A model generated the notes under the pieces. It ran no database searches. It had not been told where the DNA came from and saw nothing but the letters and a program-made list of their open reading frames with translations. A DNA stretch of 64,000 nucleotides from Myxococcota bacterium (GTDB lineage Bacteria; Myxococcota_A; UBA9160; UBA6930), in the NCBI GenBank assembly GCA_965223415.1, contig OZ245002.1, positions 2,784,001 to 2,848,000 of the forward strand. Direction: 5' to 3'. How positions within the stretch are numbered: position 1 is the first letter of the stretch; every line of letters starts with the position of its first letter. Of the stretch, positions 1 to 64,000 are shown piece by piece. The translations under genes were made by a program, and so were the position numbers.

Positions 1-40
1 CGTCGCGGAGGGTGGGAATGAACGCCTGACTCCAGCGCAC
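1..40 (-). CDS. proS: Proline--tRNA ligase, 5' end only (runs off the window)
   Basis: GTG at 40 preceded by a GGAG RBS; translates MRWSQAFIPTLRD, the typical ProRS N-terminus. Only 13 codons are visible. Confidence 0.75.
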   Translation of the reverse strand, partial: MRWSQAFIPTLRD

Positions 41-83
41 GGCGCGTCTCCTGGCGGCTTGCGGGTGGGAGGATCGTCCGAGG

Positions 84-953
84 CTACCCGCCGATCGGCG
101 TCCCCGCCTCCTCCGTGAGGCGCACGAACGCCCGGGAGAGCTCGTCCATCACCGGGCGTTGCCCGTTGCCGATGGGTCGGCCGTCGAAGGAGCCGACCGG
201 CACGATCCGTGCGCCGCTGCCCGAGAGGAAGACCTCGTCCGCGGCGAAGAGGTCGAACCGCCCGAGCCTCCGCACCTCGGCGGCGATGCCCTCTTGCGCC
301 GCCAGCTCCAGAAGGCTGCGACGCGTGATGCCCTCGAGCGCCCCGTCGGTGGCCGGCGGCGTCACCAGGACGCCGTCGCGCACGGCGAAGACATTGGCCA
401 CGGAGGCCTCGGCCACGTGGCCTCCGGTGTTCAGCAGGAGGGCCTCGTCGGCGCCCCGCTGGCGGGCCTCGAGCTTGGCGAGGGCGCTTCCGAGGTAGTT
501 CAGGCTCTTGACCCGCGGGTCGAGCACGTCGGCCGGCGGCCGCCGCCAGCTCGAGGTCACGAGCGCGATGCCTTCCCTGAGCTTCTCCTCCGGGTAGATC
601 CGCACTTCGTCGGCGATGCAGACGATGCGGGCGCGCGGGCAGGTGGTGGGATCGACGCCGAGGGCACCTTCGCCCCGGGAGACGATCAGGCGCAGGTAGG
701 CCTCGTCCCGCCCGAAAGCGCGGGCCGTCGCGAGGGTCGCCTCGCGGGCCGCTTCGATCCCGCCCGGGATGTCCAGGGCCAGGGCACGAGCCGCCGTCGC
801 GAGACGGACCAAGTGGTCCTCGAGGCGGAAGATCTTCCGGTGGTAGACCCGCATGCCCTCGAAGACGCCGTCGCCGTAGAGGAAGCCGTGATCGGTCACC
901 GGGATGCGCGCGTCCTCGGGCGCAACGATCCCACCGTCGAGCCACACCTTCAC
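84..953 (-). CDS. ilvE: Branched-chain amino acid aminotransferase (class IV PLP)
   Basis: MKVWLDG...DHGFLYGDGVFEG, VKSLNY, EASVANVF and LEGITR motifs. The GTG start overlaps the IclR stop (GTGA at 950-953). Confidence 0.9.
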   Translation of the reverse strand: MKVWLDGGIVAPEDARIPVTDHGFLYGDGVFEGMRVYHRKIFRLEDHLVRLATAARALALDIPGGIEAAREATLATARAFGRDEAYLRLIVSRGEGALGVDPTTCPRARIVCIADEVRIYPEEKLREGIALVTSSWRRPPADVLDPRVKSLNYLGSALAKLEARQRGADEALLLNTGGHVAEASVANVFAVRDGVLVTPPATDGALEGITRRSLLELAAQEGIAAEVRRLGRFDLFAADEVFLSGSGARIVPVGSFDGRPIGNGQRPVMDELSRAFVRLTEEAGTPIGG

Positions 954-1720
954 GAGCCCGCCTCCCGGATGCGCGGGCGGGGCGCGCGCAGCCGCTCCTC
1001 GATGCGTCCGGCGGCGACGCGCAGGCGTTGGACCAGGGGCATCGCTCCGAGTCGCTCGATCTGCTCCGAGGCGGCGGCGACCGCGAGAGCGGCCTCGAGC
1101 CGCTGCCCGTTCCAGAGCGGCACCGCCACGACGGACATCCCGGGGATCCACTCGCCGCGGTTCTCCGCCCACCCGCGCAGGCGCACGCGGCGCACCTCCG
1201 TCTCCAGGGCGGCGTGGCTCGTCGCGGTGCGGTCGGTGAAGGGCTCGAGCGCACTTCCGCCCAGGGCCACGGCACCCGGCGCGAACGCCAGCACGAGCTT
1301 GCCGATGGCGGTGGCGTGCACGGGGATGCCCTCGCCCACCCGCGGTGCCGCCCGCAGGAAGCCGGTCCCCTCGACCTGGTCCAGCACGAGGATGCGGCCC
1401 GCCCGCGGCCCGGCCAGGAACACCGTCTCCCCGAGCTCGCCCGCCGCGGCCTCCAGCTCGGGACGGGCGAGGGACAGCAGCGGATCCCGCTCCAGCTGGG
1501 CCAGCCCGAGCGCCACGAGGGCGGAGCCCGTGCGGTAGCGCCGCCGATCGTCCTGCTCCACGAGCCCCCGGCGCGCCAGGGAGGTGAGCAGGCGGTGGGT
1601 CGTGGACTTCCCGAGCCCGAGGGTCCGGGCCAGGGCAGTGACGCCAGCGGGCTCCTGGGCCGTGCTGAGCGCGAACAGCAGATCGACCGCGTTGTCGACT
1701 GTCGAGAGAGTTTGTTCCAT
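950..1720 (-). CDS. IclR-family transcriptional regulator
   Basis: N-terminal HTH (GVTALARTLGLGKSTTHRLL) and IclR effector domain (PVHATAIGK, VRLRGWA, VAVP). Confidence 0.92.
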   Translation of the reverse strand: MEQTLSTVDNAVDLLFALSTAQEPAGVTALARTLGLGKSTTHRLLTSLARRGLVEQDDRRRYRTGSALVALGLAQLERDPLLSLARPELEAAAGELGETVFLAGPRAGRILVLDQVEGTGFLRAAPRVGEGIPVHATAIGKLVLAFAPGAVALGGSALEPFTDRTATSHAALETEVRRVRLRGWAENRGEWIPGMSVVAVPLWNGQRLEAALAVAAASEQIERLGAMPLVQRLRVAAGRIEERLRAPRPRIREAGS

Positions 1721-1732
1721 ATACCGGTCTCA

Positions 1733-1780
1733 TGTCCTTTTTAATGGGACAATTGTACGGCCGAGGCCCGGTGGGGTCAA
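1733..1780 (-). promoter_or_regulatory. Sigma70 promoter (TTGACC-N17-TACAAT) with overlapping palindromic operator TGTCC-N9-GGACA, probably IclR autoregulation
   Basis: -35 at 1780-1775 and -10 at 1757-1752 on the minus strand; AT-rich inverted repeat at 1733-1751 over the predicted start site. Confidence 0.7.
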
Positions 1781-1892
1781 ATCCTTTCGCCCCCAGAGCC
1801 CACCGGCTAGGATCGACCGACCGGCGCTGCGCTCTCCCCCGGGCAGGCCACCGTGTCCCCCGGCCCACCAACCACCAGAGGCGTAAGCGTAC

Positions 1893-3047
1893 GTGGCGGA
1901 CTTCGAGCGCATCGAGAATGCATCCGAACTCGAAGCGCTGGCTCGGGAGCTGCTGAAGCAGAAGGTGGTCGCCTTCGATACGGAGGCGGACAGCTTCTAC
2001 CACTACTTCGACAAGACCTGTCTGGTGCAGGTCGCGACGAAGCGGCGCATCTACCTGATCGATCCGCTCGCCCTCGGGGGCCCGGCGGAGCTCCAGCCGC
2101 TCGCACCGGTGATGGCGTCGCCGGACATCCGCAAGATCTTCCACGCCGCCGAGTACGACCTGTTCGTCCTGAAGCGCGATTGCGGCTTCACCTTCGCGAG
2201 CCTCTTCGACACGATGATCAGTGCCCAGCTTCTGGGATACCCGGCCATCGGACTGGCGGCGCTGATCGAGCGCCACTTCGAGATCAAGCTGCCCAAGGAC
2301 GAGCAGCGCTCGGATTGGTCGGCCCGCCCGCTCCGGGACAGCCAGCTCACCTACGCCGCGGCGGACGTCACCCATCTGATTCCGTTGGCGAAGCTGCTGG
2401 AGAAGGAGCTCAAGAAGGCCGGCCGGCTGGACTGGGCCCAGGAGGAGTTCGAGACCCTCACCCAACGCCAGTGGCCCGAGCGGGAGTTCGACCGGCTGGG
2501 CTACCTGCGCATCAAGGGCGCCCGCGCCCTGGATCCCAAGGCGCTGTCGGTGTTGCGCGAGCTCTATCTAGTGCGCGACAAGCGCGCGCGGGACATCGAC
2601 CGGCCGCCGTTCAAGGTGCTGGGCAACCGCGCACTGCTCGAGATCGCCGAGCGCATGCCGCGGACGGATGCCGCGCTGAGCAAGGTGAAGGGCGTCACGG
2701 ACCTGATCCTCCGGCGCTTCGGCCGCGAGATCCTCGCCGCGGTCGAGCGTGGCGCCCAGAAGAACCACGGCCCGGTTCCGAAGAAGATGGGCGGCAACGG
2801 CTCCGGCCGCCGCCGCATGGACCGCACGACCGAGAAACGGGTGGCAGCCCTCAAGCGTTGGCGCACCGGCCGCGCCAAGGACCTGGCGATGGATCCCGGC
2901 GTGCTGTGCCCGAACGCGACCCTCGAGACGATCGCGTGGAAGAAGCCGAAGCAGGCCTCGGAGCTCGAAGGCCTTCCGGGCGTGAAGGGCTGGTTCGCCC
3001 GCAACTTCGGCAGCGAGATCGTCGAGGCGCTCGAGGCCGACGGGTAG
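1893..3047 (+). CDS. rnd: Ribonuclease D (DEDD exonuclease with two HRDC domains)
   Basis: AFDTE, KIFHAAEYD, LFDT, SDWSARPL and YAAADV motifs; C-terminal HRDC-like repeats. Confidence 0.92.
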   Translation: MADFERIENASELEALARELLKQKVVAFDTEADSFYHYFDKTCLVQVATKRRIYLIDPLALGGPAELQPLAPVMASPDIRKIFHAAEYDLFVLKRDCGFTFASLFDTMISAQLLGYPAIGLAALIERHFEIKLPKDEQRSDWSARPLRDSQLTYAAADVTHLIPLAKLLEKELKKAGRLDWAQEEFETLTQRQWPEREFDRLGYLRIKGARALDPKALSVLRELYLVRDKRARDIDRPPFKVLGNRALLEIAERMPRTDAALSKVKGVTDLILRRFGREILAAVERGAQKNHGPVPKKMGGNGSGRRRMDRTTEKRVAALKRWRTGRAKDLAMDPGVLCPNATLETIAWKKPKQASELEGLPGVKGWFARNFGSEIVEALEADG

Positions 3048-3086
3048 GGGCCCGTACGCGGGACGTCTCGTGCGGAGACCGGGGCG

Positions 3087-3278
3087 GGGCCGGGTGCGGG
3101 TGCTTGCGCTGGTCTCCTTGGCATCCGGGTGTGCGGGACGGGGCCCTCTCCTTGCCCGAGAGTCGGCGGCGGGGATGGATGGAGCTCCAGGGCCTCTGGA
3201 GGGCCCTGGCGAGGCGTTCGGGTAGGACGGCGCCGCATGGCGGGATCCGTCGCTCGCTCCAGCACCCGCACCCGGCCC
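3087..3278. repeat. Long imperfect hairpin bounded by an 18-bp perfect inverted repeat (REP/MITE-like)
   Basis: gggccgggtgcgggtgct (3087-3104) / agcacccgcacccggccc (3261-3278), with an internal hairpin ccagggcc..ggccctgg at ~3187-3209. Confidence 0.55.
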
Positions 3279-3509
3279 GAGGACCGGCTCGTCAGGCCGT
3301 TCGGGGTGAAGAGCGCGGAGGGCGCGAGCCCTCCCGGCGCAAGCCCAGCGAGCCTTGCGGCCGGTGCGATGAGGCGAGCGCAGCGACGTCCTGATTCCGG
3401 CACCCGACCGAAGACGGCGAGCGAGCGAGAGCCCGGAGGGCGCGTGCCCCTCCGAGAGCAAGCCCTGCCGGGGCGCGCAGTGAGCCGAAGGCGAACGAAG
3501 AATCACGAC

Positions 3510-3547
3510 AAAAAGGAAAAGGCCCTCCGGAACTTCCGGAGGGCCTT
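3510..3547 (-). terminator. Rho-independent terminator, minus strand
   Basis: Perfect stem aaggccctccgga/tccggagggcctt (3519-3547) followed on the minus strand by UUUUCCUUUUU. Confidence 0.85.
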
Positions 3548-3700
3548 CGATCAACCTGGAGTCTTGGCGTTGGCCGAGTCAGGCGGGGTGCCGTTCTGGG
3601 GGAAAGCGCCTTAGCAGACTCGGTTACTCCTCGACTCGGGATTCGAAGGTCTGCGCGCCCGATGAGACCGTTCGATTCCCATTCCAGGTTGGCTCCACGC
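3510..3700 (-). ncRNA. Putative structured small RNA (~190 nt), family unassigned
   Basis: Closing helix 3552-3560/3683-3691 with hairpins at 3638-3680 and 3574-3623; flanked by a sigma54-like promoter and an intrinsic terminator; no credible CDS. Confidence 0.65.
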
Positions 3701-3710
3701 TGTTGGGTAT

Positions 3711-3727
3711 TACACGTGGCGTGCCAA
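3711..3727 (-). promoter_or_regulatory. Sigma54-type -24/-12 promoter
   Basis: TTGGCACGCCACGTGTA versus consensus TGGCACG-N4-TTGC: perfect -24 element, GG-N10-GT spacing, non-consensus -12. Confidence 0.6.
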
Positions 3728-3753
3728 CCCGCAGGGTCGGCGCCGACCCGCCC

Positions 3754-3766
3754 CAACTCATTGATT
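3754..3766 (-). promoter_or_regulatory. IHF binding site
   Basis: AATCAATGAGTTG matches WATCAANNNNTTR exactly and lies ~30 bp upstream of the -24 element. Confidence 0.65.
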
Positions 3767-3982
3767 TTGCTTGGTTTCTTCGCCAGCCGGGCCGAGAGCA
3801 GGATCGCGGAGGCTGCCGCCGGATGATGCAGGCGTGAGCCCCGCGGATTCGGGGCCCCGGGGTAAAACTAGTGGTGCCGCACCGGGTTGCGCCCCCGCAG
3901 GCCAGTGCCACATGCGTTGGCGGCGCCACTCCGGGCGGCACGGTCTCGTTCCCGGGGCGGCAGGCGTTATCCTGCACGCCTC

Positions 3983-5287
<1,305 letters not shown>

Positions 5288-5299
5288 TCAGGAGACGGA

Positions 5300-7255
<1,956 letters not shown>

Positions 7256-7265
7256 CGGGCGGCCC

Positions 7266-8105
7266 ATGAGCGAGCTCGCCCGGCTGCTCGAGCGCGAGCC
7301 TCCGCGCCCGTGGGCGTGCGGCGGGAAGATCCCCTGGAACGAGCCGGGCTTCAGCGAGCGGATGCTGCGGGAGCACCTCTCGCAGGTGCACGACGCTGCG
7401 AGCCGTCGGGCCGAGCGCATCGACGCCCACGTGGCGTGGATCCACGCGCGATGGCTGGCGGACGGAGCGAAGCGCGTGCTCGATCTCGGCTGCGGGCCGG
7501 GTCTCTACACCGAGCGCCTCGCCCGCCACGGCCACCGCTGCGTCGGCGTGGACTTCTCGCCGGCGTCGGTCGCCTACGCGAGGAGGCAGGCCGAGACGCT
7601 GGGGCTCGAATGCCGGTACCTCGAGGCAGACCTGCGCACGGCCGATCCCGGCACGGGCTTCGACCTCGCGCTGCTCGTGTTCGGCGAGCTGAACGCGTTC
7701 CCACCCGAGGAGGCCCGGGAGATCCTCCATCGCGCCCGGTCGTCCCTCGTCGCGGGCGGAGCCCTGCTGCTCGAGGTGCATGACCCGGCGTACGTCCATC
7801 GCATCGGGCGAGCGGAGCCCAGCTGGAGTACGGCCGCTTCCGGGCTCTTCTCCGACGCCCCGCATCTCCGGCTCGAGGAGTGTGCCTGGGACGAGGACGA
7901 GCAGGCCTCGGTGGAGCGCTACCTGGTCGTCGACCTGGCCAGCGGAATGGTGTCGGAGTACGCGAGCACCCTGCAGGCCTATCCGGACGACGCACTTCGG
8001 GACATGCTGCGCGAAGCGGGGTTCGCGGATGTCGAACCCTTCCCTTCCCTCACGGGAGAGGCTGCGGCCCCCCACGACGGACTGCACGTCCTGGCCGCGG
8101 CGTGA
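7266..8105 (+). CDS. Class I SAM-dependent methyltransferase
   Basis: VLDLGCGPG and GVDFS motifs. Confidence 0.85.
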   Translation: MSELARLLEREPPRPWACGGKIPWNEPGFSERMLREHLSQVHDAASRRAERIDAHVAWIHARWLADGAKRVLDLGCGPGLYTERLARHGHRCVGVDFSPASVAYARRQAETLGLECRYLEADLRTADPGTGFDLALLVFGELNAFPPEEAREILHRARSSLVAGGALLLEVHDPAYVHRIGRAEPSWSTAASGLFSDAPHLRLEECAWDEDEQASVERYLVVDLASGMVSEYASTLQAYPDDALRDMLREAGFADVEPFPSLTGEAAAPHDGLHVLAAA

Positions 8106-8156
8106 ACGGATCGTTTCCCGGCGTGCCGGCTTCCGGGGGCGGCTAACGTTGGAGCC

Positions 8157-8780
8157 ATGAGGATCCACGACTTCCCGCTCGCTCCGAACCCCCGCAAGCT
8201 GCGGACCTACCTGGGCGAGAAGGGCCTCGAGATCCGGTTCGTGCTGGTGAACCTGATCAAGGGCGAGCACAAACGGCGGGAGTTCCTGGCCATGAACCCG
8301 ATGGGCAGCGTGCCCGTGCTCGAGCTCGACGACGGCAGCTTCCTCACGGAATCCCTCGCCATCATCGAGTACCTGGAGGAGCTCCACCCGGAGCCGCCCA
8401 TGATCGGCACCACCCCGCTGGAGCGCGCCCGGGTGCGGCGCCTCGAGCGCCTGGCCGAGCTGGGCGTGCTGTTCCGGACGGCCCAGTACGTTCACGCGTC
8501 GAAATCCCCACTCCCCGGCGTGGAGCCGCGGCCGGAGGTGGCCGCCCACATGCTGGCCCAGCTCCCGACCTTCCTCGGCCTTCTCGACGCGGAGGTGGGC
8601 GATCGCCCCTTCGTCGCCGGCGACCGCCCCACCATCGCCGACTGCACGCTCTTCGCCGCGTTCGAGTTCGGGAAGTTCGGAGGGCTCGAGCTGGCGGAGG
8701 TGGGCGACGGCTTCCCCAACCTGAAGCGCTGGCACGCTGCCTTCTCGCAGCGTCCCAGCGCCCAGGTCTCGTTCCCTTGA
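8157..8780 (+). CDS. Glutathione S-transferase family protein
   Basis: APNPRK, NPMGSVPVL, ESLAIIEYL and TIADC motifs. Confidence 0.9.
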   Translation: MRIHDFPLAPNPRKLRTYLGEKGLEIRFVLVNLIKGEHKRREFLAMNPMGSVPVLELDDGSFLTESLAIIEYLEELHPEPPMIGTTPLERARVRRLERLAELGVLFRTAQYVHASKSPLPGVEPRPEVAAHMLAQLPTFLGLLDAEVGDRPFVAGDRPTIADCTLFAAFEFGKFGGLELAEVGDGFPNLKRWHAAFSQRPSAQVSFP

Positions 8781-8793
8781 AGGGCGGAGACGC

Positions 8794-9990
8794 CTACTCG
8801 TAGACGATGCCCTTCTTCGCGGCCTGCTCCTTCACGGCCTCGAAGACCTTGGCGTCGAAGCCTTCGACGCGGCCGGCGGCGCGCTGGCGCTCGGTCTCGG
8901 CGCGCACCCACGCATCGCGTTTACCCGCGAGCGCGTCGATCTCTTCCTGGATGCGCTCGCGCTCCTCGAGCTTCTGCTGCACGAAGGCGCCCTGCTCGGC
9001 GGGCGACATCGCGCGCATCGGCGCGGGCAGCGCCTCGGGGGCGACGGCCTCGAGCTCGAGGCCGTCCTTGAACGCGTCGACCAGATCGCTCATGCCCGAT
9101 ATCGCCCGCTTGCCGCTCTTCGCCAGGTAGGAGAGCCGCGAGGCGGCGGCGGGCGCGTCGGCCTCGACCGAGTTCTTCACCTTCTCCTCCATGGCCATGC
9201 GGTCGTCGGCGGAGCCGTAGGAGACGACCGTGGAGGCGAGGGCGCGGTTCAGCCGCGCCAGCTCGTCGTCCATGGGCGTGGCCAGCGCCACCATGCCGCC
9301 GTCCTGGGCGATGGCCGCGAACTGCCCGAGGCCGATCGAGGCGATCTCGCGCCACACCGGCGTGGTGTTCGGCTGGGCACCGCACTGCACGGTGTTGAGC
9401 ATGATGCCCCTCTGCTTGGCGAGGCGGGCCGTCTCCGCGTAGGGGACGTCCTGGGCGTAGTCCATGTGCGGCGGGGCGTCGCCGACCAGGAAGATCACGC
9501 GGTAGACGCCCTCCCCGGTGCTCCAGGACAGGTCGTTCACGGCCTCGTGCAGCGCCTGGTTGACCGATTCCGGCGTATCGCCGCCGCCCTGGGCCTGGAA
9601 GCCGCGCAGCTTCGCGTAGATGGCGTCGATGTCGTCGGTGAGGTCAAAGCGCCGGGTCACATAGGCGTCGCCGCGATCGCGGTAGCCGATGAGCGCGATG
9701 CGCACGTCCGCACCCTGCTGGGAGCTGGCCATCTGGTTGGCGATCGACCAGATCTTCTGCTTGGCGCCCTCGATCAGGCCGGACATGGAGCCGGTGGTGT
9801 CGAGCACGAAGGCCACCTCGATGCGGGCGTCGGGGGCCGGCACCACGTGCACGGGCTCGATCGGCGGCACCGGATCCACGTGGGCGGCGCTCTTGGCACG
9901 GGCGTGGGCCACGGCCAGGGTGGCTGCGGCGAGCAGCGCCACCAGGCCGAGCTGGTGGAGGCGAGTGAAGCGGGGCTTGCGTTCCTGCAT
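8794..9990 (-). CDS. Secreted VWA-domain protein
   Basis: Signal-like N-terminus, MIDAS DTTGSM, GGGDTPE and LVGDAPPH. Start ATG 9990. Confidence 0.85.
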   Translation of the reverse strand: MQERKPRFTRLHQLGLVALLAAATLAVAHARAKSAAHVDPVPPIEPVHVVPAPDARIEVAFVLDTTGSMSGLIEGAKQKIWSIANQMASSQQGADVRIALIGYRDRGDAYVTRRFDLTDDIDAIYAKLRGFQAQGGGDTPESVNQALHEAVNDLSWSTGEGVYRVIFLVGDAPPHMDYAQDVPYAETARLAKQRGIMLNTVQCGAQPNTTPVWREIASIGLGQFAAIAQDGGMVALATPMDDELARLNRALASTVVSYGSADDRMAMEEKVKNSVEADAPAAASRLSYLAKSGKRAISGMSDLVDAFKDGLELEAVAPEALPAPMRAMSPAEQGAFVQQKLEERERIQEEIDALAGKRDAWVRAETERQRAAGRVEGFDAKVFEAVKEQAAKKGIVYE

Positions 9991-10162
9991 GGTTCGGGTC
10001 CTCGGTTCTCGTTGGGTGTGGGGGCTGGGATTCGACGTCGAGCCTATGGGCCCCTTCGGTGGGTTGCTGTAAAGGCCCGGTAAATCCACGCCCGACGGCG
10101 GCCGAGGCTCCGGGAATCGCGGACTTGCGGCGCCCGCCTGCGCCTCCGAAGCTCCCGCCACC

Positions 10163-11449
10163 GTGGACCGCCCTGCGCTCGGACTCGATTTCGGCACCAC
10201 GAACAGCGCGATCGCCCTGGTCGACGGCGAGGGGCGCTCCCGACTCGCGCGCTTCGATGCCGACGACGGACCCACCGAGACCTTCCGCTCGGTCCTCTAC
10301 TTCGAGGAGGACGAGGACGACGGGCGCACCCATGTGCACGCCGGGCCGAACGCCATCGCGCGCTACCTGACGAGCGAGGAGAAGAACGGGCGCCTCGTGC
10401 AGTCGCTGAAGTCGTTCCTGGCGAGCCGGCTCTTCTCCGCCACCAACGTGATGGGCCGGGTCTACCGGCTGGAGGACCTGATCGCGCTGCTGCTGCGGCC
10501 GCTGCGCGAGCAGGCGGAGGAGCGTTTCGGGGTGGCCGTCGAGCGAGTCGTGGCGGGGCGGCCCGTGCGCTTCGTGGGCGCGGAGTCGGACGAGGACGAG
10601 GAGCTGGCGATGACGCGGCTCACCGCCGCGCTGCACAACGCCGGCTTCCGGCACGTGACCTTCGAGTACGAGCCAGTGGGTGCGGCCTACCACTACGAGC
10701 AGGGCTTGGAGCGCGACGAGCTGATCCTGATCGCCGACTTCGGCGGCGGGACCAGCGATTTCTCGCTGCTGCGGGTCGGTCCCTCCTTCGCGGGAGAGGG
10801 CCGGCGCGCGGAGTCGATCCTCGGACACGACGGGGTCGGCCTGGCCGGCGACGCCTTCGACGGCAAGCTGGTGCGCCACCTGGTCGCGCCGCGTCTCGGC
10901 CGCGGGGCCGAGTTCCGCTCGATGATGGGACGCGTGCTGCCGGTGCCCGCGTGGATCTACGGGCACCTCGAGCGCTGGCACCACGTCTCGCTGCTCAAGT
11001 CCCGCAAGACCCTGCAGCTGCTCCTCGACCTCCGCCGGGAGGCCCTCGAGCCCGAGAAGCTCGAAGCGCTGATCCACGTGGTGCGCTCCGACCTGGGGTT
11101 CCTGCTCTACCGCGCGACCGAGCACGCCAAGCGCACGCTCTCGGACGAGGCCAGGGCGACCTTTCGCTTCCAGCACGAGCACGTGGGCATCGCGGCGCTG
11201 GTGCCGCGCACCCGCTTCGAGGAGTGGATCGCGGAGGAGCTCGTGCGCATCGAGGCGTGTGTGGACGGCCTCCTCGAGCGCAGCGGCATCGCGCCGGGCG
11301 AGGTCGACCGCGTCTTCCTCACCGGCGGCTCGTCCTTCGTCCCCGCCGTCCGCGCCCTCTTCCTGTCGCGCTTCGGCGAGGCCCGCGTGACCAGCGGCGC
11401 CGAGCTCACCTCCGTCGCCAGCGGCCTGGCCCTCCGCGCCGCCGAGTGA
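10163..11449 (+). CDS. Hsp70-family protein (YegD-like)
   Basis: GLDFGTTNS, EPVGAA, DFGGGTSD and FLTGGSS motifs; no substrate-binding domain. Confidence 0.88.
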   Translation: MDRPALGLDFGTTNSAIALVDGEGRSRLARFDADDGPTETFRSVLYFEEDEDDGRTHVHAGPNAIARYLTSEEKNGRLVQSLKSFLASRLFSATNVMGRVYRLEDLIALLLRPLREQAEERFGVAVERVVAGRPVRFVGAESDEDEELAMTRLTAALHNAGFRHVTFEYEPVGAAYHYEQGLERDELILIADFGGGTSDFSLLRVGPSFAGEGRRAESILGHDGVGLAGDAFDGKLVRHLVAPRLGRGAEFRSMMGRVLPVPAWIYGHLERWHHVSLLKSRKTLQLLLDLRREALEPEKLEALIHVVRSDLGFLLYRATEHAKRTLSDEARATFRFQHEHVGIAALVPRTRFEEWIAEELVRIEACVDGLLERSGIAPGEVDRVFLTGGSSFVPAVRALFLSRFGEARVTSGAELTSVASGLALRAAE

Positions 11450-11529
11450 AGAAACGGGGCCAGAGTTAAGAATTCAGTTACGCCCCCTTGGGGCGTAACT
11501 GAATTCTTAACTCTGGCCCCGTTTCTTCA
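11447..11529. repeat. Perfect palindrome with 40-bp arms (REP/MITE-like), copy 1
   Basis: Arms at 11447-11486 and 11490-11529 with a 3-nt loop; includes both convergent TGA stops; arms shared with the copy at 41112. Confidence 0.9.
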
Positions 11530-12135
11530 GGCGGCTTCGTTGACGCCCGGGGGGTCGGTGGAGCGCTGGCCCGGGTGCCAGGTGCCGTCGCCGCGGCGGG
11601 TGAGGAGGATGCGGCCGCCGACCTCGGGCTGGCCCTCGGCGGGGGCTTCTCCCGTCAGGTGGCGGACGATCTCGCGGATCACGCCCTTGTGCAGGACGGC
11701 CACGGCGGTGCGGCCGGGGTCGGCCAGGAGGCGCTCGAGAGCCCGCCCGATGCGGGCCTGGAAATCGGCGCGCAGCTCGCCGCCCGGGTACTCGAAGCCC
11801 TCGGCGCCGGCCTGCCAATCGTCGAAGAGCGCGGGATCCTGGGCCTGGATCTCCTCCTTCGAGAGGCCCTCCCAGCGCCCGAAGTGGATCTCCCGGAGCT
11901 CGCTCTCCATGCGCACCTGAGCTCCGCGGCTCACGACCGCAGCCCCGCCCCAGGAGCGCTTCAGGGTGCTGGCCACGTAGAGATCGGCGGGCTCGTCGCG
12001 CAGCTCGCTGGCGACGCGCCGCATCTGCGCCCGCCCTTCGGCGGACAGGCCGAGGTCGGTGCTGCCGTAGTAGCGGACGCTCGACTCGCCGTCGGTCTCA
12101 CCGTGGCGGATCAGGATCAGGCGGCGGATGGACAT
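11527..12135 (-). CDS. Histidine phosphatase (phosphoglycerate mutase-like) family protein
   Basis: LIRHGET, LREIHFGRWEG and HKGVIR motifs; GGAG RBS before ATG 12135. Confidence 0.88.
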   Translation of the reverse strand: MSIRRLILIRHGETDGESSVRYYGSTDLGLSAEGRAQMRRVASELRDEPADLYVASTLKRSWGGAAVVSRGAQVRMESELREIHFGRWEGLSKEEIQAQDPALFDDWQAGAEGFEYPGGELRADFQARIGRALERLLADPGRTAVAVLHKGVIREIVRHLTGEAPAEGQPEVGGRILLTRRGDGTWHPGQRSTDPPGVNEAA

Positions 12136-12231
12136 GGGCGGCTCCTCCGGGAATCGCGCGGGAGAATGGCCGGCTCCCCGGGCCTCGTCAATTCGAGGCC
12201 CGAGGCGGCGCGGTTGGTAGACTGGCCCGCC

Positions 12232-13581
12232 ATGACCGGCCGAGCCTGGGGGGTGATCGCACTGCTCGCCCTCGCCATCGTGGCGGGGACCAGCGTCTGG
12301 CTGCGCTGCGAGGGCGCCGCCCCGGAGATCCGGGCCCCGGAGCGGGTCGTGATCGGGCGGGCCGGCGCGGAGGTGAGCCTGGGCGCCTCCGACGCGGGCT
12401 CCGGGGTGCGAGAGCTGGCCGTGCGCCTGCGCCACGCCGGCGGCGAGGCCACCGTGTTCCGCGAGAGCTACCCGGGCAACCCGCTGACCGGCGGCGTGCT
12501 GAAGCCCGGCATCCCCGACGTCGCCGCGAGCCTCGACCCGAAGGCCCTCGGCTTGAAGGACGGAGAAGCGTTCCTGATCGTGGAGGCGACGGACTGGTCG
12601 TGGGCCTCGATGCTCAGGGGCAACACGGGCGCCCTCGAGGTGCCGGTCCGCATCGACCTGAAGGCGCCGCGGGTCTCCGTCCGAACCGGCCTCACCTACG
12701 TGAAGCGCGGCGGCAGCGCCTCGGTCGTCTACCAGGTGAACGAGGACGCGGCCCGGGACGGCGTCCTGGTGGGCGACGCCTTCTTCCAGGGCGTGCCGCT
12801 ACCGGCCGCGGACGACGGGCGGCGCATCGCGATCTTCGCGATTCCCCGGGACGCCCCGGACAACGTGCCCATCCGCGTCGTGGCCGAGGACGCCGCCGGC
12901 AACCGGGGCACCGGTGGCTGGGCCACGCGTCTCCAGGAGCGGGGCTTCCAGGAGGTGACGATCAACCTGGGCGAGCGCTTCCTCTCCGGCAAGGTGCCGG
13001 AGCTGGCGGACGCCCTGGATCTCGACGCCTCCGATCCGATCGTCGCCTTCCAGCACATCAACACGGAGGTGCGCGCGGCCAACGAGGAGGAGATCCGGCG
13101 CATCGTGGCAAGAGCCACCCCGCCGCTCGCGTTCGAGGGCGGCTTCCTGCAGATGCGCGGCTCGGCGGTCACCAGCCGCTTCGCCGAGCACCGGAGCTAC
13201 TTCGTCGAGGGCCGCAAGGTCTCCGAGGCGATCCACTACGGCTACGACCTGGCCTCCACCGCCGGTGCGGCGATCGAGGCGTCGAACGCGGGCCGCGTGC
13301 TCTTCGCGGACGCCCTCGGCATCTACGGCAACTGCGTGATCGTCGACCACGGGCTCGGCGTGACCTCCCTCTACGCGCACCTCTCCCGCATCGACGTGGG
13401 CGCCGGCGACGAGGTGGCGCGGGGGCAATCCCTCGGCACCTCCGGTGCGACGGGGCTCGCTGGCGGCGACCACCTGCACTTCGCGATCCTCGTCGGCGAC
13501 ACCTACGTCGACCCGAAGGAGTGGTGGGACGCGAAGTGGGTACGGGATCACATCGAGGCGCGCTTCGAACCCACCGAGTGA
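12232..13581 (+). CDS. M23-family metallopeptidase (membrane-anchored)
   Basis: N-terminal TM segment, HYGYD (HxxxD), YAHLS and HLHF motifs. Confidence 0.9.
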   Translation: MTGRAWGVIALLALAIVAGTSVWLRCEGAAPEIRAPERVVIGRAGAEVSLGASDAGSGVRELAVRLRHAGGEATVFRESYPGNPLTGGVLKPGIPDVAASLDPKALGLKDGEAFLIVEATDWSWASMLRGNTGALEVPVRIDLKAPRVSVRTGLTYVKRGGSASVVYQVNEDAARDGVLVGDAFFQGVPLPAADDGRRIAIFAIPRDAPDNVPIRVVAEDAAGNRGTGGWATRLQERGFQEVTINLGERFLSGKVPELADALDLDASDPIVAFQHINTEVRAANEEEIRRIVARATPPLAFEGGFLQMRGSAVTSRFAEHRSYFVEGRKVSEAIHYGYDLASTAGAAIEASNAGRVLFADALGIYGNCVIVDHGLGVTSLYAHLSRIDVGAGDEVARGQSLGTSGATGLAGGDHLHFAILVGDTYVDPKEWWDAKWVRDHIEARFEPTE

Positions 13582-13591
13582 AGGGGCCGCG

Positions 13592-14305
13592 GTGAAGGTC
13601 GCTCGAGAAGCGGAGCTCGAGGGCTTCCTGCTGCGGCGCTACAAGCGCTTCTTCGCCGACGTCGAGACGCTGGACGGCCGCAAGCTCACCGTCCACTGCC
13701 CGAACCCGGGCAGCATGCGCGGGCTCCTCGTGGAAGGCGCGCCGGTGCGCTGCTCCACGAGCGCGAACCCGAAGCGCAAGCTCGCCCACACCCTCGAGAT
13801 GATCCGCATCGGACGCAGCTGGGTGGGGCTGCACACGGGCCGGGGCAACGCCGTCGCTGCGGCCGCCATCGACGCCGGGCTCCTGCCGTCCTTGGATGGC
13901 TACGAGGTGCGGCGCCCTGAGGTGCGCATCGAGCACGGCGGTACGAGCTCGCGCATCGACTTCCACCTCTCGAAGCACCGGAGCCGGCCCGACGCCTGGG
14001 TCGAGGTGAAGAGCGTCACCTTGGCCGCGGGCCGGCGCGCGCGCTTCCCGGACAGCGTCACCGAGCGGGGACGGAAGCACGCGGAGCTGCTCGGCACGCT
14101 CGCGCGGCGGGGCGAGCGCGGCGTCCTGCTCTTCGTCGTCCAACGGGGCGATTGCCGGATCGTGGAGCCAGCCGACGACATCGACCCGGCCTACGGCGCC
14201 GCACTGCGGCAGGCAGTGGCGCGAGGTGCGGAGGTGCTCGCAGTGCGGGCGCGGATTCGCCAGGACGCGATCGTCCCCCTGGACCGGCTACCGGTCGAGC
14301 TGTGA
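13592..14305 (+). CDS. sfsA: DNA/RNA nuclease SfsA
   Basis: RYKRFFADV, HCPNPGSM, SRIDF, VEVKSVTL and FPDSVTERGRKH motifs. Confidence 0.92.
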   Translation: MKVAREAELEGFLLRRYKRFFADVETLDGRKLTVHCPNPGSMRGLLVEGAPVRCSTSANPKRKLAHTLEMIRIGRSWVGLHTGRGNAVAAAAIDAGLLPSLDGYEVRRPEVRIEHGGTSSRIDFHLSKHRSRPDAWVEVKSVTLAAGRRARFPDSVTERGRKHAELLGTLARRGERGVLLFVVQRGDCRIVEPADDIDPAYGAALRQAVARGAEVLAVRARIRQDAIVPLDRLPVEL

Positions 14306-15369
14306 GCCGGGCCGCGCTGCGCCGGGCGCTGCTGCGCTGGTACCGCGAGCAGGCCCGCGACCTCCCCTGGCGCCGGACGCGCGATCCCTACGCCATCTGG
14401 GTCTCCGAGACGATGCTGCAGCAGACCCGGGTCGAGACGGTCATCCCCTACTACGAGCGCTTCCTCGCCCGCTTTCCGACCGTGGAAGCGCTGGCAGACG
14501 CCGAGAGCGACGACCTGATGGAGCACTGGGCGGGCCTCGGGTACTACCGGCGCGCGCGCAACCTGCAGGCCGCCGCCCGGAAGGTGGTGGAGGAGCACGG
14601 CGGCGCGCTGCCGGACGACGTGGAGGGGCTGCTCGAGCTGCCGGGCGTGGGACGCTACACGGCCGGGGCGCTGGCCTCGATCGCCTTCGACCGCCCGGCG
14701 CCGATCGTCGACGGCAACGTGGCCCGGGTGTTCGCGCGGCTGTTCGGGATCCGCGAGGACGTGCGCAGCGCTCCGGTGCAGGCGCGCCTGTGGGAGGAGG
14801 CGACGGCGTTGGCGCGGGGGCGCAGTCCGGGCGATCTGAACCAGTCCGTGATGGAGCTCGGCGCCACCGTCTGCACACCGCGCGCGCCGGAGTGCCTGCT
14901 GTGTCCGCTGATGCGCCACTGCGACGCACGCGAGGCCGGAGACGCCGAGGCCCTACCCGTGAAGCCTCCGAAGAAGCCGCCGCGCGAGGTCGCGGCGGTC
15001 GCCGCACGGGTCGATCGCGACGGCCGCGTGCTCGCCGTGCGGCGACCGCCGGGAGGGCTCCTCGGCGGCCTGTGGGAGCTGCCCGGTGACGAGCTCGAAG
15101 CCGGCGAGACCCCGGAGGCCGCCGCGGCGCGCAGCCTGCGCGAGCGCGCCGGCCTCACCGCCAAGGCCTGTACACCGCTGGGCGCGATCGAGCACCTCTT
15201 CACCCACCGCCGCCTCACCCTCCACGTCCTGCGCGTCGACGTCGCCCCCGGCCGCGTGCGCCGCCACCACTACGACGCCCACCGCTGGCTCCTCGAGCCC
15301 GCCCTCGGCGCCCTCCCCCTCTCCACACTCGCCCGCAAAGCCATCGCCCTTCCCCCCGCATCGCGGTGA
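14302..15369 (+). CDS. mutY: A/G-specific adenine glycosylase
   Basis: SETMLQQT, GLGYYRRARNL, HhH LPGVGRYTA, VDGNV, CX6CX2CX5C Fe-S motif and C-terminal NUDIX-like domain. Confidence 0.95.
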   Translation: MSRAALRRALLRWYREQARDLPWRRTRDPYAIWVSETMLQQTRVETVIPYYERFLARFPTVEALADAESDDLMEHWAGLGYYRRARNLQAAARKVVEEHGGALPDDVEGLLELPGVGRYTAGALASIAFDRPAPIVDGNVARVFARLFGIREDVRSAPVQARLWEEATALARGRSPGDLNQSVMELGATVCTPRAPECLLCPLMRHCDAREAGDAEALPVKPPKKPPREVAAVAARVDRDGRVLAVRRPPGGLLGGLWELPGDELEAGETPEAAAARSLRERAGLTAKACTPLGAIEHLFTHRRLTLHVLRVDVAPGRVRRHHYDAHRWLLEPALGALPLSTLARKAIALPPASR

Positions 15370-15746
15370 GCTTCGAGATCGAGCGACGGGGAGAGCGGGT
15401 GGCGGGAATCGCGGCCGGGGTGGACCGGGCGCATCTCCGGCGGCTCGAACGGGGGGAGATTGAGGTCGACGCGGAGCTGGACCTGCACGGGCTGGACGGG
15501 CGGGAGGCGCGCCGGGCCGTGCGAGAGGCGCTGGAGGAGGCGTACCACGACGGCGAGCGGTGCCTGCTCGTGATCCACGGGCGAGGGCGGCGCTCGGAGC
15601 TCGGCCCGGTGCTGCGCGAGGCGTTGCCGGAATGGCTCACGGCGCCGCCGGTCGGGCGCCGGGTGTTGGCCTTCGCATCGGCGCGGCCTGGGGACGGCGG
15701 CACCGGCGCCACCTACGTGCTTCTGCGACGGCACAGAGGCAGGTAG
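15366..15746 (+). CDS. Stand-alone Smr/MutS2-domain protein
   Basis: LDLHG, VIHGRG and GGTGATYV motifs. Confidence 0.9.
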   Translation: MSFEIERRGERVAGIAAGVDRAHLRRLERGEIEVDAELDLHGLDGREARRAVREALEEAYHDGERCLLVIHGRGRRSELGPVLREALPEWLTAPPVGRRVLAFASARPGDGGTGATYVLLRRHRGR

Positions 15747-15761
15747 CTATCCTGCCCCCTC

Positions 15762-16850
15762 ATGGGCAGCTCCAGCGGCCGGCTCTTCCGCATCACCACC
15801 TTCGGCGAGTCCCACGGCGGCGCCGTGGGTGTCGTCGTGGACGGATGCCCTCCCCGGATCGAGATCTCGGAGCAGGAGATCCAGGCGGAGCTCGACCGCC
15901 GCCGCCCCGGCCAGAGCCGCTTCACGACGCCGCGGCGGGAAGACGACCGGGTCGAGATCGTGTCCGGCGTCTTCGAGGGCCGCACCCTCGGCACGCCGAT
16001 CGCGCTGGTCGTGCGCAACCAGGACGCGCGTCCCTCCGCCTACGAGGACATGAAGGATCTCTACCGCCCGAGCCACGCGGACTACACCTACGAGGCCAAG
16101 TACGGCATCCGCAACTGGCAGGGAGGCGGCCGCGCCAGCGCGCGGGAGACGATCGGCCGCGTCGCCGCGGGCGCCCTCGCTCGCAAGCTCCTGGGCGAGC
16201 AGTGCGGCGGCACTGAGGTGGTGGCGTGGGTCGCCCAGGTCCACGACGTCGAGGCGAAGGTGGACGCAAGCCGGGTGGCCCTCGCGGATGTCGAGGCCAG
16301 CCCGGTGCGCTGCCCGGACGCCGCGGCGGCCGGCGAGATGGAGACGCGCATCGACGCCGCGCGGGAGCGCGGCGATTCCCTCGGCGGCGTCGTCGAGTGC
16401 GTCGCCCGGGGCGTGCCACCCGGCCTCGGCGAGCCGGTCTTCGACAAGCTCGAGGCGGACCTCGCCAAGGCCCTGATGTCGCTCCCCGCCTCGAAGGGCT
16501 TCGAGATCGGCAGCGGCTTCGGCGGCACCCGGCTCACGGGAATCGAGCACAACGATCCCTTCGTGCCGGGTGAGGGCGGCCTCCCCCACACGACGACGAA
16601 CCGATCGGGCGGCGTGCAGGGTGGAATCAGCAACGGCGAGCCGATCCTGCTGCGCGTCGCCTTCAAGCCGACCGCGACCATCCGGCTCGAGCAGGACACG
16701 GTGGACCGGGAGAACCGTCCCACAAAGCTCGCCGCGAAGGGACGCCACGATCCCTGCGTCCTTCCGCGGGCCGTGCCCATGGTCGAGGCCGCGGTCTGCC
16801 TGGTCCTCGCGGACCACTGGCTGCGCCAGCGCGCCCAGAACCCGGACTGA
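15762..16850 (+). CDS. aroC: Chorismate synthase
   Basis: [21 protein letters not shown] and GRHDPC motifs. Confidence 0.97.
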
Positions 16851-16954
16851 GCGGGCCGAACGCAGCCCGGGCCGCCTGTGAAGCGCTTCACTGTGGCGGG
16901 GGCGGGAGCGGTGCACCTTGAGCCGCGTACCTCAACTGCGCCCAAGGGAATCCC

Positions 16955-17485
16955 ATGAAACCTCGCTTCAGCTTCCTCCATCGAACCCGCGCCGTGATCC
17001 TCGCGGCCGCCCTCCTCATGTGGACCGTTCCGGCCCTGGCCGGCGGGCCGCTCGAGCCGCCCGACGGCGTCGGCAACCCGGACTTCAACGACTACTCCGG
17101 CTACTTCATCGTCGCGCTCTTCCCGGGCGTGCGCGAGAACTCCAGCCAGAGGACGCGATTCCAGTGCTTCAACGCGGGCGGCGCCACCGCCGACAACGTC
17201 GTGGTCCAGTTCTACTCCGCGAACGGCTCCGCGAGCAGGGCACCTACCGGAATCGATGGCCTGGCATCCGTCGTGGATCCCGGCGAGGCGCCCAGTGACG
17301 ACACCGAGTTCGGCGTGACCGGCTCGGTGAGCGACCGGGGCATCGCGCGCATCATCGCGATCGATAGCGTCCGCAGGCGGAACCCCGCCCTCAACTGCTC
17401 GGCGACCATCGAGACCGCCGGAACGGGCACCACGATCGGCTCGCTCCAGCGGGTGGACCTGCCGCGGAAGAAGAAGAAGCGCTAG
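16955..17485 (+). CDS. Hypothetical secreted protein
   Basis: Signal peptide ending PALA, two Cys, typical codon usage. Confidence 0.6.
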   Translation: MKPRFSFLHRTRAVILAAALLMWTVPALAGGPLEPPDGVGNPDFNDYSGYFIVALFPGVRENSSQRTRFQCFNAGGATADNVVVQFYSANGSASRAPTGIDGLASVVDPGEAPSDDTEFGVTGSVSDRGIARIIAIDSVRRRNPALNCSATIETAGTGTTIGSLQRVDLPRKKKKR

Positions 17486-17497
17486 CCCTCTCCTTGC

Positions 17498-18448
17498 TCA
17501 CTCCTCGTCCGGGGCGCCGAGGTCGAGGTCCGCGAGGGCCTCTTCCGCGGCGTCCCGGACGTCCGGGTCCGCGTGGAACTGCAGCGGCTCGATCGCGTCG
17601 ACGATGCTCTCGTCGCCGACGAAGGCCAGCAGCTCCAGGCTGCGGACCAGGACCTCCGGATGCTCGCTGCGGAGTGCGCCGACCAGGGCGGCGGTGGCGC
17701 GTAGCGTCTCGTCCTCTGCCAGCCGCTCCAGCGCGGAGATACGCACCTCCGGGTCGTCGTCCTCGACCGCGGCGATCACCAGGTCCAGGCCCCAGCCGCT
17801 GGTGTCCATGTCGACGATCGCCTCCATGCGATCCTCCGGATCCCGGCTCTCGAGCTGGTCGATCAGCTGCCCGTTGGTCTTGACCGGAAGGGGGACGGGA
17901 GGCGGGCCCGAGCGCCGCGCCTCCTCCTCCTGGCGCCGCTCCTCTTCCTGCTGCGCTGCAGCTTCGCGAGCAGCGGCGGACGGGTTCTCCCGCTCGACCG
18001 GGTGGGAGAGCCCGGTCAGGGGCGCCGCGCCGACGTCCAGGCTCGTCAGTCGATGGCGGGGAGGCCCCGGCGCCTCGACGGGCGCCCATCTCGCCGCGTA
18101 GGGAACGCCGCGCAGCAGCTCGGCGAGGACGGCGGCCAGCGGCGCGTCGATCCGCACCAGGGTCACCGGCCGGGACGGAGCCTGCCCGCGAAGTGGGAAC
18201 TCGCCCTGGGCGGCCAGCGCGGTCATCAGCTCGTTCAGGGGGACACCGCCGGCGCGAAGCGAGACCCGATCCGCCTCCAGGGCGATCGATAGCTCGCCGG
18301 GGAGCGGCGCGTCGGGCCCGGGTGCAGCAGGCGCGGGCGAAGGTGGGGCCGTCTCCCGCGCAGGCTGCGGAGCCGGCGGAGCGGGCGGGAGCTCCGGCTC
18401 GGCTCCGCATGCGAGAGCCGAGAGCACGACGGGAAGGAGGCGGCGCAT
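17498..18448 (-). CDS. Putative lipoprotein with C-terminal HEAT repeats
   Basis: Lipobox-like ALAC, Pro-rich linker, DPEVR/HPEV/DPDVR HEAT-like repeats. Confidence 0.7.
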   Translation of the reverse strand: MRRLLPVVLSALACGAEPELPPAPPAPQPARETAPPSPAPAAPGPDAPLPGELSIALEADRVSLRAGGVPLNELMTALAAQGEFPLRGQAPSRPVTLVRIDAPLAAVLAELLRGVPYAARWAPVEAPGPPRHRLTSLDVGAAPLTGLSHPVERENPSAAAREAAAQQEEERRQEEEARRSGPPPVPLPVKTNGQLIDQLESRDPEDRMEAIVDMDTSGWGLDLVIAAVEDDDPEVRISALERLAEDETLRATAALVGALRSEHPEVLVRSLELLAFVGDESIVDAIEPLQFHADPDVRDAAEEALADLDLGAPDEE

Positions 18449-18461
18449 CACTCGAAGATAG

Positions 18462-18914
18462 TCAGGGCAGCAGCACGAAGCCGGTGAAGAAGCTCGCCAC
18501 CGCACAGCCCACGGCGGCGAGCGCCAGGAGCGCGTGGGTGTCCACGTTCCGGCTGCGGCCCGTCTCGAGCCGGCGGCCGAGGACGCCGGTCGTGACGAAG
18601 AGCAGCAGCGAGGCGGTGCTCACGAAGCCGTGGGCCGTCGTGAAGACGCCCCAGCCCCGCAGCCACCAGGCCGAGGCGAGGCCCGCCGCGTAGCCGACCG
18701 CGATCATCACCAGCGCCGGCTTCGCCCGGCGCAGGTGTCGCCGCAGCTCGCCACGCGGCCGGCGCGTACCGAGCCGCCTGGCGCTGCGCAGTCGGAGACC
18801 CGTGCGCAGCGCCAGGCCCGCCCAGAGGATCGAGACGATCATCCAGAGCGGATGGACGTGGGCGAGCCAGAAGAAGAGCGGCTCCTGGCCCGTCGGGTCG
18901 GGCGCGCCGTCCAG
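18462..18914 (-). CDS. Small His-containing membrane protein (DUF4079-like); start uncertain (CTG 18914 or ATG 18842)
   Basis: Four hydrophobic segments with His residues (HVHP, RRH, TAHG, THA). Confidence 0.6.
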   Translation of the reverse strand: MDGAPDPTGQEPLFFWLAHVHPLWMIVSILWAGLALRTGLRLRSARRLGTRRPRGELRRHLRRAKPALVMIAVGYAAGLASAWWLRGWGVFTTAHGFVSTASLLLFVTTGVLGRRLETGRSRNVDTHALLALAAVGCAVASFFTGFVLLP

Positions 18915-19640
18915 CTATTCGACCTTGTGGACGGCGTCGCTCGGCAGCCTTCCGAGCAGCGCGTCGAGGGCTTGCTGGAGGTACCCCGCGTCCCTGGACT
19001 CGAGGGTCAGCAGCACGTGGAAGGCCTCTTCGCCGATCTTGGGGTAGGAGCCGAGCATCAGCTGGGGGAACTCGGAGAGCAGCTCGTGCAGAGCCTCGGC
19101 GATGTCGCTCTCGCGCCGGCGGACGTAGACCCGCTTCAAGAGGAAGGGAACGCCGCGGAAGCGATCGCGGATCGACTCGAACTTCTTGTAGAGCAGCTCG
19201 GGGATGCCGGGGAAGACGTGGACGTTCTCCACGACGACGACGGGAAACCAGAGATCACCGGCGTCGATCAGCTGGGCACCGTGAGGGATCATCGCCATCT
19301 TCACCTGGCTCTCGTTGACGGGCTTGTTCTGCGCCCGCTCCATGCGGCCGATGATCGACTCGTTCCGTTCGACCTCGATGCCGAAGGCGGCCGCCACACC
19401 GTCCATGGTGAGATCGTCGTGGGTGGGGCCGATACCGCCGGAGGTGAAGACGAAGTCGTAGGCGTCGCTCATGGCCCGGACCTCCCGGGCGATCAGGTCG
19501 ATCTCGTCGGGGATGGTCAGGATCCGCTCGACGTCGACCCCGAGCTCCCGCAGCTCCCGACACAGGTAGGGCGAGTTCGTGTCGGTGACCTTTCCGGAGA
19601 GGATCTCGTTGCCGATGATCAGGATACCGGCGGTCGGCAT
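18915..19640 (-). CDS. Molybdopterin-binding / CinA N-terminal-like protein
   Basis: IIGNEILSG..DTN, TSGGIGPTHDDLT and FPGIP motifs; no CinA C-terminal deamidase domain. Confidence 0.88.
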   Translation of the reverse strand: MPTAGILIIGNEILSGKVTDTNSPYLCRELRELGVDVERILTIPDEIDLIAREVRAMSDAYDFVFTSGGIGPTHDDLTMDGVAAAFGIEVERNESIIGRMERAQNKPVNESQVKMAMIPHGAQLIDAGDLWFPVVVVENVHVFPGIPELLYKKFESIRDRFRGVPFLLKRVYVRRRESDIAEALHELLSEFPQLMLGSYPKIGEEAFHVLLTLESRDAGYLQQALDALLGRLPSDAVHKVE

Positions 19641-19694
19641 GGGGGCAGGTTATCCGATCGGCCCGGCAGCTGCCGCGCGGGTATGCTCGCCGGC

Positions 19695-20003
19695 GTGGAG
19701 CACGAGGTGCGACTGCGGCGCCGCCGCGAGGGACGGCGGGAGATCGTTCGGGTGTCGCTGGTCGAAGGGCGCACGCTGATGGAAGCGGCCCGCGCCGCGG
19801 GCCTGCCGATCGCGAGCGCGTGCGGCGGCGGCAGCCTGTGCGCCCGCTGCGGCGTGGAGATCCTGGCAGGAGCCGGACATCTCACGCCGGAACCGGCCTC
19901 GGAAGCAGAGGCGAAGCGCCGCAACCGCATCGAGCCCCGGCTGCGCCTGGCCTGCGTGGCCCGGGTCGCGGGGCCGGTCGAGGTGACGGCCGCCTACTGG
20001 TAG
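19695..20003 (+). CDS. 2Fe-2S ferredoxin
   Basis: CGGGSLCARC...RLAC motif. Confidence 0.85.
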   Translation: MEHEVRLRRRREGRREIVRVSLVEGRTLMEAARAAGLPIASACGGGSLCARCGVEILAGAGHLTPEPASEAEAKRRNRIEPRLRLACVARVAGPVEVTAAYW

Positions 20004-20015
20004 GCGGAGGCGTCC

Positions 20016-20372
20016 ATGCGCGGCATCGTCCTCATCGACCACGGCAGCCGCGAGCCCGCGGCGAACGCGCAGCTCGACACGTTGGCCGAGCAGGTGGCGG
20101 CACGCCTGCCGGACTGTGCCGTGCGCGCCGCGCACATGGAGCTCGCCGCGCCGAGCCTCGACGAGGCCGTCGACACCCTCGTCGCCGAAGGCGCCACCGA
20201 GATCACCCTCCACCCCTTCTTCGTCGCCCCGGGCCGCCACGTCCGCGAAGACATCCCCCGCCTCGCCGCCGACGCCCGCGCCCGCCACCCCACCGTCCCC
20301 ATCCACATCACCGCCCCCCTCGGCCTCCACCCCGCCATCCTCGAAGCCGTCCTCTCCCGCCTGTCGCAGTAG
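20016..20372 (+). CDS. Single-domain sirohydrochlorin chelatase (CbiX/SirB family)
   Basis: HGSR, MELAAP, PFFVAPGRHVREDIP and PLG.HP motifs. Confidence 0.88.
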   Translation: MRGIVLIDHGSREPAANAQLDTLAEQVAARLPDCAVRAAHMELAAPSLDEAVDTLVAEGATEITLHPFFVAPGRHVREDIPRLAADARARHPTVPIHITAPLGLHPAILEAVLSRLSQ

Positions 20373-20411
20373 CTGTTGCTCTTTGGGGGGCGGTTCCGTT
20401 TGTTGCGTTGT

Positions 20412-21059
20412 TCAGACGTAGAGGCTGAGGTCGCTGGCGAAGGGGATCAGGCGGAGGCGATGGGCGAGGGCGCGGGAGGGGCGGTTGTCCCAGGAGGTGC
20501 TGTAGAGGGGAATCCCTCCCCGGCGGCGGACCTCGTGGGCCCAGGCGGCGACGAGCTCGGCGCCGAGGCCGTGGCGCCGGTGGGAGGGGGCGGTCTCGAC
20601 ACCGGCCTCGACGGCCCCACTCGCGCAGGGCGACGTGGCTGCATGACAGGACGCCACGACCCGGCCGCCGTCCAGGACGACCGCGTGGGGCGCACGGTCG
20701 TCCCGCCAGTGGACGTCGCTGCGAGGCGCGTCGAGCTCTTCGGGAAAGCGGAACGCGATACCGCGCCAGACACGGCGAATCGGCCCCCACGCTTCCAGTC
20801 GCTCGCACATCGCCGGCAGGCGCTCCGGGTCGGCATCGAGATCGGCGCTGGTCCGCTCCGCTCCGGCGAGCCGCGAGAGCTCTCGCACCAGCGCGTCGGG
20901 AAGATCGTCCCGCAGGCGCCACAGGTTGCCGTGACGCGTGCGACCGAAGAAGAAGGCGGGGGCCCGCGGGTCGTCGTCGGGCCCGCCGTTCCACGCGGTG
21001 ATCCGCCCCTGCGGATCGTGGCGGAACAGGGTGCGGATCTGGAGGTCGAGCCACCCCAG
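20412..21059 (-). CDS. GNAT-family N-acetyltransferase; start uncertain
   Basis: EAGVET...RRHGLG (acetyl-CoA loop), YSTSWDNRPSRALA. Confidence 0.75.
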   Translation of the reverse strand: MGWLDLQIRTLFRHDPQGRITAWNGGPDDDPRAPAFFFGRTRHGNLWRLRDDLPDALVRELSRLAGAERTSADLDADPERLPAMCERLEAWGPIRRVWRGIAFRFPEELDAPRSDVHWRDDRAPHAVVLDGGRVVASCHAATSPCASGAVEAGVETAPSHRRHGLGAELVAAWAHEVRRRGGIPLYSTSWDNRPSRALAHRLRLIPFASDLSLYV

Positions 21060-21081
21060 GTCGGTCGCGAGGGGGTGCGCC

Positions 21082-21354
21082 TCAGCCGCCGTGGCGCCGC
21101 TCGTGGACGATCCAGTTGGCGTTGGCGCCGAGGCAGCCGCTGGCGGTGAACACGGCGACGCAGAACGCCAGGAGTCCGTAGAAGGAGCCGGTCTGCAGGA
21201 GATCCGGGAACTGAGCACCGCGGAACACGTCGACGGCGATGGCGGTAATGACGCCCAGCGGAAGCCCGCGGCCGAGGAGGCCGTAGCGCAGCAGGAAGGG
21301 GGCCCTCCCCTCCTCGCGGACCTTCGCCCACTCCTCGGCGCTGAACGACTTCAC
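21082..21354 (-). CDS. Small hypothetical membrane protein
   Basis: 90 aa, WAKVREEGRAPFLLRYG followed by two TM segments. Confidence 0.55.
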   Translation of the reverse strand: MKSFSAEEWAKVREEGRAPFLLRYGLLGRGLPLGVITAIAVDVFRGAQFPDLLQTGSFYGLLAFCVAVFTASGCLGANANWIVHERRHGG

Positions 21355-21399
21355 GCCGCCCAGGATGGCGCGGCCGCCGCCCGGTGTCATCCTGGCTCG

Positions 21400-22599
21400 G
21401 TGCCCCGGGTCGCCACCTTCTGGTTCCTCTACATGTCGGGCCTGGGGCTGATCTTCCCGTTCCAGGCGCTCTACTTCCGCGAGAACGCCGGCCTCACCGG
21501 CGCCCAGCTCGGCATGGTGCTCGCCATGCGGCCGCTGATGGGCATGCTGTGCCAGCCGCTCTGGGCCCAGCTCGCCGATCGCAGTGGCTCGCGCCGCGGT
21601 GTGCTGGTCGCCATCACCCTCGGCAATGCCATCGCCTACGCCATGCTCCCGCAGGCGGGCTCCTTCCCCGCGCTGCTCCTGGCCATGGCGGCCCTCTCGC
21701 TGTTCGGCACCTCGGTCATGCCGATCGGCAACGCGGTCAGCCTCGCGGCCATCGGCGAGCGCGCCGCCGAGCGCTTCGGGCGCGCCCGGGCCTGCGGCAC
21801 GTTCGGCTTCCTGCTCCTGGTGATCGCCTTCCCCTTCGTGCTGGACCGCTGGCAGCAGCACCGCGGGCTCGTGGCCACGCCGGGCGGTCCTTCGGAGCCC
21901 GGCCTCGAGATCATGTTCTTCGGCGCCGCAGCCCTTACCCTCACCTCGACCCTGGCGGCCCGGCGCCTGCCCCAGACCCGCGCCATGGGAGTCCGCGCCC
22001 GGCGCGGCGACCTGCGCGCGCTGCTCTCCCACGGCCCCTACCTCCGACTCCTCCTCTTCACCTTCCTCGCCTTCCTCGCCCTCCAGGGCCCGATCCTGAT
22101 GTTCCCGGTCTTCGTCCGGGCCCACGGCGGCGACATCGACACCCTCTCGCAGATGTGGATCGCCATGCTGGTCGTAGAGATCCCGCTGGTCTGGGCCTCG
22201 GGCAACATCCTGCGCCGGTTCGGGCCCCGGGCCCTGGTGGCGACGGGTGTGGCCGCGGACGGCCTGCGCTGGCTCCTGTGCTCCACGACCGGCGACCTGC
22301 GCTGGATCTTCGCCCTACAGCTGCTCCACGGCGTGGTCGTCGCCGGGCTCACGATCGGGTCGGCGCTCTACGCCGAGACCGTCGTCCCCGAGCGCCTGCG
22401 GGCCACGGCCCAGGGGGTGCTGGCCATGCTGGGCTACAGCCTGGCCGGGATCCTGGCCAGTGTGGCCTTCGGCGCCGCCATCGACACCTTCGGCCCGGAC
22501 CTGCCCTACCGGGTGAGCGGGCTCCTCGCCCTGGCGCTGGCGGCCTCCGTGCCGTGGCTCCTCCGGGAAGGCGAACGCGTTCGCGAAGCAGGAGATTGA
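21400..22599 (+). CDS. MFS transporter
   Basis: About 12 hydrophobic segments; WAQLADRSG and FGRARACGT motifs. Confidence 0.88.
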   Translation: MPRVATFWFLYMSGLGLIFPFQALYFRENAGLTGAQLGMVLAMRPLMGMLCQPLWAQLADRSGSRRGVLVAITLGNAIAYAMLPQAGSFPALLLAMAALSLFGTSVMPIGNAVSLAAIGERAAERFGRARACGTFGFLLLVIAFPFVLDRWQQHRGLVATPGGPSEPGLEIMFFGAAALTLTSTLAARRLPQTRAMGVRARRGDLRALLSHGPYLRLLLFTFLAFLALQGPILMFPVFVRAHGGDIDTLSQMWIAMLVVEIPLVWASGNILRRFGPRALVATGVAADGLRWLLCSTTGDLRWIFALQLLHGVVVAGLTIGSALYAETVVPERLRATAQGVLAMLGYSLAGILASVAFGAAIDTFGPDLPYRVSGLLALALAASVPWLLREGERVREAGD

Positions 22600-22611
22600 C
22601 CGGGAGTCAGC

Positions 22612-22645
22612 GAATTTGACGAATTGGGTGTAATTCGTACAATTC
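22612..22645 (+). promoter_or_regulatory. Sigma70 promoter (TTGACG-N16-TACAAT) overlapped by a TetR-type palindromic operator
   Basis: gaatttgacgaatt-N6-aattcgtacaattc inverted repeat; ATG lies 6 nt after the -10. Confidence 0.8.
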
Positions 22646-22649
22646 GTGC

Positions 22650-23342
22650 ATGACGCAGCCCGTCACCCAGACAGCCAGCGCAAGGGCAGAGGACAGGGCA
22701 GAAGAAGCCGCCGCGCCGCGGCCCGGCCGCGCGGCGCGCACCCGCCAACGGATCCTCGAGGCCGCCGGCCTGTGCTTCAGCACCGGCGGCTACGCCAAGA
22801 CCACGGTCGAGGCCATCGCCGCCCGCGCGGGCGTGTCGAAGGGCATCGTCTACCACCACTTCCGGGGCAAGGAGGAGATCCTCGAGCGCGTCCTCGAGGC
22901 GACCCTCACCGAGTGGACGAACGTGTCCCGCCTCGACGAGGTGCTGGCCCGGGGCGGCGCCGTGCTCGGCGCCATCGCCGAGGTCCACCGCAAGTCGATG
23001 GCCTTCGCCCGCGAGAACCCGATGGCCCGCTCGCTGCTCCAGGTGGATCACGAGGTCCTGCTGACCGTCGCAGGCAGCCGCCAGGTGCGCGAGTCGATCG
23101 AGCGACACCGCCGCAACCTGGTGGGAGCGCTGCGCCACGGCATCGCCAACGGCGAGCTGCGCCCGGAGATCGATCCCGAGCGCGCGGCCGACATCCTGCA
23201 CGTCCATTCCATGGGGCTGATCGACCAGCTCCTCGACCCGGAAGGGCTCGAGGTGACGGAAGAGCTGGTCGACTGCGGCCTCGACATCCTGTTTCACGGC
23301 ATGGCAGCGCGCCCCCGCCAGGCCGACGGAGCCGAACGATGA
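22650..23342 (+). CDS. TetR/AcrR-family regulator
   Basis: TTVEAIAARAGVSKGIVYHHFRGKE HTH. Confidence 0.93.
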   Translation: MTQPVTQTASARAEDRAEEAAAPRPGRAARTRQRILEAAGLCFSTGGYAKTTVEAIAARAGVSKGIVYHHFRGKEEILERVLEATLTEWTNVSRLDEVLARGGAVLGAIAEVHRKSMAFARENPMARSLLQVDHEVLLTVAGSRQVRESIERHRRNLVGALRHGIANGELRPEIDPERAADILHVHSMGLIDQLLDPEGLEVTEELVDCGLDILFHGMAARPRQADGAER

Positions 23343-24433
23343 ACATGCTGAAGTGGAATCCCATCCTTGCGGCGCTGGGGCTTGCCCTCGCGGCGGCGGC
23401 GCCGGCCGGCGCCGAGGACGGCGAGAAGCGGCGCATCGCCCTCGAGCGGGTGCGGAGCGAGCGGCTGCACGCCTCGATCGCGGCCTCGGGCTCGATCGAG
23501 GCGAGGCGGATCACGGAGGTCGGCTCCGAGGTGAGCGGACGCATCACCCGCGTGTTCGTCGACGTGGGCGAAGTTGTGGAAGAGGGCGACGCGCTCTTCC
23601 AGATCGATCCGGAGCCCTACGAGATGGCGCTCGCGGAGGCCCGGGCGGGCCTGGCCCTGGCACGGGCCGAGAGCGAGAACGCCGCCGCCGAGGCGGAGCG
23701 CATCGCCAAGCTGGTCGAGCTCTCCGCCGCCTCCAAGCAGCGCTTCGACAAGATCGTCACCCAGGCCGAGGTGGCGCGGGCCCGCGTGCGCCAGGGCAGG
23801 GCGGGGCTGGATCGGGCGAAGCGCAACCTCGACCGCACCCTCGTCGTGGCGCCCTACGCGGCCAGCGTCGTGGAGCGGCGCGCCCACGAGGGCAGCATGT
23901 CGAGCGGCGCTCCCATCCTCGTGCTCCAGGAGCGCGGCGCCCTCGAGTTCATCATCGACGTGCCGGAGGCGGCGGCCGCACCGGTGCGCCCGGGCGATGC
24001 GGTCAAGCTCTACCTGGAGGGGCTGCCGGATCCCCTCGAGAGCCAGGTGGACCGGGTGAGCGCACGGGTCGACCCGCAGACGCGCACCTATCAGGTACGC
24101 GGCACCGCCCTCGATCCGTCCGGCGTGGTGAAGGCTGGCTCCTACGTGCGGGCCGAGCTCCAGGCGCGAAGGCCGGAGGCCCGGCCCGTCGCGCATCGGT
24201 CGTCGGTCCTCACCCGCGACGGGCGCACCTTCGTCATGCGCATCGACGGCGGAGTCGTGCGCCAGACTCCGGTGCGTGTCGGAATCCGGGCAGGCGGGGA
24301 CGTCGAGCTGCTCCAGGGCGTCACCGCCGGCGATCTGGTCGTCAGCGGAAGCGACGCAACGCGCATCGCGGAGGGCACGCGCATCCGCCTGCGTGAGCCG
24401 GTGCAGGCCGCCCGGAGCGGAGACGCGCCGTGA
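23339..24433 (+). CDS. RND efflux periplasmic adaptor subunit
   Basis: Signal peptide, lipoyl-like SEVSGRI..V.VGE, coiled coil, VDPQTRT. Confidence 0.9.
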   Translation: MNMLKWNPILAALGLALAAAAPAGAEDGEKRRIALERVRSERLHASIAASGSIEARRITEVGSEVSGRITRVFVDVGEVVEEGDALFQIDPEPYEMALAEARAGLALARAESENAAAEAERIAKLVELSAASKQRFDKIVTQAEVARARVRQGRAGLDRAKRNLDRTLVVAPYAASVVERRAHEGSMSSGAPILVLQERGALEFIIDVPEAAAAPVRPGDAVKLYLEGLPDPLESQVDRVSARVDPQTRTYQVRGTALDPSGVVKAGSYVRAELQARRPEARPVAHRSSVLTRDGRTFVMRIDGGVVRQTPVRVGIRAGGDVELLQGVTAGDLVVSGSDATRIAEGTRIRLREPVQAARSGDAP

Positions 24434-27400
24434 CCCTCTCGGACGTCTCGGTCCGCCGCCCGGTCTTCGCCGCCATGCTCATCCTGGGCCTGGTCGTGAT
24501 CGGCCTGATCTCCATGTCGCGGCTCGAGATGAAGCTCGAGCCCGACATCGACTTCCCCTTCCTCCAGGTGATGACGGAGCTGCGCGGCGCCTCGCCCGAG
24601 ACCGTGGAGCGCGAGGTCACCGACATCATCGAGGAGGCGATCAACTCGATCGAGGGCATCGAGGAGATGGGCTCCACCTCCTCCCAGGGCCTGTCGCGGG
24701 TGTCGGTGCAGTTCGAGCTGGGCTCCGACGTCGACGTGAAGGCCCAGGAGGTGCGGGACAAGGTGGCGCTCGCCCGTGCCAAGCTCCCCCTCGACGTCGA
24801 GGACCCGCTCGTCCAGAAGTGGGACCTGGACGCGATGTCCTTCATGACGATCGTCCTGGGCGGCACCGTCGACATCCGCGAGATCTCGGACATCGCCGAG
24901 CACGAGGTGAAGGAGCGACTGGAGCGCATCGGCGGCGTCGGCTCCGTCGGCATCCAGGGCGCCCGCGAGCGCGAGGTGCGGATCTGGCTCGATCCCCTGC
25001 GGCTCACCGGCTACGGACTCTCGATCGAGGACGTGGCGGACACCCTGCGGCGCGAGAACGCCGAGCTCGCCAGCGGCCGGATCGAGGGCGCGAGCCAGGA
25101 GTGGTCGGTCACCACCCAGGGCAAGGCGCGCAGCATCGAGGAGTTCGGCGAGATCATCGTGGCGGAACGCGCCGGGCGCCTCGTGCACCTGCGCGACGTG
25201 GCAGTGGTCGAAGACGGCATGGCCGAGGCCAAGAGCGTGGCCAAGCTGAACGGCAACCCGGGCGTCGCCATCGAGATCCAGCAGCAGAGCGGCTCGGACC
25301 TGGTCGCCGCCGCCCGCGAGATCCGCAAGGAGATCGAGCTCCTCTCGGGGGAGCTCCCCGCCGGCGTCGAGCTCAAGATCGCGCGGGACTACGCGAAGAT
25401 CGTCGAGGACCAGGTCTACTCCGTGCTCTTCGACATGGTGCTGGCCGCGGCTCTCGTCGTGGTGGTGGTGCTGCTCTTCCTGCGGAACTTCCGCTCCACC
25501 TTCATCTCGGCGCTGGCGATTCCAGCCAGCCTCATCGCGACCTTCACGTTCTTCCTGCTGGCCGGCCTCTCCCTCAACAACATGACCCTGATGGCGCTCT
25601 CGCTGTCCATCGGCCTCGTGATCGACGACGCGATCGTCGTGCTCGAGAGCATCTTCCGGAAGGTCGAAGAAGGCGAGCGGCCCTACGACGCCGCCCTCCA
25701 GGGCTCGCGGGAGGTCGTGCTCGCGGTGGTGTCGACCACCCTGGCGGTGTGCGGCGTCTTCGTGCCCATCTTCTTCATGACCAGCACGATGGGCCGCTAC
25801 TTCTTCGAGTTCGGCGTCACCGTGATCGTCGCCGTTTCGGTCTCCACCGTCGTGGCGTTCACCCTCACCCCGAGCCTCGCGAGCCGCACACTCAGCCGCA
25901 CCACGACGAAGGAAGGCGCCGTATTCCGCTTCCTGGAGACGGGCCTCCGTGGCATGGAGACGGGCTACCGACGCCTGCTCGGGTGGTCGCTCGGCCACCA
26001 GACGCTGATCGTCATCTTCACCTGCCTGGTCGTCGGTGGCGGCTGCGCCGTGATGACCACCGTGCCCTTCAACTACTTCACCCGCGACGACATGGGCGAG
26101 GCCTACGTCCGCATCAAGCTGCCGATCGGCACGCCCCTGCCCGCGACGGAGCGGATCGTCCGGCGCATGGACCAGGCGATCCGCACCCATCCCGAGGTGC
26201 GCGACACGCTGGCCATCTCCGGGGACATCCACAAGCACGAGCCCCACAAGGCCGGCATCCACATCTACCTCTCGAAGAAGCAGGAGCGCGAGACGTCGCT
26301 CGAAGAGCTCTTCGGGGAGCTCCGGGCACTGGCCGCCGAAGCGGCGCCGCGAGTCGAACAGATGAGCGTCGGCTACCCGAACATGATGAGCGGCGGCGAG
26401 TACTCGGAGATCCAGTACGCCATCCAGGGCCCGAACCTCGAGAAGCTGCAGCAGTTCACGGGCGATCTGCTGGAGCGGCTGAAGGGCGACCCGCGCTTCG
26501 TCGACGTGCGCAGCTCCTTCGAGACCGGAAAGCCGCAGATCACCCTCGACGTCGACCGGGGCCGCGCCGCGGACCTCGGCGTGTCTTCCGTGCAGCTCGG
26601 CCGGACGCTCCGGACCCTCCTCGCCGGTGAGAAGGTCGGCTCCTTCGAGGACCGGGGAAACCGCTACGACGTGCGCGTGCAGGTACTCCCGGAGTATCGG
26701 GACGACCCGTCCAAGCTCGACCTGATCCGCGTACGCTCCCTGCGTGGCGAGCTCGTGCCGTTGGCCGGCGCCGCCGACGTGAGCATGGGCGACGGACCCG
26801 TCGAGGTGCTGCGCAGCGCGCGGACCCGCATGATCGAGGTGCGGGCCAACACCGCCGGAGACACCTCGCTCGGCGAGGCCATGGCCGTGGTCGAGGGCTG
26901 GGCGCGGGATCTGGGCATCGAGCGCCCCTACAGGCTGAAGCGCGACGGCCAGGCCGACTCGATGGCCGATGCCATGATCGACGTCGCCTTCGCTCTGGGC
27001 CTGGCGATGCTGGCGATCTACATGATCCTGGCCTCGCTCTTCAACTCCCTGAGCCAGCCGCTCGTGATCATGATGTCGGCGCCCCTCTCCTTCATCGGCG
27101 GCGTCCTGGCACTGAAGGTCGCCGGCCTCTCCTTCGACATCATGAGTGCCATGGGCCTGCTCGTGCTGATGGGCCTGGTGATGAAGAACGGCATCCTGCT
27201 CGTCGACTACACCAACCAGCTTCGCGAGCGGGGCGTGGAGAAACGCGAGGCGATCCTGCGGGCGGGCCCCGTGCGCATGCGCCCGGTGCTGATGACCTCG
27301 ATGGCCTTGATCTGCGGGCTCTTGCCGATGGCGCTCTCGAACGCGACGGGCTCGGAGTTTCGCGCGCCGATGGCGGTGATCGTGATCGGAGGCCTCGCCA

Positions 27401-27543
27401 CGTCGACCCTGCTCACCCTCGTGGTGGTGCCCGTCTTCTACAGCCTGGTCGACGGCGCCACGGTGCGCATGCGCGACTACGTGCGCCGCCTGCGCGGCCG
27501 GCCGGCCCGGGCCGCCGCCTCACCCGTCGCCGGCGGCCGGTAG
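24430..27543 (+). CDS. RND efflux permease (AcrB/CzcA family)
   Basis: 1037 aa; GASPETVE, IDDAIVVLE, KNGILLVD and RMRPVLMT motifs. Confidence 0.95.
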   Translation: MTLSDVSVRRPVFAAMLILGLVVIGLISMSRLEMKLEPDIDFPFLQVMTELRGASPETVEREVTDIIEEAINSIEGIEEMGSTSSQGLSRVSVQFELGSDVDVKAQEVRDKVALARAKLPLDVEDPLVQKWDLDAMSFMTIVLGGTVDIREISDIAEHEVKERLERIGGVGSVGIQGAREREVRIWLDPLRLTGYGLSIEDVADTLRRENAELASGRIEGASQEWSVTTQGKARSIEEFGEIIVAERAGRLVHLRDVAVVEDGMAEAKSVAKLNGNPGVAIEIQQQSGSDLVAAAREIRKEIELLSGELPAGVELKIARDYAKIVEDQVYSVLFDMVLAAALVVVVVLLFLRNFRSTFISALAIPASLIATFTFFLLAGLSLNNMTLMALSLSIGLVIDDAIVVLESIFRKVEEGERPYDAALQGSREVVLAVVSTTLAVCGVFVPIFFMTSTMGRYFFEFGVTVIVAVSVSTVVAFTLTPSLASRTLSRTTTKEGAVFRFLETGLRGMETGYRRLLGWSLGHQTLIVIFTCLVVGGGCAVMTTVPFNYFTRDDMGEAYVRIKLPIGTPLPATERIVRRMDQAIRTHPEVRDTLAISGDIHKHEPHKAGIHIYLSKKQERETSLEELFGELRALAAEAAPRVEQMSVGYPNMMSGGEYSEIQYAIQGPNLEKLQQFTGDLLERLKGDPRFVDVRSSFETGKPQITLDVDRGRAADLGVSSVQLGRTLRTLLAGEKVGSFEDRGNRYDVRVQVLPEYRDDPSKLDLIRVRSLRGELVPLAGAADVSMGDGPVEVLRSARTRMIEVRANTAGDTSLGEAMAVVEGWARDLGIERPYRLKRDGQADSMADAMIDVAFALGLAMLAIYMILASLFNSLSQPLVIMMSAPLSFIGGVLALKVAGLSFDIMSAMGLLVLMGLVMKNGILLVDYTNQLRERGVEKREAILRAGPVRMRPVLMTSMALICGLLPMALSNATGSEFRAPMAVIVIGGLATSTLLTLVVVPVFYSLVDGATVRMRDYVRRLRGRPARAAASPVAGGR

Positions 27544-27545
27544 CC

Positions 27546-28250
27546 GTGGAGAAGCTCGCCTACGTCCTGTGGAAGCGCGGCGACGAGGCCGAAGGCGATT
27601 TCGCCAAGCGCCTGCTCGCCGAGACCGCGCCCGCCCTGCGCGACGCCGGCGCGCGCTTCCTGAAGCTCTCTGTCGTGGACGACGACGTCGCGCCCGGCGC
27701 AACCCTTCGCATCGGCCAGATGGATCCGCCCAAGGCCGGCCTCGCGACCTTCTGGCTCGACCAGGCCCAGGAGCGCACCTCGCTCGAGGGCCTGCTCGAA
27801 CGGGCCTGCGGCCGCGTGGCCGGATACCTGGTCGTCGAGTCGCGGCCCCTCGTGCCGGTCGCGGAGATCGCCTCCGAAGGCGAGCGCACGCCGGGCTTCC
27901 ACCTCGTCACCTGCATCACCCGCAAGCCGGAGCTCGACCACTCGGCCTTCATCGAATTCTGGCACCAGCGCTTTCGCGACGTCGCCATCGAGACCCAGAG
28001 CACCTTCGACTACGTCCGCAACGAGATCGTGCGCCCCCTCACGAAGCAGGCTCCCGCCTGGAGCGCCCTCGTCGAAGAGGGCTTCCCGCTGGGCGCGCTG
28101 ACCGACCCCCACGTCTTCTACGACTCCGGCGGCGACGAAACGAAGCTCCGGGCCAACCAGACGCGCATGGTCGAGCACGTGCAGCAGTTCCTCGACCTGA
28201 CGAAGATCGAGTCGCACCCTATGAGTGAATACGTCCTCGAGCGGATGTAG
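27546..28250 (+). CDS. EthD-domain protein
   Basis: ITRKPELDHSAFIEFW, YVRNEIV and FLD dimeric alpha-beta barrel pattern. Confidence 0.75.
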   Translation: MEKLAYVLWKRGDEAEGDFAKRLLAETAPALRDAGARFLKLSVVDDDVAPGATLRIGQMDPPKAGLATFWLDQAQERTSLEGLLERACGRVAGYLVVESRPLVPVAEIASEGERTPGFHLVTCITRKPELDHSAFIEFWHQRFRDVAIETQSTFDYVRNEIVRPLTKQAPAWSALVEEGFPLGALTDPHVFYDSGGDETKLRANQTRMVEHVQQFLDLTKIESHPMSEYVLERM

Positions 28251-28259
28251 GCTCCGGGC

Positions 28260-29048
28260 GTGACCCGCAGCGAGAGCGTCGTCCGGAACCCCCGCCGCCT
28301 CGGCCCCATGGGCTTCGTCCGCGAGGCCGCCCGGGCGCGGGGCGCGGGGCCGGATCCCGAAACGGTCTTCCGACTCCTGCGCCCCTTCCACGGGCCCGAG
28401 TTCGACGCCATCTACGACCGCGTGATGGCCGACCCGGTCGGTCGGTGGATCCTGCACGAGGGCCGGAGCCTGCACCCCACGCTGCTGGGCTTCGATCGGC
28501 TGCGCGCCCTCCCGCAGGGCAGCCTCGGGCGAGAGTACCTGCGCTTCATGGAGGACAACGACATCGACATCGTGTCCTTCGCCGAGGCGAGCTGGCGGAA
28601 CATGGCGCGCGAGGACTACGCGAACGGCGCGGCCTGGACCCTGGCGAACCGCCTGCGCGACATCCACGAGATCGTCCACGTGGTCTCGGGCTACGGCACC
28701 GACGTGCTCGGCGAGATGTGCGAGCTCGCCTTCAACATCGACGAGGACCCGCGTCCCCGGGCCACCCGCTTCGCGATCCGGGCGAACCTCTCGATGTTCC
28801 GCCGGCTGGGCCACGGACACGCGGACGCCACGATTCGCGAGGCCTTCCAGCGGGGCGCTCGCACGGGCCTCTTCGTCGCCTGCGACTGGGAGGCGATGAT
28901 GGATTGGCCGCTTCTGGACGTGCGGAAGCACCTGAACGTCGCACCGCCGCCGGCCTACCGGCCCGCTCCCGTCCGCGGCGAGGCCGACGTCCCGGGCCTG
29001 ACGGATCTCCTGCGAAGCGTCATCGGCGCCGTGCCCGCCGGCCTCTAG
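28260..29048 (+). CDS. Coq4-family protein
   Basis: LRALPQGSLGREY and RDIHEIVHVVSGYGTDVLGE motifs, then WE..MD.PL..VR..L. Confidence 0.8.
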   Translation: MTRSESVVRNPRRLGPMGFVREAARARGAGPDPETVFRLLRPFHGPEFDAIYDRVMADPVGRWILHEGRSLHPTLLGFDRLRALPQGSLGREYLRFMEDNDIDIVSFAEASWRNMAREDYANGAAWTLANRLRDIHEIVHVVSGYGTDVLGEMCELAFNIDEDPRPRATRFAIRANLSMFRRLGHGHADATIREAFQRGARTGLFVACDWEAMMDWPLLDVRKHLNVAPPPAYRPAPVRGEADVPGLTDLLRSVIGAVPAGL

Positions 29049-30573
29049 CCCTGATCCGGCATTGAGATCACGGATCCGAGCGTAGGTCTGGCGGGCTCAC
29101 GCGGCGAGCGCGGTCTCGGCGGCCCGGATGGTGGAGCGGCTGCGCGAGGACGCGGCGATTCGGAGCGAAGCGCGTCCGGCAGGCCGAGCGATGCGGCCAG
29201 GGAGCTGGATCAGCTCGAAGCGGAGCGTGCGGAGCGAGGGGAAGCGGAGCCGGGCGGTCCGCTTTCGGCCGTTGGGTCGCTCTGGCAGGCCAAGCGTGGC
29301 TTGGAAGTCCCGCACCAGGTTGTGGGTCAGGGCACTGAGCAGCTGCCAGTTGCTGTTGGCGTCCCAGTCCTGGGTCGGGATGGTGGCGAACGCCAGGTGC
29401 TGTTTGAGCTCGGCCAGCGTCTTCTCGTGGCCGCCGCGTCCGGCCATGAAGGCCCAGACGGCGGCCTCGCTGGTCCGCTTGTTCGTCGCGACCATCGAGT
29501 ACTCGTAGTGGCCATCGTCCGGGGTGAAGAGGTCGAGCTGGAAGTTCTTCGCGCTTCGCCCGGAGACCTTCTTGCGGAACACCACGATCCGCTCGCAGCG
29601 CTTCCACTGTGGGATCCGGTGGACGACGGAGAAGGCGTCGACGCTCGCGTTGACGCGGTGCCAACGCTTCCGGGCGGCGATCTTCTCACGCACGCCGAGC
29701 CAGCGCCACATGGGGACCTTGAGGGCGTACTCCACGCGAGAGGCCGTGAGAACCTCGAGAACGGCCTTCTGGAAGAAGGCGCCATCGAGCCGCACCTCGA
29801 TCGGGACCCGATCGAGGCGCCGCTTCGCGTCGCCCAGGAGAAAGGCCAGCTTCTCCGCAGCGCCCACCGCATCGTTCACATTGCCCGGCCGGTTCCATAC
29901 GCCGAGCAGCTGGCTCGTCTGCGCCAGGTGCGCCGTCAGCGGGTAGTAGGACGGGTCCTTCGGGTGATGTGGGTTGAAGCCGCGCTCGGCGCCGTCCACG
30001 TACTCGCCCGTCCGAAGCACGGTGCCGTCCAGCTCGATCGTGGCCCGCTCCAAGCCGAGCCCTGTGTGGGTTCCATAGGCCATGTCCCGCAGCAGTTCGT
30101 TCAGACGATCGCGGTAGCCCGACGTCAGCTCCTTCAGGTTCCTCGCCAGGGTCCGCTCGTCCGGAAGCCGCTGCAATCGGACGAACCGCCGAAACAACGG
30201 ATCCCGATCGAGCACCCGGACATGCGAGAGACGGCTCCCTCCCAGCAGCAGCATCCCCACCACCACCAGCATGCAGCGGAAGGATCCGTAGTCCGAGTCG
30301 AACGCCCGATCCGCAAAGGCCGCTTTCAGGCGCTCTGCCCAAAAGCGGTCGAAGAAGCGCCGGAACAGCTCCAGCCCGCCGTAGCTCGTCAGCGCCTCAT
30401 CCGTGAAGGCGATCGACAATTCGCCCTTGACGCGGGCTCGAATCCGGTGTCTGCTTAGCTTCACGAATGTGGCTCCTCGGAGGCATGATGGTGGTTGGCA
30501 CTTCCATCAAGCACACCGACGGAGCCACTTTCAATTCCGGGCTTTCCCTACACCTCGCAATGCCGGATCAGGG
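29049..30573 (-). mobile_element. IS1380-family insertion sequence, apparently intact (1525 bp)
   Basis: Perfect 16-bp TIRs ccctgatccggcattg (29049-29064) / caatgccggatcaggg (30558-30573); CTAG duplicated at 29045-29048 and 30574-30577. Confidence 0.92.
29097..30464 (-). CDS. IS1380-family DDE transposase
   Basis: LTSYGGL, IELDGT, SYYPL, RPGN, VRLDGAF and RGGHEK..ELK motifs. Confidence 0.92.
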   Translation of the reverse strand: MKLSRHRIRARVKGELSIAFTDEALTSYGGLELFRRFFDRFWAERLKAAFADRAFDSDYGSFRCMLVVVGMLLLGGSRLSHVRVLDRDPLFRRFVRLQRLPDERTLARNLKELTSGYRDRLNELLRDMAYGTHTGLGLERATIELDGTVLRTGEYVDGAERGFNPHHPKDPSYYPLTAHLAQTSQLLGVWNRPGNVNDAVGAAEKLAFLLGDAKRRLDRVPIEVRLDGAFFQKAVLEVLTASRVEYALKVPMWRWLGVREKIAARKRWHRVNASVDAFSVVHRIPQWKRCERIVVFRKKVSGRSAKNFQLDLFTPDDGHYEYSMVATNKRTSEAAVWAFMAGRGGHEKTLAELKQHLAFATIPTQDWDANSNWQLLSALTHNLVRDFQATLGLPERPNGRKRTARLRFPSLRTLRFELIQLPGRIARPAGRASLRIAASSRSRSTIRAAETALAA

Positions 30574-30653
30574 CTAGAGGGCCGCGGGAGAGCCCGGATC
30601 CTGCCGCCGGCTGGCGGCGTGGGATAGGTTCGGGCGCCGGAGGCACAGGGATC

Positions 30654-31319
30654 ATGGTTCGCGCCGTCGTGATCGTCGCCGTCTTCGTCGCCCTGTTGGC
30701 GGCCTCGCTGTTCGGAGCGGCCGGGACCTTCGCCTGGCCCGAGGCGTGGGCCTTCCTGGCCGTGCTCGGCCTGTTCATCGTCGCCGGGTTCCTGCTGATC
30801 GATCCGGACACGCTGCGCGAGCGCGCGGCCCCGGGGCCGGGCACCCAGAGCGCCGATGCCCGATTGGCCAGCCTCGGCGGCCTCTTCCTCTACCCCGGCA
30901 CGATGGTCGTCGCGAGCCTGGATACCGTCCGCTTCGGCTGGTCGCACCCGCTCCCCACCCTGTTCGAGGGCGCGGGGCTGGCCGGATTCGTCCTCGGCTA
31001 CGGCTTCGCCTTCTGGGCCATGCGGGCGAACCCGTTCTTCTCGACCTTCGTGCGCATCCAGGAGGAGCGGAACCACCACGTGGTGAGCGAGGGGCCCTAC
31101 GCCCTCGTGCGTCACCCCGGCTACGCGGGAACGCTCGTCGCCCACGCGCTGCTGCCCCTCGCGCTCGGATCGCTGTGGGCGTTCCTGCCCGCCGGGCTGG
31201 GCATAGCACTCTTCACCGTGCGCACCGCACTCGAGGACCGGACGCTGGCCCGCGAGCTCCTCCGATACGACGAGTACCGCCGCCGGGTACGCTGGAAGCT
31301 GGTGCCGGGGGTCTGGTGA
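30654..31319 (+). CDS. Isoprenylcysteine carboxylmethyltransferase (ICMT/PEMT) family membrane protein
   Basis: NPFFS, GPYALVRHPGY, ED..L and Y..Y...V.WKLVPGVW motifs. Confidence 0.88.
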   Translation: MVRAVVIVAVFVALLAASLFGAAGTFAWPEAWAFLAVLGLFIVAGFLLIDPDTLRERAAPGPGTQSADARLASLGGLFLYPGTMVVASLDTVRFGWSHPLPTLFEGAGLAGFVLGYGFAFWAMRANPFFSTFVRIQEERNHHVVSEGPYALVRHPGYAGTLVAHALLPLALGSLWAFLPAGLGIALFTVRTALEDRTLARELLRYDEYRRRVRWKLVPGVW

Positions 31320-31355
31320 GGATGGAGCGACTCGCCGCCTCCGGCCCGACGTCGC

Positions 31356-32627
31356 CTACACGTGCTCCAGCGCCTGCTCGAGATCCGCGATCAGGTCGCC
31401 CGGGTGTTCGATGCCCACCGAGATGCGGATCATGTCGGGCCCGATGCCGAGGCTCCGCTGCTGATCCGCCGGGACGTCGGCGTGGGTCATACTCGCCGGG
31501 TGCTCGGCGAGAGATTCGGTGCCGCCCAGGCTCACTGCGAGCTTCACGAGCTGGAGCGCGTTCAGGAAACGGAAGGCCTCCTTCTCTCCGCCGTCGATAT
31601 CGAAGGAGATCACCGAGCCGGCGGAGCGGCACTGGCGGTGGTAGACGTCGGCCATCGGATCCTCGGCGCGGGTCGTGCCCAGGTAGTGGATGGCGCGCAC
31701 CTTCGGATGCTCGACCAGGAAGGCGGCCACCTCCTGGGCACCGCGAGCCTGGGCCTGCATGCGCAGGGCCAGGGTCTCGAGGCTGCGCAGCAGGAGCCAG
31801 CCGCTCCAGGGGCCGGCCAGGGTGCCGAGGAAGGTGCGCAGCGCGCGGATCGGCGCGAGCACCCGCCCGCTCCCGAGGGCGGCGCCGGCGATCACATCGC
31901 TGTGGCCGCCGATGAACTTGGTGGCGGAGTAGATCACCAGGTCGGCGCCGTGCTGGAGCGGGTGCTGCCAGAGCGGGCCGAGGAAGGTGTTGTCGACCAT
32001 CACCACGGCGTCGGTGCACTCACCCTTGACCAGCCCGGCGATGCCCTGGATATCGACCAGGGCGTTCGTCGGGTTGGCCGGCGTCTCGATGATGACGGCG
32101 GCGACGCGCTCGCCGGCGATTTTCTCGCGCAGGGCCGGCGCCAGCTCCGCCGTGGGCACGCCGGCCGGGAAGGCGACGCGGCGGATGCCGAACTCGGGAA
32201 GCACCACCCGCAGCAGGTGATCCGTGCCGCCGTAGAGCGGCGCGCTGTGCACGACGACGTCGCCGGGCCTCGCGTGGGCCAGCAGGCTGGTGGCGATGGC
32301 CGCCATGCCGCTCACGAAGACGACGCCTTCCTCCGCGCCGTCCCAGAGCGTCAGACGATCCTCGAGGATCTCGAGGTCCGGGTTGTTCAGCCGGCTGTAG
32401 ATGAGCCCGGGCTCCTCGCCGGGGCCCGGATCTCGCAAGCCGTAGGCCATCTCGAAGAAGGCCTTGCCGGCTTCGGCGCTCTCGAAGACGAAGGTCGACG
32501 TCTGGAAGATGGGGCTCTTCAGCGCGCCTTCCGAGAGCCGCGGGTCGTAGCCGTAGCTCATCATCAGGGTTTCGGGGCGGAGCCTGCGCCCGCCGATGCT
32601 TCGCTCCCGTTCGCGGTCCCGACTCAT
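31356..32627 (-). CDS. Methionine gamma-lyase-like PLP enzyme (Cys/Met metabolism family)
   Basis: PETLMMSYGYDP.LSEG, YSRLNNP, ETPANPT, YSATKFIGGHSD (PLP Lys) and AVSLGGTES motifs. Confidence 0.85.
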   Translation of the reverse strand: MSRDRERERSIGGRRLRPETLMMSYGYDPRLSEGALKSPIFQTSTFVFESAEAGKAFFEMAYGLRDPGPGEEPGLIYSRLNNPDLEILEDRLTLWDGAEEGVVFVSGMAAIATSLLAHARPGDVVVHSAPLYGGTDHLLRVVLPEFGIRRVAFPAGVPTAELAPALREKIAGERVAAVIIETPANPTNALVDIQGIAGLVKGECTDAVVMVDNTFLGPLWQHPLQHGADLVIYSATKFIGGHSDVIAGAALGSGRVLAPIRALRTFLGTLAGPWSGWLLLRSLETLALRMQAQARGAQEVAAFLVEHPKVRAIHYLGTTRAEDPMADVYHRQCRSAGSVISFDIDGGEKEAFRFLNALQLVKLAVSLGGTESLAEHPASMTHADVPADQQRSLGIGPDMIRISVGIEHPGDLIADLEQALEHV

Positions 32628-33247
32628 CGATAGGCCCTCCCGATGGGGTTCTCCGCGTCGGAGCGGCGCGCCTGGGCGATGCAGGCCAGCAGCCGCGCCG
32701 TCGTTCCCTCGAGTGAGCGCAGCGTGTGGGGGAGACGGGAGTCGTAGTAGATGGCGTCGCCGGGGCCCAGGCGATGGACGTCGCCGCCGACCTCCACCTC
32801 GAGCTGACCGGCCAGCAGGAAGAGGAACTCCTCTCCCTCGTGGCTGCTCGGCTGGAGCGGGCGCTCCTGGCCCGGCGGCACCTCGATCAGGAAGGGCGCC
32901 ATCAGCTTCTCGGTCAGCCCGTGGGAGAGCGCGTGGTAGCGGTAGCCGAGGCCCGCCGCCGCGTCGCCGCCGGCGCGCACGCTCCAGCGCTGGTCGGCCC
33001 GCACCACCTCGACGCGCTTCTCGGGCAGCGTCGTCTGGAAGAAGTGGCCGACACTCACGTCGAGCACGCCGGCGAAGCGGACCAGCTCGCCGACGGAAGG
33101 TGCGGCGTCGCCGGACTCGAAGGCCCGGAGCTGCGCCTCCTCGATGCCCGCCTTCTCCGCGAGGCGGGCGACGTCGAGGCCCCGGTCTTCCCGCAGGCGG
33201 CGGATCCTCTCGCCGAGGTTCAGCTCGTGGAAGGCGGCTTCGCTCAT
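32624..33247 (-). CDS. XRE-family HTH / cupin regulator
   Basis: LGERIRRLR HTH; cupin HEGEEF...GDAIYYDSRLPH. Confidence 0.9.
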   Translation of the reverse strand: MSEAAFHELNLGERIRRLREDRGLDVARLAEKAGIEEAQLRAFESGDAAPSVGELVRFAGVLDVSVGHFFQTTLPEKRVEVVRADQRWSVRAGGDAAAGLGYRYHALSHGLTEKLMAPFLIEVPPGQERPLQPSSHEGEEFLFLLAGQLEVEVGGDVHRLGPGDAIYYDSRLPHTLRSLEGTTARLLACIAQARRSDAENPIGRAYR

Positions 33248-34587
33248 GCTCCGTCCTCCGCCCCGGCGTCCGGGAAGACGTCGGGGAAGTCGGCCTGCTC
33301 CAGGATGGCGGCCAGGTCGCGCACGAAGAGCGCGGCGTCCTGTCCATCGGCGATGCGGTGGTCGACGCTCACCGAGAGGTTCATCACTTCCCGGGGTTGC
33401 AGCACGTCGCCGACGTAGCGCGGCAGCGTGCGCACGGCGTTCACGCCGAGGATCGCGACCTCCGGGTGGTTCACGATCGGCGTCGAGACGATTCCGCCCA
33501 GCTTCCCGAGGGAGGTGATGGTGAAGGTGCCACCGCGCAGCTGCGCCGGGACGAGCTTGCCCTCTCGTGCGAGGCCCGCGAGGGAGGCGATCTGGCCCGA
33601 GAGGCTGCGCGTGTCGAGGATCTGGGCGTTCGAGATCACCGGCACGACGAGCCCTTCCTCCGCCGCCACGGCGATCCCCAGATGGACGCGGCCCTTCAGC
33701 ACGATCTCGCCGCGCTCGTCGTCGATGCTGGCGTTGAGCCGTGGATAGCCCGGCAGGACGCGCAGCACGGCGCGGGCGATGAAGGCCAGGGGCGAGAGCT
33801 CCGGGCAGGTTCGCCCGCGGCGGCCCATCAGCTCGCTCACGTCGAGCTCCTCGACGTAGGTGAAGTGGGCGGCGCGGCGCCGGGCCTCCTGCATGTGGCG
33901 GGCGATGGCGCGTCGCACGCCACGGAGCGGCTGGCGCTGCCAGTCGCTGGGATCCGCGGACTCGGTCCTTGGCGTGGCGGGCGCCTGCCGAGCGGGTACG
34001 GCCTCGGCGCTCGCCGGCTCCGCGGACGCTCCGGTCGGCCCTGCGGGAGCCGCTGCGGGGCGGGCAGCCGCCGCCTCCACGTCCCGCCGCATGATCCGTC
34101 CGCCCGGTCCACTGCCCTGCACCGCCGACAGGTCGACGCCCGTGCGTTCGGCCAGGGCGCGTACCGCCGGAACGGCCCGCACACCGTCGGCGGTGCCACC
34201 GGTCGCCTTCTGGCCGGAGACGGGACGGGAAGGCATCGCCGGCGGCTCGCTCGCTCCGGCCGGTGCCGCAGCAGGCGCGGGCGGCGTTGCGACCGGCGGC
34301 GGCGCCGCCCGCACGTCATCCGCCGCGGGTGCCGACGCCGCGGCCGGTGCGGCGCCGTCGTCGATCTCGATCAGCACCTCGCCCACGGGCACGATATCGC
34401 CTTCCGCGTAGCAGAGCTTCGCCACGGTGCCGGCGGCCGGCGACGGGATCTCGACGTTCGCCTTGTCGGTCATCAGCTCGACCAGTACCTGGTCGAGGGC
34501 CACGGCCTCGCCCTCCGTCACCTTCCACTCGACCACCTCGGCCTCGACGACACCTTCACCGATGTCCGGGAGCTTGAAACGGAACAT
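33244..34587 (-). CDS. 2-oxoacid dehydrogenase E2 (dihydrolipoamide acyltransferase)
   Basis: Lipoyl TDKANVEIPSP, E3-binding GSGPGGRI and catalytic DHRIADG motifs. Confidence 0.93.
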   Translation of the reverse strand: MFRFKLPDIGEGVVEAEVVEWKVTEGEAVALDQVLVELMTDKANVEIPSPAAGTVAKLCYAEGDIVPVGEVLIEIDDGAAPAAASAPAADDVRAAPPPVATPPAPAAAPAGASEPPAMPSRPVSGQKATGGTADGVRAVPAVRALAERTGVDLSAVQGSGPGGRIMRRDVEAAAARPAAAPAGPTGASAEPASAEAVPARQAPATPRTESADPSDWQRQPLRGVRRAIARHMQEARRRAAHFTYVEELDVSELMGRRGRTCPELSPLAFIARAVLRVLPGYPRLNASIDDERGEIVLKGRVHLGIAVAAEEGLVVPVISNAQILDTRSLSGQIASLAGLAREGKLVPAQLRGGTFTITSLGKLGGIVSTPIVNHPEVAILGVNAVRTLPRYVGDVLQPREVMNLSVSVDHRIADGQDAALFVRDLAAILEQADFPDVFPDAGAEDGA

Positions 34588-34589
34588 GC

Positions 34590-35573
34590 CTAGTACTCGA
34601 TCGTCTGGGTGAGAGCGCGCAGGATGCGCTCGGCGCTCGGCAGGTAGTGATCCTCGAGGGTGTAGGGGAAGGGCGTGTCGAAGCCCGCGACGCGCTGCAG
34701 CGGCGCCCGCAGGTGATCGAAGGCCTCCGCCTGCACCGCCGCCACCAGCTCAGCGCCGAAGCCGCAGGTCATCGGCGCCTCGTGCACGACCAGCATGCGC
34801 CCGGTCTTGCGCACCGAGCGCAGCAGGGCGTGGAGGTCGTAGGGCACGATGCTCTGCAGGTCGACCAGCTCGACGTCGTAGCCCTCGCCCTCGGCCAGCG
34901 CCGCGGCCTCCTGGCAGGTCTGGAGCATCGCGCCCCAGGCGACCAACGTGGCGTCCTCTCCCTTGCGCACGACCTGGGCGCGCTCCAGCGGGAGGGTGTA
35001 GTAGTCGAGCGGGATCTCCCCCTTGGCGGCACGGTAGATGCGCTTCGGCTCGAGGAAGATCACCGGGTCGTCGCATTCCAGGGCGCCGAGCAGGAGACCC
35101 TTCGCCTCGTAGGGCCCGGAAGGGACGACCACCCGCAGCCCGGGCGTGTGAGCGAAATAGGCCTCCGGGCTCTGGGAGTGGTAGTGGCCGCCACGGATGC
35201 CGCCGCCGTAGGGCGTACGGACGAGCACCCGCGGCACGTATTGCCCGCCGCTCCGATAGCGGTACTTGGCCAGCTCGTTCACGATCTGGTCGAAGGCGGG
35301 AAAGATGAAGTCGGCGAACTGGATCTCGACGATGGGGCGCAGGCCACCCAGGCCCATGCCGATCGCCATGCCGACGATGCCCGCCTCGGCGAGGGGCGTG
35401 TCGAAGACCCGCTCCGAGCCGTACTTCTCCTGGAGACCGGAGGTCACGCGGAACACGCCGCCGAAGTGGCCCACGTCCTCGCCGAGGACCACCGCGGACT
35501 CGTCCCGCTCCATGTACTGGCCCAGCGCGTCATTCAGCGCCTGGATCATGTTCAGCGTGCCGGTCTCGGCCAT
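34590..35573 (-). CDS. 2-oxoacid dehydrogenase E1 beta (BCKDH type)
   Basis: GEDVG..GGVFR, FDTPLAE, EIQFADF and HSQSPE motifs. Confidence 0.93.
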   Translation of the reverse strand: MAETGTLNMIQALNDALGQYMERDESAVVLGEDVGHFGGVFRVTSGLQEKYGSERVFDTPLAEAGIVGMAIGMGLGGLRPIVEIQFADFIFPAFDQIVNELAKYRYRSGGQYVPRVLVRTPYGGGIRGGHYHSQSPEAYFAHTPGLRVVVPSGPYEAKGLLLGALECDDPVIFLEPKRIYRAAKGEIPLDYYTLPLERAQVVRKGEDATLVAWGAMLQTCQEAAALAEGEGYDVELVDLQSIVPYDLHALLRSVRKTGRMLVVHEAPMTCGFGAELVAAVQAEAFDHLRAPLQRVAGFDTPFPYTLEDHYLPSAERILRALTQTIEY

Positions 35574-35576
35574 CGC

Positions 35577-36701
35577 CTAGGGAACCTCGTAGTCGCTCTG
35601 CTGGCGGCGCCGGTGCTCGGCGAGGTAGGCGTCGCGCTGGGCCTCGAGCTGGGGGGAGACGGTCTCGAGCACGCCTTCGAAGAGACTCTCCACCCGCGGC
35701 GGCGGATGGCGCTCGCATTCTGCGAGGGTGGCGACGACGCGCTCGTCCCAGCTCGCGTTCGCCGCGGCGGCGTCCTCCTCGCTCCAGATCCCGCGCCAGA
35801 GGGCGTGGCGCTCGAGGCGCAGGTAGGGATCGAGCCGGTTCCAGGCCTCTGCCTCCTCGTCGGAGCGGTAGGCGCTCGGATCGTCGGCGGTGGAGTGGGC
35901 GCCCATGCGATAGGTCATCGCCTCCACCAGGGTCGGCCCGTCGCCAGAGCGCGCGCGGGCCGCGGCCTCGCGCAGCACGTGCACGACGGCCAGCAGGTCG
36001 TTGCCGTCCACCTGGAAGCCGGGCATCCCGTAGCCTTCCGCGCGAGCCGCCAGGCTCTCGGCGGCGGTCTGCACCGACTCCGGTGTCGAGATCGCATAAC
36101 CGTTGTTGCGGATGACGAAGACACTCGGCGTCGCGAACACGCCAGCGAAGTTGAGGGCGGTGTGGAAATCCCCTTGGGAGGCGGTGCCCTCGCCGCAGAA
36201 CGCGAGCGCCACCTGGCCGGTGCCGCGCAGCTTGGCCGCATAGCCGAAGCCCGTCGCGTGGGGAAGCTGGGTGCCGACCGGCGACGAGACCGACGGGATC
36301 GCCCACTCCTTGTAGCAGTAGTGGACGGGCATCTGGCGCCCGAGGCACAGATCGCGGCTGTTGCCGATGAGCTGGTTGAAGATCATCGGCAGCGGGATGC
36401 GGCGCCAGAGCAGGCAGCCCAGCTCCCGGTAGGAGAGGAAGATCGGGTCCTCGGCCTCCAGGGAGGCGGCGGCGCCGAGGATCGTCGCCTCCTCGCCGCG
36501 ACTGGTCATCCAGAAGCCGAGCCGGCCCTGGCGCTGGAGCATCAGGAGGCGCCGATCGAGGATCCGGTTCAGGATCATCGCGTCGAGGGCATGGCGCACC
36601 TCGTCGTCCGTGAGGAGCGCGCGGTACGCGTCCTCGCAGCTCCCATCCTCGTTCAGGATCGAGAACGGCGGCGGCCCGGTCACATGCACCCCCTGAAGCA
36701 C
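35577..36701 (-). CDS. 2-oxoacid dehydrogenase E1 alpha (BCKDH type)
   Basis: RQGR, GRQMPVH, TPP motif GEGTASQGDF...NN and HSTADDP. Confidence 0.92.
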   Translation of the reverse strand: MLQGVHVTGPPPFSILNEDGSCEDAYRALLTDDEVRHALDAMILNRILDRRLLMLQRQGRLGFWMTSRGEEATILGAAASLEAEDPIFLSYRELGCLLWRRIPLPMIFNQLIGNSRDLCLGRQMPVHYCYKEWAIPSVSSPVGTQLPHATGFGYAAKLRGTGQVALAFCGEGTASQGDFHTALNFAGVFATPSVFVIRNNGYAISTPESVQTAAESLAARAEGYGMPGFQVDGNDLLAVVHVLREAAARARSGDGPTLVEAMTYRMGAHSTADDPSAYRSDEEAEAWNRLDPYLRLERHALWRGIWSEEDAAAANASWDERVVATLAECERHPPPRVESLFEGVLETVSPQLEAQRDAYLAEHRRRQQSDYEVP

Positions 36702-36788
36702 CAGCCAGTATAGGAACCGTCTACTAGGACGATCGGACGGTCGCCTGCGTTCCTGAAGCCGGGTGGGTGAATCTCCCCACCTCCCGGA

Positions 36789-37349
36789 TCAGGCTCCGGG
36801 GTCGAGGCTCCACCAGTGGAGCGCGGCGATGACGAGGGCGTGGTCGATCTCGCCGCGGCGCAGGCGATCGGGCACCTCGGCCCGGGGCACGAGCTCGACG
36901 GCCGTCTCCTCGAGGCCCGGGTTCACCACGTCGCCGACCCGGGCGCAGCCTTCCGCCAGGTAGGTGAAGACCCGGTTGCCGAACAGCGCCGGGTTCGGGT
37001 TGACGTCGCCGAGCGGGCGCACGCGGCCGGCCCGGTAGCCCGTCTCCTCGTGGAGCTCGCGGGCCGCCGCTTCCGCCGGCTCCTCCCCGGGATCGACGAC
37101 GCCGCCCGGGATCTCCAGGGTGAAGGTCCGGGAGCCGTGACGGAACTGGCGGATCATCACGACCTCGCCGGCGTTGGTGACCGGCACGACGTTCACCCAG
37201 GCGTCCGCGTCGATCCGGTAGAAGGGATGGGAGCGCCCGTCGGGAACGCGCACCCAGCTCCGGCTCACCTGGAAGACAGCGCAGTCGGCGAGGTGCTCGC
37301 GGCCGAGCTGCGGCCAGTGGCGAAGGCCTTGAGGGGGCTTCTGCGGCAT
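36789..37349 (-). CDS. NUDIX hydrolase (ADP-ribose pyrophosphatase-like)
   Basis: Nudix box GGVVDPGEEPAEAAARELHEETGY. Confidence 0.92.
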   Translation of the reverse strand: MPQKPPQGLRHWPQLGREHLADCAVFQVSRSWVRVPDGRSHPFYRIDADAWVNVVPVTNAGEVVMIRQFRHGSRTFTLEIPGGVVDPGEEPAEAAARELHEETGYRAGRVRPLGDVNPNPALFGNRVFTYLAEGCARVGDVVNPGLEETAVELVPRAEVPDRLRRGEIDHALVIAALHWWSLDPGA

Positions 37350-37430
37350 CGGCGCAGGGTAGCAATGCACTCCGGTCGCCAGTGGTGCACCGCAGACGCC
37401 GTGCAGTAGGTGCAGTACGCTCCGCGCCCC

Positions 37431-39488
37431 ATGACGGCGCAAGCGGCGGGGATCGAGGGGAAGGGGCGGCGCGGTGGCCAGCTCTTCATGGTGGGCGTCG
37501 CGATCGCTTGCGGCCTGGCCGGCGCACTGGGCGCCGTCGTCTTCCGCCTACTGATCCGGCTGTTCCAGGGCCTGTTCTTCGGCGGGCCAGCGGGCGTGGC
37601 CGAGGTGCTCGAGGAGGGCCTGCTCGCCGAGGCGGGCGATCCCCGCGCCGTCGCGCGGACCCTGGCGCCCCACGTGCTCGTGTGGATCCCGGCCCTCGGC
37701 GGCCTGATCGTCGGGCCGCTCGTCTACTTCCTCGCTCGGGAGGCGAAAGGACACGGCGTCCCGGAGGTGATGCACGCGGTGGCGCTGCGCGGCGGCGTGA
37801 TCCGCACGCGCATCGTCGCCGTGAAGACCGTCGCCTCGGCGATCTCGATCGGCTCCGGCGGGTCGGTGGGGCGCGAGGGACCGATCGTGCAGATCGGCTC
37901 GGCGATCGGCTCGGTCATCGGCCAGGCCCTGAACGTGCCGGCGCGGCAGCTGCGCACCATTGTCGGCTGCGGCGCCGCGGCGGGGATCGCAGCCACCTTC
38001 AACGCGCCGATCGCGGGCGCGCTCTTCGCCGTCGAAGTGATCGTCGGCGACTTCGCCGTCACCCAGTTCAGCCCGATCGTCATCTCGGCGGTGGTCGCCA
38101 CCGTGGCCTCCCGCTATCTGCTCGGGAACCACCCGGCCTTCGTCGTGCCGGAGTTCGAGCTGCAGGGCCCCCTCGAGCTCTTCCCGTGCATGGTGGTCGG
38201 CGTCCTGGCGGGCGTGGTCGGCACCGCCTTCGTGCGCGTGCTCTACTTCACCGACGACGTCTTCGAGCGCGTGCCTGCTCCCGAGTGGACCCGCGCGGCC
38301 ATGGGCGGCCTGATCATCGGGGGCATCGGCGTCTTCTTCCCGCACATCCTGGGAGTCGGCTACAGCACGATCGGCGACGCGCTCACCGGGAGCCTCCCGA
38401 TCGCGATGCTGGGCGTGCTCCTGGGTGTGAAGATCCTCGCCACCTCGATCACCATCGGCTCCGGCGGGTCGGGCGGCGTGTTCGCGCCCTCCCTCTTCCT
38501 CGGGGCCATGACCGGCGGGCTCTTCGGCAAGCTGCTCCAACAATGGTACCCGCTGCAGACCTCCGAATCCGGCGCCTACGCCCTCATCACGATGGGTGCG
38601 ATGGTCGCGGCGACCACCCACGCCCCGTTGTCGGCGATCATCATCATCTTCGAGCTCACCCAGACCATCGACATCATCCCTCCGGTGATGGCCGCCTGTG
38701 TACTCTCGAGCCTGGTGGCAATGTTCCTCTCGAAGGACTCGATCTACACCGCCAAGCTTCGCCGCCGCGGCATCGACCTTCACGAGACCGACGATCCGAA
38801 CGTCCTGAAGAGCCTCTACGTGCGCGACATCGTCGACCGCGAGCCCGGCGTGCTTCCGGTGTCGGCGGGGCTCCAGGAGATCTTGACGATGATCGTCGAG
38901 ACGAACCGCACCGAGATCTTCGTCGTTGACGAGGGCGGAAGACTGATGGGCGCCGTCTACTTCTCCGAGCTCCGGCGGGTGCTCCTCGAGCAGGACCACC
39001 TGCGCGCCCTGGTCGTCGCCGGCGATCTGCTGGAGGCCGGCCGGCCGACGGTCACGCTGGACGACGACCTCGACCGGGTGATGCAGATCCTGACCAGTGA
39101 GCAGGTGGAGGAGATCGCGGTGGTGGAGCGCGACGATCCCCAGCAGCTCGTGGGGAGCGTGGCGCGGCGCGACGTGATGCACGCCTACAACCAGGAGCTG
39201 ATGCGGCGGGACCTGGCCGGCGGCGTGGCGACGACCGTGGGCGTGGTGGATCGCGTGCACCAGGTCGACCTGGGTGGCGGCTACTTCATGAAGGAAGTGC
39301 TGGCGCCGAGCCAGCACCACGGCCGCTCGCTCAAGCAGCTCGACCTGCGCAGCCAGGCGGGCGTCCAGGTGCTCCTGGTACGCTCGTCGGGCGGCGGCGT
39401 GCGTGTGCCGGGCCCGGACGACGTGCTCGAGCCCGGCGACCGCCTGGTGTGCGCGGGCCCGAAGAGCTCGATCGACGCACTCGAATGA
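37431..39488 (+). CDS. ClC chloride channel/antiporter with CBS pair and TrkA-C domain
   Basis: GHGVPE, GREGP, FNAPIAG and GGVFAP motifs; C-terminal CBS and RCK_C-like segments. Confidence 0.93.
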   Translation: MTAQAAGIEGKGRRGGQLFMVGVAIACGLAGALGAVVFRLLIRLFQGLFFGGPAGVAEVLEEGLLAEAGDPRAVARTLAPHVLVWIPALGGLIVGPLVYFLAREAKGHGVPEVMHAVALRGGVIRTRIVAVKTVASAISIGSGGSVGREGPIVQIGSAIGSVIGQALNVPARQLRTIVGCGAAAGIAATFNAPIAGALFAVEVIVGDFAVTQFSPIVISAVVATVASRYLLGNHPAFVVPEFELQGPLELFPCMVVGVLAGVVGTAFVRVLYFTDDVFERVPAPEWTRAAMGGLIIGGIGVFFPHILGVGYSTIGDALTGSLPIAMLGVLLGVKILATSITIGSGGSGGVFAPSLFLGAMTGGLFGKLLQQWYPLQTSESGAYALITMGAMVAATTHAPLSAIIIIFELTQTIDIIPPVMAACVLSSLVAMFLSKDSIYTAKLRRRGIDLHETDDPNVLKSLYVRDIVDREPGVLPVSAGLQEILTMIVETNRTEIFVVDEGGRLMGAVYFSELRRVLLEQDHLRALVVAGDLLEAGRPTVTLDDDLDRVMQILTSEQVEEIAVVERDDPQQLVGSVARRDVMHAYNQELMRRDLAGGVATTVGVVDRVHQVDLGGGYFMKEVLAPSQHHGRSLKQLDLRSQAGVQVLLVRSSGGGVRVPGPDDVLEPGDRLVCAGPKSSIDALE

Positions 39489-39506
39489 CGCGAAGGAGTC
39501 CCGGGC

Positions 39507-41111
39507 ATGATCCACCAGATCCGCGGCTGGGTGATGCCGATCCTCGTGCTCCTGCTGGCGCTCTGCGCGGGCCTCGGCTGGGGCCTCGACTGGCTCGCGG
39601 CGCGGGTGGCGGCGTTTCCGATCGGCGCGCTCGTCCTGCTCGGGACCCACGATCTCGTCCAGGGTCGCCACAGCATCCTGCGCAACTTCCCCGTGCTGGG
39701 CCATCTGCGCTTCCTGCTCGAGGACGTGGGACCGGAGCTCCGGCAGTACGTCGTGGAGCACAACACCGAGGGGCGGCCCTTCAATCGCGACCAGCGGTCG
39801 CTCATCTACCAGCGCTCGAAGGGGCTCCTCGACAAGAAGCCCTTCGGCACGGAGCTGGACGTCTACGAGGAGGGGCACCACTGGCTGACGCATTCGCTCG
39901 CGGCCGTGCCACCGACGCCGAACGCGGAGAAGGCGTTGCGCGTGGAGGTCGGAGGCCCCGCCTGCACGCAGCCCTACTCGGCCTCGTTCTTCAACGTGTC
40001 GGCGATGAGCTTCGGCTCGCTCTCGTCCCGCGCGATTCTCGCGCTGAACGAGGGCGCGCGACGCGGCGGCTTCGCTCACAACACGGGAGAGGGCGGCGTC
40101 AGCCGCTACCACCTGGAGCCGGGCGGCGATCTGGTCTGGCAGGTCGGCACCGGCTATTTCGGCTGCCGCCGCGCCGACGGCCGGTTCGACCCGGAGCGCT
40201 TCCGCGCCGAGGCGGCTCACGAGAGCGTGCGGATGATCGAGCTGAAGCTCTCCCAGGGGGCGAAGCCGGGGCACGGCGGCATCCTGCCCGGTCCGAAGGT
40301 GACGAGGGAGATCGCCGAGGCGCGGGACGTTCCGCCGGGAGTCGACTGCATCTCTCCGCCGAGCCACCCGGCCTTCGACGGACCGACCGGACTGCTCGAG
40401 TTCGTAGCCGAGCTGCGAACCCTCGCGGCGGGCAAGCCCGTGGGCGTCAAGCTGGCGATCGGTCGGCCCGTCGAGTTCATGGCCGTCTGCCGCGCGATCC
40501 ACGAGACCGGCCTCGCCCCGGACTTCGTTGTCGTCGACGGCGGCGAGGGCGGAACCGGCGCGGCGCCGATCGAGTTCTCGGATCACATGGGCATGCCCGT
40601 CCTCGAGGCGATCGTGCTGGTGCACAACGCGCTGGTCGGCATCGGCGCCCGGCGCGACGTGCGGGTGTTCGCGGCCGGCAAGCTCGTCACCTCGATCGGC
40701 CTCGCCCACGCGGCCGCGCTCGGCGCCGACGGCGTCAGCTCGGCGCGCGGCTTCATGCTGGCGCTGGGCTGCATCCAGGCCCAGCGCTGCCACATGAACA
40801 GCTGCCCGGTCGGCGTCGCGACCCAGGATCGCCGCCTCTCCCGCGCCCTCCGGGTCGCCGACAAGGCCCTTCGCGTGGAGCGCTTCCACTCCACCACCCT
40901 GAAGGCGCTGGCCGAGGTCGTCGGCGCCGCCGGCCTCTCGCACCCGAGGGAGCTGCAGCCCGAGCACGTGTACCAGCGCGTCAGCCCCTGGGAGATCCGC
41001 CCCCTCTCCGCCCTCTACCCGTCGCTCCCGGAAGGCGCCCTCGTCCAGGGCAAGGCCCACGGCTTCCTCCGCGAAGCCTGGGACGCGGCCAGCGCCACCT
41101 CCTTCCGATGA
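39507..41111 (+). CDS. FMN-binding glutamate synthase family protein
   Basis: SAMSFGSLS, NTGEGG, KLSQGAKPGHGG, DGGEGGTGAAP and CIQAQRCHMNSCP motifs. Confidence 0.92.
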   Translation: MIHQIRGWVMPILVLLLALCAGLGWGLDWLAARVAAFPIGALVLLGTHDLVQGRHSILRNFPVLGHLRFLLEDVGPELRQYVVEHNTEGRPFNRDQRSLIYQRSKGLLDKKPFGTELDVYEEGHHWLTHSLAAVPPTPNAEKALRVEVGGPACTQPYSASFFNVSAMSFGSLSSRAILALNEGARRGGFAHNTGEGGVSRYHLEPGGDLVWQVGTGYFGCRRADGRFDPERFRAEAAHESVRMIELKLSQGAKPGHGGILPGPKVTREIAEARDVPPGVDCISPPSHPAFDGPTGLLEFVAELRTLAAGKPVGVKLAIGRPVEFMAVCRAIHETGLAPDFVVVDGGEGGTGAAPIEFSDHMGMPVLEAIVLVHNALVGIGARRDVRVFAAGKLVTSIGLAHAAALGADGVSSARGFMLALGCIQAQRCHMNSCPVGVATQDRRLSRALRVADKALRVERFHSTTLKALAEVVGAAGLSHPRELQPEHVYQRVSPWEIRPLSALYPSLPEGALVQGKAHGFLREAWDAASATSFR

Positions 41112-41178
41112 AGAAACGGGGCCAGAGTTAAGAATTCAGTTTCTCCGAAACTGAATTCTTAACTCTGGCCCCGTTTCT
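41112..41178. repeat. Perfect palindrome with 32-bp arms (REP/MITE-like), copy 2
   Basis: agaaacggggccagagttaagaattcagtttc-tcc-reverse complement, lying between convergent stops. Confidence 0.9.
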
Positions 41179-41737
41179 AGAGCACCTCGTCGATGAGGAG
41201 GTCGATGTCCTCGGCGCCGGGCTCGTAGCTGCCCAGGGCTTCGCCCTGGAGGTCGCCGGGGTTGCGGGTCATGGCGTTGCGGTCGGCGTCGATGCGAACG
41301 GTGAGCTTGAAGGGGCCGGCGAAGGGAAGGGCCTGGATCATGCGGTCGTCGGGTCCGAGCTCGAAGTCGAGCGGGAAGCTCGGGTCGGGGATGCGCTTGA
41401 CGGCGGTGGGCGGACCGCCGGAGCCGGTGCGCGCGATCAGGAACAGGACGGCGCCGGCGGGCACGCGGCCCTCGAGCTCGTTGGCCAGGCGGATCGTTCC
41501 GCGAAGCGGCTCCGCGTCGCTTTCCGTCGCGCGGGCGCCGGCGGGCGGCGGCGCCGGGGGAAGAGCCGCGGCGGGCCCCGGCATCACCGGCGCGCCTGCC
41601 TCGGCGCGCTCCGCACCCTCTGGGAAAATGCGCGAGAGGTCCGGCGCCTCGACCTTCTCGTCGGGATCGTAGGGCTCGACGTTGCGGTGACACCCCAGGG
41701 CGAGGAGCAGCCCGAGGAGCAGGATGGGGACGCGCAT
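41177..41737 (-). CDS. Lipoprotein resembling the C-terminal domain of cytochrome c biogenesis CcmI/CycH
   Basis: Lipobox LALGC; GAVLFLIAR..GGPP.AVKR...FPLDFEL...RID pattern. Confidence 0.65.
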   Translation of the reverse strand: MRVPILLLGLLLALGCHRNVEPYDPDEKVEAPDLSRIFPEGAERAEAGAPVMPGPAAALPPAPPPAGARATESDAEPLRGTIRLANELEGRVPAGAVLFLIARTGSGGPPTAVKRIPDPSFPLDFELGPDDRMIQALPFAGPFKLTVRIDADRNAMTRNPGDLQGEALGSYEPGAEDIDLLIDEVL

Positions 41738-41844
41738 CGCGCGGAAGCTAGAGCCCGTCCCAGAAATATCCAGCGTGCCCGTCCTAGGAAGGCCGGTACG
41801 CGTTTCACATTCCTGAGACCGGCTCTAGCGAACCTGCTACGTTG

Positions 41845-41940
41845 GCTTCGGAGCCTAGGGGTGGCCTGCGCGGCGGGCCTGAGAGAAGACCCTTGGAACC
41901 TGATCTCGTTCGCGCGAGCGTAGGGAAGGCTCGGAAGCCG
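41845..41940 (+). promoter_or_regulatory. TPP riboswitch
   Basis: AGGGGTG...CTGAGA...ACCC..GAACCTGATC...GCGTAGGGA core closed by gagcct/aggctc, directly upstream of thiC. Confidence 0.95.
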
Positions 41941-41982
41941 CCTCGGTCCTCCGGCCCACCTCCTCGAGCAAGGAGCTTCGCC

Positions 41983-43722
41983 ATGGCCGGCTTCCCGCTT
42001 CCTCCGTTGGGGCACAACCCGTCCTCGAGCGCCGCAGGCACCACGCCCGGCAGCTTCGCGAACCCGCCGGACATTGGCGGCCCGCTCGCCTTCAGCTCGC
42101 CGGACACGCCGGGCATGCCGCTTCCCTCGGAGAAGACCGCCTGGGATTTCCTCCCGCCGGGCTGGCGCCGGGACGAGGCCAGCGGCTTCGCCGTCGCGCC
42201 GGAGGGCTTCGAGCCCGTCACCCAGCTCGAGCACGCGCGCCTCGGAACGACGACGCCCGAGATGCGCCGCGTCGCCGAGCGCGAGCCACACCTCACGCCC
42301 GAGCAGGTGCGCGACGAGGTCGCCGCCGGCCGCATGGTCATCCCCGCCAACCGCGTCCACCGCAGCTACCGCCTCGACCCGATGGCCATCGGCCGGGCCA
42401 GCCAGACCAAGGTGAACGCCAACATGGGCGCCTCTCCCATCTCCAGCGGCACCGCCGAGGAGGTGGAGAAGCTGCGTTGGGCCGAGCGCTGGCAGGCCGA
42501 CACGGTGATGGATCTCTCGACCGGCGGCGATCTCGATCGCACCCGCGAGGCGATCATCCAGAGCTCGGAGGTGCCGATCGGCACGGTCCCGATCTACTCG
42601 ATGATCCTCGGCCGCAAGATCGAGGACCTCGACGACGCCACCATCCTCGCCTCCCTCGAGCACCAGGCGCGCCAGGGCGTCGACTACTTCACCATCCACG
42701 CTGGCGTGCTGCAGGAGCACCTGCCCTGGGTGGAGAAGCGCCTGATCGGCATCGTCTCCCGCGGCGGGTCCTTGCTGGCCAAGTGGATGATCCACCACGG
42801 CAAGCAGAACCCGATGTACACGCTGTGGGACGAGATCTGCGAGGTGCTGCGGCGCTGGGACGTCACCTTCTCGATCGGCGATGGCCTGCGCCCCGGCGGC
42901 CTGGCCGACGCCAGCGACGCGGCGCAGCTCGGCGAGCTCGAGACCCTGGGCGAGCTGACCGAGCGCGCTTGGCGCCACGGCTGCCAGGTGATGATCGAAG
43001 GGCCGGGCCACATGCCCTTCGACCAGGTCGAGTACAACATGAAGCTGCAGCGCCGGCTGTGCCACGGCGCGCCCTTCTACGTGCTCGGCCCGCTGGTCAC
43101 CGACATCTTCCCGGGCTACGACCACATCACGAGCTGCATCGGCGCCACGGCGGCGGCCTATCACGGCGCGTCGATGCTCTGCTACGTGACGCCAAAGGAG
43201 CACCTCGGCCTTCCCAAGCGCGACGACGTGAAACAGGGCTGCATCGCCTACAAGATCGCCGCCCATGCCGCCGACGTGGCTCTCGGCATCCCCGGCACCC
43301 GCGATCGCGACGACGAGCTCACCAAGGCCCGCGCCGCGCTGAACTGGGAGAAGCACTTCGAGCTCTCCTTCGACCCGGACACGGCCCGCGCCTACCACGA
43401 CGAGGACCTCGACGTGGACACGGACTTCTGCGCCATGTGCGGCCACGACTGGTGCTCGGTCCGCATCAGCAAGGAGTTCACCCAGTTTGTGAGCGGCAAG
43501 GACGAGAGCTACGCCTGGGACAAGCCGAAGATCACCGAGGCGCTCTCGCCCGAGCAGAAGGCGATCCTCGAGAAGCGCGGTGTGCTCGCGCCGGACGAGC
43601 TGCGCCGGCTCGCGTCGAAGACCCGCCACGCCATGGGCGCCGACGAGGGCAAGGCGGCGTGCCACAGCGACGTCTCCTCGGACGAATCCGCCCAGCATCT
43701 CCAGGACGAAGCGGTCGGGTAG
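41983..43722 (+). CDS. thiC: Phosphomethylpyrimidine synthase
   Basis: [37 protein letters not shown] and CAMCGHDWC motifs; AAGGAG RBS. Confidence 0.96.
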
Positions 43723-43792
43723 GCCCGCCGCGGGGTGTGACGGTGACCGGCACCGGGAAGGCAGCGAACCCCATGGGCGAAGCGCGCCAGCC

Positions 43793-44836
43793 GTGACGTC
43801 GGCGACGGAGCCGATCCTGCGACCGGCCGGGGTGAGCCTCGGCGAGCGACTGTCGGTCGGGCCCCTGCGTCTGTGGCTCGTCCTGGCTGTGATGCTGGTC
43901 GGCGCCTTCCTCCTGGTGGCCGGGCTCAGCGGCAACCTCGTGCGAGTCGCCTCCGGCGAGGCTCCGCCCGAGATGGCCCAGGATTTCCGGGTGGGCATCG
44001 TGCTGGCGCTGATGCTCGCCTTCTTGCCGGCGGGCGAGCTGTTCTCGACCCGGCGCGCTCAGCAGAGCCTGGCGCTGCTGGCGCCGCTCCTGCCCCTGGG
44101 TGCCGACGAGCTCGAGGCCCATCGCCTCCAGCTCGAGCGGACCGGCCGCCGAGGCACGCTCCTCGCTGCGGCGGCCGGCGTCACTTTCGTGATGGTGGGC
44201 GGCTTCCTGCCCGAGGCGATCGCCGAGCGAAGCCTGGGCCTCGACCAGCTGGGCGCCATGCCGGCCGCCCACCGCCTGATGGGCATCGCGCTGGGCATGG
44301 CCGCGGGCAGCTCGATCCGCCTGGCGGTGCGCAACTCCCGCCTGCTCGGCCGCTGGGCCGCCGAGCGCGGCCACCTCGACCTGCTCGAGCCGACCGCCTT
44401 CTCACCGCTGGCGCGGCTCGGGCTCACCAACGCCTACGTGAGCGCCGGCGTGGTCTCCCTGACGCTCCTGCTCCTTCCGGACCGCGAGGCCGGCGTCGGG
44501 CTCGGCGCGATGCTCGCCTTCATGATCGCGGTCTCGGTGGTAATGGGCGCGATCGGCCTGGTCCTGCCGATGCTCCCGCTGCGCGAGCGGATCCGCGCCG
44601 AGCGGCAGGCGGAGCTGACCCGATGCAACCGGCGGGTCGCCGAGCTGCGCCGGGGACCGGCGAGTGCCGGCGAGCTGGCCGACGCCATCGCCTACCGCGG
44701 GCTCGTCGAGGACGTCTCGGAGTGGCCGATCGATCTCCCCCAGCTCGGCCGCTTCGGACTGGTGTTCGGCCTGCCGGTGGCATCGTGGGTGGCGGCGGCC
44801 TTCGTCGAGCGGCTGATCGACGCCGCGATGGGATAG
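43793..44836 (+). CDS. Hypothetical multi-pass membrane protein
   Basis: About 7 hydrophobic segments; C-terminal EWP motif. Confidence 0.7.
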   Translation: MTSATEPILRPAGVSLGERLSVGPLRLWLVLAVMLVGAFLLVAGLSGNLVRVASGEAPPEMAQDFRVGIVLALMLAFLPAGELFSTRRAQQSLALLAPLLPLGADELEAHRLQLERTGRRGTLLAAAAGVTFVMVGGFLPEAIAERSLGLDQLGAMPAAHRLMGIALGMAAGSSIRLAVRNSRLLGRWAAERGHLDLLEPTAFSPLARLGLTNAYVSAGVVSLTLLLLPDREAGVGLGAMLAFMIAVSVVMGAIGLVLPMLPLRERIRAERQAELTRCNRRVAELRRGPASAGELADAIAYRGLVEDVSEWPIDLPQLGRFGLVFGLPVASWVAAAFVERLIDAAMG

Positions 44837-44988
44837 GTCCCCAGAAAGAGAACGACCCCGGGACCTTCGTCCCGGGGTGTCCCTAAGACCTCGAACGTCA
44901 CCCCCCCCTGGTTTCGTTCGGATCTTGGGGAACGTTTCGGCATGATGGCGGGGGCCTTGAGGCCTTTCTGCCGGTGAGGTGCATTTTC

Positions 44989-46026
44989 TTGGGTGAGCAG
45001 CTTCGCCTCAGCGATCGGAACCTTCCGGAGTACCTGGCAAGCCTGGGGGTCTTCGGCCCCGATCAGGAGCTCCAGGTCGAGGCGGCCGGGGACGGGAACA
45101 TCAACTGGGTGCGTCGGGCCTCGGTGCCGGGGGGCACCTCCTACATCGTGAAGCAGGCGCGGCCGGCCCTCGAGAAGTTCCCCGAGTACGAGGTGACGAC
45201 CGAGCGGCTGGTCTTGGAGGCGCGCTACCTGGAGCGGGCCCGACCCGTGGACGAGGACCGGGTTTGCCCGGAGGTCGTCGTCTTCGACAGCGACCAGCGG
45301 GTCCTCGTCTTCGAAGACCTCGGAGCGGCGACCCGGCTGGACGAGGCGCTGGCCGAGGGGCGGGACGTCTCCGCCGCGATGCAGACGGTGGCCCGGTTCC
45401 TCTCCCGCGTGCACAGGGCGACCGAGGGCGATGCCGAGCTCCCGGCTTCCTTCGCGAACGACGCGATGCGCCGCCTCCACGGCGATCACATCTTCGTGCT
45501 GCCGTACGAGGAGGAGTTCCCGGCGCCGCCGGCCACCGCGAGGCGCGCAGCCGAGCTGCGCGGCGACCGGGAGCTCGCGGCCATCGCGCGGCGCGCGTAC
45601 GACGCGTACCTGCGCCCGACGGGCCCGCTCGTGCACGCCGACGTGCAGGCGGGCAACCTGCTCCTCCACTCGAGCGGTCCGAAGCTCCTCGACGCGGAGA
45701 TCGCCCACGCCGGGGACCCGGCCTTCGACGTGGGCACCCTGCTCGCGCACCTGGCGCTGCCGGCGGCGGCGCAGGGAACCCCGGAAGACTCGGCGCCGCT
45801 CCTTCGGGCCGTGTGGAGCGCCTACCGCGACGAGCGGGGGACGGGAGCTCCCGCGGCGTCGGACGTCCTGCGCTACGCGGGCCTCGAGCTGATCCGGCGC
45901 ACGATCGGCGCGGCCCGGGTGCGCTTCGTCGAGGAGGACGACGCCGGCCTCGCGGTTCTCGATCTGGGCCTTCGCTGGGCAAGAACGCAAGACGCAAGGA
46001 ACGTCCCCGATCTTGCGCTCTTCTAG
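44989..46026 (+). CDS. Methylthioribose-kinase-like phosphotransferase (APH/choline kinase fold)
   Basis: GDGNINWV, IVKQA, HADVQAGN and DAE...GDPAFDVG motifs. Confidence 0.75.
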   Translation: MGEQLRLSDRNLPEYLASLGVFGPDQELQVEAAGDGNINWVRRASVPGGTSYIVKQARPALEKFPEYEVTTERLVLEARYLERARPVDEDRVCPEVVVFDSDQRVLVFEDLGAATRLDEALAEGRDVSAAMQTVARFLSRVHRATEGDAELPASFANDAMRRLHGDHIFVLPYEEEFPAPPATARRAAELRGDRELAAIARRAYDAYLRPTGPLVHADVQAGNLLLHSSGPKLLDAEIAHAGDPAFDVGTLLAHLALPAAAQGTPEDSAPLLRAVWSAYRDERGTGAPAASDVLRYAGLELIRRTIGAARVRFVEEDDAGLAVLDLGLRWARTQDARNVPDLALF

Positions 46027-47042
46027 TCCTCGAGGTCTTCTTCGAGGATGCCGTCGTCGGGGTGGACGGGGGGCTGGGCGCCGTAGGGGCGCGGGTGGGG
46101 CTCCTGGGCCTCCGTGTCCTCGTCGACCTGGGCCCAGTGGATGCGCTGGTAGTCGAAGCGACCGTCGGCGATGACGTTGAACTTGACGATCTCGAAGTAG
46201 GGAGAGAGGTCGAAATCCCGGGGCGTGAGCAGCGTGGGGTGGCGCATCTTGAACAGCCCGGTGTAGCCGGCGCTCTCGTAGCCGAAGATGCGGCGCAGGA
46301 TGCGCCTGCCACGGGCCGCCTCGGGCGGCTCGGCGCTGGCGTCGAAGCCCTCGGGGAACTCGACGACGGGCAGGATCGGGAATCGCACCTTGTGGAAGGT
46401 GCGCCCCAGGAGGCTCGAGCAGATCACCTCGGTGGGCATGGAGCTGCCGAAGTGGAGGGCGGTGCGCCGGAAGCGGTCGGGGATGATGCGGACCGGGAAC
46501 AGGTAGCGGCCCAGATCGAGGATGTTGCGCAGGTCGTAGCGCCAGCCGATCGCGTCGATCTGGTCCTCGATGACGATCTTCAGATCCTCGGGACGGATGC
46601 GATGGGGCCGGGCGACGCGGATGTTGTAGTCGATGTACTTGTTGACCGGAGAGGCAACCACGCCGTGGGGCAACGCCTCGACGATCAGCCACTCTGCTTC
46701 GTCGCCGAACTGCTCCCGCGCCCGCTCGGCCAGTGGCCCTCCGCGCCTCACCAGCTCGTCGCCGGCGAAGAGCGCTGCGTGGGACCACGAGCTCTGGGTC
46801 AGGTACTTGATGATGGCCGAGACCCGGTTGTCTCCCTCGACCAGCAGCACGTCGCCCTTGCGCAAATGCCTGCGAAGAGCCTGAGGGTCGTTCCACCCGC
46901 GCCGCTCGTAGGTGGCCAACGGCTCGGTGAGGAACTCGACGATTCGATTCGTGATCCAGCGTCGGAGACCCACGCCTTTCCCAATGCCTCCTGGGACCCT
47001 CATCGGAGCCCGGTCGCGCCGGGAAAAGTCCCGGATTTCCAT
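46023..47042 (-). CDS. Permuted papain-like NlpC/P60 (YiiX/YebB-like) protein; start may be GTG at ~46973
   Basis: GDVLLVEG, IKYLTQSSWSHAA, YD and ICSS (catalytic Cys) motifs. Confidence 0.8.
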   Translation of the reverse strand: MEIRDFSRRDRAPMRVPGGIGKGVGLRRWITNRIVEFLTEPLATYERRGWNDPQALRRHLRKGDVLLVEGDNRVSAIIKYLTQSSWSHAALFAGDELVRRGGPLAERAREQFGDEAEWLIVEALPHGVVASPVNKYIDYNIRVARPHRIRPEDLKIVIEDQIDAIGWRYDLRNILDLGRYLFPVRIIPDRFRRTALHFGSSMPTEVICSSLLGRTFHKVRFPILPVVEFPEGFDASAEPPEAARGRRILRRIFGYESAGYTGLFKMRHPTLLTPRDFDLSPYFEIVKFNVIADGRFDYQRIHWAQVDEDTEAQEPHPRPYGAQPPVHPDDGILEEDLED

Positions 47043-47078
47043 GGTCTTCTGCCAGGGGGTCAGGTATCCTTTGCCCCT

Positions 47079-47105
47079 CCTTGAAAAAGTGCTGATTTTT
47101 CAAGG
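47079..47105. promoter_or_regulatory. AT-rich palindromic operator candidate CCTTGAAAAA-N7-TTTTTCAAGG
   Basis: Perfect 10-bp inverted repeat between divergent genes. Confidence 0.5.
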
Positions 47106-47151
47106 GGTTACGCCGATTTGCGCAGCCAGTCGGCAGTGGAGCCTTGCGCCG

Positions 47152-47352
47152 ATGGATGTCAGGATCAAGCTCAACGTCTCGTTCACCGTCTCGGGGAGCG
47201 GCCTCGAGGACGCCCTCGCCGAGTACGACGAGCTGACGGTCGCCGGGATGGTGAGCGAGATCCTCGACAAGGCCATCGCCTGCGACGAGATCCAGGTTGA
47301 CATCGCCGAGGGCCCGAACACCCTCGAAGAGTACGACCAGCAGAGCGGCTGA
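47152..47352 (+). CDS. Small acidic hypothetical protein (66 aa)
   Basis: Strong GC3 codon bias and protein-like composition. Confidence 0.7.
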   Translation: MDVRIKLNVSFTVSGSGLEDALAEYDELTVAGMVSEILDKAIACDEIQVDIAEGPNTLEEYDQQSG

Positions 47353-47364
47353 GCGAGGCTCCCG

Positions 47365-47802
47365 TCAGAACAGGCTGAGCTGGCGCGGGCCCTCCGGCTT
47401 CGGTGGGTGCTGAGGTCGCGGTCGTGTCAGCGGTGTGGGCTCGGCGAGGGCCGGCCCGCTGGAGCCGGGCTGGTAGATGCCGTGCCGGCGGGCGAACTCG
47501 AGCAGCGTCTGGTTGAAGCGCCGGAAGCGCGGGCCGTGGTTGAAGTGACGCAGGTGCGCGAGCTCGTGGCACAGGGTGGCGACCAGGCTCGAGTACTTGA
47601 GCGGCCTTCCGGTCGTGACGTGACGCAGACGGATCTTGATCGTGCCGTCGTCGTAGCAGATGCCGTAGCGGTTCTTGACGTTGGCTCGCTCCGCCTCGAT
47701 CGCCCGGTAGCGCAGGCCGAAGTGTGCCGCGATGAACGCACCGTCGCGGTTCAATCGCGCCATCAACTGGCGTTTGGTCTTGTGGTCCAGCGGATCCCCC
47801 AC
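47365..47802 (-). CDS. Zinc metallopeptidase-like protein (YgjP/WLM/SprT-like)
   Basis: HELAH...NHGPRF motif. Confidence 0.8.
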   Translation of the reverse strand: MGDPLDHKTKRQLMARLNRDGAFIAAHFGLRYRAIEAERANVKNRYGICYDDGTIKIRLRHVTTGRPLKYSSLVATLCHELAHLRHFNHGPRFRRFNQTLLEFARRHGIYQPGSSGPALAEPTPLTRPRPQHPPKPEGPRQLSLF

Positions 47803-47852
47803 GCACCAGGAGCATCTCGGCAGCGTCGGGTGCCGTCAAGTATCCTGCTCAT

Positions 47853-48512
47853 GTGTCGACGCAGCAGGCGCCCCTGTTTCCGCTCTCGAACGTGACACTG
47901 TTCCCGCGGGCCAGCGTTCCGCTGCACCTGTTCGAGCCGCGGTACCGCCAGATGATGGAGGCGGCTCTCGAGGGGAATCGGGTGATCGCCATGGCCACCG
48001 CGCGACCGGAGCATGCGAGCGACATGGCCGGCGACCCTCCCGTCTACCCGATCGCCTGCGCCGGCTTCGTCCAGAGCTACCAGAAGCTCGCCGACGGACG
48101 CTTCAACCTCGTCCTCCAGGGGACCCATCGGGTTCGCATCGTGTCGGAGCAGCCGCCGAAAGGTGAACGCCTCTACCGGGTCGGAGAGCTCGAGCCGCTG
48201 GAGGACTCGGTCGTCGATGCGGGGCGTTGCGCCGAGCTGCGCGAGCGGGTCACCGCACACCTGGCCGATCTCGCACGGCAGGCGACCGGCGTCTCCCTGG
48301 AGCACACGGTCGGCCGTCTCCAGACGATGGACCTCGCCGCGTTCACCGACGGCGTCTGCCAGGCCGTGGCCCTGCCGACGACGGAGAAGCAATCGCTGCT
48401 CGAGGCCGACACCCTGGACGATCGGCTGGTGCGGTTGGAGGGAACCCTGGCGTTCCACCGGGCGATGATGGAGCGCGGAGGGGCCGATTCCGGGCCGGAG
48501 ACCGTGCACTGA
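47853..48512 (+). CDS. LON peptidase substrate-binding domain protein
   Basis: PLFPL...FP...PLHLFEPRY and DGRFNLVLQG..R motifs; no AAA+ or protease domain. Confidence 0.88.
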   Translation: MSTQQAPLFPLSNVTLFPRASVPLHLFEPRYRQMMEAALEGNRVIAMATARPEHASDMAGDPPVYPIACAGFVQSYQKLADGRFNLVLQGTHRVRIVSEQPPKGERLYRVGELEPLEDSVVDAGRCAELRERVTAHLADLARQATGVSLEHTVGRLQTMDLAAFTDGVCQAVALPTTEKQSLLEADTLDDRLVRLEGTLAFHRAMMERGGADSGPETVH

Positions 48513-48879
48513 CAGCGATTCTCTGTGGTCGAGAAAATCGTCGAAAAAGGCAGCTTCATTGAGAATGTCGAAGATATCCTCCTCCCCTCCCTGGGCCCGG
48601 TGACACCGCAGGCGGTTCACCCAAGCTTCCTCAAGGAGGGCGCGGAACCCCGCGGAGTTGCGGCCCGTTCCGGTATGCAAACAGCGGTTAGCCGGCTCTT
48701 CTGCGGCCTTTTCGGGTGAACCGCGCGCGTGTAGGCCGCACGGCGGGAATCGCGGCGGGGAAGATTGCGAAGCTCCGCGACGCATGCTCTACTCCCGGCT
48801 CTTCTGGGGTGAGCGTTGCCGGGTTCCTCCCTACAACCCGGCGGGACCCCCCGGAAACCCCCGATTTCAGGCTGGTCCC

Positions 48880-50292
48880 ATGCATCACCCCCCCAAGGTG
48901 TGGGACGGCGTTCTGACACGCCTCCGCACCCTGATGGCCCCGCTCGCCCTGGAGGCGTGGATCCTTCCGCTCGCCGTGCGGATGGAGGAAGAAGCGGGAG
49001 AGCTGCATCTCCTGGCGCCCGGCTCCTTTCACGAGGCGCGGGTGCGCAGCCGCTACCTGCACACGATCCGTGAGGCCGTCGACCGGGAGTGCGGTGGAGC
49101 GGTGGAGCTGCGCCTGAGCTCCGCCGAGGCGGAGGCGGCGCCGGGCCCCTGCACCGCGGCTCCCCGCTCTCCGGCGCGCCCCGCACCGGAGGCGGGCGAT
49201 CCCCGGCCGGCGCGACCGGTGCAGGCGGAGCTTCTTCACACCTTCGACAGCTTCGTCGTGGGGCCGGAGAACGCCCTCGCGCGGGAGGCGGTGGTCGCCC
49301 TGGCGGGGCGGCGGCAGGCGGGGATCAGTCCGCTCTTCCTGGCCGGCCCGCCGGGCGTCGGCAAGTCGCACCTGGTGCGAGCGCTGGTCGCCGAGGTGGG
49401 CGGTGTCTACGTCTCCGCCGAGGCGTTCACGAACGCCTTCACCGGCGCCCTCCGCCGGCGTGACACCGACGCCTTCAAGCGGCGGTTCCGGGAGTGCACG
49501 CTCCTCGTCGTCGAGGACGTGCAGTTCCTCGAGGGCAAGAACGCCACTCAGAACGAGCTGCACCACACCCTCGAGCACCTCTCGATGGCCGGGCGTCCCG
49601 TGGTGCTCACCGGCGACCGGCTGCCGCGGGAGATGCGCGGGCTGCAGGAGCGGCTCGTCTCCGAGATGACCCGCGGTCTCGTGGCGGAGATCGAGTCGCC
49701 CGAACGCGAGCTGCGCCGGCGCATCGTGAAGACGAAGGCCTCCCGAGGCGGCGTGCGCCTGCCGGAAGCATGCCTCGACCTGCTGGTCGACCGGGCCAGC
49801 GGAAGCGTGCGCGATCTCGAGGGGGCGCTGATCCAGGTGGTCGCCAGCGCGTCGCTGCTCTCGCGGCCGATCGATCGCACGCTCACCGAGGCGGCGCTCC
49901 GCAAGATCACGCCCGCCGAGGCGAGCCCCCTGCGGCTCGACACGGTGGTCGAGCGCGTGGCGAGCTTCTTCGGCGTGAGCCCCACCGAGCTCTCGGGCCG
50001 CAGCCGGCGCAGGACGGTGCTCGTGCCGCGCCAGATCGCCGTCTACCTCGCCCATCGCTACACGAACGCCACCCTCACCGATATCGGCCGCGCGGTCGGA
50101 CGCGACCTTCCCGCCGTGAAGAACGCCGTCCAGGTGGTCGAGCGCGCCATCCTGGAGAAGGCCCCGCTCCGCTACCAGGTGGAGGCGTTGGTGGAGCGGC
50201 TCGGCGTCCCGGCCGGAAGCGACCCGGCGAAGCCGGCCCGCGTGCCCCTCCGGGTGGTGCGGCCCGCTCCAGACCGGCAGGAGCAGGCGTGA
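48880..50292 (+). CDS. DnaA paralogue (domains I-IV, divergent)
   Basis: HTFDSFVVG..N, GPPGVGKSHL, VEDVQF, SVRDLEGAL and PRQIAVYL motifs; no dnaN adjacent. Confidence 0.85.
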   Translation: MHHPPKVWDGVLTRLRTLMAPLALEAWILPLAVRMEEEAGELHLLAPGSFHEARVRSRYLHTIREAVDRECGGAVELRLSSAEAEAAPGPCTAAPRSPARPAPEAGDPRPARPVQAELLHTFDSFVVGPENALAREAVVALAGRRQAGISPLFLAGPPGVGKSHLVRALVAEVGGVYVSAEAFTNAFTGALRRRDTDAFKRRFRECTLLVVEDVQFLEGKNATQNELHHTLEHLSMAGRPVVLTGDRLPREMRGLQERLVSEMTRGLVAEIESPERELRRRIVKTKASRGGVRLPEACLDLLVDRASGSVRDLEGALIQVVASASLLSRPIDRTLTEAALRKITPAEASPLRLDTVVERVASFFGVSPTELSGRSRRRTVLVPRQIAVYLAHRYTNATLTDIGRAVGRDLPAVKNAVQVVERAILEKAPLRYQVEALVERLGVPAGSDPAKPARVPLRVVRPAPDRQEQA

Positions 50293-50349
50293 GAGAAGGC
50301 GTCTCCCTCCGGTTGAGGAGACCGTCCGCAGGGGCGGTGCTTCGACGAT

Positions 50350-51597
50350 TCAGTGGCTCGTCTGGGCGGCGCGCTGGAGTCGGGCCTCCCCGGTGCCCTC
50401 GCGCCACCGCGCGGGCCCGGCCAGCTCGGCCCGGTGCTCGGGCTCGAGGGACGGCGGGTCCTTCTCCGGGTCGTCGTAGCGCGCCAGGATCTCGTAGGTC
50501 GTGCTGCGCTGGACCGGCGTACGCCCCATCTCGCGAATCAGCCGCCGCATCTCCTCCGGGGGGAGGTTCTCGCCGAAGTCGGAGCCGCTCTCGCGGCTGA
50601 TGGACTCCTCCATCAGCGTGCCGCCGAAATCGTTGGCTCCGGCTTCGAGGGCGAGCTGGGAGAGCTTCGGGCCCATCTTCACCCACGACATCTGCACGTT
50701 CTGGATCCACGGCCGCAGGAAGAGCCGGCACACCGCGATCAGCCGCAGATCGTCGGCGCCCGAGGGGCCCGGACGCGAGTGCACCCAGTGGCCGAGCACG
50801 TTCTTCTCGTGGATGAAGCCCAGGGGTACGAACTCGGTGAAGCCGCCGGTCTCCTTCTGCAGCTCGCGGATCGCGTCGAGGTGCCTCACCACGTGCGCGG
50901 GCTCCTCGATGTGCCCGTACATGATCGTCGCCGTCGATCGCAGGCCGACGGAGTGGGCCGTACGCACGATCTCCTTCCAGCGCTCGGTCATCAGCTTGTT
51001 CGGCGAGAGCACCTTGCGCACCGAGTCGTCGAGGATCTCCGCCGCGGTACCCGGCATCGTGCCGAGGCCCGCGTCCATGAGCCAGCGCATCTGCTCGTCG
51101 AGGGGCATGCCGCTCTTCTTGGAGATGTGGTCCATCTCCTCCGGCGAGAAGGCGTGGATGTGCAGGTCCGGGAACTCGGCCTTCAGGTGGGTCAGGATGC
51201 CGCGGTAGTGATGGTGGTCCTTCTCCGGATCGATCCCGCCCTGGATGCACACCTCGGTGGCCCCCCGGGCGACGGCGTCCCGCGCCTTGGCGTTGATCTC
51301 CTCGAAGCTGCGGTCGAAGGCGTCGGCCTCGTCCCGGTGCCGGGCGAAGCCGCAGAAGCTGCAACCCACGTAGCAGACGTTGGTGAAGTTGATGTTCCGG
51401 CAGATCACGAAGGAGACGTCGTCGCCGCAATCATCCCCGCGCGCCACGTCCGCGGCCCGCAGCAGCGCGTGGAAGTCCGGCCCCTCCGCGCGCAGCAGCC
51501 GCAGGGCGTCCTCCCGCGAGAGCTCCTTGCCGCCGAGGGACGCATCGAGCAGCGCGGCCACGTCCTTGGAGATGTCCGCGAGCAAGCGTTCCAACAT
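50350..51597 (-). CDS. cofH: FO synthase subunit CofH (radical SAM)
   Basis: RNINFTNVCYVGCSFC, MPGTAAEIL, TGGFTEFVPL and GANDFGGTLMEESISR motifs; coupled to cofG. Confidence 0.85.
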   Translation of the reverse strand: MLERLLADISKDVAALLDASLGGKELSREDALRLLRAEGPDFHALLRAADVARGDDCGDDVSFVICRNINFTNVCYVGCSFCGFARHRDEADAFDRSFEEINAKARDAVARGATEVCIQGGIDPEKDHHHYRGILTHLKAEFPDLHIHAFSPEEMDHISKKSGMPLDEQMRWLMDAGLGTMPGTAAEILDDSVRKVLSPNKLMTERWKEIVRTAHSVGLRSTATIMYGHIEEPAHVVRHLDAIRELQKETGGFTEFVPLGFIHEKNVLGHWVHSRPGPSGADDLRLIAVCRLFLRPWIQNVQMSWVKMGPKLSQLALEAGANDFGGTLMEESISRESGSDFGENLPPEEMRRLIREMGRTPVQRSTTYEILARYDDPEKDPPSLEPEHRAELAGPARWREGTGEARLQRAAQTSH

Positions 51598-52796
51598 CAG
51601 GCAGCCTCCAGGCTCAGGCGCGGGCGAGCCCAGCCGTCCTCGTTCGCCAGGCCGCGGGTCACCTCCAGGACCTCCGGCTCGAAGAAGGAGGCATCGGCCA
51701 GGTGCCGGGGATACACGGGAAGACGCTCCACCAGCTTCTGGCCGGCCACCTCACAGCGATCCCGCAGCTCCACCAGCGCCGGCCAGGGCGCCTCCGGGTT
51801 GATGTAGTCGACGGTGATCGGTGAGACGCCGCCCCAGTCCGAGACGCCGCCCTTCATCAGCTCGCCCATCACCTCGGGCGCCAGGTTCGGCGGCGCCTGC
51901 ACGTGGATGTCGCGGCCGAGCACGAGACGCGCCAACGCCACCCAGCCGATCACCGCTTCGTCGGGAAGCGGCGACGCCCAGCGCATGCGCGTGCCAGGCT
52001 TCGGGTGGAAGGGCTGGATGATCGCCTCCTGGATGTGACCGTGGCGATCGTGCAGGTCGCGGATCGCGAAGAGCGTGTCGATGCGCTCCTCGTCGTCCTC
52101 GCCGATGCCGAGCAGCATGCCCGTGGTGAACGGGATGCGGAGCTCGCCGGCCTCCTCGTGCATCCGCAGCCGCACCTCCGGATCCTTGTCCGGCGCGTAC
52201 TGGTGGGCCTGGCCCTTGCCGCGCAGCCGCGGGCTCGTCGATTCGAGCATCAGCCCCATCGACGCGTTCCAGCGGCGCAGCGCGGTCATCTCCTCCACCG
52301 TGAGGATGCCGGCGTTGGTGTGGGGCAGCATGCCGCCCTCGAAGGAGACCTTGCAGCCCTCCACCAGGTACTCGGCCGTCGAGCGGTAGCCCTCGCCCGC
52401 CAGCCATTCCTTGAAGGCGCGGTAGGCGATCTCCGGCTTGTCGCCGAGGCAGAAGAGCGCCTCGATGCAGCCCATCTGCACGCCGCCCCGGGTGATGCCG
52501 GCGACCTCGTCCAGCGTGTAGGTCTTGGCCTCGGGGGAGTCGGGCAGCTTGGCGAAGGTGCAGTAGGCACAGCGGTCCCGGCACAGGTTGGTGAGCGGGA
52601 TGAAGACGTTGCGGGAGAAGCTCACCAGATGGCCCTGGGCCCGGGTCTTGCTCTCGTGGGCGCCCTCCTGGACCGCCCGGAGCACGCCCGGCTCGGCCAG
52701 GTGCTCGGCCAGCCAGGCCGCCTCGGCGCGCGGGAGGCGCGCCTCGTCGACCGCCCGCTGGACGATCCGGCTCGCCTGGTCGGCGGTGGGGGTCAC
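51597..52796 (-). CDS. cofG: FO synthase subunit CofG (radical SAM)
   Basis: SRNVFIPLTNLCRDRCAYC, LPHTNAG, SMGLMLE, QAPPNL and DWGGVSP.T.D.INPE.PWP motifs. Confidence 0.9.
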   Translation of the reverse strand: MTPTADQASRIVQRAVDEARLPRAEAAWLAEHLAEPGVLRAVQEGAHESKTRAQGHLVSFSRNVFIPLTNLCRDRCAYCTFAKLPDSPEAKTYTLDEVAGITRGGVQMGCIEALFCLGDKPEIAYRAFKEWLAGEGYRSTAEYLVEGCKVSFEGGMLPHTNAGILTVEEMTALRRWNASMGLMLESTSPRLRGKGQAHQYAPDKDPEVRLRMHEEAGELRIPFTTGMLLGIGEDDEERIDTLFAIRDLHDRHGHIQEAIIQPFHPKPGTRMRWASPLPDEAVIGWVALARLVLGRDIHVQAPPNLAPEVMGELMKGGVSDWGGVSPITVDYINPEAPWPALVELRDRCEVAGQKLVERLPVYPRHLADASFFEPEVLEVTRGLANEDGWARPRLSLEAA

Positions 52797-52852
52797 GGCC
52801 ACAGGGTAGCGCGACGCGGGCCACGGAACGCAGGACATCCCTCCACGGGCCC

Positions 52853-54529
52853 CTACTCGGCGTCGACGCCGACCCAGCCCCGCAGGGTGGCCGGATCGGT
52901 CTGGTGCAGGAAGTCGCCTGCGGGCACGTCCCCGGCGCGCTCCTTGATCGCGCGGAAGAGCCCGACCAGGGCGGGCGCCATCTTCTCGCCCGAGATCCGC
53001 TCGTAGAGCGGCCGGGCGATGCGGTCCCCGCCCCGGGAGCCGCCCACGAGCACCACGTGGTCGTTCTTCCCGTAGCCATAGATGCCGATCTCGGCGGAGG
53101 GCGGCCGCACGCAGTTGTTCGGACAGCCGGTCATGCGGATGACCACGTCCACGTCGCCGAGCCCCTCGGCCTCGAGGGCGTCGAACCAGCTGGGCAGGAT
53201 GTTCTCGGCGTCGGTCATGGCCAGGCCGCAGGTGGGCTTGGCGGGGCAGGCCATGGCGTTGGCCCGGGCGCGCTGCCCGCGCGCCGGCGCGGCGATGCCG
53301 TGGCGCTCCAGGATCGCGTCCAGGGCGGCGCGATCGGCCACGTCGCACAGGATCAGGTCCTGCTGCGGCGTCAGCACCACCGAGAGGCCGAGCTGCTCCA
53401 CCGCCTCGCGGACGGCGGCGCGCTGGGCGCCCTTGAGGCGACCGGCCTCGACGGAGAGGCCGTAGTAGCTGCCGCCGCCGCGCTGCTCGTGCCAGCCGAG
53501 GTGGAGCTCCATCGGCGGCAGCGTCGCGGGCTCGGCGGCGTCCTCGAGCTCGATCCCGAAGCGCTCGCGCAGGGCGGCCTTCACTGCGTCCACGCCGAGA
53601 CGCCGGATCGTGTACTTCCAGCGAGCCTGCTTGCGGTCCTTCCGATCGCCGTTCTCCTTCTGCAGGAGCACGATCGCCCGGCAGACGTCCGCCACCTGCT
53701 CGCGGCGGATGCGGCCCAGGTGGAGGCCCAGCAGCGCCGCGGTCTTCGGGTTGTTGTGGGAGAGCCCGAGCCCACCCCCGGTGTAGAGCTCCCAGACCGC
53801 TCCCTCCGGGTCGACGGGCACCAGGCCCACGTCCTGGGTGCGCACGTCGACCGAGTTGTCGCTCGGGTGCGCGAGGCCGATCTTGAACTTGCGCGGCAGG
53901 TAGTGCTCGCCGTAGATCGGCTCGTCGGGGGTGACCCGCCCGGCCGTCGCCCCGTCCTCGTCGGTGAGGAAGATCTCGAAGTAGCTCGTCGTGCGCGGCG
54001 CCAGCTCCGTAGCGATCGCGTGGGAGAGCTCGAGCGCACCGCAGGCGTTGTCCGGATCGAGGGTGTCGATGGGCGAGCCCATGACGTTGCGATTCACGTC
54101 ACCGCACGCGCCGAGCGTGCCGTGATCCAGGTAGCCCCGATTCAGGTGCCGGACCATGACGCCGAGCTTGTCGCCGTACACCCGGTGGTACTGGATCGCC
54201 TGGCGGGAGGTGATGCGCAGGGTGCCGTCGGCGTAGGCGTCCGCCGCCTCGTCGAGGGCGATCCACTGCCTGGCCGTCAGCCGCCCGCCCGCCGGATTCT
54301 TGATCCGGATCATGAAGAAGTAGTCCTGGGTCTTCTTCCCGCGTTCACCCCGGCCCTGCTGCTTGTAGATCCCGAAGAACTTGGAGAGCTCCTTCGCCGT
54401 GCCCGAGATCGTCTGGCGCTCACCCCGGGTCATCTGGTCGAGCTCGTCCCGGAAGCTGTGGGGCTCCTTCGGGTCCGAGACGTAGAAGAGCCCCTTGCTC
54501 TCGACCTTGATCCGCTCGTTCTTGGACAT
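52853..54529 (-). CDS. cysI: Assimilatory sulfite reductase hemoprotein (CysI/Sir type)
   Basis: ITSRQ, ACGDVNRN, YLPRKFK, ACPAKPTCGLA and RMTGCPNNC (siroheme/4Fe-4S) motifs. Confidence 0.85.
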   Translation of the reverse strand: MSKNERIKVESKGLFYVSDPKEPHSFRDELDQMTRGERQTISGTAKELSKFFGIYKQQGRGERGKKTQDYFFMIRIKNPAGGRLTARQWIALDEAADAYADGTLRITSRQAIQYHRVYGDKLGVMVRHLNRGYLDHGTLGACGDVNRNVMGSPIDTLDPDNACGALELSHAIATELAPRTTSYFEIFLTDEDGATAGRVTPDEPIYGEHYLPRKFKIGLAHPSDNSVDVRTQDVGLVPVDPEGAVWELYTGGGLGLSHNNPKTAALLGLHLGRIRREQVADVCRAIVLLQKENGDRKDRKQARWKYTIRRLGVDAVKAALRERFGIELEDAAEPATLPPMELHLGWHEQRGGGSYYGLSVEAGRLKGAQRAAVREAVEQLGLSVVLTPQQDLILCDVADRAALDAILERHGIAAPARGQRARANAMACPAKPTCGLAMTDAENILPSWFDALEAEGLGDVDVVIRMTGCPNNCVRPPSAEIGIYGYGKNDHVVLVGGSRGGDRIARPLYERISGEKMAPALVGLFRAIKERAGDVPAGDFLHQTDPATLRGWVGVDAE

Positions 54530-54806
54530 GTCCGCGAGCGAGCCGGTCTCGAGGGTGACAGCCGGGCCGGGGGGGGCTTCGCGAGCCACTTGGGTCTCCT
54601 GGGGGCGGCGGGGAGGACCGGGGGCGGTGTCGGGCCCCCGGGGAAGGAAGACGCAGAGGCTACCCCACGGCCAATTGGGGAGGAAGTCCCAGGAGATCTC
54701 ATCCCCTGGGGGATTCCTGTGCCCCTCCGCGGGTCACCTACTTCCAGGCACCGGTCAAGACCCGACTTCCCCGGACCGATGCCCGGACCTGGAGACCGCT
54801 CGCCAT

Positions 54807-55685
54807 ATGAAGCTGCCGTGGGCCAACCTTCGCCAAAGGCCGAACCTGAGCCTTCGCCTGGGGCTCTTCACCCTCGCCGCCTGCCTGCTCACGATGGGAG
54901 CGGGTGCCATGGAGCCCGTCCTCGGGTGGGAGTACGCCGGCTGGATGGTCGCCGCCGTGGCGGGCGCCGGGGCGGCCCTGTGGGCGCGCCCCCTCCAGGC
55001 CGTGCTGGACGCCGCCCACCGGCTGGTCGCCGGCGAGGACGTGACCGTCCCGGACGACTGGAGCGAGGGCGAGCTCCGTTTCCTCGCTCGCGCCGTCCAG
55101 GAGCTCGGCCGGAAGCTCGACCAGAGCCGCCGCGACCTCGAAGCCCGCAACCACGAGCTCGAGCGTGCGAACGACGTGCTGGAGCAGCTCTCCATCACCG
55201 ACGGGCTCACCCGCCTCCACAACCACCGCCACTTCCAGGACCGCTACCACAGCGAGGCCCGGCGCTCGGAGCGCACCGCCCAGCCTCTCTGCCTGGTCCT
55301 GATCGACATCGACGATTTCAAGCGCCTGAACGACGTCCACGGCCACAGTGCGGGGGACAAGGTCCTGGCCGGCGTCGCCGAAGTGATGAACGCACAGGTG
55401 CGCGAGACCGACTACCTCGCGCGCTACGGCGGTGAAGAGTTCGCGATGCTGCTCCCGGAGACGGACCTGACGGGTACCATGCAGCTCATCGAGAAGCTCC
55501 GCTTCGCGGTGGCCGAGGCCCGCTTCGACGTGGGTGGCGCGGAGGCGCCGATCGGCGTCACCGTCTCGGCGGGCGTGGCGATCTTCTCGGGCGACGCGGA
55601 CGAGGCCTTCGACGCTGCGGATCGGGCGCTCTACGAGGCGAAGGCGGGCGGAAAGGACTGCGTGGTGGCGGCCGCCAGCCGCTAG
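54807..55685 (+). CDS. Membrane-anchored diguanylate cyclase
   Basis: Two TM segments, coiled coil, TDGLT, DIDDFK..ND..GH, RETD I-site and GGEEF. Confidence 0.92.
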   Translation: MKLPWANLRQRPNLSLRLGLFTLAACLLTMGAGAMEPVLGWEYAGWMVAAVAGAGAALWARPLQAVLDAAHRLVAGEDVTVPDDWSEGELRFLARAVQELGRKLDQSRRDLEARNHELERANDVLEQLSITDGLTRLHNHRHFQDRYHSEARRSERTAQPLCLVLIDIDDFKRLNDVHGHSAGDKVLAGVAEVMNAQVRETDYLARYGGEEFAMLLPETDLTGTMQLIEKLRFAVAEARFDVGGAEAPIGVTVSAGVAIFSGDADEAFDAADRALYEAKAGGKDCVVAAASR

Positions 55686-55700
55686 GCTGCTGCTACCACC

Positions 55701-56405
55701 GTGCCGAACCCCTATCAGCCCCCGAGGTCGCGGGTCTGGTCGGAGGATCCCGCGCCGCCTTCCTTCGCCCGCGCGTTGGACGCGGCCGTCGGGGCGGTCA
55801 ATGGGCCCTTCCTCCTCCTGATCCTGCCGGTCGCGACGCTCGATCACTTCCTCATCGCGGTCGAGGCCCCGCTTCCCGTGGAGCTCGCGCTCTTCGTCGT
55901 GAGCGGATTCCTCATCGCGCCCCTGCAGGCCTGCCTGTGCATCGCGTCGGCCCGCGCGGCGCGTCGCGGGACGGCGGCCGCCCCAGGGCCGTTGCTTCGG
56001 TCGGCAATCGGGGCCTGGCCTCGGGTCACGATCGCGCTACTCCTCCCGACGCTGCTGATCTTCGTCGGCTTCGTGCTCCTCATCGTCCCGGGAATCGTCC
56101 TCATGGTCCGCTATGCATTCGTCGACGCCATGGCGTTCGAAGGCGAGGCTGAGCCGGCCGACTGCGGAAAGGCGAGTGCCGCGATCGCTCGCGGCCGCGC
56201 CGGCCTCGTGACCGCCGTCCTGCTGGCGTTCCTCGCCCCGTCGATAGCGCTCTCGGGAGTTTCGCCCTTCCTGAGCGAGCTCGATGGCTTCCCACTGGAG
56301 ACGCTGGTGCCGGTCTTCGACGTTTCGTGCGCGGTCTGGCTGACGCTCTCTTCCTCCGCGTGCTGGGCCATCTACGTCGACCTTCGCGGGGATCCCCGCC
56401 CCTGA
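55701..56405 (+). CDS. Hypothetical membrane protein
   Basis: NPYQPP N-terminus, GFVLLIVPGI and several TM segments. Confidence 0.7.
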   Translation: MPNPYQPPRSRVWSEDPAPPSFARALDAAVGAVNGPFLLLILPVATLDHFLIAVEAPLPVELALFVVSGFLIAPLQACLCIASARAARRGTAAAPGPLLRSAIGAWPRVTIALLLPTLLIFVGFVLLIVPGIVLMVRYAFVDAMAFEGEAEPADCGKASAAIARGRAGLVTAVLLAFLAPSIALSGVSPFLSELDGFPLETLVPVFDVSCAVWLTLSSSACWAIYVDLRGDPRP

Positions 56406-56425
56406 GACGCGCCTACACTCGCGGG

Positions 56426-56869
56426 ATGCTCTACTTCGAAGACGTCGCCGCGGGTCGGGAGCGGGAGCTCGGGAGCCACCGGGTGTCGCGCGAGGAGATC
56501 GTGCGCTTCGCGACCGAGTGGGATCCGCAGCCGTTCCACATCGACGAGGAGGCGGCGGGCCGCTCGGTCTTCGGCGGCCTCACCGCGTCCTCCTGTCACA
56601 CCTACGCGATCTCCTCCCTCGTCTTCTCGCGCCACCCCGAGCGGCTGGCCACGGCGGCGATGCTGGGCCTCTCGCTCCGGTTCCCCGCTCCGGTCCGGCC
56701 CGGGGACGAGCTGCGGCTGCTGGACGAGTGCCTCGAGAAGCGCCTCTCGGACTCCCGGCCCGGGCTCGGGATCGTGAAGTCCCGGACGGCGCTCGTGAAC
56801 CAGGCGGAGGAGGAGGTCTTCGTGATGGAGTCGAGCTACCTGGTGCGGTGCCGCGACGCCCCCGCCTAG
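56426..56869 (+). CDS. MaoC-family dehydratase
   Basis: WDPQPFHID, FGGLTAS..HT and PVRPGD motifs. Confidence 0.9.
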   Translation: MLYFEDVAAGRERELGSHRVSREEIVRFATEWDPQPFHIDEEAAGRSVFGGLTASSCHTYAISSLVFSRHPERLATAAMLGLSLRFPAPVRPGDELRLLDECLEKRLSDSRPGLGIVKSRTALVNQAEEEVFVMESSYLVRCRDAPA

Positions 56870-57720
56870 CGACGGCCTCGTAGGATCGCGAGGACGAGCA
56901 CCAGCGGAAAGCCGCTCATCGAGTAGGCGCCGGCGAAGAGCCCCAGGTCGAGCCGGCCGAGGGAGCCGACCGCCACGATGATGGTGAGCGCCAGGTTGCG
57001 CGCTCCGAACTCGATCAGGAAGGTGAAGCGATCGTGGGGGTCGAGGGCCAGGGCGTTGCCGAGGCCCCAGCCGATGGCCATCGCGCACACCGTCCATGCG
57101 ACGGCCGCCAGGACCGCCCAGGCGAACTCGGCGCCGGTGGGCAGGAGGTCGTTGCCGGAGGCGGCGCCCAGCACCGTGGCGATCAGGATCGCGATCACGG
57201 CGAACCGGTTGGCCCGGGAGACGTAGGCCTTCGAGGCCTCGGGCCGCCTGGAGCGCACCCACATGCCGATGCCGATCGGGATCGCGAGGAAGAAGACGAG
57301 CTGGGAGACGAGGAAGCCGACCGGCACGTCGACGTCGACACCGTCCTCGAGGAACATCCGGATCCCGACCGCTGCGAGCAGCGGCAGGCTCACCACCGCG
57401 AGCAGCGACGCGACCGCCGTCAGCGTGACCGAGAGTGCCACGTTGGCGCCGGCCACCGCAGCCATCACGTTCGACATCCCCGCGCCGGGCGTCGCCGCCA
57501 GCAGGATCGCGCCCACGGCGAAGGCGGGCGAGATGTCGATCAGCGTGACGATGCCCCAGGTCATGAGGGGCAGGAGCAGGAGCTGGCCGAGCGTCCCTCC
57601 GATGACGGCGCGGGGCGCAGCCACGACCCGACGGAAATCGTCGGGCACGAGCTGCAGCCCCACGACGAACATCAGGGGCACCAGGATCAGGGGCCCGAGG
57701 AGCTGCTCGGGGTTCTCCAG
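56866..57720 (-). CDS. Bile acid:sodium symporter family transporter; start uncertain (CTG 57720 or GTG 57681)
   Basis: MFVVGL, QLLLLP, PGAGMSN, ANVALSV and EFGARN motifs. Confidence 0.85.
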   Translation of the reverse strand: MENPEQLLGPLILVPLMFVVGLQLVPDDFRRVVAAPRAVIGGTLGQLLLLPLMTWGIVTLIDISPAFAVGAILLAATPGAGMSNVMAAVAGANVALSVTLTAVASLLAVVSLPLLAAVGIRMFLEDGVDVDVPVGFLVSQLVFFLAIPIGIGMWVRSRRPEASKAYVSRANRFAVIAILIATVLGAASGNDLLPTGAEFAWAVLAAVAWTVCAMAIGWGLGNALALDPHDRFTFLIEFGARNLALTIIVAVGSLGRLDLGLFAGAYSMSGFPLVLVLAILRGRR

Positions 57721-57723
57721 GCG

Positions 57724-58143
57724 TCAGCTCGCGGCGGGGGATCCGGGCCCCTGCTCGAAGGCCGGAATGCCCTCGGGCTTCGGGTGGAAGGGCTGTGCGT
57801 CGCACAGGAAGATCGCCATCTCGGGCTTGAAGATGCTGGGATCGTCGAAGACGCCGACCTTGGTCATCAGCACCCCCGGCATCGTGGGCACGCGGGTCGT
57901 GATGTGGGTGCCGCACTCGGCGCAGAATTCGCGGGTCACGGCGTTCTCGATGTCGGTGCGGGTGAAGCCCTTCGGCGTTCCCTTCGTGTACTTGAAGCTG
58001 GCCTCGGGCAGCGCCATCACGTAGTTCGGCCCGCCGCCCGAGGCGTACTGGCACTCTCGGCAGTGGCATTGGCCCTGGAACATCGGATCGCCTTCGGACA
58101 CGAACTGCACGGCGCCGCAGTAGCAGTGGCCTTCGATCTTCAT
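57724..58143 (-). CDS. GFA (glutathione-dependent formaldehyde-activating) family protein
   Basis: GHCYCG, CHCRECQ and FCAECGT motifs; AGGAGG RBS. Confidence 0.92.
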   Translation of the reverse strand: MKIEGHCYCGAVQFVSEGDPMFQGQCHCRECQYASGGGPNYVMALPEASFKYTKGTPKGFTRTDIENAVTREFCAECGTHITTRVPTMPGVLMTKVGVFDDPSIFKPEMAIFLCDAQPFHPKPEGIPAFEQGPGSPAAS

Positions 58144-58279
58144 CGGGGGTTCCTCCTTCGGGGTTCCGGGAAGCTACCACGGAGCCCGAACCCCCAGGGG
58201 GCCGAATCGCCTTCGTTGACGGTGGAAGTCCTGGGCTCTACAGAGTCGGACCCGGCCGGCCGACGACGAAGGCGCCGCA

Positions 58280-59899
58280 ATGACCACGCCCAGTCCCAAC
58301 GACGAGCCCCGAGCGCGGAGCGGGGTGCGCGCCCTCGCCGCCCTGCTCTTCGGCATCGGCCTGGTGAGCCGCCTCGTCCCCTTCCGCGACCAGGGGGGCC
58401 GCCTGCTTCGCCAGTTCCCGACCGAGGACGGCTACCTGATGCTCACGATGGCCCGGAACCTGGGCATCGGAAACGGGATGAGCATCGCCGACGGCACGAT
58501 CCCGACGAACGGGACCCAGCCCCTCGCGACGATGCTCTGGAGCGTGGTCTTCGCCCTGGTGGACGGCGACAAGCGGGCCGGCGTGGCGGGGGTGTTGGCC
58601 CTCGAGGTCGTGATCTCCCTCGCCGCCGCCGGCATGCTCTTCCTTCTCGCCCGGCGTGTCCTGGCCGGCGTTCGCGAGGGAACGGCCGTGGCGTTGCTCG
58701 CTTCGTCCGCCTGGTTCGCGAGCGCCCAGACCGCCCGCCACGCGATGAACTGCCTCGAGACCGGCCTGGCCGTGCTGGTGGTCACGACCTTCTTCTGGGC
58801 CCTGCTGCGCCTGGCCGAAGACGCCCCGGCCCGTCCGGCCCTCGGCCGCTGGGCGGCCCTCGGCGCTTTGCTAGGCGTCTCCTTCTGGGCCCGCATCGAC
58901 GCCGTGCTGCTGTGCGTAGCGCTGGGCGTGGCCCACCTGGCGGGCTGGCTGCCGATCTGGCGGTCCGGCTTCCGCGACCGCTTCCTCGAGCTGGGCGCGG
59001 CGGGCACCGCCACCGCCGTGATCGCCTCGCCCTGGCTCGTGCACAACCTGGTGCGCTTCGGCAGCATCATGCCGGTGAGCGGCCAGTCCGAGGGCTTCCG
59101 GGTCGCCCTGGGGCGGGAGCTTCCCTACGTGCCCGCCAAGCTCGTCGAGTACCTGTCGGTGATCCTCCAGCTCCCGAGCCGCCTCGAGACCCATCCCGCG
59201 TTCATCTCGGCGGCCGTCGCGGCACTCGGGCTCGCCGGCTACGCCCTCGCGCGCCGCTTCCCGGGCTGGTCGGCACCCGCGCGGAGTCTGGCCACCCTCG
59301 GGCTGCTGCTCGGCGCGGGCCTCGTCCTGTGGTACGGCCTGGTCTTCGGCGCCGGCCACTTCATGTCCCGCTACCTGTTCCCGCTGAGCCCGCTGCTCGC
59401 GATCCTGACCACAGCAGCCGTCTTCGGCTGCGTCCATCGCCGCGGCCAGGCCGCCCTCGGCTGGGCCGCCGCCGCGGCGGTCGTCGTCACGGTGGCGGGC
59501 CTCAACGCTCGCCTCTACGCCGGCGGCACCGACCACGCCCACTTCCACGTCGTGGCCTGGGTCGACGAGCACGTCCCCGAGAACGTCTGGGTCGGTGCCA
59601 TCCAGACCGGCACCCTGGGCTTCTTCCACGACCGCACCATCAATCTCGACGGCAAGGTCAACCCCCACGCGATGGAGGCTCGTCGCAGTCACACCATCCC
59701 TGCCTACGTCGAGCGCTCGGACATCCAGTACCTCGCCGACTGGAAGGGCATCACCTTCTGGGCGAACCACTACCCGGAGATCTGGGAGAACTTCGAGGTG
59801 CTGATCGCGGAGGACGACCCGAGCTTCGGTGTGCTGATGCGACACGGGGCGCCGCGGAAGGAGCGGCGGACCCGGGCGGACGCGGCGGCCCGTCCCTAG
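58280..59899 (+). CDS. Integral membrane glycosyltransferase-like protein (GT-C/ArnT-like)
   Basis: EDGY..L..ARN, NG.QPL, LET, ARID, RY..P and INLDG motifs; more than 10 TM segments. Confidence 0.7.
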   Translation: MTTPSPNDEPRARSGVRALAALLFGIGLVSRLVPFRDQGGRLLRQFPTEDGYLMLTMARNLGIGNGMSIADGTIPTNGTQPLATMLWSVVFALVDGDKRAGVAGVLALEVVISLAAAGMLFLLARRVLAGVREGTAVALLASSAWFASAQTARHAMNCLETGLAVLVVTTFFWALLRLAEDAPARPALGRWAALGALLGVSFWARIDAVLLCVALGVAHLAGWLPIWRSGFRDRFLELGAAGTATAVIASPWLVHNLVRFGSIMPVSGQSEGFRVALGRELPYVPAKLVEYLSVILQLPSRLETHPAFISAAVAALGLAGYALARRFPGWSAPARSLATLGLLLGAGLVLWYGLVFGAGHFMSRYLFPLSPLLAILTTAAVFGCVHRRGQAALGWAAAAAVVVTVAGLNARLYAGGTDHAHFHVVAWVDEHVPENVWVGAIQTGTLGFFHDRTINLDGKVNPHAMEARRSHTIPAYVERSDIQYLADWKGITFWANHYPEIWENFEVLIAEDDPSFGVLMRHGAPRKERRTRADAAARP

Positions 59900-60966
59900 A
59901 AGAACACCTTCGCCAGCCGCAGGATCCCCTGGTCCCACGGCACCCGGTGCGACACGCCGGACGCCCCTTCGAAGCTCTCCAGGTTCGCCAGGTACCAGTC
60001 GTAGTTCCGCACCATGGCGTCGATATTCGAGTACTTCGGGGCGTAGCCGAGCTTCTCTTCCGCCTTCTCGATGCTGACGAAGGAGTCCTTCGAAGCGGTC
60101 TCGTAGACCCACTTGTAGAGGGGCGAGAGCTTGAGCGCTTCGAGGATGCGCAGGGCCCAGATGACCGGGGCGGCCGGGAAGCCGCGGACCCTCTTGCCGA
60201 AGCCCGCGCGGTCGAGGACGGCCTGGTAGTCGTCCCGCATCGTCGTGAACTCCTTCGAGCCGATGTTGAAGGTGTCGTCGGCGAGCTCGGCGGGCTTCGT
60301 CAGGCACAGGTGGATGGCCTGGCAGAGGTCCTCGACGTCGAGGAGCTGGTATCGGTTCCTGCCGTTGCCGATCATCGGGAAGCCGTGGCCGTCCTTCGCC
60401 CAGTCGAAGAGCAGGGCGAAGACACCGAGGCGCTCCGGACCGACGAAGGACTTCGGGCGGATGATGGGCACGCACATGCCCTTCTCGCGGAAGCCGGCGC
60501 AGACCTCCTCGGCTTGCACCTTGGCGATGCCGTAGGGGCCGACGCCGTGGAGGTGATCGTCCTCGCGCAGGGGATGGTGGTCGGGGATGCCGTAGACCGC
60601 GGTCGAGGAGATGTGGACGGCCCGCTCTACACCGTGGGCGTGGGCGGACTCGAAGACCGTCCGCGAGCCGTCGATGTCCGTGGAGAAGATGTCCTCCTCC
60701 GTGTAGAGGGGCAGCGCCGCCGCGGTGTGGACCACCAGGTCGGCGCCCTCCATGGCCCGGTCGACGTCGGCGCGGCTCCGGATGTCGCCGGTCACCTCGC
60801 GGATGCGGTCCCGGCAGTCCACGTAGTCGAAGGGCGCGACGTCGAGGGAGGTCACCTCATAGCCACGCTCGAGCAGGTAACGGGTGAGGTTGATGCCGAG
60901 GAAGCCGGCACCGCCGGTGATCATCACCCGGGCGCCCGCGGTCGGGCCTGCGTTGGCGTCAGTCAT
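59896..60966 (-). CDS. NAD-dependent epimerase/dehydratase
   Basis: TGGAGFLG, SSTAVYG and YGIAK motifs. Confidence 0.92.
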   Translation of the reverse strand: MTDANAGPTAGARVMITGGAGFLGINLTRYLLERGYEVTSLDVAPFDYVDCRDRIREVTGDIRSRADVDRAMEGADLVVHTAAALPLYTEEDIFSTDIDGSRTVFESAHAHGVERAVHISSTAVYGIPDHHPLREDDHLHGVGPYGIAKVQAEEVCAGFREKGMCVPIIRPKSFVGPERLGVFALLFDWAKDGHGFPMIGNGRNRYQLLDVEDLCQAIHLCLTKPAELADDTFNIGSKEFTTMRDDYQAVLDRAGFGKRVRGFPAAPVIWALRILEALKLSPLYKWVYETASKDSFVSIEKAEEKLGYAPKYSNIDAMVRNYDWYLANLESFEGASGVSHRVPWDQGILRLAKVFF

Positions 60967-61174
60967 GGTCCTTGGGGGTTCCTCTGGGCGGCCCTGTGGC
61001 GGGGCGGGCCAACATACGGGGGCCCTTCGACGTGTCAACGGACGCGCTTGAGCCGGCGCTGCGATCCGCGCCGGCGGCGCCCGCGCCCGGCTCCTCCCTG
61101 CTCCCCCGGCTACATTCGCGCCCCCGCCCCGCCGATGGGTACGGGGCCGGCGTCCGGGAGGGCGGCACCACACG

Positions 61175-62644
61175 ATGCGCGGCTATCCCACGGTCTACCT
61201 GATGCTCTCCCTGTGGGTCCCCATCAGCGTGGCCTTCTTCGCCTTCATGCGGCCGCAGCGGGCGCTCCTGTGTGCGCTCCTCGGCGGCATCCTGGTGTTG
61301 CCGGAGAACCGCGGCTTCGACGTTTCGGGACTGCCCGCGATCGGCAAGCTCGAGATCGCGAGCATCGGGGCGCTGTTCGGAGCCTTCGTGTTCCGGGCCC
61401 GGGAGCTGACCCGGAACCGCATCGGCTTCGGGCTCGAAGCGCTGTTCCTCCTGGCGATCCCCTTCGCCCTCGGCACGGTCCTGACCAACCAGGACCCGAC
61501 GGGCGGGGCCTTCCGTTGGTTCCCGGGCCTGCGGCCCTACGACGCGGCCAGCCCGATCTTCCGCGACCTCCTGATGCTGGGGATCCCGTTCGTGCTGGGC
61601 CGGGCGTTCTTCCGCACGCCCGCGGCGATCCGGGAGCTCTTCGTCGGGCTCCTGGTCGCGGCCCTGATCTACTCCCTCGGAGCGCTCTGGGAAGCGCGCA
61701 TGAGCCCTCATCTCAACTTCTACACGTACGGCTTCATGCAGCACTCCTTCGCCCAAACCTACCGCGAGGGAGGTTGGCGCCCGATGGTGTTCATGGCCCA
61801 TGGGCTGGCCCTCTCCCTCTTCCTCTGCGTGGGGTTCCTGACGTCGATCGGCGCCTACCGGGGCCGGCTCCGGGCGCTGGGCCTGCCCTCGGTCGCCGCC
61901 GTGCCGTACCTGGCGGTCGTGCTGCTCCTGTGCCGCAGCTTCGCCGCGATCGTGTACGGCCTCGGCGTGGCGCCGATCCTGCTGTGGGGGCGCGCGCGGC
62001 TGGTCGGCCTGGTGGCCGTCGGCCTGACGGCACTCGTGATCACATACCCGCTCCTGCGCGCCGCCGATCTCTTCCCGACCGGAGCCCTCGTCGAGCTCGC
62101 CGCCTCGGTGAGCGAGGATCGGGCGAAATCCCTGGAAGTGCGCTTCGAGAACGAGGACGGCCTGATCGACCGGGCGAGTGAGCGGATCTGGTTCGGCTGG
62201 GGAGGGTTCGGGCGCAGCACCTACAGCGGCGAGATGAAGCCCCTGGTCACCGACGGCTACTGGATCCTGCGCATGAGCGAGCGGGGAATCCTCGGCCTGG
62301 GGCTGTTCTACACCTTCATGCTGGTTCCGATCTTCCGGAGCTGGCGGGCGATCCCACGCTGCCGAAACCGCCAGGACGCCCACCTGTTGGCAGCCCTGGC
62401 GCTGATCGTGGCGGTCCAGGCGGTCGATACGCTCCCGAACGGCTTGTTCCACCACCTGCCGCTGCTGCTCGCCGGCGCGGTGCACGGCCTCGCGACGACC
62501 CTGCCGAGGCGGGCAAAGCAGCCGGAGCGGGCGGTCGCGCCGGCGCCCCCGGAGCACACGCCGCTGGCCCGCCCGGCCTCCACCACGACCGCCGGGCTGG
62601 CGAAGGGCCGACGGCTCGCTGGGCCCGGCGAAGGGCACCGATGA
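61175..62644 (+). CDS. O-antigen ligase / Wzy-like polysaccharide membrane protein
   Basis: Multiple TM segments, WRP.VFM.HGL, RA.SL..R and FGWGG..R...TDGYW motifs. Confidence 0.75.
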   Translation: MRGYPTVYLMLSLWVPISVAFFAFMRPQRALLCALLGGILVLPENRGFDVSGLPAIGKLEIASIGALFGAFVFRARELTRNRIGFGLEALFLLAIPFALGTVLTNQDPTGGAFRWFPGLRPYDAASPIFRDLLMLGIPFVLGRAFFRTPAAIRELFVGLLVAALIYSLGALWEARMSPHLNFYTYGFMQHSFAQTYREGGWRPMVFMAHGLALSLFLCVGFLTSIGAYRGRLRALGLPSVAAVPYLAVVLLLCRSFAAIVYGLGVAPILLWGRARLVGLVAVGLTALVITYPLLRAADLFPTGALVELAASVSEDRAKSLEVRFENEDGLIDRASERIWFGWGGFGRSTYSGEMKPLVTDGYWILRMSERGILGLGLFYTFMLVPIFRSWRAIPRCRNRQDAHLLAALALIVAVQAVDTLPNGLFHHLPLLLAGAVHGLATTLPRRAKQPERAVAPAPPEHTPLARPASTTTAGLAKGRRLAGPGEGHR

Positions 62645-63594
62645 AGCTCCTCTGCGTCACGGTCAATTTCCGCACTCCGGAGCTGACCCTCCGGCTGCTG
62701 GAGAGCCTGACCGAAGCCCTGGATGGGCTCGATGCCGCGATCACCGTGGTCGAGAACCACTCCGGAGACCACTCGGAAGCGACCCTGCGCCGCGGGATCG
62801 GAGCCCTGCGAGGCGGGGCACCGGTGCGGCTGCTCTGCAGCGACCGCAACCTCGGCTTCGGAGGCGGGAACAACCTCGCCATCCGCGCCGCCCTCGCCGA
62901 GCCCGAGCTGCCGGACGTCATCCACCTGATCAACCCGGACGCGGTGCCCGAGCCGGACGCCCTGCACAACATGCTGGCGTTCCTCGAGAGCCACCCCCGC
63001 GTCGGAGTCGCGGGCAGCGCCGTCATCGACGGGACGGGCGCGCTCCACAGCTCGGCCTTTCGCTTCCCCAGCCCGCTGGGAGAGCTGGAGGGCCGCTTCC
63101 GACTCGGCCCCGTCTCGCGCCTTCTCGAGCCCTGGCGCGTCCCCCTGACGCCGGGAGGTGTCGCTCGTCCGGTCGACTGGGTGTCCGGCTCGAGCTGCGC
63201 GCTCACGAGGGAGATGCTGGAGCGCATCGGCCTCTTCGACGAGGGGTTCTTCCTCTACTTCGAGGAGACCGATCTCTGCCGCCGGGCCAGGGCGGCGGGC
63301 TACGAAGTCTGGACGGTGCCGGAGAGCCTGGTGCATCACACCGGGGCGGTGGCCACCGGCCTCAACGAGCACACGAGCCGGCGGCCTCCCTACTGGTTCG
63401 CTTCCCGCCGCAGGTACTTCCGCAAGCACCACGGGCGATGGGTCGCGGCGCTCGCCGATGCCGCCTGGCTGCTCGGGAGCCTTGGCTTCGGCGCCAAGCG
63501 CCTGCTCACCCGCGAGCCCCAGAACGAGCCGCCCAAGCTCGTGTCCGACTTCCTCCGTCACAGCCTCGGTCTCTTGGACGGAGAGAGCCATTGA
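62641..63594 (+). CDS. Glycosyltransferase family 2
   Basis: VENHSGD, NLGFGGGNN, INPD and FDEGFFLYFEETDLC motifs. Confidence 0.92.
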   Translation: MKLLCVTVNFRTPELTLRLLESLTEALDGLDAAITVVENHSGDHSEATLRRGIGALRGGAPVRLLCSDRNLGFGGGNNLAIRAALAEPELPDVIHLINPDAVPEPDALHNMLAFLESHPRVGVAGSAVIDGTGALHSSAFRFPSPLGELEGRFRLGPVSRLLEPWRVPLTPGGVARPVDWVSGSSCALTREMLERIGLFDEGFFLYFEETDLCRRARAAGYEVWTVPESLVHHTGAVATGLNEHTSRRPPYWFASRRRYFRKHHGRWVAALADAAWLLGSLGFGAKRLLTREPQNEPPKLVSDFLRHSLGLLDGESH

Positions 63595-63637
63595 TCGTTC
63601 ACCCCACAGGGCGGGAATCCACGGAGGAGGACCGCCG

Positions 63638-64000
63638 TTGACGGGATCCGAATCGGGTGAACCTCGCCAGGCGAAGCCCTCGCTCGCCACCGGGCTCCTG
63701 GCGCTCGTGATCGGGCTGCTGCTCGCCGCGTTGCTGACGGAGCTCGTGGTCCTGATCGTCTTCGGGGAGCAGCCGAAGTTCCCGAGGCACGTCGTCGGCG
63801 CACCCTGGGGCCTGCGGTACAACGAGCCCGACAGCCACTATCGCCACAAGTCCGGGGACGGGACCTTCTGGTTCCGCATCAACGGGCAGGGAATGCGGTC
63901 CGAGCGCGACTTCGCGTACGAGAAGCCCGAGGGTACCGCCCGCATCGTGTCCCTCGGGGATTCCTTCACCGTGGGATACGAAGTGGCTGCGGAGGAGTGC
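63638..64000 (+). CDS. SGNH/GDSL hydrolase-like protein, 5' part (runs off the window)
   Basis: GGAGG RBS, TTG start, TM segment, INGQGMR...RIVSLGDSFTVG. Confidence 0.8.
   Translation, partial: MTGSESGEPRQAKPSLATGLLALVIGLLLAALLTELVVLIVFGEQPKFPRHVVGAPWGLRYNEPDSHYRHKSGDGTFWFRINGQGMRSERDFAYEKPEGTARIVSLGDSFTVGYEVAAEEC

Follow-up and report, generated by a model that had tools for sequence, protein, structure and literature searches.

Few small RNAs (sRNAs) are, to our knowledge, dependent on sigma-54 (GlmY/GlmZ, Qrr, CrcZ, NrsZ, NfiS, and Pxr), and each of those known to us heads a physiological switch of importance. CrcZ, NrsZ, and NfiS from Pseudomonas and Qrr from Vibrio convert a two-component or NtrC-type signal into post-transcriptional control, with CrcZ dependent on sigma-54, CbrB, and IHF; GlmY and GlmZ belong to a size class of 150 to 200 nt. 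RsaE/RoxS, RepG, and the alpha-proteobacterial CCUCCUCCC sRNAs use C-rich loops that pair with G-rich ribosome-binding sites. In the GlmY/GlmZ report (PMC3045617), three activator sites lie >100 bp upstream with IHF sites between, a layout conserved across species, and the activator GlrR is assigned TGTC-N10-GACA sites. Other reports describe Qrr of Vibrio as an enhancer-dependent sRNA (PMC10162802) and the NtrC box TGCACCAnnnTGGTGCA as a 17-bp TGC...GCA palindrome (PMC8743547). For Pxr, published sources give a sigma-54 promoter that needs the activator PxrR (PMC5568312, PMC10217877), processing of Pxr-XL to Pxr-L by RNase D (PMC10217877), and a 108-nt triple stem–loop RNA, restricted to the Cystobacterineae, whose gene always has nla19/pxrR on one side and an NADH dehydrogenase gene on the other (PMC5568312); the probe used for it reveals a C-rich stretch in Pxr too.

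Comparative analysis of a 64-kb stretch of DNA (the window) confirms, at the level of sequence, a predicted minus-strand gene for a structured sRNA of ~190 nt between rnd (RNase D) and pepP (aminopeptidase P), and strongly supports its interpretation as an unannotated, enhancer-dependent sigma-54/IHF-assisted gene that is convergent with rnd and outside known families (Table 1). Most likely, it is the first representative to be recognized of a new sRNA family, one that belongs to an uncultured clade of Myxococcota and would be an addition to Rfam. At the gathering threshold, Rfam 15, whose families include 6S, GlmY/GlmZ, CsrB/Rsm, and riboswitches, identifies only a TPP riboswitch located elsewhere in the 64-kb window, and relaxing the search to E values up to 10 over 3200–4200 returns merely terminator-like ctRNA and chance miRNA matches. 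No Rfam match was obtained for 16 homologous loci, and a tRNA/tmRNA scan found none; a first-pass annotation of this DNA had likewise been unable to assign the RNA to a known family.

Table 1. Features of the putative sRNA gene and its upstream region, in window coordinates
Feature	Position	Strand	Details
Distal enhancer (EBP) dyad 1	3924..3940	-	TGCCGCCCGGAGTGGCG; center ~-232; 1 mismatch to TGCNNC-N5-GNNGCA
Distal dyad 2 (weak)	3906..3922	-	CGCCAACGCATGTGGCA; center ~-214; 2 mismatches; semiconserved
Proximal enhancer dyad	3814..3830	-	TGCATCATCCGGCGGCA; center ~-122; exact match
IHF consensus	3754..3766	-	AATCAATGAGTTG; start ~-66; exact WATCAANNNNTTR match
Sigma-54 promoter	3711..3727	-	-24 TTGGCACG, -12 GTGT(A)
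Predicted transcript	3508..3700	-	~190 nt; from promoter geometry and terminator
P1, 5' strand	3684..3691	-	CAACCUGG; pairs with 3552–3559
P2 hairpin	3638..3680	-	Apical CGGGCGCG at 3654–3661, invariant
P3 arm	3561..3637	-	Outer stem, inner stem 3617–3623/3574–3580, core at tip
C-rich core, near-invariant	3582..3611	-	AGGCGCUUUCCCCCAGAACGGCACCCCGCC; ~30 nt, caps P3
P1, 3' strand	3552..3559	-	CCAGGUUG; pairs with 3684–3691
Intrinsic terminator	3508..3548	-	14-bp GC-rich stem 3548–3518, U-rich tail 3517–3508

Like the genes encoding GlmY/GlmZ in the Enterobacteriaceae, this would be a stand-alone sigma-54, IHF-dependent sRNA gene with a -24/-12 promoter, but its dyads conform to TGCNNC-N5-GNNGCA rather than TGTC-N10-GACA, and glmY adjoins glrK-glrR, whereas no two-component system is linked here. 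Phylum and fold differ as well, and there is no Rfam match to GlmY or GlmZ. Its predicted enhancer dependence is shared with CrcZ, NrsZ, NfiS, and Qrr, with no sequence or Rfam relationship, and the repeated A-rich protein-binding motifs through which CrcZ acts are not seen in this RNA. The C-rich-loop sRNAs resemble it in presenting unpaired C-runs on a structured scaffold, here a predicted UUUCCCCCAG and, in short-form homologues, a CCCCUCCUG hairpin; those sRNAs, however, have sigma-70-type promoters and no homology to this one, for which pairing is a prediction.

The comparison with Pxr warrants closer inspection, since the first-pass annotation had drawn this parallel and had suggested trimming by the neighboring RNase D. 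The two RNAs come from the same phylum, are associated (here by prediction) with sigma-54 and an NtrC-like activator, are partly C-rich, and have an RNase D connection, here in the form of the adjoining rnd gene. Nevertheless, it is very improbable that this RNA is distantly homologous or functionally equivalent to Myxococcus Pxr and is matured by the neighboring RNase D, as Pxr differs in size and fold (108 nt and a triple stem–loop versus ~190 nt and a three-way junction) and lies beside its own activator gene, whereas this gene is flanked by rnd and pepP with no activator gene among the scanned window ORFs. A 26-nt probe-derived Pxr segment has no similarity above that of shuffled sequences in 29/29 copies. 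Additional points against the Pxr reading are the restriction of Pxr to the Cystobacterineae and, according to an excerpted source that mentions no sRNA there, the cotranscription of M. xanthus rnd with an M1 peptidase gene. The parallel is thus one of analogy. Synteny is all that ties this RNA to RNase D, and the proposed trimming, which had been read from this gene neighborhood, must contend with related loci that keep rnd-pepP but not the sRNA (see below).

Homologous loci

Among 80 pepP loci from related Myxococcota MAGs, 29 carry a homologue in the same place and convergent with rnd, 28 of which were retrieved by a covariance model (20 with E < 1e-6) and one (L033) by a motif scan. These 29 and the window copy make up the 30 copies discussed below. 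The comparison of rnd-pepP intergenic regions recommended in the first-pass annotation thus yielded homologues, and it yielded covarying helices as well. It is mainly because of this conservation in relatives, and not of single-sequence statistics, that we regard the elements described below as more than chance. The downstream gene is the convergent rnd in all 30 copies, and the sRNA is therefore not a leader. It remains beside rnd where a gene is inserted before pepP (L015, L022, L038, L054, and L006); the ORF inserted beside the sRNA encodes a TonB receptor in L006, while no Pfam domains were found in those of L015, L022, and L038. Four related loci (L005, L018, L019, and L039) keep rnd-pepP, 130 to 200 nt apart, without the sRNA, and the 3' modules differ considerably among clades. 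The 456 nt that separate the terminator from rnd are not repeated elsewhere in the 64-kb window and, among related loci, give a single 29-nt match, in L013.

Promoter, IHF site, and enhancer dyads

Every element listed in the first-pass annotation is present in the window at its stated coordinates, and the -24/-12 promoter and an IHF-like site recur in place in relatives. The sole match to the promoter pattern TGGCACRNNNNNTGY in the window is TGGCACGCCACGTGT at 3712–3726, with an expectation of 0.32; since 27 of 100 shuffles contain at least one match, the window match lacks significance when the pattern is taken by itself. A canonical promoter of this type carries GG at -24 and, a fixed distance away, GC at -12 (TGGCAC-N5-TTGC); relative to this, the window copy has a perfect -24 element (TGGCACG) and a -12 element of TGT, that is, GT instead of GC. 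Of its two nearest relatives, one has GT at -12 and the other GA, and the canonical TGC is found in 27 of 30 homologues. TGGCAC-N5-xTG is located 25 to 45 nt upstream of P1 in 30/30 copies, and we infer a transcription start at ~3700, 12 nt past the -12 element. A sigma-70 promoter scan of 2500–5500 returned 0 sites. Within the 64 kb, WATCAANNNNTTR is matched nowhere but at the IHF site AATCAATGAGTTG (expectation of 0.01, with any match in 1 of 100 shuffles), which is placed between the enhancer dyads and the promoter, as an enhancer-dependent layout demands. The start of the best IHF-like match falls at -65 to -67 in 17 of 29 copies; a TT is conserved, an A-tract lies upstream, and the exact consensus is found in three.

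A 17-bp dyad, TGCNNC-N5-GNNGCA (a consensus read by eye from the listed sites), recurs near -125 and -233 at fixed positions across copies and has the 17-bp TGC...GCA geometry in common with the NtrC box. With one mismatch or fewer, it is found at -131 to -119 in 22 of 30 homologues (15 exact) and at -239 to -227 in 16 of 30, whereas the counts for four control windows are 1, 0, 0, and 2 of 30. Exact dyads occur at 2.99 per kb within 300 nt upstream, compared with 0.025 per kb across 278 kb of background sequence, a 120-fold enrichment, and the window sites at -122, -214, and -232 are all at least 100 bp upstream. At the position of dyad 2, one mismatch or fewer is found in 6 of 30 homologues and two or fewer in 16 of 30. 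Two of the three palindromes previously proposed as enhancers (3924–3940 and 3906–3922) coincide with dyad positions in the relatives; the third, at 3875–3891 (one mismatch, centered at -183), does not, the relatives having no dyad there. That list was also incomplete in that it missed the best site, TGCATCATCCGGCGGCA at 3814–3830, the only exact dyad in the region.

In the mechanism that we propose, an NtrC-type enhancer-binding protein would occupy the dyads near -125 and -233 and, more weakly, a third one near -215, and IHF would bend the DNA at ~-60. The activator would then drive sigma-54 RNA polymerase at -24/-12 from a start near 3700, and transcription would stop at the intrinsic terminator (3548–3508). 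No Sigma54_activat (PF00158) domain was detected among 124 scanned window ORFs (12 + 65 + 47), nor was rpoN seen among the window ORFs scanned; the dyad motif itself provides a handle for finding the activator and its regulon in this uncultured Myxococcota clade. The enhancer–IHF–promoter layout is positionally conserved at the base-pair level across ~30 species, and the RNA contains unusually long invariant segments.

RNA fold, terminator, and coding potential

The minimum free energy fold of the minus strand of 3505–3705 (-91.5 kcal/mol; z = -4.79; none of 200 shuffles as stable) is the three-way junction described in the first-pass annotation, composed of helices P1, P2, and P3, and this predicted fold is supported by covariation. 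P1 is paired in 92.9% of cells with both sides changed in 6 of 8 pairs (e.g., CGAUCUGG/CCAGAUCG in relatives), and P2 is paired in 92.8% of cells with compensatory changes in 13 of 14 pairs. The corresponding pairing values for P3a and P3b are 74.3% and 80.5%, with both sides changed in 10 of 13 pairs, and the P3 arm is formed independently by each of 11 homologues folded alone. Taken over all helices, 85.9% of cells are paired versus 67.3% in shuffles, a value that 0 of 500 shuffles reach, and sliding the partners lowers pairing to 25 to 46%. Changes on both sides occur in 30 of 39 helix pairs overall, where the pair counts derive from alignment A6, which is fitted to the model and therefore leans toward structure, and which was used because MAFFT misplaced P3 and the 5' part of three sequences. 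The P2 cap CGGGCGCG is identical in 20/20 aligned long forms, and the short forms have this cap too.

A conformational switch had also been suggested on the basis of a repeated CCGAGUC and an alternative GCAGAC/GUCUGC pairing; these segments are present, but even L001 and L002, the closest relatives, do not conserve the switch. A possible kissing interaction of the P2-cap GGCG with the CGCC of the core was considered and is not supported, as the core partner differs in three homologues (L044, L024, and L035) with no compensating change; it is further disfavored by the short forms, which retain the P2 cap without the core. The alignments do not discriminate between GGCG/CGCC and UUC/GAA as the inner pairing within the core, the columns being either invariant or broken without compensation.

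The strong terminator that had been noted comprises a 14-bp stem with 9 GC pairs followed by the U-rich tail UCCUUUUUGU, and an equivalent hairpin and U-tail are found directly after P1 in L001, L002, L022, L038, and L054. A predicted promoter and a Rho-independent terminator of its own, together with the lack of a codirectional gene downstream, give the gene the arrangement expected of a trans-acting base-pairing sRNA. Two minus-strand ORFs, of 154 residues (3292–3756) and 117 residues (3624–3977), span the region and would be the basis for supposing that there is no RNA gene here, but a small protein-coding gene or DNA-level regulatory sites only. We give this practically no credence: neither ORF has a Pfam match or, in L001, L002, and L025, a counterpart, close relatives differ by single-base indels, and the helices accumulate compensatory substitutions. 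The earlier statement that no credible CDS lies within the gene agrees with these findings.

The same observations bear on whether the gene acts in cis, through convergent transcription or read-through on rnd or through binding at the distal dyads on pepP, with the RNA secondary. Convergence with rnd in 30/30 copies and persistence beside rnd despite gene insertions are consistent with this model, as is the location of the distal dyads 43 to 59 nt before the pepP start codon (43 nt from the GTG at 3983 for the dyad at 3924–3940). We nonetheless consider cis action improbable, in that selection for transcription as such would not preserve the invariant loops and compensatory changes seen in the body of the RNA, the strong terminator is positioned 460 nt before the rnd stop codon, four loci keep rnd-pepP without the sRNA, and the insertions may stem from only two events.

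The C-rich core and candidate modes of action

The core gives 29- to 34-nt matches of 88 to 97% identity in loci for which pepP is only 58 to 66% identical. Within it, UUUCCCCCA is predicted to be unpaired with a probability of 0.63 in the window copy and 0.70 on average, versus 0.32 overall, and its value exceeds the average of its own molecule in 20/20 cases. The core is absent from L006 and from nine short-form homologues (~10 of 30) and therefore cannot be the sole functional determinant. A literature search for the core sequence string gave no match. We used RNAduplex to evaluate pairing of the core with the -45 to +21 regions of rnd (n = 17), pepP (n = 20), acs (n = 18), and iclR (n = 6) and found duplexes no better than those with shuffled sequences (mean z of -0.27 to +0.26); these four neighboring genes are thus rejected as targets. 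The C-rich loop had been put forward as a seed for G-rich ribosome-binding sites, which remains plausible in view of its predicted accessibility, but it is missing from about a third of the copies and has no target in these four genes.

On balance, we consider it probable that this locus is a stand-alone gene for an sRNA of ~190 nt, driven by enhancer, IHF, and sigma-54, that folds into a three-way junction and acts in trans. P1 closes the predicted junction, P2 is a long hairpin capped by CGGGCGCG, and P3 presents the C-rich core, such that the exposed C-runs (UUUCCCCCAG and CACCCC) could pair with G-rich Shine–Dalgarno-like regions of mRNAs encoded elsewhere. This pairing would control translation or stability according to the signal sensed by the activator, with P2 as a conserved stability or protein-binding handle. 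Action in trans via pairing of the C-runs with G-rich mRNA sites is a tentative assignment, to which we attach slightly less than even confidence.

The same gene and promoter could instead produce a protein-binding or sequestering RNA, or another structured RNP RNA, in the manner of CrcZ/CsrB, with the P2 cap and the 30-nt core functioning as sites of protein or tertiary contact and not as antisense seeds. The 30-nt invariant block and the invariant tetraloop hairpin exceed what a short seed needs, which favors protein or tertiary contacts: CGGGCGCG is retained even in the coreless short forms, and the core is nearly constant while its flanking stems covary freely. Sigma-54, CbrB, and IHF dependence of CrcZ and the lack of a complementary site in the four neighboring genes point in the same direction. 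Known sponges, however, carry many repeats, whereas each motif occurs once per RNA here, the locus has no linked candidate for a protein partner, and variation of the 3' modules between clades is typical of base-pairing sRNAs. We therefore view an RNP function as possible but unlikely. Less likely still is a new class of sigma-54-controlled RNP RNA in which the GGCG-capped hairpin and the core titrate a global RNA-binding regulator or ribonuclease, possibly RNase D; if true, such an RNA would be a deep-branching Myxococcota counterpart of the Pxr–RNase D checkpoint or the CbrB–CrcZ sponge. For base pairing and protein binding alike, the RNA motif offers a handle for finding targets or partners. 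Finally, the short forms retain only the promoter and P2, along with a different C-rich hairpin (CCCCUCCUG).

Anatomy and setting of the sRNA locus

The predicted sRNA, an ~190-nt minus-strand RNA with a predicted start near 3700, lies in the 935-nt spacer between rnd and pepP, in high-GC DNA of an uncultured member of the Myxococcota. In the closest relatives found, which are MAG contigs, pepP is 81% and 76% identical. The promoter, IHF site, helices, and terminator described in the first-pass annotation are all present in the sequence, and that description is accurate. A 201-nt stretch has a predicted folding energy of -91.5 kcal/mol, a stability that none of 200 shuffles matches (z = -4.79). 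The 64 kb contain a single IHF consensus versus 0.01 expected. The relaxed sigma-54 pattern likewise has one match in the window (0.32 expected), which is no proof on its own, and its -12 element reads GT, not GC. The sRNA region harbors no reading frame conserved across homologues.

Features of the sRNA locus and of the surrounding window
Feature	Position	Strand	Remarks
IclR regulator gene	950-1720	-	upstream flank
RNase D gene (rnd)	1893-3047	+	exonuclease + HRDC (Pfam)
Direct repeats, ~40 nt	3310-3349, 3428-3468		118 nt apart
Terminator	3548-3518	-	perfect 14-bp stem, then UCCUUUUUGU
Closing helix P1	3691-3684 with 3559-3552	-	
Hairpin with C-rich loop	3623-3574	-	UUUCCCCCAG...CACCCC
P2 hairpin	3680-3638	-	
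-24/-12 promoter	3727-3711	-	TTGGCACGCCACGTGTA
IHF consensus	3766-3754	-	AATCAATGAGTTG
Proximal dyad	3814-3830		exact; -122
Weak distal dyad	3906-3922		-214
Distal dyad	3924-3940		-232
Aminopeptidase P gene (pepP)	3887-5287 (frame)	+	AMP_N + M24 (Pfam); likely start GTG 3983
Acetyl-CoA synthetase gene (acs)	5300-7255	+	downstream of pepP
Efflux operon	22650-27543	+	TetR regulator, HlyD-type membrane-fusion protein, AcrB-type RND transporter in series
DDE transposase gene	29097-30464	-	DDE_Tnp_1_4
TPP riboswitch (RF00059)	41847-41943	+	65.8 bits; directly 5′ of ThiC
ThiC radical-SAM gene	41842-43722 (frame)		
DnaA homologue	48658-50292	+	Bac_DnaA, DnaA_N, C-terminal HTH

Distribution and synteny

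A PepP-query search of genome contigs returned 80 loci, and sRNA copies were sought in the pepP neighborhood of each. Blastn places the RNA region 5′ of pepP, on the opposite strand, in 14 of these; the two closest relatives, L001 and L002, share 86-87% identity over ~220 nt, with similarity starting at the -24 element, and more distant loci give 29-34-nt matches (88-97% identity) at the C-rich core, the tip of the P3 arm. A covariance model built on 11 sequences recovers the window, with a single copy, and 20 loci at E < 1e-6, 21 matches in all, and 8 further weak matches (E 0.003-0.9), each at the same syntenic position; a motif scan added the L033 copy, for a total of 30 copies in the window and 29 of the 80 loci. 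The order rnd, convergent sRNA, pepP, acs is found by tblastn around all 30, and the sRNA is present in 29 of the 33 loci having rnd upstream of pepP. It was not found in L005, L018, L019, and L039, where the rnd and pepP matches are 130-200 nt apart, and both rnd and the sRNA are absent at that place from the loci labeled Kofleriaceae or Haliangiales, whose pepP is ~50% identical.

In four loci, ~1.4 kb separates the enhancer from pepP; L015 (2718-3944), L022 (2561-3952), and L038 (2738-3991) harbor here a plus-strand ORF of 408-463 aa, divergent from the sRNA and starting over or next to the enhancer region, with no Pfam domain, and L054 is the fourth. A TonB-dependent receptor gene occupies the same interval in L006, and in all five loci the sRNA gene still adjoins rnd. 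Contigs L011, L012, L044, L046, and L050 (PepP 58-66% identical) are titled Spirochaetaceae or Spirochaetales and share the rnd-sRNA-pepP-acs or pepP-acs arrangement with Myxococcota MAGs; these record labels probably do not reflect lineage.

Promoter, IHF site, and enhancer dyads

TGGCAC-N5-xTG is found 25-45 nt 5′ of P1 in 30 of 30 copies, 27 of which have the canonical TGC at -12 (TGT in the window and L002, TGA in L001). Anchored on the promoter, the upstream regions are unalignable apart from three recurring features: the promoter, an IHF-like site, and a 17-bp dyad, TGCNNC-N5-GNNGCA, typified by TGCCGCCTGAGGCGGCA and TGCATCATCAAGATGCA. Over the 300 nt upstream, exact dyads reach a density of 2.99 per kb, versus 0.025 per kb across 278 kb of background, and their position relative to the start is fixed across copies. 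With at most one mismatch, the dyad is found in 22 of 30 copies at -131 to -119 (15 exact), in 16 at -239 to -227, and in 6 at -221 to -209 (16 with up to two mismatches), versus 1, 0, 0, and 2 of 30 in four control windows. In 17 of 29 copies, the best match to the IHF consensus has its first base at -65 to -67; a TT is conserved, an A-tract lies ~10 nt upstream, and the match is exact in the window, L050, and L014. Two of the three enhancer palindromes proposed earlier coincide with the distal dyads; at the position of the third (3875-3891, -183), relatives carry no dyad. The exact proximal dyad had been missed, and that enhancer map needs correction.

The dyad has its length and outer TGC...GCA in common with the NtrC box TGCACCAnnnTGGTGCA (PMC8743547), which suggests an NtrC-family activator; the likeness does not identify which one, and none of the 124 window ORFs scanned encodes a sigma-54 activator domain. 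The closest architecture is that of glmY/glmZ, with three activator sites >100 bp upstream, IHF, and sigma-54 (PMC3045617), although activator motif and RNA differ. We consider the sRNA most likely to be enhancer-dependent, IHF-assisted, sigma-54-transcribed, and trans-acting.

A relation to RNase D like that of Pxr is possible, with little support. Pxr shares the phylum and a sigma-54 promoter, and its RNase D link comes from the literature (PMC10217877 and PMC5568312); it differs in being a 108-nt triple stem-loop RNA that adjoins its own activator gene (PMC5568312) and is confined to Cystobacterineae (PMC11928866). A 26-nt Pxr segment, the only one compared, has no similarity to the sRNA copies. 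The rnd gene of M. xanthus shares a transcript with an M1 peptidase gene, and the text consulted mentions no sRNA at that site. The earlier idea of trimming by RNase D is unsupported.

Fold, modular variants, and mode of action

Folded singly, 11 of 11 homologues form the same three-way junction. In a 20-sequence alignment fitted to the model, standard pairs fill 85.9% of cells versus 67.3% in shuffles, with none of 500 shuffles attaining the former; slid 3′ partners pair in 25-46%, and 30 of 39 pairs change on both sides. These pair counts should be read with both the fitting to the model and the imperfect alignment of P3 in mind. By element, paired cells and pairs with both-side changes are 92.9% and 6/8 in P1, 92.8% and 13/14 in P2, 74.3% and 4/7 in P3a, and 80.5% and 6/6 in P3b. 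Comparison of the homologues makes it very probable that this is a genuine gene for a structured RNA with transcription of its own. A conformational switch, also suggested by the first-pass annotation, finds no support. Rfam 15 contains no family matching the sRNA, in the window or in 16 homologous loci, and no paper turned up in a full-text search for the core sequence; the sRNA represents a new family of a known kind, genuine and well supported.

Two segments stand out for their constancy: the invariant CGGGCGCG at the P2 tip, in which two pairs close a GGCG loop with a predicted unpaired probability of 98%, and the near-invariant core AGGCGCUUUCCCCCAGAACnGCACCCCGC at the P3 tip. The mean predicted unpaired probability of UUUCCCCCA is 0.70 versus 0.32 for whole molecules, and exceeds its own molecule's average in 20 of 20. 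Nine homologues (L016, L020, L023, L030, L033, L034, L036, L042, and L046; ~3300-3700, minus strand) are short forms that keep the promoter and P2 and replace P3 and its core with a CCAGGAG...CCCCUCCUG hairpin, the 3′ half of which mimics the anti-Shine-Dalgarno sequence; in L030, a degenerate core-like segment follows further 3′. L006 retains P1 and P2 without the core, L032 and L050 harbor both modules, and in clades other than the window's several long forms carry extra 3′ sequence with UCUCC motifs and then a GC-rich terminal hairpin. Since the nine short forms and L006 lack the core, the universal parts of the family are the promoter apparatus and P2, and C-rich single-stranded elements recur in varied guises.

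Other C-rich-loop sRNAs pair with G-rich, Shine-Dalgarno-like mRNA regions, and by analogy the C-runs here may do the same, a mode of action that we prefer only tentatively. The main rival is a protein-binding or sponge role, which the long invariant blocks fit. Four neighboring genes, rnd, pepP, acs, and iclR, have start regions that pair with the core no better than shuffled controls, so any targets would be encoded elsewhere. Effects in cis on rnd or pepP are possible, with little support.

Minor features of the window

The distance from the rnd stop to the sRNA terminator (3050-3505) is ~460 nt versus ~90-130 nt in L001, L004, and L015, and the two direct repeats lie in this stretch together with several GC-rich inverted repeats. 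A second copy of the stretch is absent from the window, and among related loci it gives a single 29-nt match, in L013. The upstream flank of the locus also holds a class IV aminotransferase gene. Elsewhere, the DDE transposase gene probably marks an insertion sequence, the TPP riboswitch and ThiC form an ordinary arrangement, and, given the DnaA homologue, the window may be near the replication origin.
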